In this document: piece by piece, positions 1 to 64,000 of the stretch
Layout of the letters: each line of letters starts with the position of its first letter
How positions within the stretch are numbered: position 1 is the first letter of the stretch
From: Octopus vulgaris
Lineage: Eukaryota
DNA length: 64,000 bases
Assembly (NCBI GenBank): GCA_951406725.2
Contig: OX597838.1
Coordinates: forward strand, 18,972,001-19,036,000
Direction of reading: 5' to 3'
Notes under the pieces: generated by a model
The model's database searches: none
Seen by the model: the letters and a program-made list of their open reading frames with translations, nothing else
Told to the model about the DNA's origin: nothing
Position numbers and translations under genes: made by a program

Positions 1-1879
1 ATCCAGCTGGAGAAACATTGCCAGATCAGACTGGGCCTGGTACAGCCTTCTGGCTTCCCAGACCCCAGTTGAACCGTCCTACCCATGCCAGCATGAAAAG
101 CGGATGCTAAACGATGATGATGATGATGGACAGACATTTCGAAGGTCAGGAGACTGGACACAGTTGATGATATCAACGCCAGTGCTTGACCGGTAATTAC
201 TTTATCCCAAAAAGATGAAATACAGGGTTAACCTTAGTGGGATAATAATTGTCATCCTGTTTGTTAAAGGCACAAGGACTGATATTTTGTGGGCAAGAGG
301 CTAATACATAACAGCGACCCTAGTGCTCAACTGGTACTTATTTTATTAACCCCCAAGAGGATAAAAGGTAAAATCAACCTCGGCTGAATCTGAACTCAGA
401 ACAGAAAGATGAAGAAACTGCATTTTGTCCGGTATTACTGTTTTACTTGTTTCAGTCATTTGACTGTGGCCATGCTGGAGCACTGCCTTTAGTCGAGCAA
501 AGGGACCCCAGGACTTATTCTTTGTAAGCCTTGTACTTATTCTATCGGCCTCTTTTGGGGAGGACAAACACATGCCAGACAGAATGCTTAGCAGTATTTT
601 GTTTGCCTTTACGTTCCGAGTTCAAATTCCACTGAGGTCGACTTTGCCTTTCATTGTTTTGGGGTCGATAAAGTATTGGCTCCGAAAGGATGAAAGGAAA
701 AGTTGACCTCGGTGGAATTCGAACTCAGAACGTAGCAACAGGCAAAATATCGCTAAACATTTCATCCAGCATCCTAACGAATCTGCCAGCTTACCGCTTT
801 AATAATAATAATGATAATAATAATAATAAATGCCCTGATGGAGTACCAGGCAGTGGGTCTCATGGCTTCTGATCTTAACTGATTGGAAGTGTTATCATGT
901 ACATTGTTTTGTCTTGGTATAAAAGATGGGCTACAGCAAATATTCTGCTCAATACCACAGATTTGCTTGTCAGTTGTTTGACCATAACCAGTTGAGTATG
1001 TCCCTTAGAGGCTGACGATATGTGCATCTCTGATCATGAGCAGAAGTAGTGGGGAGCATTATAGCCGTGTCTTGAGAGAGATTCTTTGGGGTTTGAATAA
1101 CTCACCTCTGGAAACATGGGTGTTTCGTTCAACATCCTTAAACAACCCTTATTCAGGGACCTTTTGAGCAGGATGAGTTACTCGACCTGAAGAAAATTCT
1201 AACTGGGCCCCACCAGCAAGGTCATGTGCTCTTTATCTTGATATAAGATCACCATGTCACGCTCATATGACTGTGATGCATGTGCCTGGTGTACCCTTAT
1301 CAGACGGGTAGTCATGATGGGTATACTGGGCTTCGTATATTTTACCCCAGTGTTACTTCGATAGCATGCACTGCTCTCTCACTCAATAATAATAATAAAA
1401 TGATAATAATAATAATAATAATAATTATGATAATAATAATCTTGAATTACCATCATTGCTGTACGTGGATAGTTGAACTGTGAAATTGATGGTAGACAAA
1501 TGTCCAAAAAACACAGAAAGACTGCTCTCGCCACAATGATTAAGATAATCTGCAAATATAAATTGAGAAAAACAGATTAATAAACAACAGTGAATTATAT
1601 AATGTTGATAATAAACAGGCATTATCATTACATGATTGGTAATTAACTAAGGGCAGTAAATTTATGTCCCCAAGGTCCAGTTTTTGTTGTGGTATAGTGT
1701 CTTGTGTACCTCAATGACCCTCAGGAGCGATACTAACAGAACACAAGATCCTTATAGGACCTCACATGCCGGACAGGTTGACTGATGGACAGAGGTTAGA
1801 CAAATATGGACCACTTCTTCCCAGAGGTAATAATAGGTTTCCACAGAGCCAACATTCTTCCTACCAAAGCAAAGTTAAA

Positions 1880-2150
1880 AAAAGGAAAATGCTGATGACA
1901 ACTGAAAACCGACAAGACTGGGGAGAGAAGATCCTTCCCTCAAGGAACATGTCAGGCCATGACCTGGAACCCACAAGGGAGGCAGAAGAGCGGATGCCCT
2001 AAAAATAGCTGGAGAAAGGATACTGAAGCAGAACTGAAAAAGCATGGGTCGACTTGGAGAGAAATTAAAAAAGGACAGCCCAGAGTCAAGAAAAGTGGAG
2101 AAAAGTTGTTGATGGCCTGTACTCCACAAGGAGCAAAGGGCATAAGTAAA
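1880..2150 (+). mobile_element. RTE-like LINE 3' fragment
   Basis: WNPQGRQKSGCPKNSWRKDTEAELKKHGSTWREI resembles the RTE ORF2 C-terminus. Confidence 0.6.
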
Positions 2151-2359
2151 TAGTAAAATAACTATACCAGGCCCCTATCAGTGAAGTGAATGCGCATGGG
2201 TCAGTGATTAGCTAGTACAGTTTATAAGCCCAATACAGTAGAATCAACAAAAAAAAGTATGCCATCCAGTGAGAGATAAATATCAATTATAAAAACACAA
2301 ACAAAAGAGCTTAGGCATATTTATAAAATATATAATATGTATCAAGCCAGTTTATTTAC

Positions 2360-2457
2360 CTTTAATCACTGCTCCTTTATCTTCATCAGCAAATGTTGTA
2401 TTGAACCAAACACAATATTTTGAGTTCTGTTTACTGCTTCCGAGTTTTGTCACAATC
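2360..2457 (-). CDS. CEP192: CEP192-like coding exon 25 (…FNTTFADED…)
   Basis: tag/gtaaa, 98 nt, phase 2-1; no further exon recognised before window edge. Confidence 0.75.
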
Positions 2458-2853
2458 CTAACAAGACAAAATAGACATAAGTACAGACTACTGACAGAAA
2501 CTTTACAAACCTATATCCATATATATACATACATACATACATATATATCACGTGATCAAGTGACCGATCAGGCTATCAGATGTTGCTACACATCGCTGGC
2601 CACAATGCGCTTCGCATTGTTTTAGCCTTCAAATGACGCCACCCCACTGGCTAAGCAAGCAGGCCAACAGAAGAAAGAGTGAGAAAGTCGTGGTGAACGA
2701 GTACAGCAGGGATCGCCACCACCCCCTGCCGGAGCCTCGTGGAACTTTAGGGGTTTTCGCTCAATAAACACTCACAACGCCCGGTCTGGGAATCGAAACC
2801 GCAATCCTACGACCGCGAGTCCGCTGCCCTAACCACTGGGCCATTGCGCCTCT

Positions 2854-2892
<39 letters not shown>

Positions 2893-2917
2893 CACATACA
2901 TATATACATATACACAT

Positions 2918-2951
<34 letters not shown>

Positions 2952-3347
2952 ACACACACACACATCTATAATGTATGTAGCTAACCCCAAAACCAAACTC
3001 TCTGAGACTCACCAATCATACATTCCCCCCATGCCAACATCATTGAGATTGTCACAAGACTTACAATTCTACAGAAAAACCAAGAAAATGTGCAACGGAA
3101 ATTTAGAGGATGCATTGCAAGCAAGTGTTGTCAAGTGCGTCACACAATTAACTTTGAAACAGTAACAAGAGACGAGTGGGTATTGAATTGAGGTAGGATG
3201 TCTCACCGTTTCATCTGTTGCCGAGCGACTTCGTCACCATGGTAGATAGAGACGTAGAGAGGTAAACATGATAAGGCTGCCTGGTCACATGTCAAAGTTA
3301 CATCCTAGAGCAAAATAGAGGAAATAAATAAATAAATAAATAAATAA

Positions 3348-3378
<31 letters not shown>

Positions 3379-3590
3379 TTCTCTTTCCTCTTACTTGTTT
3401 CAGTCATTTGACTGCGGCCATGATGGAGCACCGCCTTCAGTCAAGCAAATCAATCCCAGGACTTATTCTTTGGAAGCCTAGGACTTATTCAATCGGTCTC
3501 TTCTGCCGAACCGCTAAGTTACGGGGACGTAAACACACCAGCATCGGTTGTCAAACGATGGTGGGGGGACAAACACAGACACACAAACAT

Positions 3591-3638
<48 letters not shown>

Positions 3639-6600
3639 CAAACGATGGTGGGGGGACAAACAGACACACACACACATATATATATCTATATATGACGGGT
3701 TTCTTTCAGTTTCCATCTACCAAATCCACTCACAAGGCTTTGGTCAGCCTGAGGCTATAGAAGAAGACACTTGCCCAAGGTGACACGCAGTGGGAATGAA
3801 CCCGGAACCATGTGGTTGATAAGCAAGCTACTTACCACACAGCCACTCCTGCGCTATATATACATATATATACACACAGATATATATATATATGTACATG
3901 CACACACATACCAACACACAGATATATACACACAGACACACACACACAAAACAAAAAGGTAAGTTCCAAGCCAAATAGACTAATAGAGCCAGTTTCCAGG
4001 TTTCTAGGGCATATATGTTCTCCACCTGGACGGGTAACTGGTCCATTGCAGGATTTCTCATTTTTGCCAGCTGAGTGGACTGGAGCAATGTGAAATGAAG
4101 GGTTTTGCTCAAGGACACAAAGCGTTGCCTGGTCCAGGAATCGAAACCACAATCTTGTGGTCATGAATCCGATAACCTAACCACTAGGCCACACACATAT
4201 ATACATGCACACACGTGCGTGCACACACTACATACATACACATCAATACAAAAACGAGATCCAAACTCACTGAAAGGTGGTGCTCCAGCATGGCCTCAAT
4301 GTTTGGCTGAAACCAGTAATAAAAATACACACACAACATATAAACAAAACAGAGTTGGTGCACATTGACGGTTGAAACCACAAGAGCCACCATCATTCAT
4401 AACCCCACTAACACAACATCCACCATCAATCACGACGACAACCACAATAATTCATACAAATGATTAAATTTGTAAATCTATCCAACCCCTGCAAGTATTG
4501 ATAAATCAATATAAACAAAATAACGACGACGACAGTGATGACAACAATAATGATGACGTACCTGTTTTCCATTGGGCTTCAGAATACCATTTTCGGGTTT
4601 GACAGAAATATTTCCAGTTTCAACAAGAGCTTTTTCCTCAGCATCTAAAAGCAGACAAAACACAAACCTAAACTACAACGAATGAATACACATACAACAT
4701 ACAACATACATCTTATATCGATCATCTTCCACTTTGTAAATTATGAATTTCTCTTGCTGCCAAGACTTACTAAAGAACGACAAAAATATTTAATTCTTTT
4801 TCACACAAGGCTTTCTCACTAATTCTTAGACTGGTTCCTTTATCTTTTACACCTTCTCCTCAACTTACGACTGTCCACACTTATAATCACAAAAAAAATA
4901 AGGAAATGAAAAAATAAATGAATAAAATTAAAAAATCAATTTTTGGACGTTGGGCAGCTGCACATACGATAACTATGGCAGCATCTGGCAATGCAGGCCC
5001 CCTTCCCTCAGGCCCAGACATTCACTGCCTGCCACTGTCTCTCACTCAGTCACTTTCAAACATCAGCTGTGTTTGAAGGAAAATAATGTTGGAAAATCTA
5101 AATCCGACAAAAGACCAGATTGACTTACGACCTGTCAGTCGGAACAGAACTCAGGCGTAAATCAAGGAGAATGTGTACTTGTTTCTGTCATTGGACTGTG
5201 GCCATGTTGGGACATTACCTTGAAGGATTTTTTTTAGTCGAATACATCGACACCGCCCCCCCAGTACTTGTTTCTTTTAAAGACTGGTACTTATTCAATC
5301 AGTCCCTTTTGCCAAACCACTAAGTTATGGGGACATACCAACACCAGTTGTCAAGCAGTGACAGGGGACAAACACAGATACAAAGACACACAATGGGCTT
5401 CTTTCAGTTTCCATCAACCAGATTCACTCACAAGGCCCAAGGCTATAGTAGAAGGCACTTGTTCAAGCACCTTGAACAATATGTGGAGGGAGTGAGAATA
5501 AAAAAAAATCTCTTACTTGAAAAACATGTAGGGGTTGACAAGAGCATCAACCAAAATAATCTTACCTCAAATAAGTTCCTTTCCAACTGCTGCTAGCATG
5601 GGGAAAGGGACGATAAACAATGAACAACAAAAACGAATTGATGAATATAAATACATTCAATTTGCCACTTACCATGGAAGACTTTGACACAGAAGAAACC
5701 ATCACGGAAGCCAACGTTCTGAATAGTAAAAGTCTTTTGTACAAAGGGTGCTGTTGCTTGTTCCAGCTCCAGGATACCAGAACAGGGTTCTACAAGCCGT
5801 ATATCACTTTTGGCACCGTATCCAAACAAAGGTATCTAAAAGTGAGAGAAAGAGAAGAAAAATAATATATAAATGTGTGTGTGTCTCTCTCTCACACACA
5901 AGATAATGATAATAAAGTAAAACTAAATATTGGTATTCCGAGTGCATTTAATACCTGTGTTTCAGATCATTATGTAGGAGAGAAAAAGGAATTTGTTTTT
6001 TTACATATCTTCAGTTGAGACATTTCAAAATATAAATGGTACAGTAGAAATCAGCCTTTATGTAGTTTTGGCTGATAGAACCTGCTGCCTACCAGAAGAA
6101 GAGGTAATATAGCTAGAAGGTAAAGGGTAAAGAGAGAGAGAGAGTGCTTCAGTTATTGTATTATATATTAATATACGCAATACTTACAATAAGTTTGCAT
6201 GAATTGCCAGAAGACACGTAAATGTTAATCTTGCCATGGACATAACACGGCTGCGTTGGGGAGAAGACAACAGTGATCGGGTAGATTTCATTGGGTGGAA
6301 TCACAATACTCTTTGACTCTGACAATAAGGTGTGGGATTTCATTACACAAAACTGAAAAAAAATAAAGTAAACAAAACACATTTTCATTATTTTCATTCT
6401 AAATCCAATTCAAAGGATTGCATTTTTTTTCTTTCATATTGTTTAAACAAAAGACCCTTGATACACAACTTTACAAGAGGTCTTTGGTATGTAACTTAAA
6501 AGCCTTTGGACACTACATTTGACGATTATTTGTCCTCATCTTGTTTGTTGTTAATACATTTCGGCTGATATACTCTCCAGCCTTCATCAGGTGTCTTGGG

Positions 6601-8191
6601 CAAATTTCAAACCTGGGTTCTCATTCCTAAGATATTTTTCAATGTTATTATTATTATTATTATTATTATTCAAGTCACTGCCTGGAATCGAACTCGGAAT
6701 CTTGGGACTAGCAGCCCACGCTCTTAACCACTACGCCATATGCCCATGGGCATAGTGGTTAAGAGTGTGGGCTACTAACCCCAAGATTCTGAGCTCGATT
6801 CCAGGCAGTAACTTGAACAATAATAATAATAATATCAAAAAAATACATTAAGAATGAGAACCCAGGTTCGAAATTTCCCCAAGACACCACCTGATGAAGG
6901 CTGGAGGGTATATCAGCCGAAATGTTAACAACAAACAAGATGAGGACAAATATCCGTCAAATGTAAATAATGTACATAATTCCTCGTCTCTTAAATATAG
7001 AACTGAAAAAGCCTTTGGTACACAACCTAAGTTCTTGGCATAATGTTTCTATGTACTGAAAGTTTGTCTTATCAATTAAATAATGAAAGTTTGTCTTATT
7101 AATGAAATAATGAAATTTTGGCTAAATTTTGAATTTTAACCCTTTCGCATTTATTCCGGCCATATCCAGCCCCTCACACCTACCCTACAATGTCATTCTA
7201 AAAATATAAACACATTATTGAAACACACCAGCATCGGTTGTCAAGCGATGTTGGGGGGACAAACACAGACACACAAACACACACATATATATACATATAT
7301 ACGACAGGCTTCTTTCAGTTTCCGTCTACCAAATCCACTCACAAGGCATTGGTCGGCCCGGGGCTATAGCAGAAGACACTTGCCCAAGATGCCACGCAGT
7401 GGGACTGAACCCGCAACCATGTGGTTGGTTAGCAAGCTACTTACCACACAGCCACTCCTGCGCCAAAATAAATGACACTCCTATGACAAAAAAAATCTTA
7501 CCTTGAATGAATTCAGATCAGAGTTGATATATAATTTCAGCCTGGCAGTTACATTGGAGCCATTTTTTAAATTCAAAGAAATTTCCCTGGAAAAATAAAG
7601 AAATATGGAACATCACCTTCTGGATAAGAATCTTAGAATTAACTCTTTAAAAACACAAATAGGACCAAAATACATTATCAATGAGCTTATACATGGTCAC
7701 CAGTTCTGCTAAGGATAGAAGACAATTTTCACTCAAATCACACCATATTATCTTAACTCTTTAGTATTCGGATTACTGTCAAATGTAATATTTATTCATT
7801 CAAATTAATATAAGTTACGGGGATGTAAACACACCAACATTGGTTGTCAAGCGATGTTGGGGGGACAAACACAGACACACAAACACACACACACATATAT
7901 ATCATCATCATTTAACGTCCATTTATCGTGCTAGCACGGGTTGGGCGGTTTGACCGGGGTCTGGGAAGCCAGAAGGCTGAACCAGGCACACACATATACA
8001 TGACAGCTTCTTTTCAGTTTCTGTCTACCAAATCCACTCACAAGGCTTTGGTTGGCCCGAGGCTATAGTAGAAGACACTTGCCCAAGGTGCCACACAGTG
8101 GGACTGAACCCGGAACCATGTGGTTCGTAAGCAAGCTACTTAGGTTACACTATCCAGCTTGCTAACAACTCTGCCAGCTTGCCACCTAATA

Positions 8192-8222
<31 letters not shown>

Positions 8223-8272
8223 AAATAGTAATAATAATAATAATAGTAGTAATAACAATAATAATAATAGTA

Positions 8273-8308
<36 letters not shown>

Positions 8309-11300
8309 GTAAACATTTCCTTACTTTTTGTTTCCCAGTGCCACTCCACCAAAGTTGAGATCTGAGGCATTTGAAACAATCTTTGGTTTTAACTGAGAAC
8401 TTGTCACTACTTCTCCTTGGATTGGAACTCCATAAGCTGGTCCTGATGGCAGTAAATAGATGACCAGTTCCCTGTGGGACGACATAGACAACAAGACATA
8501 CATGAATGTAAAAGTTATGGTATACGTTGATTAAAGAGGAAGGAGGTGAACCAAAGCAAAGTAAGTGATGGGTAGCAATGATAATAAATAGATGGTAAAT
8601 CAGTCTGTGTTTGTGGTGTTGTTAGCTAACTCCTCCTACATTGTTTTATTGATTTTGATGAAACTTGACATGCAAGTAGAACTCATGTCTGGAAACCTTA
8701 TGACATACTTAGATTGTTGAAAAAAAAAAAATCAATAATATGGCCCCTGGAAGGGATCTTTATATTTCCTCATATAACTAATTTTTTTTTAAACACCCAA
8801 GGGAAATAACCCATAACATCTGCCTAATATTTGTTTTGAAACACTCAAGGGAAATAATCCATTTCATTATGTTCGATTACTTTGAATATTGAATTTTTTT
8901 GTGCATCCAATTTCTAATTTTTGCAGCAAAAAAGGGAGAAAGAAAAAGAGTGGAAGGAAAGAATGAGTGGAAGGAGAAAACAAAGAAATGGAAAGAGAGA
9001 GAAAGAGGTAGGTAGGTGTATAGGTGTTAGGGAGAGATAATAGTAGAGATAGAGCTCTTTCCTTCAGAATAAGGAAAAGAATGAGGTGGTGGTGGAGAAA
9101 AACAAAATAAAAAACAAAAACTCAATATATAGAGAATGGGGAAAAATGTTACTCACATGTTGTAAAACTGGACAGATTCATCGATCGGGTGAAAGGTAAC
9201 ATCAACACTGGCCACTTGACCAACCGAGATGCTTTTCTGATTGCTGTCCAAGCTGAACACGTTTTCACTGTTGTTGATGTACAGCATCACGTTGAAATCA
9301 AAGGTGCCGGAATTTAAAAGGGTCACTTTGTGTGTGTGGGGCTTCATTAAGGAAGTCTCCATTTTAATTAACTGTGGAATTAAATAATAATAATAATTAT
9401 AATAATTATAATTTAATTCTTTATTGCCCACAAGGAGCTAAACATAGAGGAGACAAATCAAACAAGGACAGACAAAGGGACTAAGTCGATTACATTGACC
9501 CAGGCGAGCTGGCAGAAACGTTAGCACGCCGGGGCGAAATGCGTAGCCGTATTTCGTCTGCCGTACGTTCTGAGTTCAAATTCCGCCAAGGTCGACTTTG
9601 CTTTTCATCCTTTCGGGGTCGATAAATTAAGTACCAGTTTCGCACTGGGGTCGAATGTAATCGACTTAATCCGTTTATCTGTCCTTGTTTGTCCACTCTG
9701 TGTTTAGCCCCTTGTGGGTAGTAAAGAAATAGGTACTCATTTAATCGACCCCGAAAGGATGAAAGGCAAAGTTAACCTCGGTGGAATTTGAACTCAGAAC
9801 ATGATGTATTATGTCAGCATAAATGCATTGGTTACAACTGGAGGGCCTTTGGTCCCAACTGGGTTAAATTGGAGCCGACTTGGAACTAAACAAAAACAAT
9901 ATTATACTTACATCGACTCCGTTGATGATCTGTAAGTTGTAGATGCCAGCAATAACACTGAGGTGAATAACAGCCAAGGGTGGCAGAGAATTGGGTACAT
10001 CCAACTGTATTTCAACAAGTCCGACAAGGGAGGCAGACTTAGTGTTATCTATAGGAGGGAAGAGAATGGAAGGGAAAACATTGTAGGAACATCAGTTAGG
10101 GAGGGAGAGAGAGTGTGAGTGAGTGAGTGAGAGAGAGAGTGAGAGAGAGGGAGCAAGAGGGTGAGAGAGTGTGTGTGAGTGAGAGAGAGTGAGAGACGGG
10201 AGCAAGAAAGAGAGCAGGAGAGAGAGAGAGGGAGCAAGAGGGAGAGAGTGTGTGTGTGAGTGTGTGTTTTCATGTGTGTGTATTTGCATGTGTATGCTTG
10301 CATGTGTATGCTTGCATGTGTGTATGTGTGTGTTTGCATGTGTGTATATGTGTGTGTGTGTGTGTGCGTGATTGCATGTGTGTGTGCGTGATTGCATGTG
10401 TGTGTACGTTTGCATGTGTGCTTACACATGTATGTGTGTGCTCACATGTGTGTGTGTGTGTGTGTGTGTGTGTTGCTTGCACGTGTATGTCCGTGCTTGC
10501 ATGTATATGTGCATGTTTGCACATGTGTGCATTTGCATATGTGCTTGCACGTGTGTATGTGCATGCTTGTGTGTATGTGCATGCTTGTGTGTATGTGCAT
10601 GCTTGTGTGTATGTGTGTGCACGCATGTATGTATGTGTGTGTGTGTATGAATGTCATTTCAACAGTTACTTTTCAATGCCCGCATGCATCAATGGAATTT
10701 ATGCCCTCATCATTTAACATCCCTTTCCCCATTGCTGTTTTGGGTTGCACAGTTGGACACAGAGTTACAAATCAGAAGACAGCAACAAAGCTCCGATGTC
10801 TTCTTTGGTACAGATGCCCTTCCTAATGCCAACAACTTCAAAGAGTGTACTGGGTGCCCTTTATATGGCACCAGCACTGGTGAGGTCAACTTGTACATCT
10901 GTACTTCTGACTGCATACAAGCACATATGTAAAACAACATCCTTTATCATTATCTGCTGATATCAAAATAAGTAGTACATTGAAAACTAAAAATATTTTC
11001 GGGGAGTGGGGTCGATTTGACATATTAAAAAATATCCAAGGATCAAAAGGGGCCCTTTGGCCAAAATGGGTTGAGAACCTTTGTTTTAAACAATTACTCA
11101 GAAGTCATTCTAATGAATATATCTGGGTTTTGAAAGTAAGCTCTACATATAATTTTTGTACATATTAAAAAAATATCCAAGGATCAAAAGGGGCCCTTTG
11201 GCCAAAATGGGTTGAGAACCTTTGTTTTAAACAATTACTCAGAAGTCATTCTGATGAGCATGTCCCTTAGTGGCTGACGATATGTGCATCTCTGATCACG

Positions 11301-11653
11301 AGCAGAAGTAGTGGGGGAGCATCATAGCCATGGGTTTTGAAAGTAAGCTCTACATATAACCTTTGAACGAAGATCTAGTTTCAGGTACAAATTAAAGAGA
11401 AATTCCACCAGAGAGTCAAATGATCACAATTAGAAACAGTAATAAAACGGTAAGACACTCACCTTTGAGGGCAGAGTTCTTGGCAAGGTCACAAAATACT
11501 TGAAGGCTCAACATATTAAGCATACAGCCAGCCTGAGAGCCAGGAAGGGCCAGACTACATATAGTTTTGTTGCTCACTGCATAGTTGCATTCTTCTCTCA
11601 CGTTCTCCTCTACAGAATAATGATCCCAACGAAACACACCTTGAGACTGAAAA

Positions 11654-11688
<35 letters not shown>

Positions 11689-13964
11689 AATGATAATGAT
11701 AATAATAATAATCATAATAATAATAATGATGATGATGATGATAATAGTAATAATAATAATAATGATAATGATAATAATAATATTTCAACTAGTAAATATC
11801 TAAAACACAATGAAAGTAAACTTACCGATATAACCAATCTAAGAGGTAGTTTGGCATTGCTCTTATTGGCCAACCTCACTGGTAAACTCTTACTTGTGCC
11901 CCAACTCTGCTTACCAAATTCCAAAGACTTTGGTTCAATCTGAAAAATGATTTTGATAATAATAATGATGATGATGATGATAATAATGATGATGACAATA
12001 ATAATAATAATAATAATACTTTCTAAAATAGGCACAAGGCCTGAAATTTTGGGTAGTGGGGAAAGTCAATTACATGAACCCCAGTGTTCAACCGTTACTA
12101 CTTTTATCGACCGTGAAAGGATGAAAGGCAAAGTCAACCCCACGTGGAATTTGAACTCAGGACGTGCAGATAGACAAAGCGCAGCTTAGCATTTTGCCTG
12201 GTGCACAAACAATTCTGCCAGCTCGCTACCTTAATTTAATAATAATGCTTTCAAATTTTGCCACAAGGGCAACAATTTGGGGGTGGGTTAAGTCGACTAC
12301 ATCGACCCCCCCAGTATTCAACTGGTACTTATTTTATTGACCCGGAAAGGATGAAAAGCAAAGATGACCTCGGCGGAATTTGAACTCAGAACATAAAGAC
12401 TGACGAAATGCCATTCGAATACACCGACCCCAGTGTTTCACTGGTACTTAATTTATCAACCCCGAAAGGATGAAAGGCAAAGTCGACCCCAACAGAATTT
12501 GAACTCAGAACGTAAGGACAGATGAGATGCCTCAAAGCATTTTGCCAGGCGTGCTAATAATTCTGCCAGCTCACCACAATAATAAGTCTGGTGCAACTCT
12601 CCAGCTTACCAGCACCCGTTAAACTGTCTAACCGATGCCAGTGTGGGAAATAGATGTTAAATGACGATGACGACAATGACAATGATGACGACGACAACAA
12701 TGATGTCGACAATGACGATGACGTTGACAATATAACAACGTCGATAACAATGAGGATGACAACGACGACTTTGACAACAATAATGACGACGATGACGACA
12801 ATGACAATGAAGATGACAATGATGAGGATCATGATGATTATGACAACGATAATGATGACAATGATAACAACGACAATGACAACAACAATGATGACAGAAT
12901 ATACATGGATTGTAACCGCCATGAAAAGCTGGACATCTGGACATGATGGAAGAAGATACACACACAAGTAAAATATTCTGTCATTGAAGAAAAAGGAAGA
13001 CTGGCAAACGAAGTGTTACACATCCCAAGACTTGGTTCAGAAGTCAATAAGAAAAAAAAATCAACTTACATGCAATCTGGGAGAGTCCGCAACAGCAACC
13101 AGCTTTACAAAGTGCGCTAAGGGCACGGCTGTCTCATTCTTATGTTTACTTGATGCAGTTTGCGTGAAGGATTCCACTTTGACTTTAGCGATGTAGGAAC
13201 CAGGTTCTTGTGGGAAAAAGATTACCTGAAATTGCAAAGAAAATATTGAGGAAAACCCGAGTAATTAAATATAGGTTCCATATTTTGGCACAAAGACAGC
13301 AAGTTTGAGAGAGGGGGTAAGTTGATCACATCGACCCCAGTGTTCAACTGGTACTTTGTTTTATCGACCCTGAAAGGACGAAAGGCAAAGGCGACCTCGG
13401 TGGAATTTGAACTCAGAACCAAACATTTTTGGCCTGGTATGCTAATGATTCTGCTAGCTCGTTACCTTCAGATAATTTAATATTATTAAGGCAGTGAGCT
13501 GGCAGGATCGTTAGCACGCCGGGCAAAATGCTTAGCAGTATTTCTTTACATTCTGAGTTCAAACACCGCTGAGGTCGACTTTGCCTTTCATCCTTTCGGG
13601 GTCAATAAATTAAGTACCAGCTGTGTACTGGGGTTGATCTAATGAACTGGCCCCCTCTCCCAAAATTTTGGGCCTTGTGCCTAAAGTAGAAGAGAATCCT
13701 CAACACACTGGATAAAATGCTTAGCGGTATTTTGTCTGCAGTATTTCATTACAAACACATATATTCTTTGCTTTTTATTTTTTATTTGTTTCAGTCATTT
13801 GACTGCAGCCATGCTGGAGCACTGCCTGTAGTCGAACAAATCAACCCCGGGACTTATTCTTTGTAAGCCTAGTACTTATTTTATCGGTCTCTTTTTGCTA
13901 AACTGCTAAGTTACGGGGATGTAAACACACCAATATCAGTTGTCAAGCGATGGTAGGGGGACAG

Positions 13965-13998
<34 letters not shown>

Positions 13999-16900
13999 GT
14001 ATGCATACGACAGGCTTCTTTCAGTTTCCGTTTACCAAATCCACTCACAAGGCTTTGGCCGGCCCGAGGCTATAGTAGAAGATACAAGGTGCCACGCAGT
14101 GGGACTGAACCCGGAACCATGTGGTTGGTAAGCAAGCTACTTACCACACAGCCACTCCTGCACCCACTCACCTACCTACATACATACATACATCATGCCT
14201 GGCATGCTTAGGATTCTGACAGCTCACCACCTTAATAATAATAGTTTAAAATTTTGGTACAAGGCCAGCAATATCAAGGAGAGGGATAAGTCAATTACAT
14301 CAACCCCAGAGCTCAATTCTATATCCACCCCAAAAAATGAAAGGCAAAGTCAAGCCTGGTGGCACAAAAACAGACAAAATACCACCAAACACTTTGTCCA
14401 GTGTGCTAACAATTCTGCCAGCTAGCCACCTTAAAAATAATAATAATAATAATAATAATCCTACTAAAAGCAAGAGGCCTGAAATTTTGCGGGAAGGGGC
14501 CCATTGATTACATTGACCCTAGTGCTCAACTGGTCCTTATTTTATTATCAATTCTGAAAGGATGAAAAGCAGAGTCAACCTTGGTAACATTTGAACTTGG
14601 AACATAAATACAGACAAAATGTCACTAAGCAATAATAATAATAGTAATAATAATAATAATTTCTATTGTAGGCACAAGGCCTGAAATTTGGGGGAGGGGA
14701 CTAGTCGATTATATCAACCCCAGTGTTTAACTGGTACTTATTTTATTGACCCCAAAAGGATGAAAGGTAAAGTCGACCTCAGTGGAATTTGAACTCAGAA
14801 TATAACAATGGGCGAAATACCATTAAGCATTTCGTTAAGCACACTAATGATTCTGCTGGCTCGCCACCTTGACCCTTACGTTACCAACCCGGCTTAAACC
14901 GGCTCTGGCACTCAGTACAAATGTCTTGTTTTTGTAAGTTTGGAATTAAAATCTTCCACCAAACCTTCGTCACAATTTATGTTCCTAACACTAATTAAGT
15001 TATTGTACTAAATTCTTTGTTATATTTAAAGTAATTCAAAGAAACACAGAGCATCTCAAAATAAATACAGTAACAAAAGGGTTAATAATAATGACGATGA
15101 TGATATCGCTTACCTCATATTCTTTGACTTCTGACGGACCTAGTGCAAGTTTAGATTTCAATAGAAACGGGCAGTAATCAGTGGTGCTCATCTCTAGTCC
15201 ATTCACTAAGATATGAATCAATTCAACGTTACACTCCACCCAGTGGTTACTCAGGTTTCGGATAGTTATTGAACTCTTCTCAGCTATACCGATACAGCAG
15301 TCCGAGAATTTGGCCAGTGAGGACACGTCCAGAACGGATTTGCATGCTGCTAGATTGGGGTCTGCCAAAACAGAACTGCAGTTTCCGGCATGGCCAAGCT
15401 GATCTTTAGGAAGTGGTTCGCTAGCAGTCAGGATGGACATGAATGGATTCAACTGAGTCTGTTCGAGGGGTTCCTCAATGATCGTTTTCCAAAGTTTTGA
15501 TTCGTCCGTGCCTTCACCAATGAAGTTCTGCTTCGTCTTGTTAGCATGCTGCACTGAACAGCCCTCATTAGGTGGCCCTTCCAGCTTCCTACTTGGGTGC
15601 ATAGTATTATCACTGAATTTCTTATTTTCACAATATGGTCCGACACCAGCCATAGAGATTTTGGTGGCTTCTGGTTTAATTTTAGTGGAAGAGGTAAGGT
15701 TTGTTTCAGACTTGAGTGGTTCACCCTTGAAACTTAAATGACGCTGCAAGTTATCTTCACCAGTACCAATTCCAGATCTCATCGACAGTCTAGATTGAGG
15801 AACGTAAACATTCTCATTAGTAGCCAAAGCTTTCGCCCTCAAGGAGTCAAGAGAGTGTACAAGATGTGGTCGAACAAACTCATCTTGGTGTTGTAGGTCA
15901 CTGCTGACCTGTGGGCGATGGGAGTCAGATAACGGAGAAGACGCATATTCGAGGTTTTTTGATGATACAGCAGGTGCGGAATGTACTGTTCTCTGAAGTT
16001 TACTGGCAGCACTGGTAGTAGAAACAGAGGTCGCTAACAGAGCCGGTCTTTCTCGAGAAGGTACACCACCCAACACGTTGAGATTAAATACTCCTGAGGA
16101 GGGAATAGTTTGTATAGAGTGGGTAGAAACTGCACTGGGAGAAGATCTACTCTGTATGAAGCTAGGAGCAGGTACCCGGGAAGGCACAGTTTGCATGGAG
16201 TGAGTAATAGATGTACCTGGAGAAAATACACTTCTGGCGATATTTACAGGTGTCTCGGAAGAGAGTTTAGTTTTAGTTCTCAGATCATAAGTAGCTGTGG
16301 GTGCTGTCAGTGTCAAAGAAGAAGTTGAACTTGACATTGATGATGCAGTATGTAATATAGAAGTTGGCGCCGACACAGAAGGAACTTTTAGAGGGTCTAT
16401 AGAACGTGGTGCCAATGACAACGGAATTTTCTGAGTGTCTATAGAACTTGGTGCTGACGAAAATAGAACTTTCCGAGGGTATGTAGATGTCGGCGCTGAC
16501 AAAGAGGTGACTTTCTGAGCATCTCTAAGACTTGGTGTCAACGATAACGGAGCTTTCTGCGTGCGTCCAGAAATTGGTGCCGATGATAACGAACCGTTCT
16601 GTGTATGTAAAGAACTCGGTTCCAGTAACGATGGGTCCCTCAATGTGTCTGCACTTGATAAAGATACAGAAAGTTCTGTAAACGGAGCCTCGTCGCTGAA
16701 ACTATGCAAAGCTTTTTGAGAGGGGTTCAAACCCTGTGTGGCGTTGATGTGAAGCTGTTGTGTGGGGTTGTGTAACTCCAGACCACTAGTAACTCTTGGA
16801 GAAGTGTCACTCTGTGATGTCACTGTTTTGCAGTATTTGGCATCAATCTGATGGAAGGATTCCTTTTTCTGAACACTTCCTCTTGACCTGCACCTGTGGT

Positions 16901-19900
16901 TAACTTCGGATTCAAATCTAGATGCTATTTCTTTACAGGGCAAGGACAAGCTCACTCCATCGAGCATATCTGAGATTAAACTGTTACTAACCAAAGACTG
17001 TGAAACCAAGGTGAGATCTGAAAAATACCAAAGAGAAGAAAAACGATACAAACATATAAACACAAACATACACTCAGTCTAAAGATTCTATCAATGAAGC
17101 TTTGCTTCTTTGTCAAAAACAAAGCCCCTTAAAAAGAAAAAAAGCTCAAATAATGATATTTATAGGAAAGAGACAAGAGATGGTGTTACACATTCATATC
17201 TATGTGTATACGTAGGTATACGTGTGTAGAATACATCCCCACTTTTGGCACTATTTTGTTAGCCTACACATTTCCCCCCAGTGGTTGGGTTTTCCACATG
17301 CTTTGCAGTGTGTACCGAATGCAGGACATTTCTTCCGGTTATTGAACTCATGCTCCGTACCACAGTACTGGCATGTTCTTTGTTTGCGGGTATGTTTCGT
17401 CCTGTGCCTAGATACAATATCTACACTGCTGCCTAGTGCGCTTGTTTGTAAAGTAAGTGAGGCCATTTGTTTGGTAGTGGCTTCGAATGCTCGTGCAGTG
17501 TCTACTGCTTCCGTTAACTGGAGAGCGTCCTTACCTATGAGGGATTTCTGGACTTCTTTATGAGCACACCCCCATATGAGTTGATATTCTACACACGTAT
17601 ACCTACGTATACACATAGATATGAATGTGTAACAGATGGTATTTTATCATTCAAACAGGACTGGCTGGTTTTTATAATCTCCCTATCCAACCCACCACTG
17701 AATACAGCTAGAACAGAGCTTATGTAGAACTAAACAACAATAGCTACCATGGGGTAAGCTGGAAAGCTGTTACAGACTGAACCAACAAGGTAGAGTGATT
17801 CCTTGTTTACTGTGGTAGATTGGTTCCAAGACCGGCTGCGATAACTGAATTTCCGCGAAGTAGGGACACCATACTTACAGTATTTATTTAACGTGTGGCA
17901 CGTAAAAAGCACCATCCGATCGTGGCCGTTTGCCAGCCTCGTCTGGCACCCATGCCGGTGGCACATAAAAAGCACCCACTACACTCACGGAGTGGTTGGC
18001 GTTAGGAAGGACATCCAGCCGTAGAAACATTGCCAGATCTGACTGGCCTGGTGCAGCCTTCTGGCTTCCCAGACACCAGTTGAACCGTCCAACCCATGCT
18101 AGCATGGAAAGCGGACGCTAAACGATGATGATGACGATGTGTATTTGGACTTTTAAAACCCTCCCTGTACTGTTACTGTTAACAACCCACCCATTACAGT
18201 AGTCTATTAATAACAAGGACAACTGTTAAGCAATAACACTTTAGATTAAAAAAAAAAATAAAGATTGCTATTGTACTCAACACGAAAGAAGTTGAAGTGA
18301 AATTTGAATGATGATGGTGTAGTCTTCTGTGATTCATATCTAAAATGGCAGGCTACGGCAGCAAAAGTTCTCCCTTCCTTCAACACATCTAGAAGTTTCC
18401 CCCTTCTTGGCGATTGTCATCATTCTTCGTTTGCGTTTAGGCTCAGTACCAGCACGCTTGGGAGCCATTGCAGGGGATGAAAACGCAAAGAAACAAAAAA
18501 AAAAATCACACATAGCACTGCGTAAAGTAGTACAGTAAACCACTCGGCGAGAAAGCTTGAAGCGAAATGGCCGCGAGAGAGAGAGAGATAGACAAGGGAA
18601 GATGGTGCGGATCTGAGCATCGGTTAAAGCACCAATCACAGGCCTGATTACAAAATATAAAGCTGTGATACGTCGTCTCTCTCCATTGCACCAATCACAG
18701 CCTGTCTTTAAGTTCAAATACCCTTGTATATGCTTTTTTGCTATTTTACGCTTGTTTTGTTGTTCCTAGACTAGGAAATAATATTTATTAATATTTTAAT
18801 GGATTTAATGAAAAATTTTAGGTGTTCATATACTTATATTTTAAAGATCCGCGAAGTCATGAATCTGCGATAGTTGAACCGAGAAATAGCGAGGGATCAC
18901 TGTATGTGAAATTTAACCCTTTAGTAATTTAAACCAAACAGATCCAGCCCAAATATCTGACATGTTTTATGTCCAAAGTGGCCAGTTTTGGCCTCTCACA
19001 CTTCACCTACAATGCCATTCCGAAAATAAACAATTACATCATTTAACCCTTTAGCGTTTAAACCGGCCAAAAGTATTCTGCCTGTCTTATGTTCAAACTG
19101 GCCAGATCTGGTCTCTCACACCAACCCTACAATATCGTTTTAAAAATTAACAGCTACCTCATCAAAATCTCATAGCTACAAGATAATGCATGATTAGTTC
19201 AAATCAATAAGGATAAAAAAGGATTAATTTTGGCAGAATAATGCGAACACTAAAGGGTTAAATCTCAAAGCTATAAGACAATATAGGATTAATTCAAAGC
19301 AATGTAAATAAACAAGAATTGCATTTGACAGAATAATCTGAACGCTAAAAGGGTTTATCGAGGTTGTATAGTAAGTTTTGAAGCCATAATTGCATAAAGA
19401 ATTTATTCATGCAATAAGAATTTTATCCACAAACTCACTGTTGTCTTGACAACCATCACTCTGCAATGTGTCGCTATTATTATTATTATTACCCTCCTGT
19501 TTCTCATCCGGTATTTGCAACTGTTCACAAAACGATACTCTAGGATTCTGCTCGGGATTTGCTGCCTCCAGATTGTTATTCTTCTTTACTGACATGTGCA
19601 TAGGGTGTTGGATATCTTGCAGCTGCACAGATGATGTTCTGGTTCCCACATCTGCCAAATTCTCCAAGGCAGGTGAAGTAGCGGTTGACAAGGATTGGTT
19701 GTACAGAAACTGTAAGAGAGAAACACAGGGAACCGTCAAATATATTGGGTTGTCCGGAAAGTCCTTGCCGATTTTTAAAGGAAAGAAAAAGGTCAATAAA
19801 TACTTGCCATTACATTTTTAATCAACCAAATATGAACCATTTTGTTGCACAATGCGTCTCCATCTTTCCTTTACCTTGAAAATACCCCCTTCCCAGAATT

Positions 19901-22900
19901 TAGATGGTTTCATGGCAAAGAATTCATCAAGGTATCTTTTTACGTCATCCAAGGAATTGAAATTTTTACCATTAAGACTATTCTGCAGAGACCTGAATAA
20001 GTGGAAATCTGAAGGAGCAATATCTGGTGAATATGGAAGGTGGAGTAACACATCCCAGCCGAGCTGCAGCAATTTTTGTCTGGTTCCCAAAGCATTAAGT
20101 GCTGAAAATGAACTGTCTTATCTTCCATTTTAAAGGGTTACAGAATTAATACAGGTTATAGGAACATAAACCTTCTTCCACGAAAAGATAGCTTAACTCT
20201 TTAGTGTTTAAACCGGCTATATCCGGCCCAAATATTCTACTCATTTTATGCTCAAACTGGCCAGAACCAGTATCTCAACCTACCCTGCAATGTCCTTCTA
20301 AAAATAAACAATTACATCTTTCAAATCTTGAAGCTACAAGATAATACCAAGTTAATTTTTTTTAAATGTAAATGAATAAGGATTACTTCTGACATATTAA
20401 TTTGAACACTAAAGGGTTAAACTGTGCTCTAAATGGAGGTTTAGTCAAATCCTATTTTATGGACTCAACCATGTTCTAAAATAAGTTGAGAGGAAAGCTA
20501 CTATAAATCGGCACGAACTTTCCAGACAACCCAATATAATTGGTTTCAAATTTTGACACAAGGCCAGCAATTTCAGGGGAGCAGGTAAGACAATTACATT
20601 GACCCCAGTGCTCAAATGGTACCTATTTTATTGACCCTGAAAGGATGAAAGGCAAAGTCGAGCTCCACAGAATTTGAACTCAAAACATGAAGACGGACAA
20701 AATGCTGCTAAGCATTTTACCCGGCACGCTAACAGTTAAATAAGCCAGCTAATCAAACATTAAATCGATATATTTCTTAAGAAAATCGAATAAGTTCTTG
20801 AGAAACCTACAGAATTTGGCAGAGTTTCAGAGCCTATTCTCATATAGGTGCCAACTGACATCCGGTCTTTTTCTCCTTGGTTAACAAAGCTGAGATGACT
20901 ACAGTAACTCCAGTCGGTCAAATCAGTAGCCAGGGGTACTTCTAGGCATTTATCCTGGAAACAGATGAACAGAAATTTAAGGATTTTAGAAAGAAGCAGA
21001 CAGACAGAAAGTGCGGAGGGGGGAGCAGTTTATGTCAGTCAGGAATGCACAAAAGCAATGATATTAGAAAGCAAGACACATGGGATCTTTTCGGTTTGAA
21101 CGGCAATTTTTAACATAATTTCTAGGTAACTAAAAAATTTTAAACTTCGTATACTGGTAGAATGTGTTTATAAAACATCTTTTTCTCTTGGCTTTGAGAA
21201 AATTCTATAGTTTGTAAGATATTTGTTGTTGTTTTTTCTTCAATTTCTGCAATTTCAACCAATCAATGACGTTTATTGAGTAAAAAAAACATTCTGTGCC
21301 GTATGAATATGTCCCTCGTTTAAGAAACAGATTGGGTTTATTTACATTTGTGAAGAAAAAAAAGATACCCTTTCCCCCACCCCTAACCAACCCTAAAATA
21401 GATTGAAATGCAATAGATCGATACTAGGGTCATAATTATGGGTGACAATTTCATATGACACCGCTAGAAAAAACTGCCGTTCAAACTGAAAAGATCCGAC
21501 TCATGGAAATTCCTTGTTTTATAAATGTTCTTATTTCTATTTTGATGCATAAATTTATACATCTGTGTAACATTGTTTCATTCTGCTAAAAGATTTCAGA
21601 GCGAGAAAGGAAAACGGTGAATTTATGCAAAATTCGTTAAAAGATTTTCTTACGTAATTGGAGCAATCATTTCTTCCATTGAATTCTGCTTCATCAGCAT
21701 CTAATTTAGAAGTGCCGGAATCTAGAGAAAAGTAATTAAAATTAAAAGGAAAAAAATTCATCACCATTGTCAGAAATTTAGGGGAAAGGGACAATCGATA
21801 TAAATCAATACAATTACAGGCCCAGGAATTTTTCGAAGGGAGGGCACAAGGTCACAAAGGAGTACAATATATACACACACATACATATATATACACTCTC
21901 AGAGTGGTCATACACTCTTGGAGTGGTCATACACTCTCGGAGTGGTTTGATACACTCTTGGAGTGGTTGGCATTAGGAAGGGCATCCAGCTGTAGAAACT
22001 CTGCCAGATCAGACTGGAGCCTGGTGCAGCCATCTGGCTCACCAGTCTCCAGTCAAACCGTCCAACCCATGCCAGCATGGAAAGCGGACGTTAAACGATG
22101 ATGATGATGATATATAACAGGCTTCTTTCAGTTTCTGCCTACCAAATCCACTTGCAAGGCTTTGGTTGGCCTGAGGCTATAGTAGAAGACACTTGCCCAA
22201 GGTGTCACGCAGTGGGACTGAAACTGGAACCATGTGGTCCGTAAGCAAGCTACAATCATGTGACTATGTAGCACATGATATAATATACACCCTCATATAT
22301 ACATACATATACAGCGATAGGCATCTTATACCATCTGAATATGAAGAATATGTTGCAAGTGGGATACCAAGCATCTTAGTCGCACAAGACTATCACATAG
22401 ACATACACATGCAGACAAAAGCACCGAGAGAGCGAAACAAAAATAAAAGCCTTACCAAAGGCAAAATCCTCGGATGCAGACCCAAATCCTGAACCTTTCA
22501 TGTTTCCCACATAGTTATCAAAATCTGCACGGTAAGCAAGGTCAGTTTCAAAAGGTTCGTCCAAGAAGGTTTCGACATTCAAAGGCTCCGGGTTCTCAGC
22601 AGCTGTAAATAATAAAAAAAGAAAAAGGGCTGTCAGTGAATTGATTTAATGTTTTAACTAGTTACAGCAGTGATTTCCAAAGTGGGTGGTTTTACCCCCT
22701 GCGGGCAGTGGAAAGTTCCAAGGGGGTGTTGAGGAAAAGTGGAGTGATAATGGGGTGGCGATTCATGTAAAAACAACAAAATAATGGGTTCATTAAATAC
22801 TTAAAATTCTTAAAAATGTTTTAGCCCGAAGGCCGCGGCCATGCTGGGGCACCACCGCTGTGGGGGCTCGTCCGGGATAAATTAGGTTGAGTTTTATTTG

Positions 22901-25900
22901 TGAAATACAGTTGCTTTGAATTTTTTTGAGAAAGAGGTCTATGTTTGTAATGGTTAGTTGGGGTGAGGGCACTGGGGATGTGGCCTGAGGGGGGGGGGGA
23001 CAGCCCCAAAAGTTTGGAATGAATTACATAGGCAGGAGTTTTGTGTGTGTGTGTGTGTGTACATGTTCAGTGAGTTCACTCGCAAGAGTTGAATACGTGT
23101 GCATGTTTAGTGCACCATTATCCAAACCGCCTTCACCCTTCCATGACCTATTGACCATGCTTCCATGCTCGCTCTTTACACTTGCCCCCACCCTTACCCA
23201 CCTTTTCTTTCCCCTTCACCTACCACCTCTCCCTCCACCCAATGCAACATTCTTCATGCTTTCCACAAACTCTAATTCAATCCCCTCTACCTATCACATC
23301 TTCCTCAACCTAGCCCTTCCCTCCTTCAAGCATGCTCACAACCTACACACGACCTTCCGGCCCCATAGCTTCTCGCCAGTCCTAGCACCAAAACCTGGCT
23401 CCTTCCCTTGCTCTCGCCTATGCTGCCACACCTACCTCTACCTCCCCAATTCCACCATCTTCACTGGCATCCCACTATATTGCCAATTCATTTATCTGCA
23501 CCAACGGTGGCACGTAAAAAGCACCCACTACACTCTCGGAGTGGTTGGCGTTAGGAAGGGCATCCAGCTGTAGAAACTCTGCCAGATCAAGATTGGAGCC
23601 TAGTGCAGCCATCTGGCTCGCCAGCCCTCAATCAAAATCGTCCAACCCATGCTAGCATGGAAAGCGGACGTTAAACGATGAGAACAGCAATGTAATCCGT
23701 ATCCCCTGCTCTGTCTTTCGTCGTACACAGGCCAAACAGGTCAGTGTTTAACTGACGACCAGTTTGCCAAACATCTCCGGAGCATCAGACTTGGCAGTGA
23801 CAACCAGGTCTCACACCACTCCTGCTCAACCGGTCATTCGCTATAAGATCTGTATTTGAACTGTCCTCGCACAAAGGCTAGCTGGGCTCCTGCCTCCATC
23901 AAGAGCAGGGATTTATTTTCTCTCTTCATCTAAACCCAGCCCCTCACACACCATTATGCCCTTACTCAAACACTCCTTTCCACTCCACAAACCCTAGCAC
24001 ATAATACCTCCTGACCCCTACTTCCCATCAACCCTAATCCACCTCACACCTCCGTGCATCAACCAACACACACATATGCCAGATGGCCTCAAACATATGC
24101 ACGCACGGACACACACAAACACTAGTGCTTTTACACAAATATACATATACACAAACACAGAATATTGCACACATCAACTCTACATACACACTTTATCCAA
24201 CAGCTCCATATACACACACGCCGACTGATAACAGGGACATGCACACTCCTTCACACACACACACACACACTATTCAAGCATAAATACATAATACACACAG
24301 GCATCACACAAACATTATGCTCAAACACACAAGCAACACACACACACACACATATACACGTGTATGATATGGTGAGAAATGTTAAGGTTAATGTCAAACA
24401 AAAATATGCTTACATGACATCAGGGTGCTGTTCATCTGGTGCCCCCATTTATCTTGTCCTACAGCTTCACTATTTTGCTGGAATTAGAAAATATCATTTA
24501 TCGACTTGTTACATTTGAACAGTTTTAACAACTACTGGCAGTATCGCCCGGCGTTGCTCGGGGTTTGTAAGGGAAATAACTATATAAGCATTTTTAGAGA
24601 TGTAAAGTATAATAGCCATCTCAATATGGCTAACCACAAAGGGGGGTGTTACTGTAGCTTTTTACGTTCTGAGATTTAATAATACATTTTTAGAGAGTTA
24701 CTTCCCTTATATAATAGCGAAAAAATGCATTAAAAATGGGGAAAAATTATGGTAAATTTTTTTTTAAATCGTATCTCATCGTAGACGCGCACTAATACCC
24801 AGAAGGGCTCAATATGAATCACGACTATAAGATACCCACTTTTGGTTAGACTGCACCGCAAAATGTGGGAGTAGTTAGGAATCTAAATCGTAGGAGACAG
24901 ACACACAACTTCACTTTTATATATTAAGATTTTGTGAAGCTAGAAGGAAGAAAGTGGCTGTACTATGGAATCTCTCTTTTCTTATGACAAGGAAGATAGG
25001 GTAGTGCCCCTAACATTTGCTGATCCTTTACCAGACTTATCATCATCATTTAGTGTCCGCTTTCCATGCTAGCATGGGTTGGACGGTTCAACTGGGGTCT
25101 GGGAAGCCAGAAGGCTGCACCAGGCCCAGTCTGATTTGGCAATGTTTCTACGGCTGGATGCCCTGCCTAACGCCAACCACTCCGTGAGTGTAGTGGGTGC
25201 TTTTTACGAGCCACCGGAACAGGTGCCAGACGGGGCTGGCAAACGGCCACGATCAGATGGTGCATTTTACGTGCCACCAGCACGGGAGCCAGGCGAGGTT
25301 GGCAACGGCCACGATCAGATGGTGCTTTTTAAGTGCCACCAGCACAGGGGGCCAGGCGAGGCTGGCAAACGGCCACAATCGGATGGTGCTTTTTACGTAC
25401 CACCGACGCGGAGGCCCGTCGGAGGCAGCGCTGGCAATGACCACGTTCGGATTGTTCACTTACGTGCCACCAGCACTGGTAGAATATAGTTGATACATAG
25501 CCATATCATTTCTAGGTAAAACAATGGGTGGTGAAAGAATCCCAGAGGGTTACAATTTGGAGAGAAAAATAGTTGGTAACATGCCGTAGGCACATCATGT
25601 CGCCATATGAGTTCTCTCTCTTTTCAATGTAACACAATGCACCTTCAGCTACAAGGGAGAAAACTCATATGGCAACATAACACACCTAAGTGTGCTAAAG
25701 GTTAAATCTGGATATCCAGAAAGTGAGATAGTATTGCAGTGACAAGAGAAGTCGTCTTGAGTTTCAGGTCGGACTTTCTGAAGAGGCTTTTTTTAAGCTA
25801 ATGGGTTCACAGAGGGCAAAGAATGTAACTGGCTGAGGGAAAGGAAAAAAAGACAAAACAGCACATCCATGTACCAGGGTGAGACATATATAACCCTTTA

Positions 25901-28900
25901 ACATTAGGTTACTCTGTCAAATGTAATGCTTCTTCCATCAATGCTGGTGAATTACAGGGCCAACCAAAACAGGAGGTCAGTGTTTTATATTGGCTGGAAG
26001 CACTGTCAGTTACGACGACGAGGGTCCCGGTTGATCCGATCAACGGAACATCCTGCTCGTAAAATTAACGTGTAAGTGGCTGAGCACTCCACAGACACAT
26101 GTACCCTTAACGTAGTTCTTGGGGATATTCAGCGTGACACAGAGAGTGACAAGGCTGGCCCCTTTGAAATACAGGTACAACAGAAACAGGAAGTAAGAGT
26201 GAGAGAAAGGTGTGGTGAAAGAGTACAGCAGGGATCACCACCATCCCTGCCGGAGCCTCGTGGAGCCTTAGGTGTTTTCGCTCAATAAACACACACAATG
26301 CCCGGTCTGGGAATCGAAACCGCGATCGTACAACCGCAAGTCTGCTGCCCTAACCAATCATGGTGACAAGGGCACCAAGTGATCCAATAAATGGATCCAT
26401 GAGCCTGCTCATGGAATTAACATGCAAATAGCTGAGCACTCCACAGACATGTAGTTTTCTGGGAAATTTGGCATGACACAGGGTGTGACAAAGCTGGATC
26501 TTTGAAGTACAGGTACAGCTCATTCTGGCCAGCTGAGTGGACTTGAGCAACATTAAATAAAGTGTCACACTCAAGGACACAGTGTGCCACCAGGAACTGG
26601 ACTCACAACCTTATAACAGTTAGCCACACACCATCACAGTGTTCCTCTTTTACTCTCATTTTTACTTGTTTCAGTCAGTTGACTGTGGCCATGCTGGAGC
26701 ACCACCTTTAGTCAAGCAAATCGACCCCAGGACTTAATCTTTGTAAGCCTAGTACTTATTCTATCGGTCTCTTTTGCCAAACTGCTAAGTCACAGGGACA
26801 TAAACTCACCAGCATCGGTTGTCAAGCAATGTTGAGGAGACAAACACAGACACATATATACGTGTGTATATATACATATATACGACAGGCTTCTTTCAGT
26901 TTCCGTCTACCAAATCCACTCACAAGGCTTCGGTTGGCCTGAGGCTATAGTAGAAGACACTTGCCCAAGGTGCCACACAGTGGGACTGAACCCGAAACCA
27001 TGTGGTTCATAAGCAAGCTACTTACCACACAGTGGAGGCGCAATGGCCCAGTGGTTAGGGCAGCGGACTCGCGGTCGTAGGATCACGGTTTCGATTCCCA
27101 GACCGGGCGTTGTGAGTGTTTATTGAGCGAAAACACCTAAAGCTCCATGAGACTCCGGCAGGGGATGGTGGTGATCCCTGCTGTACTCTTTCACCGCAAC
27201 TTTCTCTCACTCTTACTTCCTGTTTCTGTTGTACCTGTATTTCAAGGGGCCGGCCTTGTCACTCTCTGTGTCACGCTGAATATCTCCGAGAACTACGTTA
27301 AGGGTACATGTGTCTGTGGAATGCTCAGCCACTTACACGTTAATTTCACGAGCAGGCTGTTCCGTTGATCGGATCAACCGGAACCCTCGTCGTCGTAACC
27401 GACAGAGTGCTTCCCTCCACTTACCACACAGCCACTCCTTTGATTTAAAAAGTCTTGAAGATAGAGTCCCAGTATGATCATAGTTTGATCCAATGGCCGA
27501 AACCTGTAAAACAACAAATAAATAAAATATATTTGACCAATGGCCAACCAACCTGAGTTTGTCCAGCACCACCAATTGGTACATTATCTGTCATCTGAGA
27601 GAGAACCTTCTCAAGACAAAAGGAATCAGCGAAAGCAGATGGCCGGCCAATTGTACTGCAATATGACATTTCCTGCAAACAAAGGAAACAAAAGATAACC
27701 ATTTTGGCTATGGGGTTAGGTGGTAGTACGACTTCTAATTGAGGGTCATGGTTGTTAGTTTATAATAATAATAATAATAATAATGAAATTATTGTATACA
27801 GTGCTCAGGTGCACCACAACTTGTCAAAAGTGCGTATAAAGCATATGCAGTAATGTACAAATGTCTGGGAAGCGCACAGTGTATGAGTCAGATACATGCT
27901 TGTGTGTGTATAGAGGGGAGAAAAATCAGATGTAGTGTTGGCGAATCTCAGAAAGCATGGAAGTTTTGAAGGATGCAGTGCTCCGACAACTAACAACTGA
28001 TGCCGGCAGTTTGTTCCATGCTTCAGCAACTCTTAGCATGAAAAAATGTTTCCAAAAGTCATGGGAACTGTGCTGTTTTCTGATTTTGTAAACATGTCCA
28101 CGGGTGTTAGACGGGTGGATCTTACTGCAGGCGTTATCAATCGCAGGTCGTCATTTATCAAGAAGATACGTAATCAAAAACCATTCCAACGCAGACCGTT
28201 CCATTTTCAATGTTGTCTAATGTTCCCTCTCTGTCTTCTAAAAACAAAGCAGGCATACGAGTGGCTGTGTGGTAAGTAGCCTGCTTACCAACCACATGGT
28301 TCCAGGTTCAGTTCCACTGCATGGTACCTTGGGCAAGTATCTTCTACTATAGCATCGGGCCGACCAAAGCCTTGTAAGTGGATTTAGTAGACGGAAACTG
28401 AAAGAAGCCCGTTGTATATATGTGTGTATGTATGTGTGTGTGTGTGTGTCCAACATCGCCTGACAACCGATACTGGTGTATTTACGTCCCCGTAACTTAG
28501 CGGTTCGGCAAAAGAGACCGATAGAATAAGTACTAGGCTTACAAACAGTAAGTCCTGGAGTCGATTTGCTCGACTAAAGGCAGTGCTCCAGCATGGCCTC
28601 AGTCAAATGACTGAAACAAGTAGAAGAGTAAAAAGAGAGACCCAATCGATTATCTCCCTTCTCCTCTAGCTGGGAATCCATGAGAACACAAGGGAGATAA
28701 CTTTGCTAGAAACAGTTTATTAAGCTGAACAGAAAACGCTTTTAAACAAAGCGAGACGACTGATCAGAATCACAACCTGCTAGAAATAACAGCGATATCT
28801 TCCACAATCCATACTGACACGCACAGCACCCGAGCAAGTGCATTCTATCATAATCTAGGATTTTACAATTGCTTGTCAGTTAGACTGACGGGACGCTGGT

Positions 28901-29098
28901 ACTTTACCTTTACTCTTTCACTTGTTTCAGTCATTTGACTGCGGCCATGCTGGAGCACCGCCTTTAGTCGAGCAAATCGACCCCAGGACTTATTCTTTGT
29001 AAGCCCAGTACTTATTCTATCGGTCTCTTTTGCCAAACCGTTAAGTTACGGGGACATGAACACACCAACATCGATTGTCAAGCGATTTTGGGGGGACA

Positions 29099-29139
<41 letters not shown>

Positions 29140-31005
29140 GACAGGCTTCTTTCAGTTTCTGTCTACCAAATCCACTCACAAGGCTTTGGTCGGCCAGAGA
29201 CTATAGTAGAAGACACTTGCCCAAGGTGCCACGCACTGGGACTGAACCCGGAACCATGTGGTTGGTAAGCAAGCTACTTTAGCCACCTTTAGTCGAACAA
29301 ATCAACCCCATTCAACTAAAGATTCTTCAAGGCAGTGCCCCAGCATGACCACAGCTGCATGACTGACTGAAACAAGCAAAAATATTAAAAAAATAAACGG
29401 TACATAAAAAACAAAAGTGATGAAAAAGAACAAATTCCTGAATACTGACCTCAAGGCTGTTGTCAATTCTTGGGGTTGCGCTCAGAAAGTCAGTTTCTAG
29501 CAAATTAGAGAAATAGACAAAGATATTCAGTAATCATTATAGGGACTCCTTATCACCTCCAATCCAAAAAAAAAAAAAAAAAAAAAATTCTTTTAATTAT
29601 AATTGGAACAAACTCAGAGAAAGGTTTATAAGAAAAGTTACTGACCAATGAAAGTTCAAACACTACATCTTTAGATGACCAGCACAATTCAAACAGTAGT
29701 TCCCAAACGTCTTCAGGCTGCTGCCCCCTTGACACCTAGGCCACATTCCTGGCGCCCCCTCCCCTGCCACAATTCTGCGTGGCACCTTGGGCAAGTGTAT
29801 TCTACTATAGCCTTGTGAGTGGATTTGGTAGATGGAAATTGAAAGAAGCCCTTCATATGAGTGTGTGTATATATATATAAATAAATATATATTTTACTCT
29901 GTTACTTGTTTCAGTCATTTGACTGTGGCCATGCTGGATCACTGCCTTTAGTCGAGCAAATCGACCACAGAACTCATTCTTTGTAAGCCTAGTACTTATT
30001 GTATCAGTCTCTTTTGCCGAATCGCTAAGCTATGGGGACATAAAAACACCAGCATCGGTTGTCAAGTGATGTTGGAAACAAACATACACAAACATATACA
30101 CATACATACATATATACGACAGGCTTCTTTCAGTTTCCATCTACCAAATCCACTCACAAGACTTTGGTCGACCCGAGGCTATAGTAGAAGACAATTGCCC
30201 AAGGTGCTACGCAGTGGGACTGAACCCGGGACCATATGGTTGGTAAACAAGCTACTTACCACATAGCCACTGCATGTATGTATGTTTGTGTGTCTGTGTT
30301 TGTCCCCCCCAACATCGCTTGACAACCGATGCTGTATAGTGATTATCAAGCAGGGTCCATATGGCCCTTGGGGGGGTCTACATAAGATCTTGTCATTAAT
30401 ATTTATCTGCAATAAATTGGTTATACTTCTAACATACACAAAATATTAAAATTCCCCACCGGGATTGGACGCTAGTCTATCACGTATAAATTTCCCCACC
30501 GGGACTGGGAGCTGGCCAATCACGTGTTAAGCAGATGTGATAAACACTAAACCATGGAACCACTATAGTTACATAATTAAAATCTCATGGCTACAAGATA
30601 ATGCAGGATAAATTCAAAACATGAATAAATAAACTATATTTGAGAGTAATCTAAATGCTAAAGGGTTAAGTTCATTCAATGCAGCAGCTGTGGGCTTGAA
30701 GGGACCTTATATGTATACTCCATGAAATATCCCCACTCAACCAGGACATCTTGTCTTGCAAAGCCACATAGCAACCTCACTTGTGCCAGCGACACAAAAA
30801 TAAGCATCCAGCTGTAGAAACTACATCAAAACAGACAGGAGCTCAACACTGCCCTCTTGACCCACTGAAACCTGTCAATCTCTCCAAACTATGCCAGCCT
30901 AGAATACGGACACTAAGTGAGGAAAGAAGGAACAGGAAGGGGAGAGAGAAAAAAAGGAAGATAGAGAAGATAGATAGACACATACACAGACAGAGTGAGT
31001 GAGCA

Positions 31006-31050
<45 letters not shown>

Positions 31051-34000
31051 CACACACACACACAAACAAAACTTACTTGGTTTTCCAAGGTCAACACGTG
31101 GAAGCTTTGCACTTGCAGAACCCTTTAAAGACACCATAGATATCTCCCTGAGATTGTCTTCTATCAGATTTAGGATCGGTTGAGCTTCTTCAGGGTCTTC
31201 AAGTTCAAACTCACTGTCCAGCATCCGCAGATCCTCTTCCTTCAACTCAACAGGGGGCTGCTTGGAGTTGTCGCCCATACTTAACATGTGCATCTGAAGG
31301 AACGCCTGCGTCATATCCAAACGACCATTACCTGCGACGGACAGCTTCCTCTGGGCAGTGTCGACATTTCCCAAGGCATGGCGTCGGACTAACTCGATGT
31401 CAGACAATCTGGAAGACCGAGAGAGATTGGCCGTTTCTTTGGCAGAATCGACATTGGTTTGATTGAGAGGATTCAACAGAGATTCCATTCCACCTGCAGT
31501 AAAAAAAAATCAAAGATTATGAAAGTTTGTGTGTATGTGTTGGGGTTGAGGTGGAATTTTATCATTTAGTGTCTGTTTTTCATGCTGGCAGGGTTTGACT
31601 GGAGATGGTAAGCCGGAGAACTGCACCAGGCTCCAGTCTGTTTTGGCTAGGTTTCTACCTGTGGATACCCTTCCTAATGCCTACCACTCCACAGTGTACT
31701 GGGTGCCTGTTATGTGACAGGTACGGTTTCCTATTATGTGTCACAGCTGCCTGTTATGCGTCATGGTCACAAGAACGGGTGCCTGTCATGTGACGCAGGG
31801 AACGGGTGCCTGTCATGTGTCGCTGCCTGTCATGTGTCGCGGGGAACGTCATGTGTCGCGGGGAACGGGTGCCTGTCATGTGTCGCGGGGAACGGGTGCC
31901 TGTCATGTGTCGCGGGGAACGGGTGCCTGTCATGTGTCACAGGGAACGGGTGCCTGTCATGTGTCACAGGGAACGGGTGCCTGTCATGTGTCATGGGGAA
32001 CGGGTGCCTCTCATGTGTCGCGGGGAACGGGTGCCTGTCATGTGTCACGGGGAACGGGTGCCTGTCATGTGTCACGGGGAACGGGTGCCTGCCATGTGTC
32101 ACGGGGAACGGGTGCCTGTCATGTGTCACAGGGAACGGGTGCCTGTCATGTGTCATGGGGAACGGGTGCCTCTCATGTGTCGCGGGGAACGGGTGCTTCT
32201 CATGTGTCGCAGGCACGGGTGCCTGTTATGTATCATGGGCATGTACCTTAGGAATGAGAACCCAGGTTCGAAATTTCCCCAAGACACCTGATGAAGGCTG
32301 GAGGGTACATCAGCTGAAACGTTGTGCTAACAACAAACAAGATGAGGACAAATATCCATTGAATGTAAATAATGTACATAATTCCTCATCTCTTAAATAT
32401 AGAACTGCATAAGTTACTATGCTTAACAAGGTTAATTCCATTTTTGGTTAAACACAGAAGATTGTCCTCCTTTATTACAAGAAATCAGAAAATGTGAAGG
32501 AAACTTACTCTGAAGGAATTCATCTGGAATAAGACCAAGAGATGAAGCATTTGAGAGAATAGAATTCTCAGAATAAGCAGATATATTGTAAGGTTCCACT
32601 GCTGGAAAATTTGGTATAATGGTAGGAGATCTGTTTTAAAAAAAAATACAAAACGGGTTTAATTTTTAGAAAGATTCTTTGCCATCATAAACAATAAATA
32701 AAATATAAATAATCCATGCCACATAAAAAAAAACAAAAACACCCACTCCATTCTGTAAGTTGGTTAGCATTAGGGAGGGCATCCAGATGTGAAACCCATG
32801 CCAAAATAGACAGTAACACCTGGTGCAGCCCTCTAGTTTGTCAGCTCCTGTCAAACCGTCCAACCCATGCCAGCATAGAAAACAGATGTTAGATGATGAT
32901 GATGGATGATGAAAGGTGGTGGTGGTGATTGCAATCACGAACATCTTGTCTGTTAGGCACATGGGAATGCTATAAATCATTGTCTTAGAAAAGCACATCA
33001 ATATGGGTTCAGGCGTGAGCGTTTCTATATGGTGTAGGCGCTACTGCCCTTTATGCGACACCAGCACAGGTCTCTTGTAAGCTAATCTTCAGTGGTAGCA
33101 GCCTTATCGAAGAGGATTGACCTAGAGTTTTCACGACCTAGGTCAATCCTTTGAAAGAAGCCCATCGTATATATGTATATATATATAACATTATTGGTGA
33201 ATTGAAGAAATGGAGCTGAACGCAGATTGAACAGAAATCGTTTTATTTCATTCTACACGTGTTTCGAAAGGCACAAATTACCAAAATCCGATGGAATAAT
33301 GGGACCATATTGTGTCTTTCTCTTCAGGAAGAAAATAGGAAATCCGTTGGAAAAACAAAAACAGAACAGAGGCGGAGCAAAAACAAATCGAACTATGCTC
33401 CTAAGAGCCCATGGGCTCTTAGGAGCATAGTTCGATTTGTTTTTGCTCCGCCTCTGTTCTGTTTTTGTTTTTCCAACGGATTTCCTATTTTCTTCCTGAA
33501 GAGAAAGACACAATATGGTCCCATTATTCCATCGGATTTTGGTAATTTGTGCCTTTCGAAACACGTGTAGAATGAAATAAAACGATTTCTGTTCAATCTG
33601 CGTTCAGCTCCATTTCTTCAATTCACCAATAATGTTCTAATTTCAATTATCCGCACCAACGCACGGTTGCAACACCATATGGTTGTACCTCCAACCGTGC
33701 TGTTTTTACTGCTGTGATTTTTGCTACTAAGGTATCGGTTAAACATTTGATTAATCTACTACAAGATTATTCATCTTTCTATTTCACATTGTATATATAT
33801 ATATATATATATATACCCCTCTGCAAAGGAATTTTATTTAATTCTTTCGCAGGAAGGACTGGATCGACGGGTCGTGTTCTGTCCTTACCTTCAAAACACG
33901 CATAGAGTTGATCCTGGGACAGCTGATGAAGGGGAATATTCCTTGTATTATTTGTCTTGTACCCTGTTTTTTCGTTGTTTAAAAAAGTCCGTTTCCTAGT

Positions 34001-34055
34001 TGTTTTTATGTTCTTGTTTCTCTTTGTGTCCTACATTTAATTGTGGTGTCCTGTA

Positions 34056-34095
<40 letters not shown>

Positions 34096-35089
34096 TGTAT
34101 ATATACATGTAGATGTAGGTACGTACATATATGTATGTATGCAAATGTATTTTTATTTATTAAATTATTATATATATATATATATATGTATGTATGTGTG
34201 TGTGTTGTTTGTTTTCCGCCCCCTTAACATCGCTTGACAACCGATGGTGGTGTTTTTACATTCCCATAACTTAGTGGTTCAGCAAAAGACACCGATACAA
34301 TAAGTACTAGGCTTACAAAGAATAAGTCCTGGGGTCGATTTGCTCGACTAAAGGCGGTGCTCCAGCATGGCCGCAATCAAATGACAAACAAGTAAAAGGG
34401 AGTAAAAAGGGAGCAAATAAAGACATAATGCATATGGCAGTCTTAGATACATCATCATCACCTTCAACATTACTATTTAGTGTTCGTTTTCTATGCCAAC
34501 AAGGACAAGATTGGTCGACTGGAGCTAGTAATCCGGAGAGCTGTACCGGGATCCAGTCTGCTTTAGCCGGGTTTCTACAGTTGGATGTCCTTCCTAACAC
34601 CAACCACCCCACAGAGTATAATATGTGTGTCTTGCATGCCACCAGCATGGGTGCCTTTTGTGTCAGGTGATGGTCAGGGCTGGAATTCTGATCAAAATCC
34701 AGCTCAATTAAATCCGACCTGGAATTAAACGACAACAACAATCTACAATTTATACATGTTCCAATCATTGGATACAGTGGAGGCGCAATGGCCCAGTGTC
34801 TAGGGCAACAGACTCACAGTCAGAGGATCGTGGTTTTGATTCCCAGACCGGGCGTTGTGTGTGTTTATTGAGCGAAAACACCTAAAGCTGCACAAGGCTC
34901 CGGCAGGGGGTGGTTGGTGGCGACCCTTGCTGTACTCTTTCGCCCCAACTTTCTCTCACTCTCTCTTCCTGTTTCTCGAGTAACGCTGCGATGGACTGGC
35001 GTTCCGTCCAGCTGGCGGTGGGGGACACATACGCCACAGAAACTGGGAAACCGGGCCCATGAGCCTGGCTAGGCTTGAAAAAGGGCACA

Positions 35090-35120
<31 letters not shown>

Positions 35121-37381
35121 ATCATTGGATACACTCACTTGTCATCCGTCTTCTCTTTCTGGCTGACATTTCCTAAAGATGTCTTACCAACCTCCTTACT
35201 GACATTCCCCAGTGATGTCTTACCAAGCTTCTTGCCAGTTTTCCTGGGGATGAAACTCCTGTAACAAAAAGGAAAACAAATGGGAGTAAAATAACTGATG
35301 TCATAAATACAGTTCCCTATCCAAGAACAGGCAAGAGATATCAGACTTTTTCTCAGAAAGTTACATATCAGACCATCGTTCTATATCCCCAACCACCACC
35401 ACCATCATCATCATCATCATCGTCGTCATCAAACATCCATGTTTCATCGTGGCACAGGTTGAACAAGTTGACAAGACCCGATGAGCACAAGGTTTGCATT
35501 ATGCTCCAGTGTCTGTTTTCTTCTCTTGTCTTGGGACAGCATTCACCCGGGGTGGGTTGAGCTGGCTTCATTCATCCTCAATGCTGCATCTCTCACAAAC
35601 GCCCACCAGACCTGGCGATTTGAGGCTAACGACCACGTGATCACCAACCACTCCTTGTTCCAGTGGCGAACACCGTAGATATGGGGGCCTAGGTTGGGTA
35701 CCAGATCAGCCTTGACTGTCATCAGCCAGGTTCTTCGTTGTCCACCACATCGCTTTCACCAACCCTGAAGTGCCTGTTTTGGGATGGTTTCTCTATGGCC
35801 AGATACCGTTTCTAATGCCAACCACTTTACAGTGTATACTGAGATCTTTCTTTTGATGCAGCAACAGAAATGAAGCTGTCTTTTCTGCAAGATTCCAAAC
35901 CCTGATGGGGTAAATGCTAGGAGATAAGGGGCAAAAGATGGATGAAGTATGAGGGAATGAGCCATAATGAAACAAGGTCGCTTGGAGTAGGGAAACAAAA
36001 GGATTACTCATATTTTAGAAGAGAGTGACGATGATGAGGCAGGAGCCAGGTAGAAAAACATTTCATCTAATTAAACCAGGTAAGGCTGCATAGTTAAATT
36101 CACTCTGCAACCACAGGATTCTGACTGATCCCATTGTGTAGCATCTTGAATAAATGGCTTTCATAAAAAACCTAAGCTCCATGCAGCTCTGGCTTAAGGA
36201 ATTGGCAAATTTCTGCTGATTCTTTCGCCACAACTTTCTCTCAGACTTTCCTCCTGCATCTAGCAGCTCACCTGTGATAGACTGGCGTCCAATCCAGGTG
36301 GGGAACCTATACACCAATGAAACTGGGGAAACCGGCCCTTTATGAGCCAGGCGTGGCACGAGAAGGAACAAACAACTTTTACAATACACAAAGTATTTCA
36401 ACAATTTTTTCATACAATCCCTAACGATATTTAATTATTAAAAAGAAGCCTTTTTAAAACACCGAATGGCAATGGTGGGGGGGGGGGCGTCTGTGTAGGG
36501 TCCAGTGGAGTAAAATAGGAATCAAATGGGTCCATAGGCAGAAACATGGTCGAGAGTCCCTGTGTTAGACTAAAAGCCTTCAAGGCAGCGCTCCAGCATG
36601 GCCACAGTCCAATGTCTAAAACAAGTAAAAAAAAAAAATTAAGTATGTTTAAAAACAAAGTTTACCCAGGATGTTTGAATGTTGCATTTGTAGTTGTTGT
36701 TGTATTTTGTGTTTTTGTAGAAGATTCTGAATGTGGAGAAGATTTCGTGGCAGACGTACAAGATTGTGTTGTCACTTCCTTCCTAAAACAAAGAATTAGA
36801 AAAAGAAAAAAAAATATATATATTTTCTTTGATAAAATTTTTTTTTTGTGGTTTTTTTTTTTAAATCACTGTAGAAATGAACAAAATTTTAAAGATTACA
36901 AATTTTGAGCTATTACTCTCGTTGATGGTCTAAATAATTGAGACAGATATATACAAGAGGGTGCTGAATAGTTTCTGGTTTTAAGGGTATTGTGAAAGGC
37001 CTGGTTGGAGATCCAACCTTCTGAATTCTTTTACAGGGCTTAGAAAAACTGAAGGACCGCTGCAATAAGTGTGAATCAGAGAGGAGGAATATGATGGATA
37101 AAACCATAATTAACTGATCCTCCTGTATTTTCTTTTGTCCAAAGCCAGGAACTTTCAGCACCCCTTCATAAACTGGTTTCAAATTTTGGCACAAGGCCAG
37201 CAACTTTGGAGGATGGGCAAGTCAATTACATCAACCCCAGTACATTACTTACATTTGATGGATATTTGTCCTCATCTTGTTTGTTGTTAGCACAACATTT
37301 TGGCTGATATACCCTCCAGCCGTCATCAGGTGTCTTGGGGAAATTTCGAACCTGGATTCTCATTCCTAACGTATTTTTCCA

Positions 37382-37413
<32 letters not shown>

Positions 37414-38065
37414 TCACTGCCTGGAATCAAACTCAGAATCTTGGGGCTAGTAGCCCGCACTCTTAACCACTATGACATATGACGTGGCGTAGGGGTTAAG
37501 AGCGTGGGCTACTAACCCCAAGATTCCAAGTTCGATTCCAGGCAGTGACCTGAATAATAATAATAATAACAGTGAAAAATACCTTAGGAATGAGAAGCCA
37601 GGTTCAAAATTTCCCCCAAGACACCTGATGAAGGCTGGAGAGTATATCAGCTGAAACGTTGTGCTAACAACAAACAAGATGAGGACAAATATCCGTCAAA
37701 TGTAAATAATGCACATAATTCCTCATCTCTTAAATATAGAACTGTATTATCGACCCCAGTGTTCATCTGTTCCTTATTTTATTGACCCTGAAAGGATGAA
37801 AGGCAAAGTCGACCTTGGCAGAAAATGAACCCAGAACAAAGGCAGACGAAATGCTGCTAAACATTTTGCCCAGCACACTAACAATTTTGTCATATTGAAA
37901 TTTCAAGTGTATGGAGAAATGAAAAGAAAATACTTACTTTGCAGTTGATGTAGCAAGAGGAATCGGTGAACTACAGATGGTCTCATCATTAAAAGAACCA
38001 GTTCGAAATATTTTCTCTTTCACTAAACTTCCAGCAGTTGGTGATTGAGATACATTTCCAGCCAT
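2360..38065 (-). CDS. CEP192: Centrosomal protein of 192 kDa (SPD-2 family)-like gene, 25 coding exons in window, 3' end outside window
   Basis: All exons have GT-AG boundaries with compatible phases and join into ~1771 stop-free codons. A long Ser/Thr-rich N-terminus is followed by tandem ASH/PapD-like domains (LEFG...LANKS, LNFGGVALG, VVFSP) and SPD-2-like motifs IPLFGYGAKS and GDEVARQQMKR. Confidence 0.85.
3207..3304 (-). CDS. CEP192: CEP192-like coding exon 24 (…YHGDEVARQQMKR)
   Basis: tag/gtgag, 98 nt, phase 0-2. Confidence 0.85.
4562..4644 (-). CDS. CEP192: CEP192-like coding exon 23 (…ISVKPENGILKPNGKQ)
   Basis: tag/gtacg, 83 nt, phase 1-0. Confidence 0.8.
5673..5835 (-). CDS. CEP192: CEP192-like coding exon 22 (IPLFGYGAKS…QNVGFRDGF)
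   Basis: tag/gtaag, 163 nt, phase 0-1; SPD-2-domain-like motif. Confidence 0.85.
6188..6352 (-). CDS. CEP192: CEP192-like coding exon 21 (…ITVVFSPT…)
   Basis: cag/gtaag, 165 nt, phase 0-0. Confidence 0.85.
6514..7005 (+). mobile_element. Palindromic tRNA-headed element with hammerhead-ribozyme/Penelope-like 3' end (copy A)
   Basis: Inverted arms about centre 6746/47, each arm = A/B-box tRNA-like head + (AAT)n + CTGATGA…GAAA motif; 40-nt tail 6966-7005 on one side only. Confidence 0.8.
7502..7586 (-). CDS. CEP192: CEP192-like coding exon 20 (EISLNLKN…NSFK)
   Basis: cag/gtaag, 85 nt, phase 2-0. Confidence 0.8.
8325..8471 (-). CDS. CEP192: CEP192-like coding exon 19 (…LNFGGVALGN)
   Basis: cag/gtaag, 147 nt, phase 2-2. 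Confidence 0.85.
9157..9371 (-). CDS. CEP192: CEP192-like coding exon 18 (…VTLLNSG…VTFHP…)
   Basis: cag/gtgag, 215 nt, phase 0-2. Confidence 0.85.
9912..10048 (-). CDS. CEP192: CEP192-like coding exon 17 (…VEIQLDVP…NGVD)
   Basis: tag/gtaag, 137 nt, phase 1-0. Confidence 0.8.
11463..11646 (-). CDS. CEP192: CEP192-like coding exon 16
   Basis: cag/gtgag, 184 nt, phase 0-1. Confidence 0.8.
11826..11939 (-). CDS. CEP192: CEP192-like coding exon 15 (IEPKSLEFG...RLVIS)
   Basis: cag/gtaag, 114 nt, ASH-domain start motif. Confidence 0.85.
13070..13225 (-). CDS. CEP192: CEP192-like coding exon 14 (VIFFPQEPG...PRLH)
   Basis: cag/gtaag, 156 nt, phase 0-0. Confidence 0.85.
15114..17017 (-). CDS. CEP192: CEP192-like coding exon 13 (1.9-kb Ser/Thr-rich exon into first ASH-like domain)
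   Basis: cag/gtaag, 1904 nt, phase 1-0, within ORF 15036..17069. Confidence 0.9.
17184..17634 (-). mobile_element. 451-bp element with perfect 50-bp TIRs (TGTTA…TAACA), 5-bp TSD, internal Ty3/Gypsy gag fragment
   Basis: TIRs 17184-17233 / 17585-17634; GATGG on both flanks; internal CQYCG…H…CPAFG..CKACGKPNHW..MC zinc knuckles. Confidence 0.85.
17830..18902 (-). mobile_element. Tigger/pogo-like DNA transposon relic (with SINE insertion)
   Basis: TA|CAGTGATCCCTCG end at 18902; frameshifted MAPKR…KRKRRMMTIAKK CENP-B-like HTH start; left boundary approximate. Confidence 0.6.
18913..19353. mobile_element. piggyBac-type MITE with a same-family MITE nested at 19043-19261
   Basis: TTAA-CCCTTTAG … CTAAAGGG-TTAA ends, twice. 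Confidence 0.65.
19439..19709 (-). CDS. CEP192: CEP192-like coding exon 12 (FLYNQSL...CQDN)
   Basis: cag/gtgag, 271 nt, phase 0-1. Confidence 0.8.
19743..20536 (-). mobile_element. Internally deleted mariner transposon with nested piggyBac-type MITE (20193-20420)
   Basis: TIRs TATTGGGTTGTC(C/T)GGAAAGT, TA TSD, transposase motif WDVLLHLPYSPDIAPSDFHLF. Confidence 0.85.
20811..20954 (-). CDS. CEP192: CEP192-like coding exon 11 (DKCLEVP...RMSVGTYMRIGSETLPNS)
   Basis: cag/gtagg, 144 nt, phase 0-0. Confidence 0.8.
21082..21498. mobile_element. MITE (PIF/Harbinger-like ends)
   Basis: GGATCTTTTCGGTTTGAACGGCA … TGCCGTTCAAACTGAAAAGATCC inverted termini. Confidence 0.6.
21654..21721 (-). CDS. CEP192: CEP192-like coding exon 10 (SGTSKLDADEAEF...SNY)
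   Basis: tag/gtaag, 68 nt, phase 1-0. Confidence 0.75.
22456..22602 (-). CDS. CEP192: CEP192-like coding exon 9 (AENPEPLNVETF...DFAF)
   Basis: cag/gtaag, 147 nt, phase 1-1. Confidence 0.8.
23100..23960 (+). mobile_element. Decayed Penelope-like retroelement, linker + GIY-YIG endonuclease region (split by a SINE at ~23505-23681)
   Basis: LPSFKHAHNL, FPCSRLCCHT, NVI…YTGQTG, VSHH…GHS..DL, EQGFIFSL in the expected order, with frameshifts. Confidence 0.6.
24414..24477 (-). CDS. CEP192: CEP192-like coding exon 8 (QNSEAVG...TLMS)
   Basis: cag/gtaag, 64 nt, supplies the needed phase 0-to-1 change. Confidence 0.7.
24532..24929 (-). mobile_element. Non-autonomous Helitron
   Basis: Minus strand A|TC start, subterminal hairpin CCCG-AGCAACGC-CGGG, degenerate CTAG|T end. 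Confidence 0.6.
27034..27418 (+). mobile_element. tRNA-Arg-like SINE (octopus OR-type); other copies ~2548-2852, 26005-26356, 34778-35090
   Basis: GGAGGCGCAATGGCCCAGTGGTTAGGGC…GGTTTCGATTCC head; CTTACCACACAG duplicated around the insertion. Confidence 0.75.
27553..27672 (-). CDS. CEP192: CEP192-like coding exon 7 (EMSYCST...GQTQ)
   Basis: cag/gttgg, 120 nt, phase 0-0. Confidence 0.7.
27785..28120 (-). mobile_element. CR1/L2-like LINE 3' end
   Basis: KHFF..RV..AWNKLP-like motif followed by 3' UTR and (ATT)n tail. Confidence 0.5.
29450..29496 (-). CDS. CEP192: CEP192-like coding exon 6 (TDFLSATPRIDNSLE)
   Basis: tag/gtcag, 47 nt, phase 1-0. Confidence 0.65.
30523..30561 (-). pseudogene. 5' half (39 nt) of tRNA-Val(AAC)
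   Basis: GGTTCCATGGTTTAGTGTTTATCACATCTGCTTAACACG, 2 mismatches to cluster genes, stops just after the anticodon loop. Confidence 0.7.
31077..31493 (-). CDS. CEP192: CEP192-like coding exon 5 (GMESLLN...DLGKP)
   Basis: cag/gtaag, 417 nt, phase 1-1, matches ORF 30913..31488. Confidence 0.85.
31771..32215. repeat. 27-bp minisatellite (GGGGAACGGGTGCCTGTCATGTGTC(A/G)C), ~15 units
   Basis: Direct inspection; 9-aa periodicity in all ORF translations. Confidence 0.9.
32244..32407 (+). mobile_element. 5'-truncated copy C of the hammerhead element
   Basis: 3' part plus tail ending AGAACTG. Confidence 0.75.
32283..32328 (+). ncRNA. Minimal hammerhead ribozyme motif
   Basis: Same core as 39219. Confidence 0.55.
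32509..32630 (-). CDS. CEP192: CEP192-like coding exon 4 (SPTIIPNF...DEFLQ)
   Basis: cag/gtaag, 122 nt, phase 2-1. Confidence 0.75.
33246..33334 (-). ncRNA. Type I hammerhead ribozyme (mirror copy, sense to CEP192 pre-mRNA)
   Basis: Exact reverse complement of 33489-33577. Confidence 0.8.
33489..33577 (+). ncRNA. Type I hammerhead ribozyme
   Basis: TTTCTTC-CTGAAGA-GAAAG…CTTTC-GAAAC-ACGT-GTA|GAA(T)GAAA: complete core, stems I/II, short stem III with palindromic loop, GUA cleavage site after 33569. Confidence 0.8.
35139..35258 (-). CDS. CEP192: CEP192-like coding exon 3 (SFIPRK...GKTSLGNVS x2)
   Basis: cag/gtgag, 120 nt, phase 2-2. Confidence 0.75.
36666..36782 (-). CDS. CEP192: CEP192-like coding exon 2 (KEVTTQS...KHPG)
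   Basis: ttttag/gtaaa boundaries, 117 nt, phase 2-2, open. Confidence 0.75.
37250..37744 (+). mobile_element. Same palindromic tRNA/hammerhead element (copy B), inserted in another SINE
   Basis: Same arms and same 40-nt tail (37705-37744). Confidence 0.8.
37620..37665 (+). ncRNA. Minimal hammerhead ribozyme motif
   Basis: Same core as 39219; stem I GACAC/GTGCT has one mismatch. Confidence 0.55.
37938..38065 (-). CDS. CEP192: CEP192-like coding exon 1 (MAGNVSQSP...STAK)
   Basis: ATG in gccagcATGG context; acceptor at 38080-81; GTAAGT donor; phase 2. Confidence 0.75.
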
Positions 38066-39149
38066 GCTGGCGGCACCATCTTTGGAAACAAGAAAAATAA
38101 CATTAAATGTCTGAGTTGAGTATAAATAACATTATATTTTTTTCAGATCATCGACTGCACCTCCGCACTCTCTCTTTTACTTGTTTCAGTCATTTGACTG
38201 TGGCCATGCTGGAGCACCACCTTTTAGTCGAGCAAATGACCCCGGGACTTATACTTTGTAAGCCCAGTACTTATTCTATCGGTCTCTTTTGCCGAACCGC
38301 TAAGTTACGGGGACGTAAACACACCAGCATCGGTTGTCAAGCAATGTTGGGGGGGACAAACACAGACACACAAACACATATATATATATACATATATACG
38401 ACGGGATTCTTTCAGTTTCCGTCTACCAAATCCACTCACAAGGCATTGGTGGACCCGGGGCTATAGCAGAAGATGCTTGCGCAAGATGCCACACAGTGGG
38501 ACTGAACCCCGCCTTGCAAATGTGTGTTGCTCTCAGTGTCTGTATGTATATACATGTATGCATGTGCTCTGATCTGTGTATACTATATGTTTATATGCAT
38601 GTGTGTATAAGTTTGTATTTATTAAATATATATATATATATATACGACGGGCTTCTTTCAGTTTCCGTCTACCAAATCCACTCACAAGGCTTTGGTCGGC
38701 CCGAGGCTATAGTAAGAAGACACTTGCCCAAGGTGCCACGCAGCGGGACTGAACCTGGAACCATGTGGTTGGTAAGCAAGCTACTTACCACACAGCCACT
38801 CCTACGCCTTGAGACAGTTTTAGAATATTTACACAACTTTTTTCATCAACTTAGTCTTCGAGTATCCGATGTCTTATTTTTGGTTATGTGTATGGTGGGC
38901 AAGAAATAGGATCCAGCTGCTTCTTAATTTTGTAAGTTGTCTTATTCTTAACGGCTTGTGATGTCCAATAAAGGGTATAAGCAAGTTACAATAGCAGAGT
39001 AGAGTCTTTAAACCCAAACTGTAGCCGGTTAGGGCGGAGCAGTGTAACCTGATGATTGAAAAGTTTATCCCTATAAATTTCATTAAAAAAAAAAAAAACC
39101 ACTATCTATAGAATGAGGTTAAATGATAAAACTAATTTAGAATTTACTC

Positions 39150-39312
39150 AATAATAATAATAATAACAACATCGAAAAATAACTTAGGAATGAGAACCCA
39201 GGTTCGAAATTTCCCTAAGACACCTGATGAAGGCTGGAGGGTATATCAGCTGAAACGTTGTGTTAACAACAAACAAGACGAGGACAAAAATTTCCGTCAA
39301 ATGTAAATAATG
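39150..39312 (+). mobile_element. Truncated copy D of the hammerhead element
   Basis: (AAT)n + hammerhead-containing 3' part. Confidence 0.75.
39219..39264 (+). ncRNA. Minimal type I hammerhead ribozyme motif
   Basis: GACAC-CTGATGA-A-GGCTG(loop)CAGCT-GAAACGTT-GTGTT: stem I, catalytic core, stem II, palindromic AACGTT in place of stem III, GUU cleavage triplet. Confidence 0.65.
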
Positions 39313-39969
39313 TGTGTCTGTGTTTGCCCCCCCCCCCCCCACTCAACATCGCTTGATAACCGAAGTTGGTGTGTTTACGTCCCCGTAACTTAGCGGTTCG
39401 GTAAAAAGGAGAACGATAGAATAAGTACTAGGCTTACAAAGAATAAGTCCTGGGGTCGATTTGCTCGACTAAAGGTGGTGCTCCAGCATGGCCGCAGTCA
39501 AATGACTGAAACAAGTAAAAGAGTAAAACAGAATATCTTCCACTGAAAACTTCCTTCATTGAAGGTCTTCAATCTGATTTAGGATTTATGGGAGAGAGGT
39601 TAAAAAATTTTCCCTTTTTTCATCATCGTAGGACTACCCGTGTCTAAAACGCAAATTTGCAGACGTTTTCAGAAAATTCCAAAAAATAAAAATAAAAGTT
39701 ATGAGGGGGTTATAGGCGAAAGTAAAGGATACGCACGCCCAGTGTTTTTGTTACGCCGAAAACAGGTGGTGTGCATGTTCTTTACCTCTGCCAGAATTTC
39801 GCCGAATTTATAACTGAAAAGCCTAATTTAAAGATATTTTTTTTTTCATTTATTTGTTTTTGAGATAGCTATTATTCAACATGTCTCGCCATCATTACAT
39901 GTTCATATCGTAATGATGAAAATGCTTAAGTTTTAGAAATCGACTCCGCAACCATTAGTTATTTTAACC

Positions 39970-40148
39970 CAGTGCTTTTCAAACTTTTTGCTGGAGCGGA
40001 ACCCCAAGAAAACATTTCACTGGATCGAGGAACCCCTGTGCAATAATTTAATTGTCCTATGCACACATATTTGCACAGGAGAATTAAAAATTACTGTCGA
40101 TTTTAGCATTTTTGTAACTTCTTGCGGAACCCTGGTTGAAAACCACTG
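39970..40148. mobile_element. hAT-type MITE
   Basis: CAGTG…CACTG ends, 8-bp TSD TT(T/C)TAACC. Confidence 0.7.
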
Positions 40149-40582
40149 TTCTAACCCCTCTGTTAGAACGCGATATAGTTAAATGGTCGTCTTTACACAC
40201 TCAAACATAAAAGATGTAGCCTCCAATCTGTCTAGATTGGTAATAGCTCCAAATAAGAACGGACTTCGTCTGCGACGACCCTCCTAACCCATACAAGCAT
40301 GGAAGAGTGGTCGTAAAGCGACGATGATGTTGGTTAAGCAATCATGTTTTAATAGACGTTGATAAAAGAGATACATTATGCTTCTAAATGTTATTTACGA
40401 CTTAATTCAGTGCTATATAGAATTAAAGTTGTAAAAATTAAAAAATTAACTTTATTTCGCCCTGACTGTAATCCACAGCTGACATCCGCCCTGAGCTTTT
40501 TATTATTGTTCTGACACGACGAAGAAAGTTATCGTTGAGTTTACGGTGCCTTAGGAGGACAATATGAGAATAGAGACATAAT

Positions 40583-40990
40583 AGGCGCAGGAGTGGCTGC
40601 GTGGTAAGTAGCTTGTTTACCAACCACATGGTTCCGGGTTCAGTCCCACTGCGTGGCACCTTGGGCAAGTGTCTTCTACTATAGCCTCGGGCCGACCAAA
40701 GCCTTGTGAGTGGATTTGGTAGACGGAAACTGAAAGAAGCCCGTCGTATATATGTATATATATATATGTGTGTATGTATGTGTGTGTCTGTGTTTGTCCC
40801 CCTAGCATTGCTTGACAAGCGATGCTGGTGTTTACGTCCCCGTCACTTAGCGGTTCGGCAAAAAGAGACCGATAGAATAAGTACTGGGCTTACAAAGAAT
40901 AAGGTCCCGGGGTCGATTTGCCCGACTAAAGGCCGTGCTCCAGCATGGCCGCAGTCAAATGAATGAAACAAGTAAAAGAGAGTAAAAAGA
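40583..40990 (+). mobile_element. Abundant tRNA-derived SINE (representative of >15 copies/fragments, e.g. 3380-3853, 28249-28638, 28915-29277, 49060-49467, 59150-59534)
   Basis: A/B-box head, CCTTGGGCAAGTGTC core, TGGTAGACGGAAACTGAAAGAAGCCC domain, internal (TA)/(TG) microsatellite. Confidence 0.85.
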
Positions 40991-41850
40991 GATAGGAATA
41001 GCTTAAAATATAAAAAGAACTTCAGAATTCATGTCTGACGAGATAATGGCAGTGTACTGTGATTCCACTAGACGTGGAATGTCTCCATGGCTGACAGAAG
41101 ACTTCGGAAGTACAGCAGAGCAATAAGTGTGTGGTACAGAAAGACCTAAGATGAGAACAAAAAAAAAAACGAAAAACCAAATCTTCGATGAATTGTAAAA
41201 CAAACTAGGAAACTTGTAGTGGGCTGGAGGGAAATCATATATATATTTTAAGCGGTCTTGGGCCAACAGGTTTTTTTTTGGATCTGACCATACGCCATAA
41301 AGCTAAACCCTTAATGGACGGGATACCTAAAATAATCCCATAAACCGGCGTCACAACCTGGGGCCTTGAAGACTGCTTAAATGCAAGAAAGTATACTAGT
41401 CCCCTTAATATTTGATATTCAATATTTCATTTATTCAATAAGACAATCAATACTTCATTTCATTTTACTATATAAACCATATATACTACATATTCTATAT
41501 CCTACATTAATATTATAAGACTATAAATAACAGAGTTGGAATTCCTTTGAATAATACATATATATTATGAGGGGTCATAGGCGAAAGTAAAGAATACGCA
41601 ATATCCCTCTGTGTTTAGCCCCTTGTGGGTAGTAAAGAAATATATAAATATATATATATATATATAATACTTAATAATTAGGGTTCAGCAAAGATTTGCT
41701 TTACCACATACCGAAGTTTAGAAATAGCAGCCAAAACCTTAGCTATTTCTTCTACTTTAAAAAGGGACTCCCAGAGAAACCAAAATACTTGAAGACAATC
41801 CACAGAGGCAGAGAGGAAAGCAACGAAAATCAATCAATACCTGGTCATCC

Positions 41851-41882
<32 letters not shown>

Positions 41883-42060
41883 GGGTTAATTGCAACAAGT
41901 TGCTCAAAACCACATACCGAAAATATTAGAAATAACCCTTAATTATAATTATTATAAACCTTACCAAATATGGTCTTTTCCATACCGATAAATCTACTAG
42001 GTGAAATTTATTAATTTTATTAAATTAATTATATTCCACCCTTTATTGCATATATATAGT

Positions 42061-42300
42061 AATTAAGGGTTTAGCAACGATTTGCCTCACCACACACCGA
42101 ATTTAGAAATAGCAGTCAAAGAGTTATGGCTTTGACTGCTATTTCTAAATTCGGTGTGTGGTGAGGCAAATCGTTGCTAAACCCTTAATTACTTAGTATT
42201 ACTTAAACCTTCCTCGAATGGGGCTTTTACATGCCGAAATCTACTTGGTGAAATTAATGATTATTCCAAATTAATTAATTTCACCCTATATTATTATTGA
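42061..42300 (+). repeat. 61-bp-arm hairpin plus tail element in (TA)n; related copies at ~41675-41745 and ~41877-42048
   Basis: Arms 42061-42121 / 42130-42190 are reverse complements. Confidence 0.8.
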
Positions 42301-42571
42301 TATATATATATATATATATGTATATATATTTGCCTCGTTTCCTTTTTCCTTTCTTTCTTCAAATTAACACTTCTTAAACCTTAGTTCCCGATGAGCCATA
42401 AACGAAACAGAATATATATATCTTATCCGATTAAGGATATGATAGACAGATGGATGGATGGATATTCGAGTTTATGAAAACAAACAGTAAATATTGTAAC
42501 AATGTCACGAAGATATTATATAAATAAATAAAAGAGGGAGGAAAAAAACGCTGATTTATACTTAACCTCAC

Positions 42572-42745
42572 CAGTAATTATGTTGCTCAGTGTCCTATTT
42601 GTTGTTGTTGTTGTTGTCTTCGATAACGAAGCTAATTAAGGACTTAATTAATCCAACAAATTTTGAAAGATTTGAAAATTCCGCGCTTTAAAAAAGCAAC
42701 TGACTACAATTGCGAGGTTAATGGCAGCGAAGACTCTGATTGGTT
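42572..42745 (-). promoter_or_regulatory. Probable promoter and non-coding first exon of the CEP192-like gene (CCAAT box, CDE/CHR-like element)
   Basis: On the minus strand: CCAAT (42739-43), GCGCGG-AATT-TTCAAA plus a second TTCAAA (42662-86), then donor CTG|GTGAGG at 42572/71. Confidence 0.5.
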
Positions 42746-43474
42746 GATATTGTTTAAGAGTGTTGACTCATTTTATGTATGTATACAATACACACACACA
42801 CATATACACACAAGTACACACACAGACACACAGACACACAAACACAACACACACACACAGACACACATACACACAAGTACACACACACACACACACAAAC
42901 ACAAGTACACACAGACACACAGACACACAAGTACACACACACACAGACACACAAACACAAGTACACACACACACAGACACACAAGTACACACAAGTACAC
43001 ACACACACAGACACACAAACACACACACACACACACACACACAGACACACACAGTACACACAGACACACAAACACAAGTACACACAGATACACATACACA
43101 CAAGTACACACAAACACAGACACACAAACACAAGCACACACACACACACACAGATTGCTTCTGCTGAATATTAATAAATATCTATATATTATATTCACAC
43201 AATATACACACCCACATGACGTTCCTATATATATTAATCTGCCGTTCTTTCCTGTTAGTTTGTATGGTAACATTCAGAGAGTGATTAGCGAAAATAAATT
43301 TGACATTTACTTAGGAACTTCCTTAGCCTAGTTAAGTTTTTGCTGAGTCTCGAAGGACAAGGGAGGTTTTTCTTTCTTTCTTCCTTTATTTATTTATTTT
43401 TTTTTTGTTTATTTATTTAGTGACCAGATGTGGGTTTGGGACACAGTGCCATTCTTTTTCTTTTTTTCTACTCT

Positions 43475-43851
43475 AGGCACAAGGCCTGAAATTTTGGGGG
43501 AGGGCGATAGTCGATTATATCGACCCCCAGTACGCATCTGGTACTTAATTTATCGACCCCGAAAAGACGAAAGGCAAAGTACGACTTCGGCAGAATTTGA
43601 ACTCAGAACTTAAAGACAGACGAAATACCTATTTCTTTACTACCCACAAGGGGCTAAACACAGAGAGGACAAACAAGGACAGACAAACGGATTAAGTCGA
43701 TTATATCGACCCCAGTGCGTAACTGGTACTTATTTAATCGAGTCCGAAAGGATGAAAGGCAAAGTACGAATTTGAACTCAGAACATAAAGACAGACGGAA
43801 TACCGCAAAGCATTTCGCCCGGCTTGCTAACGTTTCTGCCAGCTCGCCGCC
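43475..43851 (-). mobile_element. Meta/MESC-domain-like SINE (many copies, e.g. 9400-9800, 12030-12575, 13270-13690, 14450-14870)
   Basis: GGCGAGCTGGCAGAA…GAGTTCAAATT head with GCCTTTCATCCTTTCGGGGTCGATAAA…AGTACC-type central domain. Confidence 0.7.
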
Positions 43852-44262
43852 GGAATCGATACCTTTCTAACATTTCGCCAATCCACTCTGACTGGTACTT
43901 ACTTATCGACCCCGAAAGGATGAAATGTCAAGTTGACATAGGCATGATTTGAACTTAGAATGCAGAGAGACGCAACTCATTTTATCCGATGCTGTTAGGA
44001 CACTGCCAAGTCGATCAGGCACACACATACATACACACACGTAATATATAATGTACTGTTCCGTTATAGGTTGGATCAACCAAAAAGTTCTTCATCCACT
44101 GAGAGATAAATATCATGTCATGCACGTAGAATTTAAATTCGAGCAACTATTAGTTTCATGCTCTGAAAACAAGATAATCTGACAAGCATGTAAGTGAAGA
44201 GCGACCGACTCTTAACCAATGTTCGGGCTTAGAGGGTTCTATATAGACGGAGAGCCATAGGT

Positions 44263-44308
<46 letters not shown>

Positions 44309-45861
44309 ATATCTCTCTCTCTATATCTCTCTCTCTCTGTCGCTCTTTCTTTCTCTCTCCCTCTCTCTCTTTCACTCCTTCTTTTGTGCCAAAGCACGAA
44401 ATTCTCTGATCTCTGTTAGCAGGTGAAATACATATTCACAGAATCATTATAACCATTCGCGCGCGTGCGTACATGCGTACGTTCGTGTGTGCAGCTCTCT
44501 TCCTTACCTTCTCTCGTCGTCTCTTTCTATAGCCTGTTTCCGTCCGTACATGGAGCTTCATTTTGAGGAACCCCGCCCCCTCCCCCGAACGTCTGCTAAG
44601 TCAACTTTTTCAATCCCCTTTGTTTCCTAGTACTTCCACATAAGCGACTTAAGTTTGTAACAATTGATGGGAGGGATGTTTGAATCCACACCTTTAAAAG
44701 TGGGGAGTACTAGTTGAATATTCCATTAAAAATAGCTACCCAATATCCATACCTTATTCTATAAGACAGAAGGATGTTGGGAATCATACGCTACTGTAGC
44801 GGATAGTTACTTAGAGGTAATGAATATCATTTACTCTGGCAATTTATGAATATCTATTTCGAACTAATGAGAAACGACAGGCCTTATATCCAAGCTATAA
44901 ATTTTCGTCTGTGCTAGGGATCTATAAAAGGCGGGTTCAGCTGATATATTGGTTAAGGAGTCAGAGAACAAAGGAATGTTCAGTGAATAATCGACGGGGC
45001 CCAGAACAAGTTTTTTTCAACCATGCGAACATTCTTCAAGAGGCCTTTTGTATCCGTCTATTTGCTTGCTGGCTATTTTAATAGGTCTGTGTGGTTAGTA
45101 CATCAAACATTCTATAAGAAGCTAATTTTGACGGCGAAGCTTCGTAGTAAACATTTACTTTTAATAGTGGTTTCACATTTTGGAACAAAGCCAGGAATTT
45201 CGGGGGAGGGAATAAGTCGGTTACATCGACCCCAGTGCTCAACTGGTGATATTTTATCGACCACGAAAAGATGAAAGGCAAAGTAGGCCTCGGTGGAATT
45301 TGAACTCAGAACACGAAGGCGGACAAAATGCCGCTGAGCATTTCGCTCGACGTGCTAACGATTCTGCCAGCTCGCTGCTTTACATTCACTATATTCGAAA
45401 TCAAGGAAGTTGCTTGAAATTACTTTTGAACATCCGAATAAAGTTTTCATTGTAATGAAAGTCTCAGAATTTTTATTTTATTTCTCCGGCAAAATACACT
45501 CTGTATTTATCATTTGGCATCCTTCTGTATTCACACTGTCTCCTCGACATGACAGCGAGCATTAACTTTTGAATAATTATGACTTGGCTATCATATTCAG
45601 AACATAGCTTCAACCCAGCTTCAATTGATCACTGGTCAATGGTCCTAAACCTCTTAAATAATAAATTTAAACGGCCTTTAAATCACAAACAGCAATATAA
45701 AAGTTTGTTATTATCTCGAGTCATTTTTTAACATTTCTGAACATCCGCCATGAATTTTATTCCGAAATCCAAATGAAACCAAAAAATTAAGAGTTAAATT
45801 TTTGTTTCAACACCGAGTCAGCAATCAGAACACCTTGAAACGTTGGGGAAAAAAATGAAAT

Positions 45862-46345
45862 TCAGCACATTCCGTCCTTCCATCTTCCCCACCTTACTAT
45901 TCGTGGGAGGGTCATGGGAGTAAAGTTCTCAGGCACCTCAACAAGCAGACGAGCAATGTGATCGGACAGCAGGTACAGTTTTTTCGAGAAACCCAGACGA
46001 AAAAAGTAAAGTGGATATGTCATCCATGCCCTCCTATGCGATTTGCACTTCACGGAAACAAATTTTAAAGCATGGGAAATGTCGCTTTGGTCGAGAAATC
46101 TTTCAATCGCTTGTCTTGCTTTCTTAATGTCGGACACTGTTCCTTTTTTTTACGTACCCTTGTGAAATCTTTGATGCCTTTTCACCATAATCCGGACAGT
46201 AAAATCACACTTTTCTGTTCTCTTGTCAATGGTGTTCGGTTTCCTATGACAGACATGCTAACGAACGGCAATATACTAGATCACTCGTATCAGATATGTT
46301 GCCAGAACAAAGTCATAGAAAAAAATGGAGGAACTAATGCTTTTC
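45862..46345 (-). mobile_element. Possible decayed DNA-transposase (piggyBac-like) fragment
   Basis: KSVILLS, QCPTL, KSHRRAW motifs loosely match the PGBD C-terminal half. Confidence 0.3.
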
Positions 46346-46368
46346 CAGTGAGTTTAGGTCTTTCAGTA

Positions 46369-46882
46369 CCGTAAATCCTCGAGTATAATCCGCATTTTTT
46401 CCCCAAAATTTAAAGGTCAAAATCCCTAGTGCGTACTATATACGAGGTTAAAATAAAAAATATTTTCTAAGCAATGTCCGAGTCTCTATTTGCTGTCCGG
46501 CAATTTTTATTCAGACGCATTTTCTGATGTCGGGAGCGAAAATACCTTAAGCTAAGCCTGAAAGCAATGAAGTCATAAAAGAATCATCCATAACTTGCAG
46601 TATGCAACATTTATTAAACGTTATTACTGTTATTTCTTTATTTTCTGCAAAGAAAATGCACAAAAAAAGCTATACGTTTGCATTATGTTATATATATACA
46701 ATAATAATAAAGGACGTTACTGTATACAGTTTTACAAACCAAGGACGTTATAAAGACCTCTTCGACTCAAGTTAGAGAATGGGTGCGTATTATACACAAG
46801 GTTTAGGTTTTTCAGATTTACAACCCCCTAAAAATCCCCTGCGTATTATACTCAGGGGCGGACTATACTCGAGGATTTACGG
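46369..46882. mobile_element. Tc1/mariner-superfamily (Tc2/pogo-like) MITE; related small MITE at 52783-52945
   Basis: TA|CCGTAAATCCTCGAGTATA … TATACTCGAGGATTTACGG|TA. Confidence 0.8.
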
Positions 46883-47857
46883 TATGTCAATAATTTTTAT
46901 GTTAAATTATTTTAACACTGTTTAAAACGACCGATTGAAATCAAACTAACCCACCAACTTACACGTAACTACTTTTGATAACAGTAAATAAAAGACAAGA
47001 CCATGGCGTAAATGTCGATCAGTAACACGTCTTTGGAATGTACCGTTTTTACATGTTCTGTGCCTTTTGTGAGTTAAAATCACATTTATCAGCATCAAGC
47101 GCCATTCTTTGAGTCAAATTAGCGGCAGTCTATATATTCACTTTTAATCTTATAATAATTCTGCTTGTACTGACCCCAGGACATATTTTTTAAGCCTAGT
47201 ACTTATTCTGTCAGTAACTTTTGCCGAATTGCTAAGTTACGAGACGTAAACACACCAACCCCGGTTGTCAAGCGGTGTTGGGGGCGGGAAGACAAACACA
47301 GACACAAAGATACACACACACACACATAGATACATACATATATACATATACGACGGGCTTCTTTCAGTTTCCGTCTACCAAATCCACTCACAAGGCTTTG
47401 GTCAGCCCGTCGCTATAGTAGAAGATACTTGCCCAAGGTGCCGCGCAGTGGGACTGAACCCGGGATCATGTGATTAGGAAGTAAACTTCTTACCACACAG
47501 CAAACCCTGTGCTTACAGAGAAAAAAACCCTACAGAGAAACAAAAAGAACAATGAGAAAATATAAGGAAGTAAGTGCCATTGATTTAGATTAAAAAATAT
47601 CGAAGTTTCGAAATTTTTACTGTTTGAAGAATTGTAATTTTAACTGTTTAAAGCAGAAATCCGGAAAATTTTTCGAGAAAGACAAAAATAGTTACAGAAT
47701 GGGGTGAAAAGGTCCAGGATCTTATTGAAGTATTAACGCCCTGACCTAGGAAGGATTTAAACACAAAACATAAAGAGAAGGAAGAAATACCGCAAGGAAT
47801 TTTGTCTGTATTTCTAACGATTCTGCCAAACCACTACCGTTAAGTAAAAAAATACAT

Positions 47858-47930
47858 AGGTTCCAGCGAGTTTCGAACTCGCGACCTTCTGCGTGTTAAG
47901 CAGATGTGATAACCACTACACCATGGAACC
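47858..47930 (-). tRNA. tRNA-Val(AAC)
   Basis: 73-nt cloverleaf GGTTCCA…TGGAACC-T, anticodon arm TCTGC-TTAACAC-GCAGA, A/B boxes, downstream oligo-T. Confidence 0.93.
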
Positions 47931-48207
47931 ACTCGATATATAAAGGGTCTAAGTTATATATTTATAGAAAAAAATTACGGGTAGTAAGAATTAATTCATG
48001 GAAATGTTTGTTTTGTTTTAATTAACAATGCTAATTGTGAATCGTTTCTAGTGCAACACGGTAAAACGAGAGTAACAGTGGTATAGTTTCGGTTTCAGTA
48101 TCGCAGTCACTTCAACTAGTAGTAATATCGCTTATTCCCGTATCAGCCCCGAGCAGATTTATGATTAAAAGAATTCCAGCCGAAACAATTCCCTCGTTTT
48201 TCTCAGC

Positions 48208-48243
<36 letters not shown>

Positions 48244-49264
48244 TAATAATAATAATAATAAATGTTTTAAAGGAAATTTGGGTAAAAGTAGAGGAAAAGC
48301 GGCGTATTTAAAAATGCAAACAGCGGTAATAGGAAAAGCAAAAAGCCTTTCCTGAATTAGTGAAACGAATTAATGTTTCGAAATAAACCATTATTTTGTA
48401 TTTCATTTTCAGTCAGTATTCAGAATTTTATGCTTCAGACATCGAAGAATCTGACAACACTAACAGAAAAATAAATGTTTGTAATGTTTCCCTTTTTTTT
48501 TTTTCCAGGTTTTTGTTATTAACATGTAACACTTGATTTCGAAAATAGAAATTCTTCTTTACAGAAAGTGTTGCATATTGTACGAGAGGAAAAAAATACC
48601 AATGTGTCACATTTATGTAGCTTTTTATCATTCTCGTAACCTACATTCCGAATTTCTGTAGCTCTTTATCATTCTCGTAAACTATATTCCAAATTTCTTG
48701 AATTTTAACACGCTTTAATTTATTTATTCGTTTCAGTAATTTGGGACAGCCACGTCCGATTTTAGCCTTTCCTAATTATAATTTCTCCACTCTCATATCG
48801 TGTTACTGCAAAATTCATATCTCTCGCGGGTCAAATGATCTCATAGTGACTCTTACCGTGTTTAATTTCATGTCAGACCTCACCAAGCAGAACTATGAAT
48901 AGAAAGTATTCTACCTTTCCTAGGATTACACTATCCAAGGTGTCTGTCCGCTAATAAAGCGTATTATTGGATAGAGGTTTGGCTGCCCTTTCGAGAGGAT
49001 CGAGCGACAACGATCTTGTCGCTTTTGTTGGTTGGGTTTACTGGACTACTGTTTTTTTTTACTCTTTTACTTGTTTCAGTCATTTGACTGCGGCCATGCT
49101 GGAGCACCGCTTTTTTAGTCAAGCAAATCGACCCCGGGACTTATTCTTTTTGTAAGCCCAGTACTTATTCTATCGGTCTCTTTTGCCGAACCGCTAAGTA
49201 ACGGGGACATAAAAACACCAGCATCGGTTGTCAAGCAATGCTAGGGGGACAAACAGACACACAA

Positions 49265-49301
<37 letters not shown>

Positions 49302-50377
49302 CACATATATACGACAGGCTTCTTTCAGTTTCCGTCTACCAAATCCACTCACAAGGCATTGGTCGGCCCGGGGCTATAGCAGAAGACACTTGCCCAAGAT
49401 GCCACGCAGTGGGACTGAACCCGGAACCATGTGGTTGGTTAGCAAGCTACTTACCACACAGCCACTCGGGCATTGTTTTTTTTTATCTAATTTACCTCGC
49501 CAAAAAACTGTAAGGTTTTGACATCGAAGGCTATTATTCTGAAAAAAATAAAACAAAAAGTTAACCTGAGAACAAATCAAAAATGAAAAGGTTATGGAAA
49601 GATGGAAACTGGCAAAATTTATTTTAAAATACTGAAATTTATATTTTTTAATTTATATATGAGGGGGTGTTGAAAAGTTCCTGGTTTCGGGTAAAAGAAA
49701 ATACAGGAGCATCAGTTAATTATGATTTTATTCAACATATTCCCCTCTCAGATTCATACACCTATTGCAGTGGTCCTTCTGTTTTTCTAAGCCCTGTAAA
49801 ATAACTCGGAAGGTTGAGCCTCCATCCAGGCCTTTCGCGACACCCTTAGAGCTAAGAACTTTTCAGCTCTCTTTCGTTTTAGCAGAATTGTAATTTGAAA
49901 TATCTAAATCTGAAATCTGAAAACTATTTGGAAAAAAAGCATTTTGATGGGGTTTCTCCAAGAAAGCTTCGGGACGTTTGAAGAAATCAGGCCGTCCTAC
50001 CCTTGTCGGGACATAGACAACACCATTTTCGCTATCGTTCTCATCCCGGACAATCAATTTGCCGTACGGGTCCAAGAATATTGTCTGTATCTAAAACTCT
50101 AAGGATTTCCGAAATAGCAATAGCACATCGTCGTCCGACCCCGACTGACCACGAGATGAGTGCACCTCCTATTCGTTGAAAATGGGGGTTGGGGAATGCG
50201 TATGTGTACTCCAGAGAACCTGATCTCGCAAACGGCTTTTACTTGCGTTCGCTGAGCAAGCTGATCGCATCCTGTGTTTATTTATATGCTTCAGCTTAAG
50301 GTCAGCCGTGTCACTCGGAGAGAAAAAAAATGGGGAACGTCACGCACCTTGGTCCCGAGAAAATCTGTTGATACAGA

Positions 50378-50544
50378 CAGGGCCGGCTCAAGGTACCAGC
50401 AACTCGGGCAGTCGCCTGGGGCGTCATGTGCTAGTGGGTGCCAAAGAGGGCGTGGCAAAGACAACGAAATTTCCACGACCGTCAGCTTGTACACGCCGAA
50501 GTTCAGTTTGCCCGGGGTGCCAGCAACTCTAGGGCCTGACCCTG
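50378..50544. mobile_element. hAT-type MITE
   Basis: CAGGG…CCCTG ends with perfect 8-bp TSD GATACAGA. Confidence 0.8.
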
Positions 50545-50952
50545 GATACAGAATGTAGATAGCAGAAACAGATGTTGCAAAGCAAGCTGTTTGATGTCCT
50601 GACAATTTCACTGATTTACGGCAGGTCGAGATTTGTACTTTATCATCTGCGTGAGGTAGAAAAGTAAAGGTAACCTCGACGGGGTTTGAACCCAAAACGA
50701 AGAGCAGAGACAGATAACGCAAGTTAGCCGATGGTCAAGCTTCTCTATATAATGGCAGTAGAAGAGATTTATCAAAGCCAATGTTTCTCTCATGTATAGA
50801 AGCCAATGTTTCTCATGTATAGAAGGACAATACGCTGAGGTGGCTTTCAACAGCATCCATGATATAAAGGAAAGGAAAGTATGCTAAGAGTTGAAACGAA
50901 TGAAAACATAACTAGAAGGGTGACAAATTAAAGCAAAAGAAAGAATCTATGA

Positions 50953-51025
50953 TGCTTTACTAAAGATTGAACTTGTAGCACTCTTTGTGGGAGGCAAACG
51001 TGTTAACCATTACACAACGTAACAT
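50953..51025 (-). pseudogene. Decayed tRNA-Val-like pseudogene
   Basis: TGTAATGGTTAACACGTTTGCCTCCCAC…AAGTTCAATC alignable to tRNA-Val but stems broken. Confidence 0.55.
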
Positions 51026-51790
51026 CTGGAAAAAAATTTTAAATTATAAATATTTAAATATAAACTGCAAGCATAAGTTATATATTTTTATTTTTAGGGA
51101 TAAAACGTAAATAAATGGTGGTAATACGAGAAAGTAAATTTAGTTGTTTAATAGTTCAGTCATTTAGAAGTAATTACAGATATAAATAAACATAATGCGT
51201 ACATAGTCAGTCATTCAGCAACACTTCTGTATTTTATCTATAGCAGAAAAACACTTGATCTATGAATCATAATCGATATTTGAAAACCATCGCTATAATA
51301 TTTTTACTGTTGTTGTTATTTTATAAATACACGAAGTTATTATACAATGCATATTTATTTTGCTAAATATTTATTTGATTTTATACTTGTGTATATTCGT
51401 GCGTGCGTGTGTAAGCGTATGAGAGAGAGAGAAGGGAGAGAGAGACAAAGAGGAAGTGAAAGACAGATGTGTGTTTATACGCACGAACTGAAAACGAAAG
51501 TGAAACTAGGCTGACTACTTTCAAAACAAAGAACGTAGCTGTATTTGTGTGAGAGCGAAAGAAAGGGAGATAGAGCGTTGATGGGTACATGCGTAACAGA
51601 ACGATCTTCAATACAGATGTAAATAAATCTACGCCATCTATAGTAGTTCACTTTATGAGGCTGTGGTTTTTATTCATTTCGAAATTGTGTTAACCAAATG
51701 AACGAATTAATATACTTGCCCTTATTGAGGTGACACTCGTTAGCAATTAAATCTGGGTGAAAATATATAGAATGTGAAAAAATTGGCGCC

Positions 51791-51863
51791 AGGTTCCGAC
51801 GAGGATCGAACTCGCGACAGTCTGTGTGTGAAACAGATGTGATAACCACTACACCACGGAACC
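51791..51863 (-). tRNA. tRNA-Val(CAC)
   Basis: Cloverleaf, TCTGT-TTCACAC-ACAGA, GTTCGATCC T-loop, downstream oligo-T. Confidence 0.9.
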
Positions 51864-52425
51864 TTATGAAGGGGCAAATCGAGATTTTAAGTATTTAAAT
51901 GTAAACCAGAGAAAACATTTTTACCCCTTGTTTTTAAGATTGAGCTATAAAAACATTGATTGAGACGATATCAGAAATGCCAGAATGGAAGGGTTTCATA
52001 TATGCAATGAAATGAACTTGGAACCCTTGATCAAATGGAATTATCGAAGCAGTTTCTGAAGCATCTTCCACTGGGGATGTTTAAAATTTTTTTTAAAGTC
52101 AAATTAGCAGTGGAGATAATTCTTCAGAAATTAGTTAACCAAAACTTTCGGTAATTAAAAACAAGATAGACTGGAATGATTTTGGTCTTTAAAACCAATT
52201 AGTAAAAAAAAGGGAAATGGACATGTTCCGACCTTATTAAGCCTTCTCAGCAAAGAGTATCCAGTTTCATCAGGTGAATGAAACTGAAAGCAATAAGGAT
52301 ATATATGCGAATGAGTATCTGTATGTGTATATATGCTTGTTTGTATGCATGTATGTATATGTATGTGTGTGTGTACGTATATATATATATGTGTGTGTGT
52401 ATGTGTGTGTGTGTGTGTACGTATA

Positions 52426-52456
<31 letters not shown>

Positions 52457-52608
52457 AGATAGATTGATAGATAGATAGATAGATAGATAGACAGACATAT
52501 ACATACTATATAGATATATGCCCACATACATATAAACATATATATACATATATATGTATATGTATGATCTTTAAATGTGTATATGTATATACATACATGC
52601 ATATATAT

Positions 52609-52698
<90 letters not shown>

Positions 52699-53725
52699 CA
52701 TGCACATATATATGCATATATATATATATGCATATGCAAGAATATGTGAGAATGAGTATGCATATATATGCATGTATACACACCGTATTTTAACGTGTAT
52801 AAGGGACCCTGTCTTGTCAAAAATTAGGTTTAAAATATATGGGAGTTTCTTATACACGGATACTATTATAATCCCTTGCAAAACCATTTTTTCCAAATTT
52901 TAGGCCCCCAAAATTAGGGGGTTCCTTATACACATTAAAATACCGTACATACATACACAAGCGCGTATGGGAGTCATCAAAATTGCTTGATATTTTGTTT
53001 TTTAATATATTAAACAAACAGAAAGCTCAGTTCAGTCTTTTGCCGATAGAAATAAACATTAAGCAACAGGATTGTCACCAAGAGATGTCTCTGTATTTAA
53101 GGTACATTAGCTAACATTAACAACACGACTGTCAGCGAGAGCTGTCTTTGTTTTCAAGCTGCGACAATAAACAACATCGTTACACCAACAGCACATTTGC
53201 CATCATTGTAAACAAACACATCATTGATATGACATCATCGTTATTTTATTTCGAAAACAACAAGTTGTATAAGACTGCTTAATGGGCAATCTTTCGTTTT
53301 GGCCCCGCAAAACGAAGGAATGCCTATTAATGCATGAATTTTGTTATATGATTAATTTTATAGTGTACCTTTAGTCTTTTTTTTTTTAAATATATTTGTT
53401 TATGCATTGTGTCTGTGATGGTATGTGAGTTCGCGCGAGCTAAGTAAAAACGAAAGTGAAACTAGAATGAATTTCATGTAAACAAACAGCGTAAATATAT
53501 TTATGGGAGCGAAACAGCGACGAAGATGAAACGCAGTTACGCAACAACGGTTTCTTACACAGGTGTAAGATAAACCTGTTGCAGTTATCTTTGTGAGGTT
53601 GGGATGTTCATTCATTCACAAATAAAATTAAGTGTGGAAACGAAGTAAATTAGAAGCCATTTAAGAAATAAATTTTAGCAGTAAATCATCGATAGAGGAG
53701 AAAACGCAGAAGAAAAATATTCCAC

Positions 53726-53798
53726 AGGTTCCGACGAGAATCGAACTCGTGACATTCTGTGTGTGAAACAGATGTGATAACCACTACACCACGGAACC
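53726..53798 (-). tRNA. tRNA-Val(CAC)
   Basis: Cloverleaf with paired stems, CAC anticodon. Confidence 0.9.
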
Positions 53799-54352
53799 CC
53801 GCGAGTGCAATCTTATGACAGTAACGTATATATTATAAGCATTATTTATAAGTGAATCTGGGATAATTTAAAATTTTTGTTTAAGGATGAAATATCAGAA
53901 ATAGTGGCAACATAAGAAATAGATAGGCTGGTAATTTAATTGTTTGGTTAAAAGCAAGGGGTCGATTTGCTCGACTAAAGGTGGTGCTCCAGCATGGCCA
54001 CAGTCAAATGACTGAAACAAGTAAAAGAGTATTGTTATTAACGTATGTGTTTATTGTCTAATATCCCTTTAGTATTCGAATGTGTATTTGCTTTGCGCTC
54101 GTGAGTTCATGTACATCTCGTGGAGCTGACGGTTCACACACCAAAACTGAAAACGAAAGTGAAACTAGGCAAGTCTGAATCAAAGCAAAATACATGTAAA
54201 TAGGTTTGCATGAGACAGCGTTGATTGCTATTCCGTGTGAAATTGTGGTTTTCATGCATTCCTAGATAATCAGCTTCCAGTTGAGCAACGAATATTAATA
54301 GTAGATTGTAAGATGAAATATCCACAATATGAAAAAAAAAATTACAACCAAC

Positions 54353-54425
54353 AGGTTCCGACGAGGATTGAACTCGCGACATTCTGTGTGTGAAACAGAC
54401 GTGATAACCACTACACCACGGAACC
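54353..54425 (-). tRNA. tRNA-Val(CAC), T-loop variant TTCAATC
   Basis: Cloverleaf, CAC anticodon, downstream T-run. Confidence 0.88.
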
Positions 54426-54906
54426 CACGATGTAAACAAACGCAGTCATTAGTATTTAAATCAAAAACTAAAGACACTATTATTGTATGTTTAACCCTTT
54501 ATTTTATGGGTGAAATATAGATAGATTTTATATAGATAGATAGTGGCGAGCTGAGAAAATAGAGCTCAGCCTTTTTTGAAACTGATTACAGACGTAAACA
54601 TTAGCAACAGGATTGTGTCCATTAGAAACCTCTCTCCGTATTATACCTACAACAGACAAAACGAAATCAATATAACCAACATAAACCAGTTGCGATCGAT
54701 GCAAACAATCGCATCATTTACGTAATGCCCAAAAATACATCATTTTGAAATAGTAATTATTATTATTGTTATTAACACACGAAGCGTCATATTCTGTACC
54801 TCTAGGTTGTTGTTTTTTGTTGCTTTTTTTAAAAATATTTATTTTCTGCATAAGTGTGTGTGTGTGTGTGTGTGTATGTGTGTGCACGCGCGTGTATATG
54901 TGCGTG

Positions 54907-54943
<37 letters not shown>

Positions 54944-55127
54944 TTGCGTGCGTGAGTGTGCTTGCTCGTGAATTGAAAATAAAAGTGAAACTACTCTTTT
55001 AATTGTTTCAGTCATTCGACTCCAGGATTTATTCTCTGTAAGCCTAGTACTTATTCTATCGGTGTCTTTTGCCGAACCGCTAAGTGACGGGGACATAAAC
55101 ACACCAGCATCGGTTGTCAAAAAATTC

Positions 55128-55168
<41 letters not shown>

Positions 55169-55316
55169 GGAGTAAACACATAAATGTGAAACAAGGTGGA
55201 AAAAAGAGTACTCAAATACCAGTGGTAGAGTAATATGCTTTATTTAAATCAGCAGAAAATTCAACAAAACCTGTTACTCTGAAGTTTTGTTGAATTTTCT
55301 GCTGCTTTAAATAAAG

Positions 55317-55476
<160 letters not shown>

Positions 55477-55637
55477 TAGATATATATAGATATATAGATA
55501 TATAGATATATAACAAAAAGAAAATACAACAAAGTGAGGACGTGGAACAAGTGTAGTGTTTATGTATGTATGTATGTATGTATGTATGTATGTATGTATG
55601 TATGTGTGTGTGTATGTTTGTATGTATGTATGTATGT

Positions 55638-57549
55638 ACTTCACTCTTTGTTTGGTAAAGTATGGACTAGTGAATCTGTACCTGAGGACTGGAGAGATGC
55701 AGTAATGGTGGTCCTGTATAAGGGAAAGGGCAACAGGAATGATTGTGGTAATTATAGGGGAGTATCATTGCTGTCTGCAGTAGGAAAGGTTTTATGCAGG
55801 ATACTCCTGGATCGTCTGCTGAAATACATTGCAGATTGTGTTCTTCCAGAAAGTCAATCTGACTTTCGTGTGGGACGTGGCATTGCTGATATGATCTTTC
55901 AGGAAAAGTGTGTGGAACAGGGTCTGAATTTGTATCAGGTGTTTGTCGATCTGACAAAAGCCTTTGATACCGTCAATAGAAAAGCATTGTGGAAAGTCCT
56001 CCAGAAACTTGGGTGTCCTGAAAAGTTCCTTGCTTTGGTTAAGTCTTTTCATGAAGACATGAATGGTAGGGTGAAATTTTAGAGGAAAGATGTCGGAGCC
56101 CATTTCAATACAAAATGGAGTGAAACAGGGGTATATTCTGGCACCGACCCTATTTTCCATATATTTCGCGATGGTGTTCTGTATTGCATTCAGAAACTGC
56201 AGATACGGTGTTTACGTCCATTATCGAACCTCTGGCAGCATATTTAATATCAGGCGCCTTGCTGCAAAAACAAAGATATTTACCTCTATCATAAGAGACC
56301 TTTTGTATGCTGACGATTGTGAGCTAGTAGCACACACAGAGATTGATATGCAACACATTTTGAATGCATTCTCTGATGCTTGCACTGCCTTAAGATTGAC
56401 AGTCAATCTCAAGAAAACTGTTGTCATGCATCAACCTGCCCCTGGTAAGCAGTATAGTGTACCAAATATCTATGTGAATGGTAAACGACTTGATGTAGTC
56501 GATCAGTTTGTCTACCTGGGAAGCACTATTAATAGATATGGCAATGTGGATGATGAAATTCCATGTAGAATTAGGAAAGCAAGTGTTGCTTTCGGAAAGC
56601 TAGAAAAGCGCCTCTGGAGTCGGCGAGACATATGCAGAAAGACAAAGATAAAGGTGTACAAGGCATGTGTGCTCCCTTCTCTTCTCTATGCCTGCGAGAC
56701 GTGGGTCACATATCGATACCACCTTAAACAACTGGAATGTTTTCATCAGATGTACCTCAGACGGCTCTATAGCATTAAGTGGAAGGACCGCATCAGTGAT
56801 ATTGAAATACTCGAAGGCTCTGGGTGTGAAAGTATAGAAGCTTTTGTGTTAAAGCAAAGGCTCAGAGGTCATCTGGTCAGAATGAAGGATTCAAATATGC
56901 CAAAACAACACTTTTATGGAGAGTTAGCAAAAGGAGAACGACCTCTACATAAACCAAAAAAGAGGTATAAGGACTTGCTGAAGGCTTCCTTAAGAGATGC
57001 TTGCATCAGTCCTGACACATGGAAAGGCATAGCTATTGATCATAGCAGGTGGAGAAGGATTGTGCATGAGGGGACAGCCACGTTTGAGAAATCTCGAGTT
57101 GCACATGAGAAAGTAAGGAGGGATGTCGGGAAGGGCATCGCTGTTACACTTCCAGAAGGGATGGGTCTTCCTTTGATTCTGACATGCAATGTCTGTGCAA
57201 GACCCTGCCTCAGTAAAGCTGGACTCATGAGTCATCTTCGATGTCATAAAACGAGACAGATGAGTGACAACCTGGCCACTGGTGGTGGTGTAACACACCA
57301 TACTAATCATATCTGTCGAAGAGAGTGTGGAAGAGAGTGTAATTCGGCAGGAGGACTTAAACGACATACAAAGGTACACGAAGCCCTGTTACAACTACAG
57401 TCAGCTATTGCCGGTAAAGGTTTTAGTTGCCAATTTTGTACAAGACATTGTAGATCTTTAGCTGGGCTAAAAAGTCACATTCAATCACAGCACCAGTAAC
57501 AGTTAAGCTTCGTGCAATGGCCATACTCGATAACGAGGGGGCAGCCATA
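55638..57549 (+). mobile_element. 5'-truncated RTE-clade LINE (RT domain, frameshift near 56080, C-terminal C2H2 fingers)
   Basis: KGKG..DCGNYRGVSLL, FVDLTKAFDTV, GVKQG..LAPTLF, LLYADD, YLGS motifs; (TATG)n on both sides. Confidence 0.92.
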
Positions 57550-58107
57550 ATGTATGTATGTATAGCTGATGTATTTTAGTGTCCATGTGTGCGCCCCTAA
57601 CATTTTCCGCATTAATTCCTATATAACCGTCGCTGTCCCTTAGCAACACCTTTTCCATTTTATCTGCTGGGGCCATGAGGCAGCCTCACTTACAGGAAAC
57701 TGCACGTTGCATTCCTTAACTAATTATATCCAAGCAATAATTTATTGGTATAATATCTACATTGTATGAAAGGAATTCGTAAAAATTTTCTTCAAGACAT
57801 GTCCCTTTTTTTTCTCTGAAATTTAATAGGAAACAGCATCGACTTGTGTTAATTATCCGAAAGAACTCTCTCTTCATCTCTCACGCTGAAAAAATGTTCA
57901 CTACAAATACCGACATACTTGGAATATACCCCATTTTGAAGGTATTTATAAAAAAACTTTCGTTTAAAAAAGTATCCTCTTTCTGAAAGTTATGGGGAAG
58001 CAAAGCAAGGAGGTGCGGTTGCAGGAACACCTTTGATTAGGTATGTTAAGTTTTCACCAACATCCTTGCACCTCATAAAAATGAAAAAAAAAAAAAATAG
58101 TCTCACT

Positions 58108-58180
58108 AGGTTCCAGCGAGTTTCGAACTCACGACCTTCTGCGTGTTAAGCAGATGTGATAACCACTACACCATGGAACC
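58108..58180 (-). tRNA. tRNA-Val(AAC)
   Basis: Identical to the other AAC copies except one T-stem base versus 47858. Confidence 0.93.
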
Positions 58181-58324
58181 TTGACAAGAGAATAGTGCAA
58201 ATTTAAAGACTATACAGATGTACATATCAACAGGGCTCACACGTAAATACCCACGTGTGTTGTGTGTAAAGTTGCATCTATACACATGTGTATAGTCTTT
58301 AAATTTGCACTCTTCTCTTGTCAA

Positions 58325-58397
58325 GGTTCCATGGTGTAGTGGTTATCACATCTGCTTAACACGCAGAAGGTCGTGAGTTCGAAACTCGCTGGAACCT
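58325..58397 (+). tRNA. tRNA-Val(AAC)
   Basis: Cloverleaf; head-to-head inverted partner of 58108-58180. Confidence 0.93.
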
Positions 58398-59749
58398 ATC
58401 AAGGCATTTCTTTTGTTTATTTTATGAAATATAGGGATGTCAGTAAAATATGAATCCAGTTTTTGTCTCGCGGTGTATGAGATCCGCTGGTCGACCCAAG
58501 CATTTCTACAGATAGATTACTCTGTTGAAAGAACAACAAGGAAATTTCACTTATTGCAAATAATATATATATAGAGGCGGCGCAGGAGCGGCTGTGTGGT
58601 AAGTTGCTTGCTTGCCAACCACATGGTTCTGGTTCAGTCCCATTGCGTGGCGCCTTGGGCAAGTGTCTTCTACAATAGCCTCGGCCCGACATAATGATGA
58701 TACGTATGCGTGTGTGCACGTCGCACTAGTCTGCGTGTACCTTTGCATTTGTCCCACATTGCTTGACAATCGGTGTCGGTTTGTTTACGTCCCAGTAAAA
58801 GAGTTACCAGACTAAAAAAATAAGATTGACTAAAGGCCCTTCAAAGCTATAAACCAGTCTGGCCATAGTTCAATGATTAAAACAGGTGAAAGAGAGAATA
58901 CTATCACATGTGTGTCCCACTGGCCTCCACCGACTTCGCGGTAAATTTTTACAAATACACCCTTCGCAGTAAATTTACCGACTTTGCTTCTTCATGAATT
59001 TTGGAGAGAGAGAGATAGTTTTTAGTGAAATTTTCTGCAACTATCCTTGAGATGGTATAGATTCCGATCATATCAGAATTTAATGAGAAAAGAGAAAACT
59101 TGTGGGCGTGCACCCATACATACTGACACACATCACACATACTCTTTACACTTACTTGTTTCAGTCATTTGACTGCGGCCATGCTGGAGCACCGCCTTTA
59201 GTCGAGCAAATCAACCCCGGGACTTATTCTTTGTAAGCCTAGTACTTATTCTATCGGTCTCTTTTTGCCGAACCGCTAAGTAACGGGGACGTAAACACAC
59301 ACCAGCATCGGTTGTCAAGCGATGTTGGGGGGACAAACACAGACACACAAACACACACATATATACACATATATACAATGGGTCTCTTTTAGTTTCCGTC
59401 TACCAAATCCACTCACAAGGCTTTAGTCGGCCCGGGGCTATAGCAGAAGACACTTGCCCAAGGTGCCACGCAGTGGGACTGAACCCATGTGGTTGGTTAG
59501 CAAGCTACTTACCACACAGCCACTCCTACGCCTACATGTACAAAATTGAAATATAGAAAAAAAAATTGTAAGTACCAGTATGTATGTATACGTGCCCACT
59601 ATTTAATTTATTTACACCATTAGAAAGGTATTTACAGAAAACTTCATTAAAAAATATCCATTCTTATTTCCAAGTTAGGAGGAAACAAACCCCGCGGACG
59701 TGGGGCAGACTTCAACATCCTCATGATAAAGGGAAAAAAATGTTTACCT

Positions 59750-59822
59750 AGGTTCCAGCGAGTTTCGAACTCACGACCTTCTGCGTGTTAAGCAGATGTG
59801 ATAACCACTACACCATGGAACC
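59750..59822 (-). tRNA. tRNA-Val(AAC)
   Basis: Cloverleaf, AAC anticodon. Confidence 0.93.
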
Positions 59823-60415
59823 TCAACGGAGGTAACCATGCAAATTTAAAGATTATAGACACAAATATATATCGCGCACGCTCGCACACATACATATGCA
59901 CTTTAGATTTATATGCGAGGATGGATGTCCCAATAAAAGTTTACTTCATAATCATAATATCCAGGTGTAATCTCACTGCTTTATTTTATTAATGTCCTTC
60001 AACGCGATAATTGTTTTGGTACTCGAACGGCTGAATGCTTCCCGATCCATTTTTATAGCGCTTGTTGACAACAATTCGGATGTATTTAGGTATGTGTATA
60101 TAATGTGCTGGCGTATGTTTACAAGTGTTAGGATTGTGCATTTTGTGTGTCCTTGCTTTGACCTGGCGTGATAGTTGTAGATGAGTGTCACCGTCACACA
60201 AGCAGTGTTATTCGTTTTCTAATAGTCAGTCTAAAGTTGTCTGTCCGTGCGAAAAAAGTACCTTGTTTAGAAACTGATAATGGGGACTGGTAGACGGGAA
60301 GGACAGTAGAAAATATACCTCGAATAAGCTCCGCTCGACGCATTCAAGCATGAAAAAGTGGACGTTAAAACGATGATGATGATGATGACGATGAAGATGA
60401 CGATGATGATGATGG

Positions 60416-60449
<34 letters not shown>

Positions 60450-60504
60450 GGTGTTGATGATGATGATGACGACGACGACAATGATGAGTGTGTGTGTGTG
60501 TGTA

Positions 60505-60543
<39 letters not shown>

Positions 60544-60987
60544 GTGTGTGTGTGTGCGTGCGTGCGTGTGCCTTTGAGTTTGTCCCCGCATCGCTTGACA
60601 ACCGGTGTTAGTTTGTTTACATCACAGTAAAACAAACAAACAAAAAAAAAGAAACCGATAGAATAAATTCTAGACTTGTAAAATAAAGGGTCAACCCAAA
60701 ATAAGCAGAGGGGTCGATTTGATAAGCTATGCCCCATCTTGGTCGCAGTTCAATGAATGAAACGGGTAGAAGAGTGATACGTTTTTGAGAGCATAGATTA
60801 CGGTTATGTTGATAACATTAATATTCTTTTAAAGGTAGTTTGGATCCTCGTTCTTACACAATTGTCCCCCGACTCCGATTTTGTCCCGTCACAACTTTTA
60901 GAAACTTGGATATTTCTTACTGAAATTTTCTATATATATACTTTTCAGATTGTAAAGATTGTGAAGACATCGAAATTTAAAAGGAAA

Positions 60988-61189
60988 GGGCATTCTTTCG
61001 ATATAACTCGACAAAATCAAAACAGGAGTGGCTGTGTGGTAAGTAGCTTGCTAACCAACCACATGGTTCCGGGTTCAGTCCCACTGCGTGGCATCTTGGG
61101 CAAGTGTCTTCTGCTATAGCCCCGGGCCGACCAATGCCTTGTGAGTGGATTTGGTAGACGGAAACTGAAAGAAGCCTGTCGTATATATG

Positions 61190-61230
<41 letters not shown>

Positions 61231-61833
61231 CTGTTTGTCCCCCTAGCATTGCTTGACAACCGATGCTGGTGTGTTTATGTCCCTGTTACTTAGCGGTTCG
61301 GCAAAAGAGACCGATAGAATAAGTATTGGGGCTTACAAAAGAATAAGTCCTGGGGTCGATTTGCTCGACTAAAGGCGGTGCTCCAGCATGGCCGCAGTCA
61401 AATGACTGAAACAAGTAAAAGAGTAAAGAGTAGTTCACTTCGGGTATTTCCGTGGAAGCAAATGACAGTTCGATTCTGTTTTCTGCTTGGAAATTGGCAG
61501 ATTGGATCTTTTTCCTTTTGAAGGGCACATGTCAACACAATTTCTAGTTAACTAAACACTTTAAAACTTCGTATATTGGTAGAATGTGTCAAAATAAAAC
61601 ATTTTTTTCTCTTGGCTTTCTTGATAAAATTGTAATTTGTTTAACGTAGTTTAATTTTACACACACACACACATGAAACAGGAAAGAACAAATATGCAAG
61701 GCTATTTTTTTATTTCTTCAAGTTTAAAATGAGACATTGCTGGCATAATTTCGTTATATCTATACTCCACAACCGACGGAAATACCCGAAGTGAAATTAT
61801 TTGCTTTTGTCGAGTTATATCGAAGGAATGCCC
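60988..61833. mobile_element. MITE with long TIRs, containing a SINE insertion (~61023-61430)
   Basis: GGGCATTC(T/C)TTCGATATAACTCGACAAAA inverted at both ends; inner IR TTCACTTCGGGTATTTCCGT. Confidence 0.7.
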
Positions 61834-62100
61834 GAATATGTATCTCAGCAAAGTTTCATAGAAAAATATGCATTTTCTTTATAAAGTTACGACGAAACAT
61901 CGCTGAGGGAGCACCATCTGAAGTTAGGACGACCTAATTGTGGCTGTGTGGTAAGTAGCTTGCTTACCAACCACATGGTTCCGAGTTCAGTCCCACTGTG
62001 TGGCACCTTTGGCAAGTGTCTTTTACTATAGCCTCGGGCTGACCAAAGCCTTGTAAGTGGATTTGGTAGACGGAAACTGTAAAGAAGCCCGTCGTATATA

Positions 62101-62138
<38 letters not shown>

Positions 62139-62622
62139 TCCCCACAACATCGCTTGACAACTGTTCATTGCCCGGTTGTCAATGCAACATTCGGAACAAG
62201 TCTCCAATCTGAGGATAACTTTCTCCCCGACCTGTCTCAAAGAACCAGTGAAAAGTTATAGACAGTGTTTTTGCTCTGAATAACCATTTAAAAGTAAAAT
62301 ATTGCCGAAACACGATGGTGAGAAAACATTTTGAAAGAGAAGATATTATAAGCAAGGGAATTAATCAGTAAAATCTAAAAGGTATTGATTTGTTGCAGCG
62401 TCCTTGTGAAATCTAATTAAACGAGCAAATTAGATCAGTAAATTATTACAAGGGCATAGTTTCGGTTGTAGTAGCACAGAATTACAAGCTTTAATATATT
62501 TATTTACTTCTCCATATATAAATGTAAAAGTTTAAAATGTAAACAAAAAGTGAAGTTGAAAATATGATATAAATAATGCAAGCAACAATATATACTTTAA
62601 ATTTGCCGAAGTCTAACGTCAA

Positions 62623-62695
62623 GGTTCCATGGTGTAGTGGTTATCACATCTGCTTAACACGCAGAAGGTCGTGAGTTCGAAACTCGCTGGAACCT
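62623..62695 (+). tRNA. tRNA-Val(AAC)
   Basis: Cloverleaf, long downstream T-run terminator. Confidence 0.93.
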
Positions 62696-63146
62696 ACGAG
62701 TGACAATTTTTTTTTTTTTTTTTTTACTTTTATATCGTTAAAAATTTCAATATACGAGATTTCAACCCTCTCTGACGTTGCTTCCTCACAACATCCAGAG
62801 AAATTTTCTTTTAATTGACATTTTCAGCAAATACGCTCCAAATGATGTATGTTAAGATTGTTTCAGGTTTTGTTGGGAAAGCTTTTTTTTAACGAGAGTG
62901 GGGTAGGAAGTTTCTGAATGTTCACAAAAGTCGTCTTTGTTATCTCATAACTTTCAGAAAAATTTATGTTTCTTCATGAAATAAAGGAGTGGCTATGTGG
63001 CAAGTAGCTTGCTTACCAACCTCATGGTTCCGGGTTCAGTCCCACTGCATGGCACCTTGGGCAAGTGTTTTCCACTATAGCCTCGGGCAGACCAAAGCCT
63101 TGTGAGTGCATTTGGTAGAGGGAAACTGAAAGAAGCCCATCGAATA

Positions 63147-63187
<41 letters not shown>

Positions 63188-64000
63188 GTGTGTTTGTGTG
63201 TATGTATATATATATATATACTTAGCACTATTTCATTTGCCGTTATGTTCTGAGTTCAAATTCCGCCAAGGGGTCGATTAAATATCTACCAGTTACGCAC
63301 TGGGGTCGATGTAATTGACTTAATTCCTTTGTCTGTCCTTGTTTGTCCCCTCTATGTTTGGCCCCTTGTGGGCAATAAAGAAATAAGAAATAGGTGTCTC
63401 GATATTGAGGAGATACATGGTTACCCAGTCAGAGGGGAGAGAGAGAGAGTAATCAAGAATGAGAGAGAGAGAGAGAGAGAGCAAAGCCATTCAGAAAGTC
63501 CCACAGCCCACAGTTTGTCCATGACTGGGTAACAAACCACTATAGAATAGCTAAGCTAAGGTTTGAAACTGAATCCACATTGTCAAACAATTCCTCAGTC
63601 TATTGTTTTAGCCTTTTACACTCAGAGATCATCATCATCATCATCATCATCATCGTTTAACGTCCGTTCTCCATGCTAGCATGGGTTGGACGGTTCGACC
63701 GGGGATCTGGGAAGCCAGAAGGCTGCACCAGGCTCCGGTCTTATCTGGCAATGTTTCTACAGCTGGATGCCCTTCCTAACGCCAACCACTCCGTGAGTGT
63801 AGTGGGTGCTTTTTATGTGCCACCTGCACTGGTGCCAGGCGAGGCTGGCATCGGCCACGGTCGGATCGGTGCATTTTACGTGCCACCTGCACGGAAGCCA
63901 GTCGAGGCGGCACTGGCTTCGGCCACGATTCAGAATGTGCTTTTTACGTGCCACCGACACGGTGTAAAAGGTTAAAACAATAATGGGAATGTGTTGAGCT

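Follow-up and report, generated by a model that had tools for sequence, protein, structure and literature searches.

The window, a stretch of 64,000 nucleotides of Octopus vulgaris DNA, holds a 451-bp element (17184-17634) near a large exon that belongs to a CEP192-like host gene. The element begins with TGT and ends with ACA, its inverted ends are identical across exactly 50 bp, and GATGG is duplicated on its two sides (17179-17183 and 17635-17639), a five-of-five match with a chance probability of ~0.0007. The original prediction, made from this sequence, had described perfect 50-bp terminal inverted repeats (TIRs) of this form flanked by a GATGG target-site duplication (TSD), and the coordinates agree with it exactly. 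The main features of the locus are as follows.

15036-17017, minus strand: large exon of the CEP192-like host gene (Pfam Cep192_D1, E 3.8e-15)
17179-17183: left TSD copy, GATGG; 456 bp are missing at the empty site in organism C
17184-17262, plus strand: LTR bases 1-79 (U3 end), the first 50 bp forming the left TIR; 100% identity to the LTR starts of at least five other loci
17252-17262: putative strand-switch junction, 11 nt common to LTR bases 69-79 and the reverse complement of gag; single-copy in the genome
17253-17585, minus strand: 333-bp gag fragment, parent bases 769-1101; 91-97% identity to 39 other loci
17585-17634, minus strand: inverted LTR bases 1-50 (U3 end), forming the right TIR; deletion-type junction
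17635-17639: right TSD copy, GATGG, matching the left copy

The element thus reads as LTR bases 1-79, inverted gag bases 1101-769 and inverted LTR bases 50-1. Its interior had been described as a 351-bp gag segment with an open frame and a double zinc knuckle. The minus-strand frame is indeed open and contains two Cys/His knuckles (CX2CX3HX7C and CX2CX4HX4C), but only 333 bp (element bases 70-402) match gag and bases 51-79 are LTR sequence. The fragment covers the end of the capsid and the two knuckles, without the start codon context. A Pfam profile search with the fragment returned no gag family at E<=0.1, and its identity as gag is based on its location upstream of pol in full-length copies. 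Among the 40 of 459 genome candidates that were scored, bases 70-402 match 39 other loci, where the counterpart of bases 1-79 lies ~700 bp upstream of gag in the opposite orientation. The multiple 451-bp copies that had been named as support were not found in this assembly, in which the LTR/gag junction occurs once with up to three mismatches allowed. The junction between gag and the right TIR has a 1-nt overlap and is of deletion type. A predicted fold of the element (-172.7 kcal/mol, z -10.8) merely restates the TIR.

The TG..CA ends and the TSD point to insertion by a DDE integrase. The element carries U3 at both tips, in inverted orientation, and has no U5, PBS, PPT or complete LTR; lacking the last three, it would not retrotranspose again. 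It is a dead single-copy fossil. Judging from the DNA sequence, it probably lies inside an intron of the CEP192-like gene, ~165 bp upstream of a candidate splice acceptor of the large exon.

An empty-site allele, one of the checks proposed at the outset, is present in organism C, whose contigs (two runs, two studies) omit exactly 456 bp, or 451 plus 5, and this exactness shows that the TSD is real. In organisms A (two studies), D and E, contigs cross the left edge and extend 27-40 nt inside the element, and one organism B contig covers the right junction by 23 nt. Under a 31-nt bridging rule only the 40-nt contig piece passes, and it may be that the assembly itself was built from X1. In the 3% of raw-read run X21 that was read, nothing covers the site, a result that says nothing for or against the insertion. 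The contig pieces listed bridge the outer junctions only (23-40 nt) and none of the internal ones. Organisms B, D and E diverge by ~3% from the window flank, and the organism with the empty site is more distant. The insertion had been called recent, which is true in a loose sense: four organism labels (A, B, D and E) have junction contigs, and the site is empty in the more distant organism.

Other features of the window include a perfect 228-bp palindrome with no spacer (33184-33639), a minisatellite with a 27-bp unit (31767-32267) and very abundant SINE-like repeats (for example 7221-7463, 26660-27044 and 17790-18170). A minus-strand stretch at 19818-20117, which from its motif we take to resemble the C-terminus of a mariner transposase, gave no Pfam match.

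The parent Ty3/Gypsy family

The TIR equals the LTR end of the Gypsy family that donated the gag fragment, which was the comparison the original prediction had called for. Together with the empty site, this result supports its reading of the element as an LTR-retrotransposon derivative with two inverted copies of one LTR end, inserted by integrase. The parent is a ~4.8-kb Ty3/Gypsy element with direct LTRs of 207-251 bp (~230) around gag-pol and a PPT before the 3′ LTR, and its pol order is RT-RNaseH-integrase (Pfam, copies L067 and L069). Direct TG..CA LTRs, a PBS, a PPT and a TSD in the 4-6-bp range all place it in Ty3/Gypsy, and ordinary copies have a 5-bp TSD, as the window element does. 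The window element itself, with no direct LTR pair and no whole LTR, is neither a canonical copy nor a solo LTR nor a TRIM.

The LTR bears short terminal inverted repeats (5 bp, TGTTA/TAACA) and an internal hairpin at bases ~55-105. The PBS matches tRNA-Leu(AAG) genes of the host; all 18 nt match in just six of the 56 ordinary 5′ LTRs, and for most PBSs in the genome the match ends at 13. A dense cluster of tRNA-Leu genes (AAG and TAG) lies at C14:40.81-40.86 Mb (L317/L321) and is likely the source of the parent's primer. In the available text on mosquito Mag elements, these have similar sizes, Leu/Ser PBSs and mostly 5-bp TSDs (PMC3286476), and the parent, which may belong with them, resembles them in size, PBS and TSD. 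From Mag-like Ty3/Gypsy elements as described there, the window insertion differs by its inverted U3 at both ends and its lack of U5, PBS and PPT (PMC3286476).

Census and junctions of U3-U3 insertions

Exact genome searches listed 275 U3 ends of the family by flanking base, and ends were then paired by coordinate. We examined 247; the other 28 are all preceded by GA, as after a PPT. The examined ends sort into 81 solo LTRs, 58 5′ LTRs, 34 3′ LTRs, 52 others and 22 inverted ends, the last making up 12 U3-U3 insertions with the window element included. Their lengths (131, 142, 162, 186, 276, 296, 301, 336, 339, 366, 451 and 4,427 bp) are all different. All 12 have an exact TSD of 5 bp (not 6), each with its own sequence; all return exactly at LTR base 1, and none carries host flank copied in inverted form. 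The short arm measures 26-232 bp and stays within one LTR in every case. Relative to ~203 family insertions the rate is 5.9%, or about 1 in 17; the denominator includes segmental duplicates, and the exact searches miss ends that have diverged. At least three further strand-switch products, with one end damaged or missing, had first been sorted as solo or 5′ LTRs.

Several candidates were set aside. One of 11 convergent pairs (C8:22967650) proved to be a solo LTR and a neighbouring insertion that share no TSD. Regular-expression matches at C8:98891315 and C10:47867420 were not counted because they have no TSD, and two matches at C28:1535217 were apparent self-matches.

A tree of 145 LTRs took in the nine strand-switch LTRs that were long enough, leaving out the window element and the short siblings. 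These nine are scattered over the tree (9 changes against a shuffled mean of 8.9), and a single clade for them is rejected (p-AU 0.0002) on a tree whose bootstrap is not fully settled. U3-U3 forms are thus repeated accidents, independent across subfamilies, and not a spreading TIR lineage. Among 179 exact U5 ends, one insertion is likely U5-U5, where the matched search had given 10 U3-U3 pairs, a weak asymmetry (binomial p 0.03, Fisher p 0.057). The likely U5-U5 insertion (L311:800-1315, C8:22968799) is 516 bp long, with a TSD that matches at four of five positions.

Sequence shared between the two sides of a junction amounts to at least 5 nt at six of 11 scored junctions, the window junction having 11, compared with three of 146 random ones (p 0.001; data and null were scored alike). 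Five scored junctions share at most 3 nt, and two of these are tRNA-end junctions scored against parents with 13-nt PBSs. The insertion at C2:151289493 was left out of the scoring because of its 78 bp of filler, for which a search found no source. One LTR hairpin near base 100 is used by four junctions. Five switches occur where the 18-nt tRNA copy ends, two in the 12 U3-U3 insertions and three in products with one end damaged or missing; this is also the end of plus-strand strong-stop DNA. The sibling at C18:66751317 contains two nested switches, one of which continues past U3 base 1 into the PPT, and in two siblings the arms differ at 4-5 of ~70 bases.

The longest sibling (L065:501-4927, C18:16722898; TSD AATAC) is 4,427 bp long, with 232-bp TIRs identical at 229 of 232 positions. 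Gag, RT, RNase H and most of the integrase lie inside it, interrupted by stops and frameshifts, and its pol reaches to ~60 residues short of the integrase end. Among the 275 U3 ends it is the sole long TIR-bounded copy, and it still carries RT.

A different product, L307:1012-1490 (C2:205496511; TSD CTTAG), has a U5 end and then folds back over U5. There follows a 55-nt copy of the 3′ part of tRNA-Leu(AAG), up to base 27 and stopping before G26, and then inverted internal sequence that terminates at an internal CA. Relative to the commonest tRNA gene (13 of 21), A34 is read as G, A58 is mismatched and the variable arm has two mismatches. A34, A58 and G26 are the inosine, m1A and m2,2G sites of the tRNA. 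This pattern at modified positions shows that fold-back during reverse transcription occurs in this family, at a locus other than the window's, and L307 looks like the fossil of a mature modified tRNA that was reverse-transcribed and of the use of a cryptic end.

Other irregular copies were also observed. L137:1502-1784 (C7:104249954) has a tRNA-end fold-back; its second U3 end is short of the final 19 bases, yet the TSD follows it. L078 (C20:33500347) is scrambled, consisting of an LTR start, internal pieces in alternating orientation and a 3′ LTR. Four deleted copies of ~1.9 kb (L260-L263, C27), each with a piece of the 3′ UTR in inverted orientation, have flanks that are nearly identical and are likely segmental duplicates.

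Explanations for two U3 ends

Under either of the two leading explanations, the window element is very probably a U3-U3 integrase-type insertion of this Ty3/Gypsy family. We consider it probable that a strand switch in reverse transcription gave a DNA with two U3 ends, which was then inserted, probably by the family's own integrase. A PPT-primed plus strand would make U3 and anneal by short complementarity to another plus-sense template, at the 11 nt of the LTR 79/gag junction for the window element, and at the tRNA copy end or the base-100 hairpin for siblings. The annealed strand would be copied back to U3 base 1, and second-strand synthesis would yield a duplex carrying two U3 attachment sites, ready for integration. 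The junction of U3 base 50 with gag would be a deletion, made either during second-strand synthesis or after insertion.

A short arm of at most one LTR, seen in 12 of 12 insertions, is what a partner consisting of plus-strand strong-stop DNA would be expected to give; long-arm palindromes that were lost or left unassembled may mimic this limit. The direct marks of reverse transcription, namely the tRNA-end switches and L307, come from siblings and none from the window element. The microhomology at the junctions also fits host end-joining.

End-joining is central to the other leading explanation, which we regard as unlikely. Here the integrase would pair, at one target, the U3 ends of two separate cDNAs, such as a strong-stop duplex and a longer molecule, whose inner ends the host would trim and join by microhomology-mediated end joining. 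Integrases accept two like ends in vitro, and such a course would account for the exact U3 ends, the 5-bp TSD, the 1-11-nt microhomology, the deletion in the window element, the 78-bp filler at C2:151289493 and the two siblings with differing arms. However, it has no built-in limit of one arm to one LTR, which all 12 insertions obey. It also fits poorly with L307, a one-molecule fold-back over an attached tRNA primer, and with the nested switches at C18:66751317, one of which passes U3 base 1 and enters the PPT.

Quite improbably, an ordinary copy or solo LTR could have been inserted first, with a later replication-fork template switch via TGTTA/TAACA putting an inverted U3 in place of U5. The terminal inverted repeats of the LTR and its hairpin, the latter used in four junctions, would lend themselves to such a switch, and L311 supplies one likely U5-U5 case. 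Yet equal numbers of U3-U3 and U5-U5 forms would then be predicted, against 10:1 observed, and all 12 insertions return exactly at LTR base 1 and lack inverted flank sequence. The L307 pattern would also be left unexplained, as would the junctions at tRNA base 18, a position that most PBSs in the genome, ending at 13, do not reach.

Capture of a gag fragment by a MITE with TIRs of its own, whether of Ginger type (the first option in the original prediction) or another, is very improbable. TGT..ACA ends and 50-bp TIRs do fall inside the Ginger range, but the 5-bp TSD is neither of the 4-bp CCGG kind nor at RTATAY, as Ginger targets are given in the available account (PMC2836005). Moreover, the TIR is the tip of LTRs whose family possesses a PBS, a PPT and RT, and the LTR match extends to base 79, beyond the TIR. 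The element is single-copy, the 12 U3-U3 lengths all differ, and the nine strand-switch LTRs form no clade. An assembly or chimeric-read artefact is hardly credible: fold-back shapes can arise in long reads, and the contig pieces listed leave the internal junctions unbridged, but an artefact would not yield TSDs in 12 of 12 insertions and runs counter to the left-junction contigs from organisms A (two studies), D and E, the right-junction contig from B and the exact empty site in C.

Comparison with known systems

Strand switching would give retrotransposons inverted ends like those of DNA transposons in one step. What is new here is a rate for the whole family (~6%), together with rules for its junctions, an empty site and tree evidence for independent origins; a literature search, whose coverage left older retrovirology mostly outside, gave no account of integrase-made inverted-LTR insertions in the texts available. 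For annotation, U3-U3 pieces are mistaken for MITEs or overlooked by tools that require direct LTRs. Should they be transcribed within introns of host genes, the product would be hairpin RNA specific to the family.

Polymerases that double back, so that one end caps both, are familiar from copy-back defective genomes of RNA viruses and from the inversions of L1 twin priming. Copy-back genomes replicate further, whereas the U3-U3 copies here show no amplification. DIRS elements, as far as the available descriptions go, also have inverted terminal repeats on a retroelement; they use a tyrosine recombinase and their inverted LTRs are normal, whereas the present family has an rve integrase and direct LTRs, and the inversion is an error product.

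The attachment sites of U3 and U5 form imperfect inverted repeats that suffice for integration, according to the portion of the source available (PMC12789967). Complex LTR insertions in Triticeae arise by template switching, and they share with our proposal an abnormal template switch in reverse transcription followed by one integration; they fuse two elements that share an LTR, and strand reversal or two like ends are not described in the available text (PMC1950507).

The window element differs from a MITE family in that its junction is single-copy, where many near-identical copies of uniform length define a MITE. Ginger transposons, in the available account, have TGTNR termini, TIRs of ~40-270 bp and an RT-less transposase with a Gypsy-type integrase signature; their TSD is 4 bp (Ginger1 at CCGG/CCGT, Ginger2 at RTATAY), with 5 bp only in Dictyostelium TDD (PMC2836005). 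The window element shares the terminal motif (TGTTA) and the TIR length (50 bp) with them (PMC2836005). Unlike them (PMC2836005), U3-U3 insertions have a 5-bp TSD in 12 of 12 cases, and among the 275 U3 ends listed the window TIR is shared with LTRs around RT-RH-IN and with no RT-less partner. Also unlike Ginger, the window element has no transposase of its own and has not multiplied, and its TIR is identical to a retrotransposon LTR.

The steps from LTR retrotransposon to DNA transposon were called unclear by Bao et al., who in the text available suggested two LTRs opposed by chance (PMC2836005). The original prediction had seen in the window element something like an intermediate of this kind; as a likeness of form this fits the shape of the class, best the 4.4-kb sibling. 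A broader proposal, which we advance as doubtful, is that integrase-type LTR retrotransposons routinely yield TIR-bounded, TSD-flanked insertions, ~6% in this family and some of them retaining integrase-coding DNA, and that these gave Ginger1-like transposons and TGT..ACA MITEs a one-step origin in place of a chance meeting of LTRs. The 4.4-kb sibling resembles Ginger in its 232-bp TIRs around integrase-coding DNA and differs from it in its broken gag and RT. It shows, from one insertion, the layout proposed for the step from Gypsy to Ginger1, and one family has produced this opposed-LTR layout in single insertions at least 12 times independently.
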